Source of the DNA: Promethearchaeia archaeon
GTDB taxonomy: Archaea; Asgardarchaeota; Lokiarchaeia; Sigyniarchaeales; SOKP01
Length of the DNA stretch: 32,000 nt
Assembly: GCA_046497275.1 (NCBI GenBank)
Contig: JAWOFX010000061.1
Location: 30,001 to 62,000 of the forward strand
Reading direction: 5' to 3'
Below are positions 1 to 32,000 of this stretch, piece after piece. The first letter of the stretch is position 1. The number at the start of each line of letters is the position of its first letter. The position numbers and the translations under genes were made by a program. Under the pieces are notes generated by a model, which saw only the letters and a list, made by a program, of their open reading frames with translations, was not told the DNA's origin and searched no databases.

Positions 1-172
1 TTTTACAAGAAGATTTCAATGCATAATCATTTTTTTGAGATCCTTCTGAATCTTCATCTAAGATTTTATCAATGTTTTGGATCATCTTCTCACTATTTTC
101 TATACACGCTCCACAAGAAGAGTTTTTTATAAAATGTGCACAAGTAAAACATTGAAGTTCATTCTGAGACAT
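1..172 (-). CDS. Partial Cys-rich small protein (CxxC-x8-CxxC), runs off the window start
   Basis: Manual translation from ATG at 172 gives MSQNELQCFTCAHFIKNSSCGACIENSEKMIQNIDKILDEDSEGSQKNDYALKSSCK..., open to the window edge. Not in the ORF track. Confidence 0.6.
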   Translation of the reverse strand, partial: MSQNELQCFTCAHFIKNSSCGACIENSEKMIQNIDKILDEDSEGSQKNDYALKSSCK

Positions 173-461
173 ATTTTTATATTTATTAATCGAAATTTAA
201 AATTTATAGTTTTTATCTATAAATATCAAAAGTAATTACAAATTGATAAATTTCAATGAGAGAATTTCAAATCAGAATTAAAAGATTAAGAAAGCTATAA
301 AAAAATTTTAATAGAGTTTCATAGGAATTCAATCAGAATATAATTTGTAGAAATATAAAATATTATAATTAAAAAATCAAGTTTAGTTTCGAATAAAATA
401 GAGAAATTTTTAAAATATATAATATTTCAAGATATTAAATAAACTGAATGGATTTATAATC

Positions 462-575
462 ATGAAAATACTTGTAAACATCAATAAGAGCAGCATAATG
501 CATTCAAATTGGGCGCTCTTAAAATCCTTAAGTTTATTGTTATATCTCTTAAACTTGTTTTTATTATTATTATAA
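462..575 (+). CDS. Candidate leucine-rich leader peptide (uORF) upstream of leuA, 37 aa; alternative start at ATG 498 (25 aa)
   Basis: Manual translation MKILVNINKSSIMHSNWALLKSLSLLLYLLNLFLLLL*. 14 Leu in total, 13 in the last 19 codons, ending TTA-TTA-TTA-TTA-TAA, 95 nt before the leuA start. Confidence 0.5.
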   Translation: MKILVNINKSSIMHSNWALLKSLSLLLYLLNLFLLLL

Positions 576-579
576 AAAA

Positions 580-633
580 CCTTCGGATGTTCTGTAAGGA
601 TAAAAAGTTCTAATTCCTATGAACAAAAGAAGG
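580..633 (+). promoter_or_regulatory. Irregular RNA hairpin between the uORF and leuA (candidate attenuator structure)
   Basis: Nested pairings read by eye: ccttc(580-584)/gaagg(629-633), tgttc(588-592)/gaaca(621-625), agga(597-600)/tcct(615-618). The 3' arm overlaps an AGGTGA motif at 631-636. Confidence 0.4.
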
Positions 634-670
634 TGATAAATATAAATTAATCACAAATAGGTAAATTAAA

Positions 671-2287
671 GTGACAGAAAAGGAAAATGAAGTAAATGTT
701 TCGATGATGATGGGAAAATTGAAGAAAAATCTAAATCTTCCTAAGAAAGCGTATTTCTTTGATACCACTCTTCGCGATGGAGAGCAAACTCCCGGAATTA
801 GTTTTACTCATGAAGAAAAGCTTTCTATTGCTCAAGCTCTCGATAAATTAGGGATAGATGTTATTGAAGCTGGCTTTCCTGTTATTTCTGAAGGAGATTT
901 TGCAGCTTGTAAAGATATTGCAAAATTAGGATTGAATTCTGAGGTGATTGGTCTAGCTCGCTTGAAAAAATTAGATATTGATAAAGTAATTGACGCAGAT
1001 ATGGATAGCATCCATGTATTTATTGCCACTTCAGACCTTCATATGGATAAAAAATTGAATATGACACGACAAGAAGTCTTGGATAGTATTGAAAACTATG
1101 TTACCTACTCGAAAGAACATTTTGATACTGTGCTATTTTCTGCTGAAGATGCTACGCGATCTGATTTAGATTTCTTGATAAAAGCGAATCAAATTGCTGT
1201 TGAGAATGGAGCAACTCGTATTAATATCCCAGACACAGTTGGAACCATAAGCCCATACGCGTTTGGATACATTGTAAGAAAAAATTATAACGTATTACCA
1301 AAAAATGTACGAATTGCTGTACACTGTCATAATGATTTTGGGCTTGCAGTTGCTAATACAATAGCTGGATTCGAAAATGGTGCTTCAGAAGCACAAATAA
1401 CGATTATGGGATTAGGGGAACGCGCAGGAAATGCTTCATTTGAAGAGACAGCAATGTCTTTGTGTGCTTTATATCAAATTCCAATGAATATAAATTCCAG
1501 ATTAATTTTCCCAACTGCTAAGCTGGTTGAAAGTTACTGTGGAGGAAAAATTAGAATAGGAAGATTAAAACCATTGATCGGTCAGAATGCATTCGCACAC
1601 GAATCTGGAATCCATGCACATGCTATGATACAAGATGCCAGAGCATACGAGCCAATTACACCTGAATTGATAGGAATTAAACGAACGGACGATGTTGAGC
1701 AAATTATAAAAAATTCGATTAGATTGGGAAAACATTCAGGAGGGCATGCGCTCAAAGCAAAATTAAAAGATTTAGTTATTCAAACTACTGGAGATCAGTT
1801 TAAAAAAATCTTCGAGCATGTGAAAAGTTTTGGAGATAAGGGGCATGAAGTTCAAGAAGAGGATTTTTTAGCAATTGTAAAAGATGTGATGGGGGAATTA
1901 CCGAAAAAGGAGCAATTTGTAATTCTGGATGAACTTACTGTTTTAACAGGATCTGTTACCCCCACTTCTACTGTTCGTTTGAAAATACGAAATAATGGAA
2001 ATTTCATAACTCGCACAGCGTCTTCTATTGGAGTTGGTCCAGTAGACGCTTCTATGAAAGCGATCGTAAAATGTTTCCAACCAATGAATAAAGTTCAGCT
2101 TTTAGATTATAATATTGACGCGGTCACCGGAGGAACTGAGGCTCTCGGACATGTTTCCATAGAATTAATGGATTTAGAAACAAATTATATAGTGAGCTCA
2201 AATGCGACTCATGAGGATATTGTTATGAGTTCAGTTTTGGCACTTCTTAAAGGATTGAACAAACTCGTGAAAGAGAAGAATAAATAA
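671..2287 (+). CDS. leuA: 2-isopropylmalate synthase / citramalate synthase family (DRE-TIM metallolyase with C-terminal regulatory domain)
   Basis: DTTLRDGEQTPG, HCHNDFG, GLGERAGN, HESGIH and GKHSG motifs, plus the C-terminal GVGPVDA...GGTEALG regulatory domain. LeuA and CimA cannot be separated by eye; the Leu-rich uORF favours LeuA. Confidence 0.85.
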   Translation: MTEKENEVNVSMMMGKLKKNLNLPKKAYFFDTTLRDGEQTPGISFTHEEKLSIAQALDKLGIDVIEAGFPVISEGDFAACKDIAKLGLNSEVIGLARLKKLDIDKVIDADMDSIHVFIATSDLHMDKKLNMTRQEVLDSIENYVTYSKEHFDTVLFSAEDATRSDLDFLIKANQIAVENGATRINIPDTVGTISPYAFGYIVRKNYNVLPKNVRIAVHCHNDFGLAVANTIAGFENGASEAQITIMGLGERAGNASFEETAMSLCALYQIPMNINSRLIFPTAKLVESYCGGKIRIGRLKPLIGQNAFAHESGIHAHAMIQDARAYEPITPELIGIKRTDDVEQIIKNSIRLGKHSGGHALKAKLKDLVIQTTGDQFKKIFEHVKSFGDKGHEVQEEDFLAIVKDVMGELPKKEQFVILDELTVLTGSVTPTSTVRLKIRNNGNFITRTASSIGVGPVDASMKAIVKCFQPMNKVQLLDYNIDAVTGGTEALGHVSIELMDLETNYIVSSNATHEDIVMSSVLALLKGLNKLVKEKNK

Positions 2288-2398
2288 TTTTATTGATTAA
2301 TAATTATTTTTTTGAGAGTTTTTAAATAATATTTCAAATATTGGGCTATAAAAGATATTAATTAAATATAAATCACATTTCTATTAAGAAAAAGGTAA

Positions 2399-2530
2399 AT
2401 GAAAAAAATGTTTGGTAAAAAGGAAGAACCATTAGAAATAGATCGTGAAACCTGGGAAAGATTAAGAGAATTTAGGAAAACGGGATTTAAAGAAAAATAT
2501 AAAGAAGTAGAAAATTATTCTGAATTATAG
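2399..2530 (+). CDS. Small 43-aa protein, possibly a ribbon-helix-helix-like fragment
   Basis: Manual translation MKKMFGKKEEPLEIDRETWERLREFRKTGFKEKYKEVENYSEL*, preceded by AAAGGT. The LEIDRETWERL segment resembles archaeal RHH starts. Confidence 0.4.
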   Translation: MKKMFGKKEEPLEIDRETWERLREFRKTGFKEKYKEVENYSEL

Positions 2531-2662
2531 TTAGAATTTTTAATACCCCTCAGAAAATTTGGGTTATTTTTTCTTAGATTCTCTAACTTAATATATTTGT
2601 AATTAATACTTTTCCTCAATAATTCTACATAAAATTATAATAAGAATCTCATAGAAATTTTT

Positions 2663-3571
2663 TTAAGCTTTTTTTGAGGATTTTATGTTTAAATCCATAA
2701 CATGGTTTTTAACAGTTATATAGATAAAAAACATCCAGATTATTAATCCAATATGTAATACATCATTTTCAGAGAACCAAATCCCTCCATCCCATAGGAT
2801 TTCAGTTATCCCTAGTAGATAATACAAGAAATAGATTCCTATAATAAAAATCAAAGAGATCCATATTATGATCAGATTCCGTTCCATTCGATTTCTTTTT
2901 GAATAATATCTCCAAATACTCCAAACTAAAAAGAAACCAATATTTGGACTTAAAAAGAGCACCATTAATTCAAACGAAATCAAAAACCTTACAGGGATAA
3001 AAGCACCACTTAAAATTATAGTGCTATATGTGAGGAAGTGACCTATAATATATATCAAAAATAGTTTTCGATATTTATTATTAACACTGGAGTGTAATTG
3101 GGCAATAAACATAGCATCAACACTTCCTACCGAAAGAATAAGATATATTATTTCATACCAGCTTGTCCAAATACATAAGCTATTACCAGCACATTTAATT
3201 TCATAACTAAATGCTTGATAACTCGTACCGGCAAATAAAGCTCCTAAACCCCATAAAATTAATGCAATACTCCACCAAAAGTGCGTAATCTGTTTTTTTC
3301 TGTCGAAAGACAGAATTATCCCAATAATAAGGGTTTGAAATCCAAGAAAATATACAATTAATGAAGAAGTTGGTTGAACTAAAGTTATTGAAATTCCAAA
3401 TAAATTAATGGTTAAACAAGGCTGAACTTGACACCATTGCTCTGGTGTTATTAAAGGTTCATATAGTAACTCTTGGAGGTGAACTCCAAATATTAAGCCC
3501 CAAATTATTAAAAAAGTGAGAAACCCCAAGAGAGCGAAGAAAATTCTAAGTTTTTGATTTCGATCCGTCAT
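2663..3571 (-). CDS. Uncharacterised polytopic membrane protein (about 7-8 TM)
   Basis: Alternating hydrophobic segments and a late SENDVLH motif. It starts 41 nt downstream of the aminotransferase on the same strand. Confidence 0.7.
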   Translation of the reverse strand: MTDRNQKLRIFFALLGFLTFLIIWGLIFGVHLQELLYEPLITPEQWCQVQPCLTINLFGISITLVQPTSSLIVYFLGFQTLIIGIILSFDRKKQITHFWWSIALILWGLGALFAGTSYQAFSYEIKCAGNSLCIWTSWYEIIYLILSVGSVDAMFIAQLHSSVNNKYRKLFLIYIIGHFLTYSTIILSGAFIPVRFLISFELMVLFLSPNIGFFLVWSIWRYYSKRNRMERNLIIIWISLIFIIGIYFLYYLLGITEILWDGGIWFSENDVLHIGLIIWMFFIYITVKNHVMDLNIKSSKKA

Positions 3572-3612
3572 TATTTTTATAATTTTTTGAATTAGATTTT
3601 AAGTGTTAAAAT

Positions 3613-4806
3613 TCACTGTAAAAAATCTTCTATTAAATCATACACTTCTTCAAGAATCTCTAAATCTGGCAAAAATGTTAATCTGAAATGTCCCTTACCA
3701 TATGACCCAAATCCAGATCCATATACACCACATACTCCTGTTTCTTTTAATAAATCTATTACGAATTCTTTATCGTTCTTCCATTTTTTAAATTCACCTA
3801 ATTGAATTTTAGGGAATAAATAAAAGGTTCCATCCGCATTAATGCAATTTAAACCTTCGATTTGTCGAAGACGTTTATAGGAATAGTCTCTCCTTCTTTT
3901 AAGATTGCTTACCATTGTTTCTGTATGGGGACCAGGATTCTTAAGTGCTTCAATAGCAGCATATTGTGCTATCGAATTTGCACAAAGCCTTGCTCTAGCC
4001 ATTTTCTCGATTCCTGCTTTTAATTCCTGTAATTGTGCTGTTGGATCAAAAAAATACATATACCCCAATCTCCAACCTGTTGCTAAATGCGCCTTAGAAA
4101 ATCCATTTAATCCAATTATGGGAACATCCTTACTAAGGGTTGCAGGGCAATTGTATTGTTTTTCGAAAACGATTTGATCATAAATTTCATCAGAAATTAC
4201 AGGAAGATTATATTCTCCAGCTATATTAATAATTTCTTTAACCTTCTTGATATCATATAGAACACCAGTAGGATTATTGGGAGAACTTATTAAAATAGCG
4301 GTAGTTTTACTAGTAATTTTATTTCTTAAATCATCGATGTCAGGTTCCCAGTCATTCTCTTCATCTAATTGATATTCAATTGGATTTCCATCGAAAAATT
4401 TTGCATAATTTATATAGATGGGATAAGCTGGTCCTGGTATCAATATTTCATTTTTATTTTCCAGCAATCCAGCTAAAAGAAAGAATATTCCCTCTGTTAC
4501 CCCGCTTGTAATTAAAATATCATCTGGTTTAATATCAATATCATTTTTCGATTTTTCATAGCGACAGACTTCCTCTCTTAATTCTGGGACTCCTAAAGAA
4601 TCAACGTAAAAGTTTTGACCCGCAAATGTAACATCTGATAAGGCTTGTGATATATAATGAGGGGTCTTAAAGTCGTAAATTACTGGATCACCAATATTCA
4701 AATGATATATTTTCTTTCCAGTTTTTTTTACTTCATTAGCAACAACAGTAATATCACGTATAGCGTATTCCAAATCTTGTAGGCGCCTTGAAACCATTTT
4801 ATCCAC
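3613..4806 (-). CDS. PLP-dependent class I/II aminotransferase, alanine aminotransferase-like
   Basis: EYAIRD N-terminus, LNIGDP, SPNNPTG, SDEIYD, and NGFSK with the PLP lysine followed by GWRLG. Confidence 0.9.
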   Translation of the reverse strand: MDKMVSRRLQDLEYAIRDITVVANEVKKTGKKIYHLNIGDPVIYDFKTPHYISQALSDVTFAGQNFYVDSLGVPELREEVCRYEKSKNDIDIKPDDILITSGVTEGIFFLLAGLLENKNEILIPGPAYPIYINYAKFFDGNPIEYQLDEENDWEPDIDDLRNKITSKTTAILISSPNNPTGVLYDIKKVKEIINIAGEYNLPVISDEIYDQIVFEKQYNCPATLSKDVPIIGLNGFSKAHLATGWRLGYMYFFDPTAQLQELKAGIEKMARARLCANSIAQYAAIEALKNPGPHTETMVSNLKRRRDYSYKRLRQIEGLNCINADGTFYLFPKIQLGEFKKWKNDKEFVIDLLKETGVCGVYGSGFGSYGKGHFRLTFLPDLEILEEVYDLIEDFLQ

Positions 4807-5056
4807 GAAACGTATATAATAAGATAATTATTGGATAAAAAAATATTTTAAAACTAAATAAGCTTATTATTAAGGAAAGAGTTTTGAGAGAATCTTATTA
4901 AATCTTGGTCACTTCTTTTATAGTTTTTGACCCGATATTGATTTCTGAAGTTTTTTTATACTGTATTATAGAAAATTTCTCGCTATAATTAGAAAGAAAC
5001 AATTATATAGTTCGAGAAAAAATATAGAAATAATAAATAAATATTGGTGAGAAAAA

Positions 5057-6844
5057 ATGGCGAAAGTAAATGGTGCACAATTAATAGTTCGTGCTTTAAG
5101 TAATCAAGGTGTTAAAGTAATTTTTACATTATGTGGAGATAATGATTTAATCTACAATTATTGCCAAGATAAAGAATGTACTGAAACAGGGATTGATTTA
5201 ATAGACTTCAGACATGAACAAGCCACTGGTCATGCTGCTATGGGATATTATTTAGCTACGGGAGATGTTGGTGTATGTTCTACGCAATCTGGACCTGGTA
5301 TTACAGATCTATTCCCCGCAATTCCTATAGCATGGGACTCTAGTATACCATTAGTTGCTATTTGTACTACAACGGCTATGATGGAATTTGAAAAATTAGC
5401 TATGAATGAGATAGATGTCGCTCCAGCGTTTCGATCGATAACAAAATGGACGGGATATTGTTATGAAACTTGCAGGTTACCAGAATATGTAAATATGGCA
5501 TTCAGAATAGCTACTACTGGAAGACCAGGGCCAGTTCTCCTTTTAGTCCCATTTGATGTTATAATAAAAGAAACGGACGATAAACTAGATATTGTAAAAC
5601 AAGCTTTTAGACCCAAAAAAATGTTGAGGGCAATGCACGCTCCTTATGGAAATCAAAAGATGATTGAAAAAGCAATTAACTTACTTTTAAACGCTGAAAG
5701 TCCCTTAATTATCGCAGGATCAGGTGCGGGTTTTTCTAATTGCAAACAAGAATTAGTTGAATTTGCAGAATTGACTAAAATTCCTGTAGGTGTTTGGGGT
5801 TTCGGGCTAGGGGCATTTCCACCTGAGCATCCCTTATATTTTGGATTAGCAAATCCTCTTGATGGACCAGGAACAGCATTACTTCAAAAGGTAGATGTCG
5901 CCTTATTATTAGGTGCAAGAATAACGGCTATGTTTAACTTTGGTTATATGCCTTGCTTTTCAGATAGAGCAAAATTAATTCAAGTTGATATAGAAGCTGA
6001 AGAAATTGGACGGAACCGCGGAATTGATGTTCCTATAGTCGGAGATGTTAAAAATGTTGTGACCCAAATGGTCGAGCAAGCGAAATCGGTTACTGAAGGC
6101 CAAAGAAGTGAAACTGACTGGAACCAGATCATAAGAGAAGAATTAGAGAAATTCTATAAGAGAATTGAAAAAGATGGATCCTCTGATAAAGTTCCAATAA
6201 TGCCTCAAAGACTTGTGAAGGAAATTTCTGAATTTATGCCAAAAGATGGATATATTATTTTGGATGGTGGAGATACAACAGTGTGGGGGTTAACGATGTT
6301 AAAATCTTATTTCCCAAGATCTGTTTATTTTTCCGGCGGTTTAGGAATACAACATCTTGGTGGGGGAATTCCTGCTGCTATAGCTACGAAATATGCCCAT
6401 CCAGAAAAGAAAGTCTTGGTATTAACTGGCGATGGGTCCTTTCTTTTTAACGGAAAAGAGCTTGATACAGCTAGAAGATATGATCTTCCTTTTGTAGTTG
6501 TTATCTCAAATGATAGACTTTGGGGTATGGTCGCAAGGGGTCAGAAGATTGCTCATGGTCGAAAATACTTTGGACTAGGCTCATCGTTAAGCGATGAAAC
6601 CAGATATGATAAATATGCAGAGGCGTTCAATTGCTATGGAGAACTAATTAAGGACCCCAACGAGATTAAATCTGCACTGGAAAGAGCCTTCAATGCTAAA
6701 ATCCCTGCTGTTTTAGATGTCCGTGTTAATCCAAAAGTAAATACAGTTATGGATTATTTAGCTGGCGGTTCATATAATCCTGATAATTGGAAACGGGAAG
6801 TTAAGGAGGAGAAGGATGAAATTACATTAGAAATTTCAAAATAA
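5057..6844 (+). CDS. Thiamine pyrophosphate enzyme, acetolactate synthase large-subunit-like / 2-hydroxyacyl-CoA lyase-like
   Basis: RHEQ, SGPG, GRPGPV, and the TPP motif GDGSFLFN...ND..WGM. GGTGAG SD-like sequence upstream. Confidence 0.9.
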   Translation: MAKVNGAQLIVRALSNQGVKVIFTLCGDNDLIYNYCQDKECTETGIDLIDFRHEQATGHAAMGYYLATGDVGVCSTQSGPGITDLFPAIPIAWDSSIPLVAICTTTAMMEFEKLAMNEIDVAPAFRSITKWTGYCYETCRLPEYVNMAFRIATTGRPGPVLLLVPFDVIIKETDDKLDIVKQAFRPKKMLRAMHAPYGNQKMIEKAINLLLNAESPLIIAGSGAGFSNCKQELVEFAELTKIPVGVWGFGLGAFPPEHPLYFGLANPLDGPGTALLQKVDVALLLGARITAMFNFGYMPCFSDRAKLIQVDIEAEEIGRNRGIDVPIVGDVKNVVTQMVEQAKSVTEGQRSETDWNQIIREELEKFYKRIEKDGSSDKVPIMPQRLVKEISEFMPKDGYIILDGGDTTVWGLTMLKSYFPRSVYFSGGLGIQHLGGGIPAAIATKYAHPEKKVLVLTGDGSFLFNGKELDTARRYDLPFVVVISNDRLWGMVARGQKIAHGRKYFGLGSSLSDETRYDKYAEAFNCYGELIKDPNEIKSALERAFNAKIPAVLDVRVNPKVNTVMDYLAGGSYNPDNWKREVKEEKDEITLEISK

Positions 6845-6849
6845 TACCC

Positions 6850-6858
6850 TTTTTTTTT
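6850..6858 (+). terminator. Oligo-T archaeal-type terminator candidate
   Basis: T9 run 5 nt after the TPP-enzyme stop codon, in a convergent intergenic region. Confidence 0.5.
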
Positions 6859-7000
6859 AATTTTAAATAATTCAAATATTAGTAAATATTAGTGGAGAGA
6901 ATTACGATTGATTAAATTGTAGAAAGGATTGAGTTGAATATAATATTATATTCTCTCTGGATAAAGAGGAACTTTTTAACTTTAATTTATGAGTTTTTTA

Positions 7001-7750
7001 TTAGATGTATAGTTTATCAATTCGAATTTTTAATTTCTTTTCTTTTAAACTTGAAATACTCAAAAAAGAAGCATTAGGAATTTCTAAAGCTTTAGAATTG
7101 AGAGGGGTGGTACTGATCATAACTCTATTTGCCCCCTTTTGTATGAATAAGGTTGTATGTCGTCCATTAAAAGTATTTTTTTGATATTTGATTATGTAAC
7201 ATTCTTTTGAGTTGAAAAGAAAAGCATTTGCGGCACTATTTACATGGATCTTTTTTAATGTTGTCTCTATTGCGTCTTTTATATTATTCTGATTTATAAT
7301 ATTGTCCAATAACGTACAAAGATATCTTCTTGTATCTAAATCAGTATTTTCTTTGATTTTTTGAAGATATAATCGGTTTAAAGGAGGAAAGGACTTCATC
7401 TTAATTGTTCCATTATGAACAATACAGAATCTATCTCCTAGGCATATTGGATGAACGTTTTCGAGTCTCTTTTCCCCAAAAATCGTTTTTCTTGCGTGAA
7501 TTAGAAGAAATCGCGTTTTTATATTTGCCAAATCTTGCCATTTGCAATTATAAATCGGTTCTAAAGTCCTTCTTATTACTAAATTATTAGAATTATTGGG
7601 AATATATGCTAATCCCCATCCGGCTCCATGATGACCCACTACATCATATTTTTTTAGATAATCCCAATGGCATGATTGAATGAATTTTTTTAAGGATTCA
7701 ATAGAAATGCAGATAGGTTGACTGGAGTAATTAATGAGCATTCGGCACAT
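7001..7750 (-). CDS. Class II glutamine amidotransferase (Ntn) family, YafJ/EgtC-like
   Basis: N-terminal MCRM (Cys2 nucleophile), GWG, HAR and HNG motifs. Confidence 0.8.
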   Translation of the reverse strand: MCRMLINYSSQPICISIESLKKFIQSCHWDYLKKYDVVGHHGAGWGLAYIPNNSNNLVIRRTLEPIYNCKWQDLANIKTRFLLIHARKTIFGEKRLENVHPICLGDRFCIVHNGTIKMKSFPPLNRLYLQKIKENTDLDTRRYLCTLLDNIINQNNIKDAIETTLKKIHVNSAANAFLFNSKECYIIKYQKNTFNGRHTTLFIQKGANRVMISTTPLNSKALEIPNASFLSISSLKEKKLKIRIDKLYI

Positions 7751-7768
7751 ATTTCTAGTAAATTCAAA

Positions 7769-9046
7769 TTATTTAATCTTACTCAAATCAATTCCTTTTG
7801 TTTCTTTTATATATTTATAGATTATTGGAAGATTGATCAATAAAAGCAAGCTAAGAATGATAAAAGATATTTCTAAACTGAAGAAAAAAGTAATAAACCC
7901 ATTCAGGATCAATCCAAGAGTAATTCCAAAGGCACTTAATAACGATTTCAATCCGCTTCCGGTACCTCGTACGTCTGTAGGAACAATTTCAACTACAACT
8001 AGCCTTATAGCGACTCCGATACCCCAATATGAAACATTAGCAAGAGCAGCACCAATAGCAACAGGTATTATAGCCAAGGTTTCTAATCTGCTTCCAATTA
8101 TAACGGTAAATATTGAGATGATAAATAAAATGGAATAAAGATAAAATAACGGTTTTCTCCCTACCTTATCAGCGAAAACACCTGTAAAAATATACCCAAG
8201 AATAACTGCAAAACTCATCACTAAGACGATAATATTAATATCTCCCTCACTTAAGTTTGGGCTTCTATTAATGTATTCTTCTCCTAATGAAACAAAAATA
8301 TAATTAAATCCCACTAGAATAGTGATTATCATTAAGGCAATGAATTGTTTTTTTCTTTCAGAAGAAAAAATAGTTTTTAAATTGTTTTTTAAAATATTGG
8401 TTTGAAGTGAAACTTCTTCAATTTTATATTCTTCATATTTTGAGGTTTCTTTAAATGTAAAAAAGATAATTATGCTTAATGGTATCCCCAAGATAGCTGA
8501 AAAAAGAGGCATACCTCGCCAATTTGAGGATGTATCAGAAATAAAAATAGATCTAAATACGGGCAATAATATTGAACCCGTGACACCTCCAATTAATACT
8601 AAATTGGTCAATCTACCACGTTTATCTGCGGGGCTCTCTTCATTAATATAAATTACCCAAATATCGGAGCTAAAAAAAAGATATAAAAGAAATAAATATA
8701 TCGTATAATCGAAAATACTTGTTGAGAAAATTGTTAGGAGGGAAAATAGACCCATTCCGAGCACTGTGGTTGCTAATAAAATTTTTCTTCCGAATCTATC
8801 AGCTAGCAATTGATTAAAGAAAACAAAATACATTCCTATAGAAGCTATTGCTATGCAGATGGAGTAAATACCCGCTCCAGCGTCTTCAGAGAATCCTGAT
8901 AGAAACTCCTCAATTATTTTTGATGGAATAACATTTGGAAAGTTAGTAGTATAAGTGTCTAATATTTCTACAAACATTAGGACAATTATCAAATATATAA
9001 GGTAAGTTTTTGAGCGTGAGAAATTCCTCTTATTATTTTTATTCAT
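7769..9046 (-). CDS. MFS transporter (sugar-porter-like)
   Basis: About 12 hydrophobic segments; ADRFGRK and ADKVGRK loop motifs; EESP...RG; ETKG C-terminus. Confidence 0.9.
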   Translation of the reverse strand: MNKNNKRNFSRSKTYLIYLIIVLMFVEILDTYTTNFPNVIPSKIIEEFLSGFSEDAGAGIYSICIAIASIGMYFVFFNQLLADRFGRKILLATTVLGMGLFSLLTIFSTSIFDYTIYLFLLYLFFSSDIWVIYINEESPADKRGRLTNLVLIGGVTGSILLPVFRSIFISDTSSNWRGMPLFSAILGIPLSIIIFFTFKETSKYEEYKIEEVSLQTNILKNNLKTIFSSERKKQFIALMIITILVGFNYIFVSLGEEYINRSPNLSEGDINIIVLVMSFAVILGYIFTGVFADKVGRKPLFYLYSILFIISIFTVIIGSRLETLAIIPVAIGAALANVSYWGIGVAIRLVVVEIVPTDVRGTGSGLKSLLSAFGITLGLILNGFITFFFSLEISFIILSLLLLINLPIIYKYIKETKGIDLSKIK

Positions 9047-9171
9047 ATATACTTATTTTTTCTAAAAATATTTAAGATTTATATTTAGCTTAAAATTGAA
9101 AAAAACTTATTTAATCTTTAATAAAATATTAACAATATAGAAAGCAATTTTAAATAGATTTTATTTTTTCA

Positions 9172-10290
9172 TTAATTAAAGACAATTTCGTTTTGCTCTA
9201 TATCTGTGATTTCATAAATTCTTGCCGCAAGTGTTTGAGGATCCACAGTATTTCTATTCATCAAGTACTTTTCAAAATTATAATGATTATATAATTGTTT
9301 CTGAATCCAATCTTCTATACTATGTTTATATTGCATATTAAGATATTCAGAAAATTTTTCTTGAATTATTGCTGCTTCAAAACCGATTGGGTTGTATTGA
9401 AATGCATATTTATTCTGATCTTCATAATATAATTTTTCATCCAAATATAGCATTGAACTACGCAATTTTTTCTTAAAATTATTATTATTCCATATTTTTA
9501 AGTTTTGATCCAAATCAAATAACTTAGCAATACCTAATAAAGTAAAGGACAAATAACCCTCAGAAATTTTTCTGAAATGATCTTTTAAAAGTGTTTTAGC
9601 AGCGATTGATTTGATATAATTCCGTGATATCTTTTTTATATCTAAATTTTTGCTTCTTATTAGCATTCTTATAAATTTATCAAATTTTATTAAAGAATCC
9701 AAATTTTTGAAGAATTTACTTGAACTATTTAATATTTCTTTGGAGTTTCTTAATTGTGTAAATTTATAGGCCATAAGTGAGAACCATAATTGTTGATTAA
9801 AGGTGGTGTGAATATCTAAAATTTTTCCATCAATTCCCAAAGTATGCCACAAATTATATTCATAATTAAACTTATGTTTTGAAATAACGTCTTCAACAAT
9901 ATCCAAATATAATTCATCGTTTAGCACTTCATATGCCTTAATAAGCGATTCAATAATCCATGCTTGCCCAATTAGTCCATTTCCATTTATAGCAGGATCA
10001 TCAGATTCTCTACATTTGAAAGAAAAATTGAATGGTCTATTATTCTTTCGAATAACATAATCATAACCTCTTTTCGCATTGGATTTGAATTTAGACTCAT
10101 TAGTACGCCTATATGCCTCGAGGAGTAGAATTCCATAATGTGCTGTGACACGGAGGGGAGTATCTTTATTATTCCACGGTCCATTTTTTCCTGGAGGAAA
10201 AGATCCATTATCATTCTGAATATTGATTGCGGTTAAAGCTGAATTTAGAATTAAGTCATTCAAATTTATTTTTTTTCTAGATTCAATCAT
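9172..10290 (-). CDS. aglQ: AglQ-like protein (alpha/alpha-barrel type, glycosylation-cluster associated)
   Basis: N-terminal GSFPPGKNGPWNNKDTPLRVTAH, NGLIGQAW and TFNQQLWF resemble the haloarchaeal AglQ family as recalled from memory. Not confirmed by a search. Confidence 0.55.
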   Translation of the reverse strand: MIESRKKINLNDLILNSALTAINIQNDNGSFPPGKNGPWNNKDTPLRVTAHYGILLLEAYRRTNESKFKSNAKRGYDYVIRKNNRPFNFSFKCRESDDPAINGNGLIGQAWIIESLIKAYEVLNDELYLDIVEDVISKHKFNYEYNLWHTLGIDGKILDIHTTFNQQLWFSLMAYKFTQLRNSKEILNSSSKFFKNLDSLIKFDKFIRMLIRSKNLDIKKISRNYIKSIAAKTLLKDHFRKISEGYLSFTLLGIAKLFDLDQNLKIWNNNNFKKKLRSSMLYLDEKLYYEDQNKYAFQYNPIGFEAAIIQEKFSEYLNMQYKHSIEDWIQKQLYNHYNFEKYLMNRNTVDPQTLAARIYEITDIEQNEIVFN

Positions 10291-10301
10291 GTTGCTCTCA
10301 C

Positions 10302-11129
10302 TTAAAATTTTTCAAGATGGATAATGTCATTAGAATTCTTTCTACCGGGGGCTTTTGGTTTACTTGTTGGATTTTTACCTATTGCGATAACACTAATAAT
10401 TTTTAATTCATCTGGAAGATTAATTACTTTTCGGAGTATAGCCCTTTTATTATCCGAGACCTCCATTTTTCCAAAATTAACCCAACAAGCTCCATATCCT
10501 AAGGATTCAGCAGCTAGTAAGAGATTTTGTATAGCGGCTCCAGCATCTAAATACGGGGTATAATTAATTTCCTTACCATTATATGTTTCCATATTTATAA
10601 GAGCTAAAACACAGCTAGGAGCATTTATTAAAAATTTTTGATTTCTTAGTTCAGAAATTAGTTTAATTGTTTCTTTATCATTCACTAATACAAAGTGCCA
10701 AGGTTGTCTATTGCATGAAGAGGGTGCCCATTTTGCCATATTAACAATTTTTTCAAAATCATTTTTATTCAACTCACTACCTTCCCACGATCTTACACTC
10801 CTTCTTTCTTTAATGATACTTTGAAGATTGTCTTTTGTTTGGTTAGATATTTCTTTGGGTTTCTTTTCGCGTTGTTTTCCATATAATATTGACTCACACC
10901 ATTCAATTTCATCTTTAGAAAGTAATTTTCTTTTTTTAGCTTCAGAAAAGTATTTTCGACCAAGTACCATAAATAATGGGTCAGATTTGTCTTGATCAAT
11001 TCTACTCTTTTCGACGGTATGAACATAAAAGCGTAGCATTGCTTCTAACTTACTATTCTTAATTCTCTTTGGATTCTTATAAAATGCAAGAAATAAGTAT
11101 TTTATAGCCTTAATAGTTTTTCTTATCAT
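10302..11129 (-). CDS. Nitroreductase family protein with N-terminal extension
   Basis: RRSVR, APSSCNRQPW, DAGAAIQNLLLAA..LGYGACW. The N-terminal extension (LRFYVHTVEKS) is of the type seen in polysaccharide-locus nitroreductases. Confidence 0.85.
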   Translation of the reverse strand: MIRKTIKAIKYLFLAFYKNPKRIKNSKLEAMLRFYVHTVEKSRIDQDKSDPLFMVLGRKYFSEAKKRKLLSKDEIEWCESILYGKQREKKPKEISNQTKDNLQSIIKERRSVRSWEGSELNKNDFEKIVNMAKWAPSSCNRQPWHFVLVNDKETIKLISELRNQKFLINAPSCVLALINMETYNGKEINYTPYLDAGAAIQNLLLAAESLGYGACWVNFGKMEVSDNKRAILRKVINLPDELKIISVIAIGKNPTSKPKAPGRKNSNDIIHLEKF

Positions 11130-11572
11130 TTATATTAGATACTCACAAATCTTATTTTAAAATGAATTTAAGATTATTTTAAAACTTTTGCTATCCTTAA
11201 ATTCATAATTGAATACAAAATTCTATTCTGTTATTGTATAATATTCATATATATTCTCCTAATTGATTGCCCACCATTTAGATGGAAGTAAAACAGTTTT
11301 ATGGAGAGGAACCTTTTAGATTAAAAAAGAATTTTTAATTTGTTTTTATAATCATTATGAAACAGGTGAAAATTATAATCTTATTTTTCTAGTTTTATAC
11401 ATTAAAATAAATTCAATATAAAAGTGAAAAAACTTTTATAACCATTAAGAAAATATTATCAATATAGAATGCAATTAATAATACTTAATTCAAGATTTTT
11501 AGAAAAGTCTCTTTATTTAAAATTTAAAATTAAGGAATAATAAAATTTTGATTCAGTTCAAATTATTCGGGT

Positions 11573-12277
11573 GTGCAACAAATTAATAAAAAAAAGTATG
11601 GGACAGATTACGAGAAAGAGATTCTTGAATATTTGATGAATAATCCAAGCGGTTTAACTAAAACCGATATTGCTAATGGGACGGGGTTTTCGAGAAATAC
11701 GGTATCAAAATATATCTCTATTTTAGAAAAGAAAGAAGAAGTCTATAAGAAGAAGGTTGGAGCTTACAATTTGTATTTTAGTACAAAACAAGCGTTTTTT
11801 CCCAAAAGAATTGCGCTTTCTTATTATAAAGCAATAATCGCGGGGATAAAAAATCATTATCCTTCTGAAGAGGATTTATTAAAACAAATCGGTAGAGAAA
11901 GTCTAAAATATATAGATTTTGAACAAAGTGAGAAATCTAAGAAGCAGTTAAAAGGAATAAGGGGAAATCCAATTATAAAACTCTATTTTGAGGTATTCAG
12001 AAAATTTTATCCATCGTTTGATTTATTGCAACCAAATATTAAAATATCTGAACCAGAAATTCAGAACTCAGGTAAAAAAGCTGTTTATCGATTTACCAAT
12101 TCAGAATTTATAGAAGATTCTGAAGATTTTATTTATCATTTTTATATCATAGCAGGAATCATTGAGAAACAATTTTCTGATCTTTTTAACCGTGTAATTA
12201 AATGTAATATTGAGAACGTCAATATATCTGATACTCAAGGCGAATCATTCATTGATATTTCAATAACTGTTGAATAG
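11573..12277 (+). CDS. Winged-helix transcription regulator with C-terminal ligand-binding (V4R/HNOB-like) domain, Lokiarchaeia-type
   Basis: N-terminal HTH (GLTKTDIANGTGFSRNTVSKYISILE) and a C-terminal YIIAGIIE...C segment typical of V4R-like folds. Confidence 0.7.
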   Translation: MQQINKKKYGTDYEKEILEYLMNNPSGLTKTDIANGTGFSRNTVSKYISILEKKEEVYKKKVGAYNLYFSTKQAFFPKRIALSYYKAIIAGIKNHYPSEEDLLKQIGRESLKYIDFEQSEKSKKQLKGIRGNPIIKLYFEVFRKFYPSFDLLQPNIKISEPEIQNSGKKAVYRFTNSEFIEDSEDFIYHFYIIAGIIEKQFSDLFNRVIKCNIENVNISDTQGESFIDISITVE

Positions 12278-12411
12278 ATTTAAATTTTTTCGAAAATGTT
12301 CTATTTTTTTAATATGATGAGAATTATGTAGAAGAAAATTCAAATAAAATGAAAATATAAGATCAATTTATTATTATTATTGTATTTAAAACATAAAAAA
12401 TAATCATAACT

Positions 12412-13176
12412 ATGAATGAAAAAAAAGAATATGACAATGCAACTGACTTTCAAAGAAAACTATATAATACAGATATAAAAAAGGATACATATAGGATCTT
12501 TCTTATCAGAAAGATCATTGAAAAATTAATTACTAAGGATCCAAAAACTAATAATAAAATTTTAGATGTGGGATGTGGTGATGGTGAATTATTATACCCT
12601 TTTATTAATAAATCTGATACTTATGGATTTGATATAGCCGATAAACTAATAAATAAAGCTAAGAAAAAAGGAATAAAAGCCAGTGTTTTAAATCTTGAAT
12701 CTTCGAAATTTCCATTTTCCGATGAATTTTTTGATATTATAATTTGTTCTCAAGTAATTGAGCATATCGTTAATACAGATCATTTATTAAGTGAAATAAA
12801 TAGAGTTGTAAAAAAAAATGAAACCCTAATTATTTCATTTCCTAATATAAATCAACCAGCATCTTTTTTAATACAATTAATTTATGATTTGCCTCCAGTG
12901 TTCGCTGCACGATATAAATCTCCTCATGTAAGGGATTTTACATTAAAAACTATAAAAATTGCTTTAAAAAATAATGGATTTATAGTTAAAAATGTAATTC
13001 CTACTTATATATTTCCATTCAATAATAGAATCTCAAGTTTATTTGCAAAAATTTTCATTCGATTTAGTCATAGAATTATTCTAGTATGTCAAAAGATAAG
13101 AAAAGTTAAGAAAAAATACCAGACTATTCCAATAATGGGAGAAGATAAATTTGAACCTCATCAAATAAAAATATAA
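12412..13176 (+). CDS. Class I SAM-dependent methyltransferase
   Basis: ILDVGCGDG motif I, FDIIICSQVIEH, and a later PHVRDFT segment. Confidence 0.9.
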   Translation: MNEKKEYDNATDFQRKLYNTDIKKDTYRIFLIRKIIEKLITKDPKTNNKILDVGCGDGELLYPFINKSDTYGFDIADKLINKAKKKGIKASVLNLESSKFPFSDEFFDIIICSQVIEHIVNTDHLLSEINRVVKKNETLIISFPNINQPASFLIQLIYDLPPVFAARYKSPHVRDFTLKTIKIALKNNGFIVKNVIPTYIFPFNNRISSLFAKIFIRFSHRIILVCQKIRKVKKKYQTIPIMGEDKFEPHQIKI

Positions 13177-13224
13177 GACTAAATTTTTATTATAAACAAA
13201 AGTTATATTGATGTTGAAATTTTA

Positions 13225-16200
13225 ATGAAATTTAATCAGAAGGAAAACGCTTATCCATATATAACTATTTTCAAAAAAGAACCATTCAAATCATTTGTCC
13301 AAGTTGGAAAACAAGAGATTGGCTCTTTTTATTTTAGTCAATATGATAAAATAATTGAATTTTTAAATTTTTTTAAATCAAATATTTTTGATTTTAAGAA
13401 TTTATCACTCAAAAATCTTTATTGGTTTCTCTTATTAATCAAATTTCTCAGAGAAGATATAACGGAAGAACTTAAAGGAAGAATAATAGATTTTATTTCG
13501 GTTTGTGAAATAGAAAAGAATGGAATGTTAGGTTTTATAAGATCTCCCTATTCTCAGCAAAAGAAACCCGATCTCTGGTCTACGTATTATGCATTATCAA
13601 GTCTAAGAATAATTAATTATCTTAAATTATATTTGAAATCAAAAGGAGAAACTGTAGTACTAACAGAAATCAAAGAATTTATTAATGTCCATGATAAAAA
13701 GGAAAAATTTATTCATTGTTTAGAACAAGATTGTGAGATATGCAAGAAATCTCCCAACTCAAGAACGTTATATTATGTATTAGAGTTATTAATCTTATTA
13801 GGGTATGATATTAGAAACCAGAAATCAAAATATTCATCTTATGTTGGAGTTTTAAAAGAAGATCCGGATATTGGTTTTAAAACCTTATGTCTTAAGTTTT
13901 TAGATTTAGAACTTCAAGTAACAGATAATCAAATCCAATATTTACATGAATTCCAATTAGAAGATGGAGGTTTCAGTTTTAAAGATAATTCATCTAATAT
14001 AAATAGCACATTTTGGATTAGTTATACATTTGAAAATTATTCATGGATTTTGGATTATAATCCTTCAGGAATCTATTCTTTTGTAAATCTAAATTTAAAT
14101 AAAATATTAGAAAATCAATCTTCTTGGGATTTGGGTTGCCTTAATGATATTTCAAAACTTATTATAATTTTATCAATTATCTGGAATAAATTTATTGAGG
14201 AGATTGAAAGAACCTTATTCAAAGAGATTGAAAATAAAGAGTATATTGAATTAAAACAGTTGAGAAATTTATTCGGAATTTCTAATGTGGTTGAAGAAAT
14301 AATCTCATATCTCAATTTGAATTATACATTTAATCTCAAAATTTTAAATAACAATATAGAGTTTAAAAACTTCTTAAGAAACTTAACCCCGAGTGAAAAA
14401 ATACTGGCCTCAGAATTTTATGAACAAATTTCGAATAAAAGTGTGGTTTCATTGACCGAAATAATTAAAAAATTTAATTCCAGATATCAAGATCAGCAGA
14501 TTAAAGTAAATGAACTTAGCAATTTGATCCATAAAATGAAAGACCTACACTTCTTTGAAGGGGAGATTAAAACTAAGAAAAAATTCTTAATTCGTACAAA
14601 ATATTATTTTTATTTAGACTTTATTTTAGAAAAAATAATTGTCTCAGATACAAAAATTAATACTGATCGGTTATTTGAAGAGAAAAAAATCCTGAGAGAT
14701 ATTAAAAATGACATATATAATATGACACTAAAATTACAAAATATAATACCACAAATTAGAGAGGAAATAGAAAGTTACCTTTATATCAATGAAATAGAAA
14801 TAGCGCGTCAAAGACTACGCTTCATTGTCAGAGATGCGCTTATGGAAGCCGATTTTTTGAATGAAAATATTGAGAATTCATTTAATGAAGATTTATATTA
14901 CATAAACCTTAGAGCAACTCTTGGAGCAGAAATAAATAGATGGAACCAATTATATTCTATATTAAGTTCAAATCTCAAAGAGGTTAATTCTCAATTACAC
15001 GAAAAGATAACTGAAAAAGAAGAAATAAAAAAATATAACCATCTCTTAAATGAATTGGATACTCGTTTGAAAAATTTAGATAATTATTTTAATAAGAGGA
15101 TCAATAATTTTAGGAAGTTTTTAAGCGAATCTCTCCAAGATGGTTATAATGATAAAAAATTTGGTTTAATTCTTGAAGAATTTAATTCTATAATTTTAAA
15201 ACTGGATAAATTTGATGAAGCAATCTATAAAATTTCTCAAAAAATAACGCTGAAAGAAGAGAAGTTAATTGAAAAGCATAAAAAATTAATCTCTTATTGG
15301 ATTAGCATAAAAAACGATTTAAAGAAAGTAATTACGTATTATTCAGACGGGTTAGATTACTTTCAAAACACTAACGAAAGAATAGAAGAGCTTCATAGTA
15401 ATTTAAATAATCAAATTTCTATTATAGATAAACGAGCGAAGCAAAAAGTAGATGAAGATGATTTTCAAGCAGCTTTTGAATTAATTAAAAAAGAACTAGA
15501 TATTATTTTAGAAGAAAAGCTTGGCGAGATAAAAGAAATTCAAAAAAGGGTAAAGAAACAAATAAAAAAAAAACAGAAGTTATTTATTCTGTTTAAATAT
15601 TTACAAGAAAAACTTGAATTAATGGAAGAAAAAATAATAGAAATCATCTCAGAGAAAAACCAAGTTCTAAAAGAAAAAGTTATCAAAGAAAGAAATAGAG
15701 CTAAAATAGAAAAATTTGATAATTTTGTCTCGGAAAATATACAAGAGTGCCGCAAAAAACTGATAAATCGTAAGAAAAATCTTGATGAGAAACATTATAT
15801 CCGTTCTATAAGTATTCACGATTTAAATAAGGAATTAAACAATCTCTTAGAATATTTTGAAGAATTAGATGAAAAATATGAAGAGTTTCTTGAGGAAAAT
15901 AAAAAATTAATCCATAATTTCGAAGAAAAATCTAATTTGACGATTATGCAATGGCAAAAATTCAAGGAATATTTTATGAATGAAATTGAAAATTCAAAAA
16001 ATGAATATACTAATAGAATTATTATTGAATATATTTACAATGCTTCTGAAAAATCTGGAACTAATTATGTGGATTTAAAATCCTTATCTAAGAAGTTGAA
16101 TTTAAAATGTAAGGAAACTAATTCAAGAATAAAAGAAATGATAGAATTTTCAAAATTTAATGGGGAGCTTCATGAAGATGATAAAGAAGTATTAGTTTAC

Positions 16201-17655
16201 ACAGATTCATATTATAAAAATAAAGAACTTCGTGATTTCATTAATGATAAAATTATTCGATATAATAATGAAACCATCAGTAAGACTCTAAGCTTATATG
16301 ATTCATGTATTAGGAATAGGACTCTAAGTATTAATATATTAGAATTATCTAATAGAATTAATGATCTAAATGATTTTGATACATTATTAAATGAAAGGTT
16401 CAGCCAAAAAGTTAAAGAACTTGATATAGATCTTGAGAATAGAAAATCATATAAGGAAACATATGAATATTTTGATTCTATCATTCAGGATTCAAAAATA
16501 GCAATAAAAAAAATTAAAAGAAATTTAGATTTATTTAAGAATCTTCAAAATTCAATTGAAGAGAAATATAATTCATTATCAATCGGCATAGACCAAGAAA
16601 TTAAAAGCATTAATACTGTAATCGAAGAGTCAAAATTGTATGAAAAGATTAAAGATTATTTTAATGAGAAAAAGGAGAAATTTGAAGAAAAAATCAAGGA
16701 AGTTCAAACTGATATTGAAGAGGATTTAAAAGAAGAATTAGAAAGAAATTCTAAGACTAAAAAGTTAATACCAGAATTGCGTGAAATTTTTGTAAAAAAG
16801 AAAAATTTATTTTTAGAAAATTATAACCAAAAAATCAAAAATATCAATCAAAAAATAATAATCAGAAGAAATGAGCTATTTCAAGGGGAATTATTAAAAT
16901 ATATTAATAATAGTAAGATAAAACTCAGTCAATTTTTAGGTATGCTTCAAACACGTGTAGAAGATAATATCGAAATTAAAGAATTTAAACATGCTTATTC
17001 TAAAATTGAGACCCGTGTTGAGAAAATAGAAGAAACAATTCAGGAAATTAATTCTGAAATCCAAAAAAAGGTGAATGAGTATAGTAAAAAAGCAAATGAT
17101 TTTGAAAATAAGAACAAATATATTATAGATAACTTTAAACACTATCTTAATGAATATGATTCAATATTGGTTGAGAAAGTCAAAACGCTTGAACGATTAA
17201 TATTAAAATCCTTTATCGAAATGGCAATTAAAGCAGTTTCAAATGAATTTCTCACAGTCTCTTTCCTACATAAAGAATTAAATATAAAAAAGCAAAATAT
17301 ACAAGATCATATCCTTACTCTCATAAGCTCTGGAGATTTATCCGGCAAGTATAACCCTAGAATCTGTGTTTATTATGAGGATCCTAAAGTGTTAGAAAAT
17401 ATGGATGAGAAGGAGCTTCAGGTCATAAAATCCATGAACTATAAAATGTACCGGTTTTTAAATCGATTGAAAAATTTTACGACTCATTATTCTTCAATAA
17501 TCGCGTTCTTTGTATCAATCGTGACCCTTTCTTATTACTTACTTCTACTCAGTGGATTCAATCCTTTTGTATTAATAATTCCAGCAATCATAATTATAGG
17601 CTTGATATATTATTTATTGAAAAAAAGACAAGAGGAAGAAGATATCGAAATTTAA
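13225..17655 (+). CDS. 1476-aa membrane-anchored multidomain protein: prenyltransferase/squalene-cyclase-like barrel, several PCI-type winged helices, long coiled coils and 2 C-terminal TM helices
   Basis: Repeats GMLGF...PDLWSTYYAL, PNSRTLYYVL and QLEDGGF...INSTFW. WH-like motifs include FLTVSFLHKELN...LISSGDLSGKYN and YVDLKSLSKKLN...FNGEL. Long E/K/L/I-rich heptad stretches; hydrophobic hairpin SIIAFFVSIV...LIYYLL followed by KKR. Confidence 0.75.
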   Translation: MKFNQKENAYPYITIFKKEPFKSFVQVGKQEIGSFYFSQYDKIIEFLNFFKSNIFDFKNLSLKNLYWFLLLIKFLREDITEELKGRIIDFISVCEIEKNGMLGFIRSPYSQQKKPDLWSTYYALSSLRIINYLKLYLKSKGETVVLTEIKEFINVHDKKEKFIHCLEQDCEICKKSPNSRTLYYVLELLILLGYDIRNQKSKYSSYVGVLKEDPDIGFKTLCLKFLDLELQVTDNQIQYLHEFQLEDGGFSFKDNSSNINSTFWISYTFENYSWILDYNPSGIYSFVNLNLNKILENQSSWDLGCLNDISKLIIILSIIWNKFIEEIERTLFKEIENKEYIELKQLRNLFGISNVVEEIISYLNLNYTFNLKILNNNIEFKNFLRNLTPSEKILASEFYEQISNKSVVSLTEIIKKFNSRYQDQQIKVNELSNLIHKMKDLHFFEGEIKTKKKFLIRTKYYFYLDFILEKIIVSDTKINTDRLFEEKKILRDIKNDIYNMTLKLQNIIPQIREEIESYLYINEIEIARQRLRFIVRDALMEADFLNENIENSFNEDLYYINLRATLGAEINRWNQLYSILSSNLKEVNSQLHEKITEKEEIKKYNHLLNELDTRLKNLDNYFNKRINNFRKFLSESLQDGYNDKKFGLILEEFNSIILKLDKFDEAIYKISQKITLKEEKLIEKHKKLISYWISIKNDLKKVITYYSDGLDYFQNTNERIEELHSNLNNQISIIDKRAKQKVDEDDFQAAFELIKKELDIILEEKLGEIKEIQKRVKKQIKKKQKLFILFKYLQEKLELMEEKIIEIISEKNQVLKEKVIKERNRAKIEKFDNFVSENIQECRKKLINRKKNLDEKHYIRSISIHDLNKELNNLLEYFEELDEKYEEFLEENKKLIHNFEEKSNLTIMQWQKFKEYFMNEIENSKNEYTNRIIIEYIYNASEKSGTNYVDLKSLSKKLNLKCKETNSRIKEMIEFSKFNGELHEDDKEVLVYTDSYYKNKELRDFINDKIIRYNNETISKTLSLYDSCIRNRTLSINILELSNRINDLNDFDTLLNERFSQKVKELDIDLENRKSYKETYEYFDSIIQDSKIAIKKIKRNLDLFKNLQNSIEEKYNSLSIGIDQEIKSINTVIEESKLYEKIKDYFNEKKEKFEEKIKEVQTDIEEDLKEELERNSKTKKLIPELREIFVKKKNLFLENYNQKIKNINQKIIIRRNELFQGELLKYINNSKIKLSQFLGMLQTRVEDNIEIKEFKHAYSKIETRVEKIEETIQEINSEIQKKVNEYSKKANDFENKNKYIIDNFKHYLNEYDSILVEKVKTLERLILKSFIEMAIKAVSNEFLTVSFLHKELNIKKQNIQDHILTLISSGDLSGKYNPRICVYYEDPKVLENMDEKELQVIKSMNYKMYRFLNRLKNFTTHYSSIIAFFVSIVTLSYYLLLLSGFNPFVLIIPAIIIIGLIYYLLKKRQEEEDIEI

Positions 17656-17662
17656 AATATTT

Positions 17663-19828
17663 TTAAAGTTCCTTAATTGAGGCAATCGATTCTTCTCCCT
17701 TTTTGAGATATCCTAAGTAAACAGCACGATTAAGATGTATATAGAATTTTTTTCCTTCTATTTCTTCTACCGTTGCTAATTCTTTTAACTTGCTAATCGT
17801 GATTTGATTATTTTCACTATACGTTTGAACTAACTGAATAAGTGTTTTCACATTATTATTCAAATATCTTTTCCTTTGTTTGGATTTATTTTTATTATTT
17901 TTTCCTTTCATTTTTAAAACCTTTTCCTTTACTTTATTTTTATCAATTTTTGCAACATCTGTAAAAAAGGTGACACCATAATTTTTTAGATTATTATATT
18001 TTTTAGATTCTGAGAATTTATCTAATTTTTCAAGAATCTCTTCGATAGAGCGATTTGCTAAGAGCTCCTTTTCTTTCTCTCTTCTTTCTTTGAAATTCTT
18101 AATTAAATCGAAGTCTGAAACTTCATTCGAAGAAATGTTAAAATTAATTTTTTGACGATCAATATTATCTGCTAAATCTAATTGATCCTCATCTGACAAT
18201 ACATTATTCATTGTTTTTTCTTTTCTTTCAGAAACTCTAAAAAAAGGTATATCAACTGTATCATTTGCTATCAGTATATAACATCTTCCTGATGAAGTAC
18301 GGCCTGTTCTTCCTCGTCTCTGTATATATCTTATCTCCGAAGCAACTGGTTCGTAAAAAACAATGGCATCTACATTTGGGATATCTAATCCTTCCTCTGC
18401 AACACTGGTAGCAGTTAAAATATTAATTTCTCCATTTCTAAATTTATTCAGGATTTCAATTTGTTCAGTTTGAGTAAATCCTCTATCATCTATTTTGGAG
18501 GCCTGACCAACGAATTTTTCTGCGACTAATTTATTTCCAAATTCTTCATTAATCATGTTTTTTAAAATTTCTGCTGTTTCTCGATATTGGGTAAAAATTA
18601 AAATTTTATTATTTTTAAATTCGGAGATCTCCTCTTTAATCAGCGTTATAAGCTTATCTAATTTCGGATGGCTTAAATCTTCTAAATGATTTTTTGTAAT
18701 AATAGAATTTATTAATTTAAAATGATCAGAAGTAATTATTCTCTTGGTAGATAAATTATCTTGATCCGCCTTAAATTTCATTTTATCTACAAAAGTGAGA
18801 AAAAGTCGTATATCTTGGGTTTCCAATAAGTCTTTAGCATGAAGAACTGAGATACAACTCGAACAATATGAATAAATAGAATGAATATTCAAATCATTTT
18901 CTCTAACAATTTCAATTATTTTTGGAGATGTAAAATTTAATTCATTTAAATATGTTCCATCATATCGTTCCTCATCAATTAGATTTCCATATTTTAAAGA
19001 AAATGTTAAATCTTGAGCAATTCTTAAGAAATCCAGTTTGGAATAATATCTTTTATAAGGATTAATTAAGTTCCTATCAATAAAGAATCTCAGAAAATTA
19101 TTAAAAAGATTATCAAGAATTTGACTAATTTCTATTATTTTTATAGGTAAATCTACTGGTTCAAGAATGATATCTATATCATTTATATAATCTTTTACAT
19201 CCTCATCTTTATAGGTTTTAAATACGACATTTTCAACATAAAGATTATCACAGAGTTGTTGGATTGTTTCAAAATCTTTACCTGGGGATGCTGTAAGACC
19301 CAAAATAAGTGGATCTGTACATGATTTCATATATTCTTTAGAAAGAAAGGTATAAGCATAATTCCCTACAGTTCTGTGACATTCATCAAAAATTATCAAA
19401 GATACATTATTTAAATCATAGCGTCCTCTCATTATATCATTTTTTAAGACTTGAGGGGTTGAGATAATTATTTGGGCTTTCTTGAATGTAATAAGTCTTT
19501 TTTCTGGTGGTATTTTCCCAGTCAGTGAGATAATTTTTTCAGAATCTATATCAATGAATTTTACACATGATGAATGATGCTGGTCTACTAATGGTCTGGT
19601 AGGTGCTAAAATTAGAATCTTCCCGTGATAGGGATATTTTTTTAATCTTTTTGTGATTAATAAAATCCCTATTATCGTCTTTCCTAATCCTGTGGGAACT
19701 ACGACTAATGTGTTTTTCGTCCCACATTTTTTAATTATATTATCTTGATATTCTCGATAGTGAATTTTATTATCCTTTAGAAATGCACTTTCGAAAAATT
19801 GAGATTTCTTACTAATTTTACTAACCAT
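17663..19828 (-). CDS. hef: Hef/FANCM/Mph1-family SF2 helicase lacking the ERCC4 nuclease domain, with a probable C-terminal winged helix
   Basis: REYQ, PTGLGKT, DECH, LTASPG, FVGQA, ATSVAEEGLDIP and QRRGRTGR. No ERKxxxD or HhH motif after the helicase core. Confidence 0.85.
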   Translation of the reverse strand: MVSKISKKSQFFESAFLKDNKIHYREYQDNIIKKCGTKNTLVVVPTGLGKTIIGILLITKRLKKYPYHGKILILAPTRPLVDQHHSSCVKFIDIDSEKIISLTGKIPPEKRLITFKKAQIIISTPQVLKNDIMRGRYDLNNVSLIIFDECHRTVGNYAYTFLSKEYMKSCTDPLILGLTASPGKDFETIQQLCDNLYVENVVFKTYKDEDVKDYINDIDIILEPVDLPIKIIEISQILDNLFNNFLRFFIDRNLINPYKRYYSKLDFLRIAQDLTFSLKYGNLIDEERYDGTYLNELNFTSPKIIEIVRENDLNIHSIYSYCSSCISVLHAKDLLETQDIRLFLTFVDKMKFKADQDNLSTKRIITSDHFKLINSIITKNHLEDLSHPKLDKLITLIKEEISEFKNNKILIFTQYRETAEILKNMINEEFGNKLVAEKFVGQASKIDDRGFTQTEQIEILNKFRNGEINILTATSVAEEGLDIPNVDAIVFYEPVASEIRYIQRRGRTGRTSSGRCYILIANDTVDIPFFRVSERKEKTMNNVLSDEDQLDLADNIDRQKINFNISSNEVSDFDLIKNFKERREKEKELLANRSIEEILEKLDKFSESKKYNNLKNYGVTFFTDVAKIDKNKVKEKVLKMKGKNNKNKSKQRKRYLNNNVKTLIQLVQTYSENNQITISKLKELATVEEIEGKKFYIHLNRAVYLGYLKKGEESIASIKEL

Positions 19829-19962
19829 TTTTATTATTGTTAAAATATCCTTTGTTTAATTTAAACCTCATTAGGGTATAGGATTTTTATAACATTAAAT
19901 AATTTAGAAACTAATATAGATAATATTAGATTATTGAGATCAAAGTTAAAATTAAAAATCAA

Positions 19963-21411
19963 GTGATTTATTTGACAGAAAATTCAAAACAAGAAAATGC
20001 TTTGGAAGAAGAAATTCCAACAAGTTCTAAATTAGCATTTGGAGGGATTTCTTTCACAAGTGGGTTTTTCTCAAGTCTAGTTATAGCTACAAGCTTTACT
20101 TATTTCTATAATGTTAAATTAGGGTTATCAGAAACTTTGACTGGACTTGCATGGTTAATATTCATTGCTTGGAATGCAATAAATGATCCTCTGTTAGGAT
20201 TTGTAGAAGATCGTACGAAATTTGAAAAATATGGAAGAAGGATTCCCTATATAAGATTTGGTGCTCCCATATATGCTTTTCTTTTCATATTAGCTTGGTT
20301 TCCTATTTTTGTGGGAAGTCAGTTAGCATTGTTTTTCAACCTTCTATTTATGTTGTATACATTTGATACGTTGTACACATTGATTGGATTAATATCTTAC
20401 TCTTTGCCTGCCGAAATGGCGATTACAGAACGAGCGAGATCAAATCTTATGGTTTTTGGAGCCATAGGAAGCGCCTTCTCAATGTTATTGTCATTCGTAA
20501 TTCCAGCAATATTGCTAACTGGTGATGAACCTTTAGAGGCTGATCCTTTAATTCCCATATTTCGAATTACTATGATAATATTTGGAATCATTGGAGGGAT
20601 CATTCTTTTTGTCAGCAGCTATTACATTAAGGAAAATAAATATGCTATGATGGAAGAGCCATTAAATTTCAAGGACAGTATTATCGAAACTTTTAAAAAT
20701 AAACCATTTGTTATATTTGAGATTTCGAATTTTATTTTTTTAACGGCTCAGTATATTTTAACAAATGGGGTATTATATTATGTCGATTTTGTTTTAGATT
20801 TACAGGGAATTATGGCGATGATACCTTTAATCTTATTTTTCCTTATGGTATTTTTATTTTTCCCAGTATATAGCAAATTAGTGAAAATCTGGGGATTGAA
20901 AAAGGCATTCATATTTTGTCTACTTTTTACGAGTGCAGCCTTTATTATCGGGTTTATTATAGGTTGGACATTTGAACCTGCGATAGTAGCTATGATTTTA
21001 ATGGGTGCTGGTTTGAGTGGATATTTTCTCACAAATCAGATGGTTATGGCAGATATTATTGACAATGATGAGATTCTTACAGGAAAACGAAGAGAAACAA
21101 GTTATGCTGGAATGAATGCCCTTATCACTAAACCTACAAATTCTATCGCACCTTGGTTATTTTTAACCATAATAGGCGCATTTGGATTTATTAATGACCC
21201 AGAAGCAACCCAACCAGAATCAGCAGAAATAGGAATAATGATTGCATTCACCCTGCTTCCCGCAATATTAATCTTAATTTCCGCAGCAATTATGTATTTC
21301 TTCCCTCTTGCTGGTTCGGAATGGAAAAAAAAGAAAGAAGAATTACATGAAGTTCATAGAGAAAAAGAAAAAGAATATCTAAGAACTTTGGAACAAGAAG
21401 GGAAATTATAA
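19963..21411 (+). CDS. MFS transporter, GPH (MelB-like) family
   Basis: WNAINDPLLG, GRRIPY, MADIIDNDE..TGKRRE..Y.G motifs and about 12 TM segments. Confidence 0.9.
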   Translation: MIYLTENSKQENALEEEIPTSSKLAFGGISFTSGFFSSLVIATSFTYFYNVKLGLSETLTGLAWLIFIAWNAINDPLLGFVEDRTKFEKYGRRIPYIRFGAPIYAFLFILAWFPIFVGSQLALFFNLLFMLYTFDTLYTLIGLISYSLPAEMAITERARSNLMVFGAIGSAFSMLLSFVIPAILLTGDEPLEADPLIPIFRITMIIFGIIGGIILFVSSYYIKENKYAMMEEPLNFKDSIIETFKNKPFVIFEISNFIFLTAQYILTNGVLYYVDFVLDLQGIMAMIPLILFFLMVFLFFPVYSKLVKIWGLKKAFIFCLLFTSAAFIIGFIIGWTFEPAIVAMILMGAGLSGYFLTNQMVMADIIDNDEILTGKRRETSYAGMNALITKPTNSIAPWLFLTIIGAFGFINDPEATQPESAEIGIMIAFTLLPAILILISAAIMYFFPLAGSEWKKKKEELHEVHREKEKEYLRTLEQEGKL

Positions 21412-21423
21412 TTTATATCTATA

Positions 21424-21432
21424 TTTTTTTTT
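21424..21432 (+). terminator. Oligo-T terminator candidate
   Basis: T9 run 12 nt after the GPH transporter stop codon. Confidence 0.45.
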
Positions 21433-21449
21433 ATTTCTTTAAGAAAAAA

Positions 21450-21512
21450 CCATAACACGCGTAAATTCTCGGTTAATGAGAAATAGAAGAATCCTTTTTA
21501 CGCGAGTTATGG
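21450..21512. repeat. 16-bp imperfect inverted repeat (15/16) with a 31-nt spacer
   Basis: ccataacacgcgtaaa (21450-21465) and tttacgcgagttatgg (21497-21512) are reverse complements with one mismatch. The spacer contains ttctc/gagaa. Confidence 0.85.
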
Positions 21513-21650
21513 AAAAAGAGTTGAGATAATATGATATCGCATCCAACTAAATCAAATTAATTTATTGATTTATTTCTTGAGCTTACTTTTCGTAAGCGAA
21601 TTCTCATTTTGAATTATAATAAATAAAAATGATTTCAAACAGATGTGTGG

Positions 21651-22652
21651 TTATTTAGGATAAAATCTTACAATATTTTTGTCTATTTTATATTCTACTA
21701 AACCTTGATTCACTAGCATACGTAATGTTAAAACAATCCACCCTCGAGCAATGTTGTTCATCATTCTGCCATTTGGATATAATATATTAATAATTTTTTC
21801 AGGAGAAATACCATGAGAAGAGTACTTTTTTATGAGTTCATATACTTGATTGGTTCTATGTTTTCTATGTTCTAAAATCTCTTGAATTCTTTCATGGGGA
21901 TTTGTGATAGGACTCCCATGAGCTGGAAAAATAATGTTAAGATTGGGTAAATCTTTGATTTTTTTTATAGATTGGATGTATTGCTGTATATCTGAATTAG
22001 GTGGACCAAGCCAAGTGGTAATAGTTCGGAGAATATTATCCCCAGAAAATAATATTCCTTTCGCTTCATTATACAGAGAGAGATGATCGCTAGAATGCCC
22101 TGGCGAAGGAAAAATATTCCATTTCTCTCCGTCTATTCGGATTTTTGTTTCATTTTCAATTATTTTATCTGGTGTGTCAATAAAAGATAAACCATAAATG
22201 AATTGATAAAATAGATGCATTAATGGTTTTCTTAACTGAAATTTTAACATATTAATAGTATTTTTCTTTATGTAGTTCTGCTTGAAATATTCATCAGATT
22301 CATAATATTCATAATAATTTTTTCTGGATTTTATTACTTCAGCCATTTCTTTTGTTAAGAGAATTTTAACATCAAGGTATTTTCGTAATGCTTTTAGTCC
22401 TGAAAAATGATCTGGATGGACATGACTCGGCAGAACCCGTGTTAATTGAAAATGAATATCTCGTTTTAAATAGATTCTCTTGATTTTATTAATCTCTTCC
22501 ATCACGTGTTTAATAGTACTTCTACCTCCATAACCCCCATCATAAATAAGGGCATCTTCTCCACCAATAATGTAAATGTTTTCTGGAGGTTTAATCGCAC
22601 CGATAGTACCTTTTTCTTTTATTAGAAAAATTCTGGGAGAGACTTCCTTCAT
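21651..22652 (-). CDS. Metallo-beta-lactamase fold hydrolase with C-terminal winged helix (LACTB2-like)
   Basis: SHVHPDH (HxHxDH), PGHSSDH, FSGD and PAHG motifs. Confidence 0.9.
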   Translation of the reverse strand: MKEVSPRIFLIKEKGTIGAIKPPENIYIIGGEDALIYDGGYGGRSTIKHVMEEINKIKRIYLKRDIHFQLTRVLPSHVHPDHFSGLKALRKYLDVKILLTKEMAEVIKSRKNYYEYYESDEYFKQNYIKKNTINMLKFQLRKPLMHLFYQFIYGLSFIDTPDKIIENETKIRIDGEKWNIFPSPGHSSDHLSLYNEAKGILFSGDNILRTITTWLGPPNSDIQQYIQSIKKIKDLPNLNIIFPAHGSPITNPHERIQEILEHRKHRTNQVYELIKKYSSHGISPEKIINILYPNGRMMNNIARGWIVLTLRMLVNQGLVEYKIDKNIVRFYPK

Positions 22653-22773
22653 TATTTCTATTTAGCGTTCTTTTTAAAATAAGTTTTTTGCTTAACTCAA
22701 GAAGCTTGGTAAGAATAGATAGTTTCTACATAAAAAAGGAATTAATCATTTTGCTGGTTACTTTTTCTTTGAT

Positions 22774-23811
22774 TCAATCAAATGTCTTTGCTGCTCCTCC
22801 ATGACTTAATTCTTCGCCTAATGCCAAGCGAACAAGGTTACTGAGAAGATAAGGTTCCATTCCCTGTTCATATGCCAATTTTCTAAGATTGATTGCACAC
22901 ATAGGACATAATATAACAAAAGCCTCTGCTCCTGCTTCTTTCGCATCCATAATTGTTTTCATTTTCCATCCAATTTCTTCTTCTCTTGAGACATTTTTCA
23001 TTGTTACTAAAGTTGTACCGCAGCATAAAGCTCCCTCACGATCATATGTTCGCTTCACTCTTTCAACACCTATTAACTCAAAAAGTTCATCTAATACTTC
23101 ATCTTTTCCAGAAACATATCTTGAAGAACAAGGAGGATGATATGCAATTTTCATATTTAGCTTCTTAACTTGGTCAGAATATTCTTTCACATAGTCTCGG
23201 TAATATTCGAAAGGATGAACAGTTTTAAAAGGTACCTCAATATTATATTCCTTAGCCCAATAATTCATCGCTGCATAACATTCTTCATGATAAAAATATA
23301 TTTCGTCAACATTAAGTTCAGTATACTTATCCACTAAATTTTGAAATGTTTCTTTATTAACTGAGCTAGGTTTCCCTATATGAACAAAACCCATCCAAGA
23401 AAAAAAGTCTCTTCCTCCTACAAGAGTTAAACCTTCGAATAATTGCCCTTCAAAAATCCCAGGTAAAAAAGGTACATTAAATATTGATGTCCCCATTATA
23501 GGTTTTTCTGGGTCTCCTTTTATTATCTGCGTTGGCATTTTTGTCCAATTTATATAATCTTGTGTAAGTTTTTCATCTAATACATAAGTTCCAGTCTCTT
23601 CTTGTCTCAAGTTAATTAGGTCAAATGGATTTGCACCTTCAGGACAGATATCATTACAACGGGCACACGTGACACAGTTTTTAGTTACTGGAGTGTTTTC
23701 TCCATTAATTAACTTTTCAAATTCCTCCTTGGCTTTTTCTTCTGAATAGTCCAAATAATAGCATTTACTCAAACATTCTCCACAAAGAGTACATTTTTCT
23801 TCATAAAACAT
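22774..23811 (-). CDS. Fe-S protein with N-terminal 4Fe-4S cysteines and CCG (cysteine-rich) domain, GlpC/HdrD-like
   Basis: CTLCGECLSKC and CVTCARCNDICP, followed by YHPPC, LCCG and CPMC. Confidence 0.85.
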   Translation of the reverse strand: MFYEEKCTLCGECLSKCYYLDYSEEKAKEEFEKLINGENTPVTKNCVTCARCNDICPEGANPFDLINLRQEETGTYVLDEKLTQDYINWTKMPTQIIKGDPEKPIMGTSIFNVPFLPGIFEGQLFEGLTLVGGRDFFSWMGFVHIGKPSSVNKETFQNLVDKYTELNVDEIYFYHEECYAAMNYWAKEYNIEVPFKTVHPFEYYRDYVKEYSDQVKKLNMKIAYHPPCSSRYVSGKDEVLDELFELIGVERVKRTYDREGALCCGTTLVTMKNVSREEEIGWKMKTIMDAKEAGAEAFVILCPMCAINLRKLAYEQGMEPYLLSNLVRLALGEELSHGGAAKTFD

Positions 23812-24299
23812 AAATTAATTCTCACCATAGTTTTTTTTAATGAATACTTATAATATCATAATTTTAGTTATAATTTTAATTGATACTTATCATACTCGAT
23901 GGAATTTTTTATATTTTTTCCAACATCAAAATATTAACCACTTATCAATTTTGAAATGATTTTTCAAATCGAAAATTTGATATCATAGGTTCTCTGTATT
24001 TAATAAAATTTTAGGTTTTCTTTACTAGAAAGAATTGCTATTCATATTGAGAGTTTTAAATATATTTATATAGCTTGATCTTTCCATATTTTAAAGAAAA
24101 TTGGTTTTCTAGCAATTTTTCTCAGCTTTCATTAGATTAATCATCTTACTAGATCCGAATTTTGTCGTTAATTTTTTTTGATTTTATTTCTCTAAAAATT
24201 AAGCATAAACCATAATCTTTAAATATATGAAAGATATATGTTAATATAACAACTATATAATTAAAAATTAATTAAATAAAATTAGTGGAGGGATAAAAT

Positions 24300-24512
24300 A
24301 TGCCTGGTGATTACATATCCTGGTCACCGATCAGGAGACTTATGAAACATAATGGAGCCGAAATCGTCGCTCGAGATGCAGTAGATGAGTTAGTCAATTG
24401 GTTAGAAACAAGTGCAGAGAAATTAACAAAAACTGCCCTTAGATTAACCAAACATGCAAATCGCAAGAAAATTACGAGGGATGACATACTTCTGGCGATC
24501 AAATACTTCTAA
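24300..24512 (+). CDS. Archaeal histone (HMf-type, no N-terminal tail)
   Basis: Histone fold: SPIRRLMKHNGA-EIVARDA...KHANRKKITRDDILLA. GGAGGG SD-like sequence at 24287-24292. Confidence 0.92.
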   Translation: MPGDYISWSPIRRLMKHNGAEIVARDAVDELVNWLETSAEKLTKTALRLTKHANRKKITRDDILLAIKYF

Positions 24513-24554
24513 ATAGCATTTTGAATGTTTTAATCGACATTTAGGAAAATATAT

Positions 24555-24809
24555 CTAAAATCTATACTTTTTTTTTCTCTTTTTAGAAGTAAATTCATAA
24601 TCTAAGAATAAGAATTCATACTTTTTCTTCTCGTCTTTATGATTGAATTTCTTTATGCAACCACATACCCTAAATCTGTAAAGCGTGAAAAAGGATCCAA
24701 TCACTTTTTTAATAACCTCTACATTTCCAAATTTGACTTTGAAAACGGTTTCTTGTGAAGTGTTTAAAGGCTCTTTTTCTGGACTTATTCTGGTGGTTGA
24801 TTCTACCAT
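24555..24809 (-). CDS. Small basic hypothetical protein
   Basis: 84-aa ORF convergent with the histone, with no recognisable motif and a Lys-rich C-terminus. Confidence 0.35.
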   Translation of the reverse strand: MVESTTRISPEKEPLNTSQETVFKVKFGNVEVIKKVIGSFFTLYRFRVCGCIKKFNHKDEKKKYEFLFLDYEFTSKKRKKKYRF

Positions 24810-25095
24810 TTGAATTTTAGAAGTTTTTGGTTTCTATCTTATTTAACAAAATAAAACTATTTAAACTCATTCTACTTAATAAGTTTAGTATGGAAATAGC
24901 ATTATTAACTTTTAGAGAGGATTTAGATGCTCTCCTCAGAGTGTGAGAAGAGACTTTGTAATTTTCACGAATGCATATTTCAAAACATTCATTTTTATTT
25001 CCCTATCATATTTTATAAATTTTATATAATAGAATAAAGAATTATAAAATTAGATAGATAATTTATAAAAATTAAACCTTATTTATTAATTAACA

Positions 25096-26112
25096 ATGCA
25101 AGAAAAAATTACAGAAAAAACACATATACTTGATGAACATGGTCATGTAATTCGCCCTGGTTGGTCGAATAGAGATGTATTTATTTATGATCGTAAAAAT
25201 ATTGCGAAAAGTAGTCTACGAGTTAAAGAATGGGATTATTGGGAAGTATTTAATGACCAAGCCCGTGTGATTTTAAATATTTATGATATTGGATATATGG
25301 GAGTGGCGGAATGTTCTATCTTGGATTTTAATACCAAGGAATCATATCGTGTACAGAGTACACGGCTATTTACACGTGGATCTATCGGCAATCCTTCTTC
25401 TTGGCAATATGATGAGCCATTAGTATTTAAGAAAAAGAAGAATACGATGATATTTGATCGGAATGGAGATAACATCATTCTTTTAGTAGACTTTCAAAAG
25501 GAGGGGGTTAAGGGGAAATTTTCATTATATAAAGATCCAAAAATGGATATGATGGTAAACCTTATTCCTTTCGAGGATCCGCGACAGTTTGTATATGTGG
25601 TTAAAATAATGTGCATGCCAGCGCAAGGAGAAATCACTACAAAAAATAAGAAATATGTCTTTAATGAATTAAATAATAGTTGGGGAATATTAGATTGGAC
25701 TCGTGCTGTTTTTCCATATAAGAATCAATGGAAATGGAGTGTTTCTTCAGGAAAAATAAATGATATTACCTTTGGATTTAATCTGGACTATGGTTTTGGG
25801 ACGGAATCTAGTAAGAGTATGATATTCTACGATGGTGTGGGACATCATTTAGATGAAGTGTATCATCAGTTCGATAAGAAAGACCTAAAAAAACCACTTA
25901 AAATTACGAGTCCTGATGATCGTGTCAATTTAATCCTTAAGCCCAAATGCGTGGATAAACATAGTATTAATTATGGAATATTATATATGAAAGGGATTAG
26001 AACGAGTGGGTATTTTACAGGGGAGGTTATTCTTGATGATGGGATTATTGTAGAAATAAAGGAAAAAGATAAAGTCTTTGGTTTTGCTGAAGAGTTCTTT
26101 CAAAAATGGTAA
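25096..26112 (+). CDS. DUF2804 family protein
   Basis: ILDEHG...PGWS, KEWDYW, LDWTRAVFPY..QWKW and GFNLDYGFG pattern characteristic of this family as recalled. Confidence 0.75.
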   Translation: MQEKITEKTHILDEHGHVIRPGWSNRDVFIYDRKNIAKSSLRVKEWDYWEVFNDQARVILNIYDIGYMGVAECSILDFNTKESYRVQSTRLFTRGSIGNPSSWQYDEPLVFKKKKNTMIFDRNGDNIILLVDFQKEGVKGKFSLYKDPKMDMMVNLIPFEDPRQFVYVVKIMCMPAQGEITTKNKKYVFNELNNSWGILDWTRAVFPYKNQWKWSVSSGKINDITFGFNLDYGFGTESSKSMIFYDGVGHHLDEVYHQFDKKDLKKPLKITSPDDRVNLILKPKCVDKHSINYGILYMKGIRTSGYFTGEVILDDGIIVEIKEKDKVFGFAEEFFQKW

Positions 26113-26139
26113 TTTTTATCAGGTAAGGGTGTGTTTTCC

Positions 26140-26386
26140 AAAAGGGAACACGAAAAACTGAAGCAATTTATTGGGGGATGGGAAAAAGAAGCCTAACCCG
26201 TATCATCCTCTAAGAGAAATTTTCTTTGAGCATATAATTAAAGCATTTATAGATAATGGAATAATGAGCTCTAATAGTAAAGCTGAGTTATCGACACTTA
26301 TATCTCCAAACGGTAGGACAAAAACTAATAGTGATGTTTTAAATAATTTGAAGAACGGGGGCAGATTTGTGAAAAATGTTATGTGA
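26140..26386 (+). pseudogene. Possible degraded ORF fragment(s)
   Basis: 71-aa TTG-start ORF overlapped by a short frame (VFSKREHEKLKQFIGGWEKEA*). No family recognised. Confidence 0.25.
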
Positions 26387-26485
26387 AGAATGTTATGAAT
26401 TCAATCAGAAATCAACCCCTGGATGGTTTCCTTAGAATCAAGAAATCTATGAAAATAACTTTTGTTCTCTTATTTCCCTCACTTG

Positions 26486-26505
26486 TGGTGCCCTCTCCTG
26501 AAAAA
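26486..26505 (+). repeat. Left copy of a 20-bp imperfect direct repeat flanking vapBC
   Basis: tggtgccctct-cct-gaaaaa; 17/20 identical to 27281-27300. Confidence 0.75.
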
Positions 26506-26573
26506 GTCATATCTCTCTCATCTATTCAATGTTTTTTTAAGAATTTACTCTAATTGAAACAAGAATACTTTTA

Positions 26574-26592
26574 AAGTATGTAATACATACTT
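26574..26592. promoter_or_regulatory. Palindromic operator overlapping a TATA-like box of the vapBC promoter
   Basis: aagtatgta-a-tacatactt is a perfect inverted repeat. A further tacatac half-site lies at 26592-26598, next to the ATG. TTTTAAAG at 26569-26576 is about 27 nt upstream of the ATG. Confidence 0.75.
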
Positions 26593-26598
26593 ACATAC

Positions 26599-26829
26599 AT
26601 GAGAACTAATATTGTCATTGATGATGAGTTAAAAGAGAAGTGGTGGGAGATCAAAAGAGAAGCAGATAATCTCAATATGAAAATTGGTGATTACATTATT
26701 TTCTGTCATGATCTTAGAAAAAAAATGGCAAATAAGGATAAGATTCTCGAGATTTTAGAGAAACCGTTATCCGAAGGTTTAAAAGATGTAGATGTAATAA
26801 GGGCAAGTAAGAGTATGTGGAAATCATGA
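26599..26829 (+). CDS. vapB: VapB-type antitoxin with RHH-like N-terminus
   Basis: MRTNIVIDDEL start typical of VapB antitoxins; its stop overlaps the PIN gene start (ATGA). Confidence 0.8.
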   Translation: MRTNIVIDDELKEKWWEIKREADNLNMKIGDYIIFCHDLRKKMANKDKILEILEKPLSEGLKDVDVIRASKSMWKS

Positions 26830-27233
26830 GAGGGATAGATTCAAATATTCTTGTATATGCTTTGAATAAAGATCTTCATGAACATTTAGCTTGTAAGGAA
26901 CTTTTGATGTCTATAGTTAACGGAAATGAAGTTGTAAGCATTCCTTCAATTGTATTTATGGAATGTTTTCATGCATTAGTTAAAGCATTTAAATATAAAG
27001 AAGTTGAGGTTAAGAAAAGATTAGTTGCAGTAATAGATTCAAAAAATATCAATGTCTTAGATATATCAACGTCTTCAATTTTATTTGCTTTTGAGATAGC
27101 TGAAAAATATAGAACTGGAGGGAGAGATTCTCTAATTGCAGCCAGTCTATTAGAAAACAAGATTCAAGAGATTTATTCACATGACTCAGATTTTGATAAT
27201 ATAAAACTTATAAAACGGATTGATCCAATTTAA
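26826..27233 (+). CDS. vapC: PIN-domain toxin VapC; probable start is ATG 26826 rather than GTG 26817
   Basis: IDSNILVYA...E...RDSLIAA...SHDSDFD acidic PIN motif. Confidence 0.9.
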   Translation: MRGIDSNILVYALNKDLHEHLACKELLMSIVNGNEVVSIPSIVFMECFHALVKAFKYKEVEVKKRLVAVIDSKNINVLDISTSSILFAFEIAEKYRTGGRDSLIAASLLENKIQEIYSHDSDFDNIKLIKRIDPI

Positions 27234-27280
27234 ATTAAATTAATAGGTAATTTTGACTCCTTATATTTTTTAATGCCTCT

Positions 27281-27300
27281 TGGTGCCCTCTTAGGAAAAA
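27281..27300 (+). repeat. Right copy of the direct repeat flanking vapBC
   Basis: tggtgccctct-tag-gaaaaa. Confidence 0.75.
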
Positions 27301-27461
27301 TAGATTAATCAGGATGCTTTAATTAATAATTATTTTTTGTTCTTTTTAATTATCTTAATTCTATTTAATTTGATTATATTTTTGATCTAATTTCTAAAAA
27401 ATTATAAGAATCTATGATTTGATATATCTTAGAGTCTTAAAATTTAAAAAAGGAACTTACT

Positions 27462-27648
27462 ATGGCAACAGAAAAAGAAAATATTTTACAAATGATAAAG
27501 GAGCTACCCTGATGATAGTATATTAGAGGATATCATGTATTATCTATACGCTAGAAAAAACATTATCCATAGTTTAAAAGATGCTGATGAAGGAAAAAAA
27601 GTTTCAAATGCAAAAGCAAAAGAAGTTATTGAAAGATGGTTCAAATAG
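27462..27648 (+). pseudogene. Frameshifted antitoxin of a ParDE/RelBE-type addiction module
   Basis: Removing one C from the CCC at 27507-27509 restores MATEKENILQMIKELPDDSILEDIMYYLYARKNIIHSLKDADEGKKVSNAKAKEVIERWFK, matching the LPDD..LEDI.Y..Y...W antitoxin pattern. Confidence 0.75.
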
Positions 27649-27710
27649 AATGGACTGAACGTTCTTTAGAAGACCTCAATGAAATACATGATTTATTTTT
27701 ATTCAGTTAA
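27636..27710 (+). pseudogene. Truncated RelE/ParE-family toxin (first 24 aa only)
   Basis: MVQIEWTERSLEDLNEIHDLFLFS* matches the ParE N-terminus (I.WT..A..DL..I.DY) and overlaps the antitoxin stop. No continuation is visible. Confidence 0.7.
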
Positions 27711-27753
27711 ATTTTCTCTGCAAATCATTTTATAATATAATTTTGAAAAATTT

Positions 27754-28782
27754 TTAGTAATGATTTAAAATATAGTCATTTTCAGATGGTGAACCCTCAC
27801 AGATTTCAATCTGATTACTCCCTAAAACAAAAATCCAAGACCAAATAGTGCTGGTTATTTCTCCCTCGAATTCATAATGAGAGCATACGCCATGTTCTCG
27901 GTCAGATAAAATCTGTTTAATCGAGTCTAATGAAACTTTTCCTTTCATTTTTTCATACCATTTTAATACTCTATTATACCTCTCAACGCTATCTTCAAAT
28001 CTGAATTGTTGATTAGTATATTTCTTCATTTGAGGAGAGATTGCGTGATTAGTTGTCGCTATAAACCCGTTTTCTGCTTCTGTTATCACAATCTCTTTCG
28101 CAGCTGTCTCAATTCTCGCTAAATTATTATTTTTATCCGCAACCAAATAAATATGACCACACATATGCGGAATTTTCTCAAGAAATTTCAATGCTTCTAG
28201 AGTATTTTTACATTTATCAAGAATCCAGCGGGCAATAATATTTGTTCTTATTCCGGGTACCCAATCTGGGGTGTATTCTGGAAATGCCTGTATACTAATC
28301 GCCAATCCTTCCTTATTAATGCCCCCATATCTCCCAATCGGATGATCTGTAAAACTTAAGTTAGAGATCCCTTCAACTGGGTAGCATCGAACAACTGTAA
28401 AGAATTTGGCGAAAGACTCCATCCAGTCATAATTTCGAGCGAATATCGGTCTATTTTCTAAATTATTTTCATCACTTATAGCGAATGATGTGCATCCAAA
28501 ATCTCTTCTTTTTCTCCTTAACTTCCGGCCTTCATCGACTATGTCTTTTCCTAAGGCTAAAATAAAAGCATCCAATTGTAATGGATCAAATCCTCCCCCC
28601 TCAACCAATCCTGCTATCTCCTTGATGATCCCAGGACAAAATTTTTTAACAATAGGTTTACATTCCTGGGCAAATTCTATAGTTTCTTTAGTAGAAGGAG
28701 GTATTTGAAGAAAACGCCCAATTTTTTTTCCTAACTTATAACCAATATCGTAATAGTTCCCACTAAGGTTATGCTGTATCAC
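27754..28782 (-). CDS. C45 family autoproteolytic acyltransferase/peptidase (Ntn hydrolase)
   Basis: LSGNYYDIG, GCTSFA (nucleophile Cys), ARNYDW, GGINKEGL and TNH motifs. Confidence 0.85.
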   Translation of the reverse strand: MIQHNLSGNYYDIGYKLGKKIGRFLQIPPSTKETIEFAQECKPIVKKFCPGIIKEIAGLVEGGGFDPLQLDAFILALGKDIVDEGRKLRRKRRDFGCTSFAISDENNLENRPIFARNYDWMESFAKFFTVVRCYPVEGISNLSFTDHPIGRYGGINKEGLAISIQAFPEYTPDWVPGIRTNIIARWILDKCKNTLEALKFLEKIPHMCGHIYLVADKNNNLARIETAAKEIVITEAENGFIATTNHAISPQMKKYTNQQFRFEDSVERYNRVLKWYEKMKGKVSLDSIKQILSDREHGVCSHYEFEGEITSTIWSWIFVLGSNQIEICEGSPSENDYILNHY

Positions 28783-29274
28783 TTTATTTATTTCATCCTA
28801 AATGTAGATTATGAATGTAAAATGATCGAAAGTATTTAAGGATAGAGAAATCTCATAATTTTTCAAGCCAATTAATAAACTTAAGGCTAATCTTGAGAAA
28901 TTTTATTTAAATCTAAGCGTTCGATTGTGAGATAAAAATTAACATAAAATTTTATTCCCATATATACTTCTATTTAGAAATAACATAAATATTGATATCA
29001 ACACTCTTCTACATATTCTATTAACTGAAGTCTTATTAATCAAATTAAAGAAATTAAATAATAGTGATATCTAGAAAAAGATGGCAGTAAAACTTAATTC
29101 CCAGTCATAAATATCCAAATATAAATTACATCGACAAGAGCGATTCCTTTTTTTAAATCTTTAGGGAACTTCCTTCTTTTTCTATTCTCTTCTTTTAATT
29201 TTAATGATTAATGAAATAAATTTTTTCAAATTTCGAAAAAGAGATAGATTAGATTTAATTGGCATACAGGTTAA

Positions 29275-30282
29275 TTACCAAACAACTTGTTCGACGCCAC
29301 ATTTAGAACAACTAACGATTTTACCTTTTTCAGGGAATTTTGGTAAAATATTTCCGCATGCCTTACATTCAAGGTTATAAACCTGATCCTCTGAGGATAT
29401 AATCCCCATTCTGAGGAGATTTTCTTTCAATTCATGTGTTAGTCGGGTAATAGTTGATATGATTAAATCTGGATCTTTAGAAGTAACTATCCATTCCAAT
29501 TTTCTGTTATTTTCTTGTGCTATCACCAATACATCATTACCAGATTCAAGATCATTACCAAAATACCACATGATATGTTTCTCTTTATCTTTAGTAATAT
29601 ATTGAAAATTATTTGCTCTAAGAACAACTTCTAACCTGTTAAAGAGAAATTCATAATCTAGTGGTTTACTAGATCCCAATCCTAGACTTTTAATAGCTTT
29701 CTTGATTTCGGGATGATTAACAAATTCGGCAATTTCTGAACTCGGAATAATTTTGGGTTGGATTGAGATTTCTTTTAGCCCAATATTCAATGGTTCAGAA
29801 TTGATAACCCGAACATAATCATCTTTATTTATGAAAGCAGCAAATGACTTAATTTCCCCTTGCTCTTCCAAAGAGTCTGTGGGATTAAAATAAAGCGTTA
29901 TTTGTTTGTTTTCAGTTCCTTGTATCTTATCAAATTCAACTTTTATTTGTTCAAAAGATTGTTCTTCAATCTCTTTATCTTCTATTTGTGTGTGATATAT
30001 AGTAGGAGGGATTGTTCTTGTTAACTTTAAAAACAATGGATATTGAATCTTGATTTTAACCTCCTTTATCGGTGCTCTACTCTCATTTTTAAGCATACAG
30101 ACATATTTATATTTACCTAATTGAGGGTTTAACTCAGTATATAGCTTAATTTGATTTTCTTGATCTATATCTTCTGTTTTTTTCGAAATTTTTTCTAATG
30201 TTCTGATCTCCGATTTCATATCCCCAAATAGGACTAAATCTTGGAGTTTATTATTTCCATTATCCTTTTCACCGGATTCCAT
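29275..30282 (-). CDS. Hypothetical protein: Ig-like beta-sandwich, alpha/beta platform-like domain and C-terminal Zn ribbon
   Basis: Alternating beta-strand pattern (YKYVCMLKNES...VKIKIQYP...ITLYFNP), then PKIIPSSEIAEF and an alpha/beta region, ending CKACG-x11-CSKCG. Confidence 0.65.
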   Translation of the reverse strand: MESGEKDNGNNKLQDLVLFGDMKSEIRTLEKISKKTEDIDQENQIKLYTELNPQLGKYKYVCMLKNESRAPIKEVKIKIQYPLFLKLTRTIPPTIYHTQIEDKEIEEQSFEQIKVEFDKIQGTENKQITLYFNPTDSLEEQGEIKSFAAFINKDDYVRVINSEPLNIGLKEISIQPKIIPSSEIAEFVNHPEIKKAIKSLGLGSSKPLDYEFLFNRLEVVLRANNFQYITKDKEKHIMWYFGNDLESGNDVLVIAQENNRKLEWIVTSKDPDLIISTITRLTHELKENLLRMGIISSEDQVYNLECKACGNILPKFPEKGKIVSCSKCGVEQVVW

Positions 30283-30450
30283 TTATTTTACTCGCCGTCT
30301 AATTTAGTCAATGATTCAAACTTAAAAAGTTTAAATTCATTTATATTTATCAAATAGAAAGTGAAAAATTTATTAAAAGTTTTGGTTAATTGACGATCAT
30401 TTATCATACTTATATATTTTTATTAAAAAGAATTTTATATAAATAGAAAG

Positions 30451-31119
30451 ATGCTGGAAGAACTAGACGATTTATTTGAAAGCTCAACTATTAGACCCAC
30501 TTTTAGTTATGTTCATATCATTTTAGCTTTGTATATTTTCGAAAAACATCCCGAAGGAATTGGACGTTATCGTCTAAAAGAAAACTTATTGATTGGGTCA
30601 GGAACAGCGAGGTCATTGATTAATAAATTAAGTGAGGTTGTAGATTTTATAGAAGTCTCTGGAAATAATAAACGAAGAGGACATCTGCTCACAGATAAAG
30701 GCTTAAGGTTTCTTAAAATGCTTAAAAAAAAAATTCCCTTATTAGAAGAGGGCAATACAAAAGCTCTAGAAGAAATAATCATTCAAGACAAAAAATTGAA
30801 TGCGTATATCTGTCTTATTAAGAATTGTGCTGATAAATTAAATAGCGGGATTGAACAAAGAGATGCAGCGATAAAAGTAAATGGTTCTGGTGCAACATGT
30901 CTTATATTTGATGGAAATGATTTAAAGTATCCTAAAAGTCCAAATATACAAAACAATCAAGTAAAAATAGGATATGATCTACAAAAGTATTTCAAATTGA
31001 AAGCAACGGAACATAATACAGAATTAGATAAGGATGATGTTATCATAGTCGGTTTAGGAGATACTTCAGAGAGAGCAAGATTGGCAACCTTAAATTCAGC
31101 ATTAACATTAATAGAATGA
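30451..31119 (+). CDS. Winged-helix protein with DUF4443-type C-terminal domain
   Basis: PTFSYVH...IGRYRLKENLLIGSGTARSLINKL HTH and GIEQRDAAIKVNGSGATCL motif. Confidence 0.75.
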   Translation: MLEELDDLFESSTIRPTFSYVHIILALYIFEKHPEGIGRYRLKENLLIGSGTARSLINKLSEVVDFIEVSGNNKRRGHLLTDKGLRFLKMLKKKIPLLEEGNTKALEEIIIQDKKLNAYICLIKNCADKLNSGIEQRDAAIKVNGSGATCLIFDGNDLKYPKSPNIQNNQVKIGYDLQKYFKLKATEHNTELDKDDVIIVGLGDTSERARLATLNSALTLIE

Positions 31120-31141
31120 CAAAATTGAGGTTTTCTTAATA

Positions 31142-31636
31142 TTGAAATTTGAAAAAGATATTATACTTTTTCTCCCGAATAGCATTTTAAAGCAGATGGA
31201 GGATTGTGTGGAAAGTGCTTATCCAAACGAAGCTTGTGGCTTAGCTTTTGGAAAAAGAGAACAAATTAACAATCCAAACGAGAAAAATGATTTTCTCTAC
31301 TATTTTAATATTGAAAGATTCAATTGTATAGACTCAGATAAAAAAAGCCCTATCGCATTTTTAATAGAAAATGTTGAAAAACTTAATCAAATCTATCATG
31401 AAGCCCATCAAAAATTTAATATGAAATTGGTTAGTATTTTTCATTCTCATCCCTCAGGAAATTATCCTAGCGGGGTGGATAGAGAAAATATGGAACGATT
31501 ACAAAATAGTGGGTTAAAATCATTTCAATTTATTATTTGGACGATAATGGATGCTGAAAATAAGGATGTAAAAGGATTTATATTTCTGAATAATGAAATT
31601 AACCAAGTAGAAGTAAAGATAAAAAATTCAAAATAG
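31142..31636 (+). CDS. JAB/MPN+ (JAMM) metalloprotease
   Basis: NEACG plus HSHPSGNYPSGVD gives the complete E...HxH-x6/7-S-x2-D JAMM motif. Confidence 0.9.
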   Translation: MKFEKDIILFLPNSILKQMEDCVESAYPNEACGLAFGKREQINNPNEKNDFLYYFNIERFNCIDSDKKSPIAFLIENVEKLNQIYHEAHQKFNMKLVSIFHSHPSGNYPSGVDRENMERLQNSGLKSFQFIIWTIMDAENKDVKGFIFLNNEINQVEVKIKNSK

Positions 31637-31643
31637 ATTGTAA

Positions 31644-32000
31644 TTATTCGATTTGTTCGAACCCTTCTTTATCGATAACACAGATTTGAAGATCATAGCC
31701 AGAAGCTATATCACGTTTGCGTGAACTGCTGATTGCATTTTTTATCAATTCAATACCTTCTTGTTTTGTCATATTGGGTTTCCAATCTGCTTCTAATACA
31801 CCTAAAGAGTACGTAGAACCTGATCCGAAGGATAAAAATTTGTCTTCTTCAAATAAAGCACCTAAGAGTTCAATTCCGTATAGTTTTCCGGACTCTTCTT
31901 TAAGAGAGTATCCACCAACTATCATCATAGCCATATAATATGATCGACCAGAAAAGAGGATATTTCGAGTTACATTTGCGATATATTTTGGTTCCGGGAT
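31644..32000 (-). CDS. psmB: Proteasome beta subunit, C-terminal part; the ORF continues beyond the window end
   Basis: The frame is open from 32000 (IPEPKYIANVTRNILFSGRSYYMAMMIVGG...), with GSGSTYSLGVLE and RDIASG motifs. The track start at 31934 is an internal Met. Confidence 0.88.
   Translation of the reverse strand: MPEPKYIANVTRNILFSGRSYYMAMMIVGGYSLKEESGKLYGIELLGALFEEDKFLSFGSGSTYSLGVLEADWKPNMTKQEGIELIKNAISSSRKRDIASGYDLQICVIDKEGFEQIE

Follow-up and report, generated by a model that had tools for sequence, protein, structure and literature searches.

A reading frame of 37 codons at positions 462-575 on the forward strand of the window, the 32,000-nucleotide stretch of Promethearchaeia DNA analysed here, is probably a cis-acting, leucine-sensing leader peptide that controls leuA, the 2-isopropylmalate synthase gene that follows it. 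Judged from sequence, this upstream ORF (uORF) is apparently translated as the first cistron of the leuA mRNA, and the time that ribosomes dwell on its Leu codons would report the supply of charged tRNA-Leu and thereby set leuA expression.

The uORF (MKILVNINKSSIMHSNWALLKSLSLLLYLLNLFLLLL, 37 codons plus TAA) has 13 Leu among its last 19 codons, a Leu-rich control tract at 516-572, and its 3' end reads TTG TTT TTA TTA TTA TTA TAA, so that the tract closes with a terminal run of four TTA codons (561-572) immediately before the stop; from the stop to the GTG at 671 where leuA begins is 95 nt. The coordinates, the Leu content, the four TTA codons and the 95-nt gap are all as described in an earlier note on this DNA. 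The shorter version of the ORF that the same note had offered, starting from ATG 498, does not use the homologous start: it is the codons at ATG 462 (ATG AAA ATA CTT...) that match the starts of the orthologous ORFs (ATG AAA ATG CTT...).

The host assembly comprises 3.85 Mb in 188 contigs with 30.4% GC, the 498 nt upstream of leuA are 19% GC, and TTA is the commonest Leu codon of the genome (48.5%), the last two of which would favor a chance ORF in AT-rich, low-complexity DNA. Given the AT-richness of the leader, Leu density was therefore tested against the genome's own intergenic ORFs, a control that the earlier note had proposed. The genome was masked with ORFs of at least 100 aa, which left 4717 intergenic ORFs of at least 20 codons, and among these the uORF at 462-575 ranks first and stands alone in reaching 13 Leu per 19-codon window; the runners-up, three cases, have 11. 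With both strands of the 3.85-Mb genome counted, the string (TTA)4 itself turns up only 39 times. Because of this rank, together with synonymous conservation, varied stop codons and a frame that is open in all of the orthologous leaders examined below, we regard the chance-ORF reading as already refuted and give it next to no probability. For reference, an ARAGORN tRNA census of the assembly detected only 13 tRNAs.

The downstream gene (671-2287, forward strand) encodes 538 aa and begins with GTG, at the position where its orthologues have ATG. Its product matched NF002085, the curated model for the 2-isopropylmalate synthase subfamily, with 562.9 bits (cut-off 517); the match spans residues 17-536 and takes in the C-terminal regulatory region. 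Against the citramalate synthase model TIGR00977 it reached 211.9 bits (cut-off 450), and it falls far short of the thresholds set for the citramalate and homocitrate synthase models. The earlier proposal that the gene is LeuA rather than CimA thus agrees with NCBIfam, and the leader would also support annotating the 671-2287 paralogue as a leucine-specific synthase. The Shine-Dalgarno (SD) site of leuA, TAGGT at 658-662, lies 9 nt before the start, and its AGG is almost invariant in the leader alignment; genome-wide, AGGT, GAGG and GGTG show a 5-7 fold enrichment some 9-16 nt before gene starts. LeuA proteins of this family begin with about 12-16 extra conserved residues (M-x-E-K-x-E-I-x-V-S-x-M-M; 671-720 in the window) that precede the part matched by the family models, and this N-terminal extension is coding sequence, since the variation there is synonymous. 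Two further short ORFs were seen in this part of the window. One, of 43 codons (2399-2530, forward strand; MKKMFGKKEEPLEIDRETWERLREFRKTGFKEKYKEVENYSEL), lies 3' of leuA with a T7 tract between them and could be a real small protein; the other (MWCIWIWIWVIW, about 3694-3733, reverse strand), with 4 Trp, lies upstream of a membrane-protein gene (2663-3571, reverse strand), overlaps the 3' end of an aminotransferase gene and probably arose by chance from a repeat.

LeuA orthologues were collected from MAGs of Promethearchaeota/Promethearchaeia (Asgard archaea) in two separate searches, and after removal of identical leaders 55 distinct ones remained, with LeuA identities of about 64-86%; these leaders are phylogenetically related, and the counts that follow overstate their independence. 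In all 55 an ORF closes with a Leu run, and its distance to leuA is usually 79-132 nt. Leu is encoded at the last four codons in 52, 53, 51 and 49 of the 55, respectively, and the run comprises 4-7 consecutive Leu codons. The codons used are TTA, TTG, CTT, CTC, CTA or CTG, with switches between the TTR and CTN families, and where codons at the last four positions are not TTA, 36 of 51 still specify Leu. The earlier note had suggested looking in front of orthologous leuA genes for a conserved uORF rich in Leu whose Leu codons change synonymously; the leaders of the set, without exception, carry a Leu-rich uORF, and its Leu codons do vary in that way. The stop codons vary as well (TAA in 40, TAG in 8, TGA in 7). 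Over the span of the uORF there are no in-frame stops in any of the 55 leaders, versus 241 and 115 in the other two frames, and the probability of such a frame being open by chance is about 6% per leader. An in-frame ATG lies 25-40 codons before the stop in 53 of 55 leaders, and an SD-like site precedes the ATG in 36 of those 53. The element is absent from more distant orthologues of the same order (58-60% identity), from two paralogue loci, and from most other archaeal phyla. A programmed frameshift or read-through into leuA was considered and rejected: the -1 frame meets a stop at 611-613, and the distance between uORF and leuA is not kept modulo 3.

The hydrophobic C-terminus of the peptide, and the conservation of its ORF, SD site and promoter, might also suggest that the ORF makes a small hydrophobic peptide with a function of its own, such as a membrane micro-protein, and is simply a neighbor of leuA. 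The peptides share little except Leu, however, and in 38 of the 55 there are charged residues or His among the last 17 (for example LELCLDELDLLLLLL), making a conserved membrane helix unlikely. The position of the uORF relative to leuA and to the hairpin P2 described below is moreover fixed, the peptide has no family match, and the covariance model of that hairpin matches this genome only in front of leuA; we consider a free-standing micro-protein very improbable.

Upstream of the uORF, a BRE/TATA-like promoter element, GAGAAA TTTTTAAA (GAGAAATTTTTAAA), is found at 401-414, and the motif RAAAATTTTTAAT recurs in the orthologous leaders. A TATA-like motif lies 37-63 nt before the uORF ATG (mode 52-58) in 38 of 53 leaders, and 55 nt before it here; transcription is predicted to start near 433-437. 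No conserved promoter was found between uORF and leuA in the leaders; the sole TATA-like string between P2 and leuA (AAATTTAAA) precedes the ATG by about 12 nt, too little for a TATA box, and an internal promoter at that place was rejected.

Two helices are conserved around the Leu tract. The upstream one, P1, pairs the SD/AUG region of the uORF (5' arm, 438-455), which holds the SD-like GGA at 450-452, 9 nt before the ATG, with codons 21-26, where the Leu-rich block begins (3' arm, AAAUCCUUAAGUUUAU, 522-538). Cognate arms, that is, arms taken from the same leader, pair with a mean of -10.7 kcal/mol versus -7.4 kcal/mol for non-cognate ones, a difference reached by none of 5000 permutations, and the covariation between lineages is obvious by eye (CUAAGGAAUAAAA/UUUUAUCCCUUAG, AAUUCUAAUGGGA/CUUCAUUAGAAUU, AAGAAGGAAA/UUUCUCUUCUU). 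Most orthologues also have an inner helix of P1 that pairs codons 3-6 with about codons 15-19. On these folding predictions P1 would hide the uORF's own ribosome-binding site.

The downstream helix, P2, is a long imperfect hairpin in all leaders, beginning 1-7 nt and ending 44-62 nt after the stop codon. In the window it occupies 579-634 (pairs 579-584/629-634, 588-592/621-625 and 597-600/615-618) and starts 4 nt after the stop. Its folding energy relative to dinucleotide shuffles gives a z of -3.5 here and a mean of -4.0 (range -2.1 to -6.0) across leaders. RNAalifold on a plain MAFFT alignment returned no structure, an alignment artefact, and P2 was recovered by folding the leaders singly and by a covariance model for which 12 sequences were used. 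When 17 leaders were re-aligned to the model, 82.5% of cells were paired versus 70.2% in shuffles, with none of 500 shuffles reaching the observed value and slid controls at 47-58%, although an alignment fitted to the model favors the structure; 15 of 17 pairs show compensatory changes. A test that needs no alignment gave the same answer, with cognate arms at -20.1 and non-cognate arms at -12.9 kcal/mol (0 of 5000 permutations). Given the G-U pairs and strand-specific covariance-model scores (81.6 bits for the sense strand versus 27.8), P2 can be placed in the sense mRNA. The model has one match in this genome, at the leuA leader locus. The base pairs of P2 have the pyrimidine on the 5' side and the purine on the 3' side in 93% of cases, and the inner stem is conserved (AUAAGA/UCUUAU); no conservation was found in the loops across leaders.

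With both helices conserved around it, the Leu tract (about 45 nt) can be regarded as a linker between P1 and P2. In 51 of 55 leaders, 30-41 nt separate the 3' end of P2 from the start of leuA, and this A-rich spacer carries the leuA SD. A second, SD-like purine tract, GAAGGTGAT at 629-637, is partly hidden in the 3' arm of P2. For an assumed anti-SD sequence, predicted duplex energies average -6.7 kcal/mol for the P2 3' arm, -4.4 for the leuA SD, -3.2 for the uORF SD and -2.2 for the genes of the genome. The anti-SD had to be assumed since the 3' end of 16S rRNA is missing from the assembly, and the SD consensus used, GGAGGTGA, is backed by k-mer enrichment. The assembly holds only the 5' half of a 16S rRNA gene (G000:C106:3345-4170, L152), cut at a contig end, and because of this truncation the anti-SD is unreadable from this genome.

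How a ribosome on the Leu codons might be read out downstream was approached through the known kinds of switch. An Rfam scan of window positions 1-3000 returned sub-threshold noise only, and no match to the Leu_leader family (RF00512) appeared even at E up to 10. At least 4 T within 12 nt after P2 occur in 8 of 55 leaders, and not in this window. In the convergent-gene 3' flanks of this genome, runs of at least 6 T are present in 47%, versus 17% of 5' flanks, and hairpin enrichment at its gene 3' ends is absent (mean z -0.33 versus -0.27). Given that oligo-T without hairpins marks 3' flanks in this host, and that P2 lacks a following U-tract, P2 is not a terminator by the host's own grammar, and we rejected it as an intrinsic or oligo-T terminator.

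We also scanned 28 pairs of leader segments for co-evolution, and only P1 (as two overlapping segment pairs) and P2 emerged. None of the alternative pairings co-evolved (tail with SD, p = 0.93; P2 3' arm with SD, 0.54; tail with 5' arm, 0.20; tail with 3' arm, 0.30), and no co-evolving pair was found between leader segments and the leuA 5' coding region. A stem between the Leu tail and the leuA SD, as in the LEU-element model, was likewise rejected, with a mean z against shuffles of +0.38 and cognate and non-cognate energies of -5.27 and -5.60 kcal/mol (p = 0.93). So was a switch in which opening of P2 would lead to a sequestered SD, as the predicted accessibility of the leuA SD is unchanged when the stop plus 12-27 nt is masked (0.65, 0.60, 0.59).

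Of the components of a classical attenuator, then, the upstream ORF with cognate codons is present, and neither the hairpin with its U-tract nor an antiterminator pairing was found. Without an oligo-U terminator and without a conserved alternative pairing, the leader is not a terminator/antiterminator switch of the bacterial type. The earlier suggestion of amino-acid-sensing attenuation is thus well supported for the Leu sensor, that is, the conserved uORF and its Leu codons, and is not supported as regards bacterial attenuation strictly defined.

In accessibility predictions, the leuA ribosome-binding site went from 0.53 to 0.64 (paired p = 1e-7) once a ribosome-sized stretch over the terminal Leu run was masked, a small gain (0.11), and masking the uORF start gave no rise. 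Given that the leuA SD is better than average (-4.4 versus -2.2 kcal/mol), leuA has no obvious need of help. From the geometry of the ribosome, a last Leu codon in the A site places P2 at the mRNA entrance, and P2 is within reach only of ribosomes that occupy the final one or two Leu codons or the stop. Because P2 sits at the entrance, decoding of the stop would need 1-5 bp of P2 to be frayed.

These considerations lead us to a tentative first choice of effector, modeled as translational or RNA-state control, to which we would attach no more than a fairly low probability, as we would to any one particular effector. When Leu is scarce, ribosomes would park on the tract, P1 would stay open and more ribosomes would load; the parked ribosomes would keep the U-rich tract off the A-rich leuA ribosome-binding region and would press on the base of P2, and leuA expression would go up. 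When Leu is plentiful, the ribosome would terminate and leave, P1 and P2 would close, and expression would drop to a basal level.

An equally serious possibility, and one that we hold just as tentatively, is that the same Leu-sensing leader is read out co-transcriptionally. Once the pioneer ribosome has terminated, the naked pyrimidine- and U-rich tract might be bound or cut by aCPSF1/FttA, or the polymerase might halt near P2, and transcription would end short of leuA; a stalled ribosome would mask the tract and let the polymerase read through to leuA, in analogy to tnaC/Rho. Given that P1 hides the uORF ribosome-binding site once it has been transcribed, the arrangement fits a single transcription-coupled pioneer round, such as is known for the E. 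coli trp leader. The Leu tract is 49% T versus 32% in coding DNA and is flanked by pyrimidine-rich helix arms, oligo-T serves as terminator in this genome, and conserved T4-T8 tracts follow its Trp leader, described below; in addition, Lokiarchaeota aCPSF1 reportedly substitutes for its Methanococcus counterpart, a factor acting at U-rich motifs, and is itself said to act at such motifs (PMC13675443). On the other hand, runs of at least 5 T are present in 20% of Leu tracts versus 68% of real 3' flanks, the short T-runs near P2 are confined to the 8 leaders mentioned above, the gene 3' ends of this genome lack hairpin enrichment, and the tract, with a P(unpaired) of 0.41, is not predicted to be especially single-stranded.

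It was also reasonable to consider that P1 and P2 form a structured leader RNA bound by a protein or small ligand, with the ORF translated without being the sensor, or with the Leu codons as a by-product of constraints on the RNA. Two covarying helices, the conserved inner-stem sequences (AUAAGA/UCUUAU) and the strong strand bias at the base of P2 are consistent with such an element, and protein binding is the view favored for a look-alike actinobacterial leuA leader (PMC1262725). Against this, the best-conserved feature is the identity of Leu across two codon families rather than a nucleotide string, the frame, ATG, SD and stop are all kept, the P2 loops are not conserved, and there is no Rfam match. 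The same genomes, moreover, carry a cognate Trp uORF before trpB2, and an unrelated uORF with a Leu run precedes leuA in Altiarchaeota. We therefore think a protein- or ligand-binding element unlikely, and retain the Leu-sensing leader as the preferred reading.

Among known systems the Leu-sensing leader most obviously invites comparison with enterobacterial leuL (RF00512) and with trpL, hisL, thrL and ilvL. As in leuL, a short ORF with a Leu run (4 in LeuL, 4-7 here) precedes the first gene of the leucine pathway, and sensing would presumably occur through ribosome dwell on hungry codons; as in trpL, the leader's ribosome-binding site is masked by downstream leader RNA, here in P1. The differences are that the Asgard leader lacks a terminator hairpin with U-tract, a conserved antiterminator and an Rfam match, that its Leu run sits at the very end of the ORF, against the stop and the hairpin, and that the host is an archaeon with hairpin-less oligo-T terminators. 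A ribosome arrested at or close to the end of the leader ORF alters the RNA just past the stop in ermC/cat translational attenuation, where that RNA is a hairpin, and in tnaC/Rho control of the tna operon, where it is a site for factor loading. What arrests the ribosome there is a drug, or free Trp that acts on the nascent peptide, whereas here the cue would be the supply of Leu-tRNA.

For the LEU element before actinobacterial leuA, Seliverstov et al. (2005, PMC1262725) proposed that the Leu run and the leuA SD pair as a base stem, and they favored protein binding because mutation of the Leu codons left regulation unaffected. As cited there, Leu-codon mutations in the Streptomyces leuA leader gave results inconsistent with classical attenuation, which by analogy may serve as a warning for look-alike leaders. 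The two have in common a compact conserved RNA structure and no obvious terminator. In the Asgard leader, however, a stem between Leu run and SD has neither shuffle nor co-evolution support and a small predicted effect on accessibility only, and P1 and P2 are two separate hairpins with no pseudoknot found. In the mycobacterial leaderless sORFs with polycysteine tracts, stalled ribosomes block an mRNA structure, giving a translational read-out with no terminator (Canestrari et al., bioRxiv 10.1101/834739), and there, too, a short ORF rich in cognate codons stands before biosynthetic genes. The mycobacterial structure sequesters the downstream ribosome-binding site, whereas P2 lacks the true leuA SD and contains only an SD-like tract 30-41 nt upstream; the Asgard uORF, in turn, has a 5' leader and an SD, sequestered in P1.

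Sensing of amino-acid supply by leader peptides is a textbook bacterial mechanism. Literature searches for its archaeal counterpart returned bacterial examples only, and the terms 'attenuation' and 'leader peptide' are absent from the text of a 2026 cross-domain review of transcription termination. On balance we lean towards the view that Asgard archaea, and independently at least Altiarchaeota, use ribosome-read leaders with cognate codons (Leu/leuA and Trp/trpB2), that the effector is not the bacterial switch, and that the Leu tract is clamped between a helix that hides the uORF's own ribosome-binding site and one that abuts the stop. If true, the prokaryotes most closely related to eukaryotes would possess a distinct, archaeal kind of attenuation. 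The Asgard leader would then offer a handle on the functional coupling of transcription, translation and RNA folding in this lineage, on the behavior of archaeal ribosomes at hungry codons, and on how such control operates without intrinsic hairpin terminators, and the covariance model and peptide pattern could be used to find further leaders.

When the uORFs of the whole genome were scanned for enrichment in single amino acids, one that is rich in Trp (…FWCWQWPWRWQ; 5 Trp in 10 codons) came third overall and had the top rank for Trp. This uORF lies on contig C1 of the same genome (G000:C1, L032:1561-1701, reverse strand), with its stop 147 nt before a TrpB-like (TrpB2) gene (L032:1-1413, reverse strand) that scores 637.7 bits against NF009057. 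A Trp-rich uORF (at least 3 Trp per 10-codon window; WxWxW pattern) is found upstream in 21 of 28 loci examined in relatives, with a covarying hairpin (GGCGUU..AACGCC) across the stop codon, followed by conserved T4-T8 tracts. The His-, Thr-, Met-, Arg- and Val-rich uORFs of the scan precede unrelated genes and occur at chance level, and they were rejected as cognate leaders, leaving the Trp uORF with trpB2 as the only cognate pair in that scan. About 55-65 nt upstream of the trpB2 start there is a motif, GCATTAATAnTATTGAATTCCAAT, conserved in L041 and its orthologues, whose UCCAAU is complementary to a conserved AUUGGA after the Trp-leader hairpin; it could be a long-range pairing, a promoter or an operator.

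At the leuA loci of Altiarchaeota (L131, L132, L140, L142, L144, L150) the uORF is unrelated in sequence (…GNP(I/V)LxLLLLLRLR(A/E)), and a GC-rich hairpin follows directly after the Leu run and spans the stop codon. A second archaeal phylum thus appears to have a Leu leader of independent origin. In another Asgard family (L153, L157, L159, L160, L162; LeuA 48-50% identical), a conserved 30-codon ORF starting MNSLLLLQLQML is located about 230 nt upstream of leuA and may be a differently built Leu leader; nothing comparable to it was found in families f10 and f21. The leuA genes of Bathyarchaeota (L143, L145, L149), finally, are preceded by a conserved small Leu/Phe-rich ORF (...LNLxILxALxEALFLxLxLF...) that ends 19-54 nt before leuA.

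Follow-up and report, generated by a model that had tools for sequence, protein, structure and literature searches.

The window, a stretch of 32,000 nucleotides of lokiarchaeial DNA, raises the question of what kind of protein is encoded by the very long open reading frame at positions 13225-17655, which runs uninterrupted over 1,476 codons in DNA of about 24% G+C. The gene, here P0001, encodes a real 1,476-aa protein without prior characterisation: it has at least 188 full-length relatives of 1,460-1,500 aa, and a literature search found no paper describing the family or its architecture, in line with the first-pass annotation, which had matched the architecture to no described protein. Most of the features listed there from the letters alone, namely the toroid, the HCx4Cx2C cluster, three winged helices (WHs), a rod of about 815 aa and a transmembrane (TM) hairpin, were also borne out. 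AlphaFold2 models were obtained for aa 1-500 (pLDDT 89.9, pTM 0.86) and aa 461-1476 (pLDDT 81.0, pTM 0.37), and the order that they predict from the N- to the C-terminus is toroid head, WH1, rod A, WH2, rod B, WH3, TM hairpin and charged tail, with the following features.

13225..17655, plus strand: whole P0001 gene, 1,476 codons plus stop (ORF list and translation)
13249..13296, plus strand: conserved peptide near the N-terminus, AYPYITxFKKEPFKSF (aa 9-24), disordered in the model
13330..14238, plus strand: alpha/alpha toroid head (aa 36-338), similar to protein prenyltransferase beta subunits, without the canonical Zn ligands (Pfam PF00432, model, Foldseek)
13714..13743, plus strand: H-C-x4-C-x2-C knuckle (aa 164-173) in place of one GGF hairpin of the toroid; probably a structural zinc site
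14242..14388, plus strand: small helix-helix-strand-helix unit (aa 340-388), perhaps an incomplete winged helix (modelled secondary structure)
14389..14649, plus strand: winged helix 1 (aa 389-475), which has a long beta hairpin and packs onto the head (model of aa 1-500)
14656..16059, plus strand: rod A (aa 478-945), about four predicted spectrin-like three-helix bundles (helix pattern of the model, structural matches)
16060..16200, plus strand: winged helix 2 (aa 946-992), PCI-type (Pfam PCI in relatives, structural match)
16204..17244, plus strand: rod B (aa 994-1340), about three more predicted three-helix bundles (helix pattern of the model, structural matches)
17245..17382, plus strand: PCI-type winged helix 3 (aa 1341-1386; relatives match Pfam PCI at aa 1306-1382)
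17488..17628, plus strand: two TM helices (aa 1422-1468) with a short loop carrying a conserved N..P (hydropathy)
17629..17655, plus strand: charged tail KRQEEEDIEI after K1468, then stop (translation)
17663..19828, minus strand: Hef-like helicase gene, convergent and outside P0001

The gene occurs in single copy in 133 of the 134 other genomes of the family to which the window belongs and in 12 out of 14 genomes of a sister family in the same order, and orthologues of the same length with about 20% identity occur in the rest of the class Lokiarchaeia. About 240 further Asgard genomes yielded no homologue, and a profile search of 1.84 billion proteins returned only 165 matches. The range is narrower than the suspected restriction to Asgard archaea and comprises only the class Lokiarchaeia, including records labelled Helarchaeota; judged by these surveys, the family is present in almost all Lokiarchaeia. 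Complete orthologues keep a length of 1,437-1,493 aa even where identity falls to 18-25%, and indels are nearly absent inside the family; we therefore count the geometry of the protein as being under selection. The helicase gene is the only conserved neighbour and lies tail-to-tail with P0001 at gaps of 7-49 bp in the window and four relatives (two per family, in two families); this arrangement says little about the function of P0001.

The models place WHs at aa 389-475, 948-991 and 1342-1384, where the sequence had suggested them (aa 339-452, 946-992 and 1341-1385), and their proposed PCI-type nature agrees with the Pfam PCI family (PF01399), which scores above the cut-off at WH2 and WH3 in 13 of 28 relatives (best E 1.4e-10, up to 41.7 bits, cut-off 22); the Pfam search gave no PCI match at E ≤ 0.1 in P0001 itself. 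WH1 is modelled as helices 389-404, 410-420 and 428-440 with strands at 407-409 and 444-474, and its profile is similar to that of WH2 (P 1.1e-5); the preceding unit at aa 340-388 has no significant similarity to WH2 by hhalign. WH3 belongs to the most conserved stretches of the family and matches PCI subunits of the COP9 signalosome (CSN) and the proteasome lid with Z 8.3-9.8, and the best superposition for WH2 is the UFL1/DDRGK1 winged helix (8c0d_E; Z 9.0, rmsd 1.7 over 58 residues, 19% identity). Archaeal proteins with PCI-like winged helices have already been noted (PMC10936438), and therefore this element alone is not new. P0001 resembles the PCI proteins of the proteasome lid, COP9 signalosome and eIF3 in having a helical region followed by a WH; however, it has three WHs per chain, which are preceded by three-helix bundles instead of TPR-like solenoids, and whereas those proteins assemble with other PCI and MPN subunits into lid-, CSN- or eIF3-type complexes with a horseshoe arrangement, the likeness of P0001 to them is one of domains. 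Like DDRGK1/UFL1, the scaffold of the UFM1 ligase, P0001 would be a membrane-anchored WH scaffold with long helices, but the anchors are at opposite ends of the chains. The Pfam families DDRGK (PF09756) and E3_UFM1_ligase (PF09743) match another gene of this genome (a 793-aa ORF on contig C127) and are not among the Pfam matches of P0001 or its relatives.

Winged helices may also bind DNA, in which case P0001 could be a chromosome-to-membrane tether or a scaffold for DNA transactions that shares its role with the adjacent helicase. WH2 and WH3 of one distant orthologue match the HTH_24 (E 4.9e-7), AsnC-type and MarR families, WH1 is mildly basic (mean net charge +5.6), and the convergent adjacency is kept in two families of the order whose P0001 proteins are about 25% identical; however, WH2 and WH3 are near neutral (means of about 0 to +1), Pfam and structural comparison both give protein-binding domains of PCI and UFL1/DDRGK1 type as the best matches, convergent genes do not share a transcript, and the adjacency is lost in more distant orthologues. 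We thus consider this explanation rather unlikely.

The part between the WHs had been described as long coiled coils. A long helical middle of about 815 aa is indeed present, but a two-stranded coiled coil is not what the models give: helices of about 65-75 and 30-40 residues alternate and form about seven bundles, and the rods are predicted to consist of spectrin-like three-helix bundles rather than of a dimeric coiled coil. Spectrin repeats lead both the Foldseek-seeded and the exhaustive search of 48,161 chains with rod A (Z 13.5-13.9, 296-310 residues aligned), repeats 14-16 of beta2-spectrin being the top match (Z 13.9, 310 of 321 residues aligned), although a Z of about 13-14 for helical repeats is a level that the notes of the comparison tool flag as possibly generic. 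Rod A also matches alpha-spectrin, plectin and the alpha-actinin rod, and in rod B the segment aa 1221-1320 matches the single spectrin repeat R16 (Z 9.5, 98 of 98 residues), while aa 1100-1220 matches other three-helix bundles. With a pTM of only 0.37 for the rod model, the extended shape of the rods stays hypothetical. The modelled helix lengths agree with those of the spectrin repeat, a three-helix bundle of about 106 residues. P0001 shares with spectrin, alpha-actinin, plakins, nesprins and EzrA a tandem array of bundles, each about 105-115 residues long, in which helices run on from one bundle to the next, and in nesprins and EzrA the rod likewise ends in a membrane anchor. However, P0001 has no sequence similarity to these linkers (no match to Pfam Spectrin, PF00435, in P0001 and 28 relatives, and no match of P0001 to EzrA in Pfam), lacks the actin-binding CH domain, has WHs inserted between its rod segments, and carries a C-terminal hairpin in place of the N-terminal helix anchor of EzrA or the single KASH helix of nesprins. 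The structural resemblance to spectrin repeats may be convergent.

The fold of the rods bears on the tether originally imagined, a golgin-like parallel dimeric coiled coil whose head captures vesicles or other membranes. P0001 shares with golgin-type tail-anchored tethers an extreme C-terminal anchor, the long helical middle, a globular far end and a bulk predicted to be cytoplasmic, and one variant of the family ends in a probable Roadblock/longin domain, a type linked to small GTPases; the anchor of P0001, however, is a hairpin instead of a single helix. The modelled interruption of the helices every 30-75 residues and the match of the bundles to three consecutive spectrin repeats are at odds with such a coiled coil, the almost complete lack of indels favours a folded rod over a flexible coiled coil, and we know of no vesicle system established in Lokiarchaeia, so that we judge this alternative quite improbable.

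The prenyltransferase-like barrel proposed for the N-terminal part is well supported. Pfam Prenyltrans (PF00432) matches aa 46-251 with 28 bits (cut-off 26.5) and is found in 27 out of 28 relatives, the model of aa 1-500 contains a complete toroid at aa 36-338, and prenyltransferase-type structures are retrieved by Foldseek with E 1.6e-5. Structural comparison with protein prenyltransferase beta subunits gives Z 22.4-22.6 and rmsd 3.0-3.2 over 257-267 residues, model residues 36-324 being aligned with residues 17-304 of RabGGTase beta. The whole toroid in the same register, 16-19% identity and GGF...D..YS.W-type repeat motifs are thus common to P0001 and the beta subunits of FTase, GGTase-I, RabGGTase and GGTase-III, and the anticipated GGF/STYYAL-type repeats were located as LGF (aa 102-104), STYYAL (119-124) and GGF (248-250). 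The head differs from these enzymes in being fused to 1,100 further residues and in its additional knuckle. Stand-alone bacterial toroid proteins match the head about equally (ESM Atlas TM 0.70 versus 0.65-0.71 for the eukaryotic enzymes), and therefore no special eukaryotic affinity is indicated.

The knuckle, H164-C165-x4-C170-x2-C173, corresponds to the Cys/His cluster recognised in the first-pass annotation; H164, C165 and C170 are invariant across 60 relatives, 15 of the 16 class-wide sequences retain the cluster, and it is probably a structural zinc site. The catalytic Zn ligands of the enzymes, which we take to be D238/C240/H290 in RabGGTase beta and D297/C299/H362 in FTase beta, are a different matter: in a register based on where the structural alignment begins and ends and on the repeat motif, not on residue-level superposition, these D/C/H residues are absent from the corresponding positions, so that the suggested check for conserved FTase/GGTase ligands fails. 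After the fourth GGF, the family has the motif N/D/E-x-T/S-F-W against D238-x-C240 in RabGGTase beta, and no conserved Cys or His was found at aa 175-340 in either family alignment (28 and 60 sequences) or in the class-wide one (16 sequences). A search for an alpha subunit (PPTA repeats, PF01239) in the genome of the window (98.9% complete) gave at best 25 bits, below the cut-off of 29.5 and similar to the noise of this model in control genomes. The absence of the canonical ligands and of an alpha subunit therefore leads us to predict that the head is probably a binding module rather than an enzyme. An older table lists prenyltransferases as absent from Lokiarchaeum (PMC4917890), an entry that is now qualified, as the prenyltransferase fold is present in Lokiarchaeia while the enzyme evidently is not.

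A membrane-tethered enzyme would require that the toroid act as a prenyltransferase or a class II terpenoid cyclase-like catalyst on membrane isoprenoids or proteins, via the Cys/His cluster, which might conceivably be a catalytic metal site that has moved, or via Asp116. In addition to the missing ligands and alpha subunit, a deletion has removed the cluster from one orthologue that is otherwise intact and comes from a closed genome, and one Helarchaeota variant also lacks it, D116 is located in a structural repeat motif, and the head is the chain end most distant from the membrane anchor. The fold and Pfam family of prenyl-handling enzymes, the class-wide conservation of H164, C165 and C170, the invariance of D116 and an anchor that would bring the protein close to isoprenoid lipids do speak for catalysis, which on balance appears to us a distinctly poor prospect.

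The C-terminal two-helix anchor with its basic and acidic tail was also correctly anticipated: the helices span aa 1422-1468, the tail reads KKRQEEEDIEI, and in the loop P1453 is invariant and N1446 nearly so. These are the only hydrophobic windows in the 1,476 residues, and they are flanked by K/R. Given the basic residues on either side of the hairpin, the positive-inside rule predicts that its two ends lie in the cytoplasm. In Helarchaeota relatives, the hairpin is either absent or replaced by a probable Roadblock/longin domain of about 140 aa, and the membrane end of the family is thus a putative exchangeable anchoring module. Many archaeal Prenyltrans-repeat proteins are annotated as surface-associated, but a surface protein with its large N-terminal part outside the cell is highly improbable given that sequence and hydropathy reveal no signal peptide or N-terminal hydrophobic segment, that basic residues lie on the cytoplasmic sides of both TM helices, and that a Cys/His cluster is conserved.

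We propose, with roughly even confidence, that P0001 is a cytoplasmic, tail-anchored structural spacer or scaffold with a head that is likely non-catalytic and WHs that would serve as docking sites; a tether or scaffold would fit the anatomy. What the analysis establishes is the set of domains and their order, the conservation and the phyletic range; the topology, the extended form, the non-catalytic head and the scaffold role are predictions. The hairpin in the last 55 residues would hold the protein in the cell membrane with both of its ends in the cytoplasm and, being at the very C-terminal end, would have to insert post-translationally. Outward from the membrane there would follow WH3, about three bundles, WH2, about four bundles and a compact head made of WH1 and the zinc-stabilised alpha/alpha toroid, the rod being perhaps 40-50 nm long if extended (estimated at about 5 nm per bundle). 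The toroid would most likely bind a hydrophobic ligand or a peptide, and the three PCI-type WHs, which we call near-neutral, would be protein docking sites; from this combination, we infer a membrane-anchored spacer or linker that, akin to nesprin, plakin or EzrA, would space its partners at set distances from the inside of the lokiarchaeial cell membrane. A further-reaching and unlikely possibility is that the family is an archaeal membrane-skeleton element of spectrin-like repeats, a length-constrained ruler whose PCI-type docking sites and ligand-binding toroid would connect the inner membrane face with the cytoskeleton or with other partners, and whose anchoring end is replaceable by a small-GTPase-type (Roadblock/longin) module.

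One single-copy, length-constrained protein thus joins three folds most familiar from eukaryotic machinery: a toroid of prenyltransferase type, winged helices of PCI type and repeats resembling those of spectrin. Its predicted anchoring to the inner side of the membrane and its near-universality make the family an obvious candidate for a structural role in Lokiarchaeia, whose protrusions and cytoskeleton are investigated as models of how eukaryotic cell architecture arose. If the membrane-skeleton reading is correct, the family would be a prokaryotic case of linkers and tethers between membrane and cytoskeleton, which are regarded as typical of eukaryotic cells; this reading would be testable in cultured Lokiarchaeia that carry an orthologue; to our knowledge, Lokiarchaeia are the only Asgard archaea in culture.

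The N-terminal peptide is a further conserved element. Family alignments show P11, Y12, T14, F16, K17 and S23 to be invariant, pLDDT is below 50 at aa 1-17 in the model of aa 1-500, and looser P-x-W/F motifs are seen for this peptide in distant orthologues.

The reading frame at window 13225-17655 on the forward strand runs unbroken for 1,476 codons in AT-rich DNA (22-36% G+C) and encodes the giant protein P0001, in which Pfam, an alignment of relatives, hydropathy and structural models recovered all the sequence features named in the first-pass annotation. A phmmer search with the full-length protein against PDB sequences returned zero matches. The protein was modelled as two overlapping segments, each with a 60-sequence alignment; the model of aa 1-500 reached pLDDT 89.9 and pTM 0.86, and that of aa 461-1476 reached pLDDT 81 and pTM 0.37, thus the local structure of the second segment is credible and its overall shape is not fixed. 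The individual folds are all known; neither their combination nor the family is characterised, and literature searches on Asgard with prenyltransferase, PCI, spectrin, toroid or EzrA turned up no paper on the family, in agreement with the initial impression that the architecture is unlike any described protein. By inference, and with a probability that we place near the middle of the scale, P0001 would be a spacer or scaffold bearing a toroid, probably non-catalytic, at its far end, because it combines a conserved length, folded bundles and three docking-type winged helices.

The proposed prenyltransferase-like barrel is supported by a Pfam Prenyltrans (PF00432) match at aa 46-251, slightly above the cut-off (28 bits vs. 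26.5), and by the model, in which about 14 helices form a toroid (aa 40-338) and a small helical unit (aa 340-388) follows it. In a Foldseek search of the head, i.e., the toroid plus the first winged helix, against the PDB, only beta subunits of GGTase-I, RabGGTase/GGTase-III and FTase occupy the top ranks (E 1.6e-5 and up), and class II terpenoid cyclases rank next. Re-alignment to the prenyltransferase beta subunits gave Z 22 and an rmsd of about 3.0 Å over 257-270 residues at 16-19% identity, with model residues 36-324 placed on RabGGTase beta 17-304, i.e., the entire toroid with its register kept; a head profile searched against PDB sequences found only repeat-level RabGGTase beta matches (E 3e-4), out of register. 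Stand-alone bacterial toroid proteins in the ESM Atlas match the head to about the same degree as eukaryotic GGTase-2 beta does, thus the head has no special eukaryotic affinity. The catalytic zinc ligands of FTase/GGTase beta subunits, suggested earlier as a point to check, are absent: downstream of the fourth GGF (aa 248-250 of P0001) the motif is D238-x-C240-Y-S-W in RabGGTase beta and N/D/E-x-T/S-F-W, in place of D-x-C, in the giant-protein family (16 of 16 class-wide sequences), and the family alignments contain no conserved Cys or His at aa 175-340. No PPTA-repeat alpha subunit scores above the cut-off in the window's genome (98.9% complete). The toroid is thus probably non-catalytic, and the reading of P0001 as an enzyme, which has the likeness to prenyltransferases on its side and the replaced ligands against it, carries less weight than a spacer or scaffold.

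The HCxxxxCxxC cluster is present as H164-C165-x4-C170-x2-C173, with three of the four residues invariant among 60 relatives. Within the N-terminal half of the toroid this Cys/His knuckle stands in for one GGF hairpin; it is kept across the class, with one orthologue that lost it by deletion but is intact elsewhere and one Helarchaeota variant that lacks it, a pattern more in keeping with a structural than with a catalytic zinc site. The N-terminal peptide AYPYITxFKKEPFKSF (aa 9-24, window 13249-13296) is strongly conserved and disordered in the model, and looser P-x-W/F motifs take its place in distant orthologues; its role could be that of a short linear docking motif, or it could cover the toroid as a lid. 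The window's genome (G000) encodes three further Prenyltrans-toroid genes, at G000:C59:9298-10626 (L032), G000:C13:26656-27123 (L034) and G000:C169:11001-11675 (L035): they comprise a 1,058-aa ORF that lies on the contig of the giant gene some 33 kb upstream and has an ABC-transporter ATPase domain after its toroid, a 1,088-aa ORF, and a 363-aa stand-alone toroid.

The three winged-helix-like places noticed at first correspond to aa 339-452, 946-992 and 1341-1385, and the models contain WH1 with a long beta hairpin (aa 389-475) and two small winged helices, WH2 (aa 948-991) and WH3 (aa 1342-1384), that break the helices. Of 28 relatives, 13 have Pfam PCI matches (best E 1.4e-10; 41.7 bits, cut-off 22), which fall exclusively at WH2 or WH3 and together with the models support the proposed repeated PCI-type winged helices; in P0001 itself no Pfam PCI match reached E 0.1. 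Profile comparison detected similarity between WH1 and WH2 (P 1.1e-5) and between WH2 and WH3 (P 7.5e-4). The best superposition for WH2 is the winged helix of UFL1/DDRGK1 (Z 9.0, rmsd 1.7 Å over 58 residues), and for the end of rod B (aa 994-1340) plus WH3 the structural matches are PCI subunits of the COP9 signalosome and the proteasome lid (Z 8.3-9.8). A tether to DNA or the chromosome would draw on winged helices as DNA-binding elements; WH2 and WH3 are near neutral in charge, thus protein docking fits them better than DNA binding, and such a tether is given smaller weight than a spacer or scaffold. PCI-like winged helices in other archaeal proteins were reported previously (PMC10936438). 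PMC10183829 mentions an Asgard tandem-WH protein that resembles UFL1/DDRGK1; it is encoded separately from P0001, by a 793-aa ORF at G000:C127:2155-3051 (L040-L043) that matches Pfam E3_UFM1_ligase (65 bits) and DDRGK.

The long coiled coils of the first-pass annotation are recovered as a long helical stretch, which the rod model searches predict to consist of spectrin-like three-helix bundles rather than coiled coils. In the model of aa 461-1476, long helices (about 65-75 residues) and shorter ones (about 30-40 residues) alternate, and tandem spectrin repeats head both a Foldseek-seeded search and an exhaustive one against 48,161 PDB representatives: beta2-spectrin R14-16 (Z 13.9, 310 of 321 residues aligned), alpha-spectrin R15-17 (Z 13.7) and plectin SR7-9 (Z 13.5), values that, by the search tool's own caution, helical models in general attain (about 13-14). 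The four-repeat alpha-actinin rod matches aa 470-935 at Z about 10, and rod B is also matched by single three-helix bundles; as modelled, rod A (aa 478-945) would hold about four bundles and rod B about three. Since the Z-scores may be general and the giant protein has no Pfam Spectrin match, we claim a spectrin-like arrangement of the modelled rods and not homology to spectrin. A Foldseek search with the whole 1,016-residue rod model gave no match at E <= 1e-3, and an ESM Atlas feature search with aa 478-1476 gave no usable match. Internal duplication of one rod into the other was not supported (hhalign probability 16%). A golgin-like dimeric tether, to which a C-terminally anchored helical rod would be suited, has smaller weight than a spacer or scaffold; the modelled bundles differ from a coiled coil, and a two-copy complex prediction for rod A, run without controls, scored 0.00 and is evidence neither way.

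The only hydrophobic windows in P0001 are two helices at aa 1422-1468, followed by KKRQEEEDIEI, which is the two-helix anchor with a KKR/acidic tail described initially; the model of aa 461-1476 likewise ends in two membrane helices. Judged from sequence, the whole protein would lie inside the cell, because it has no signal peptide, the hairpin flanks on both cytoplasmic sides are basic and the Cys/His cluster is of cytoplasmic type; a surface protein accordingly has smaller weight than an internal spacer or scaffold. The anchor is formed by the last 55 residues, thus its membrane insertion is presumably post-translational.

A word-indexed protein search found at least 188 relatives, all 1,395-1,504 aa long, 44-94% identical, whose records carry the label Lokiarchaeota or Promethearchaeota and describe the product as hypothetical or "prenyltransferase/squalene oxidase repeat-containing"; indels within the family are almost absent over 1,476 residues. 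Among 400 genomes of the phylum, profile matches occur in 133 of the 134 further genomes from the window's family and in 12 of 14 genomes of a sister family in the same order, closed ones included. Three more families of the class match weakly, through ORFs of 1,437-1,493 aa with the same order of Prenyltrans, PCI/HTH and TM hairpin at only 18-22% identity; outside class Lokiarchaeia, the roughly 240 genomes from the phylum's remaining families contained no relatives at E <= 1e-5, and more divergent ones may still exist. Two family matches contain in-frame stops (eight in G163:C10:76766-81186, three in G165:C262:2018-6423) and are possibly pseudogenes or assembly errors; the gene is otherwise universally intact.

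A diverse profile (aa 330 to the end) searched against 1.84 billion representatives retrieved 165 proteins at E <= 1e-3: family members and fragments of them, variants from Helarchaeota and, at the tail, generic coiled-coil proteins. Every variant found is labelled Helarchaeota. In the first group (1,231-1,282 aa) the chain stops before WH3 and has no membrane segment; the second (1,230-1,355 aa) keeps WH3 and carries a globular domain of about 140 residues in place of the hairpin, as in P0175, P0177 and P0180, of which P0177 also has a zinc-ribbon insertion within the toroid. This domain matches Pfam Fuz_longin_1 at E 0.043, and its Atlas neighbours include a "Roadblock/LAMTOR2" cluster at 0.88, a lead rather than a finding towards a putative Roadblock/longin domain. 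The third group (605-727 aa, "PCI domain-containing protein") has a rod, a PCI winged helix above the cut-off and a weak C-terminal Prok-RING/zinc-ribbon match; P0230, P0237, P0239, P0240 and P0268 have the rod B plus WH3 module in common with the family. The variants differ in their ends, thus the rod-plus-WH unit is a module with an exchangeable far C-terminal end.

The genes flanking the giant gene in the window are:
11573-12277, forward strand, HTH_24 protein of 234 aa, upstream of the giant gene
12412-13176, forward strand, SAM-dependent methyltransferase, immediately upstream of the giant gene
17663-19828, reverse strand, Hef-like helicase (DEAD/ResIII/Helicase_C) of 721 aa

Four salt-lake metatranscriptome libraries from two studies contain short zero-mismatch contigs over parts of the giant gene and its neighbours, a hint only of expression because contigs in RNA libraries could stem from carried-over DNA. 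A conserved upstream partner was rejected: the upstream genes of three family members are mutually unrelated, thus the HTH_24 protein and the methyltransferase are local to the window. Only the convergent helicase is a conserved neighbour: in the window and four relatives (two families of the order, two relatives per family) the two genes meet tail-to-tail, 7-49 bp apart. Conservation of a tail-to-tail pair at such a distance is unusual; the genes are direct neighbours in both families, between which identity is about 35% for the helicases and about 25% for the giant proteins.
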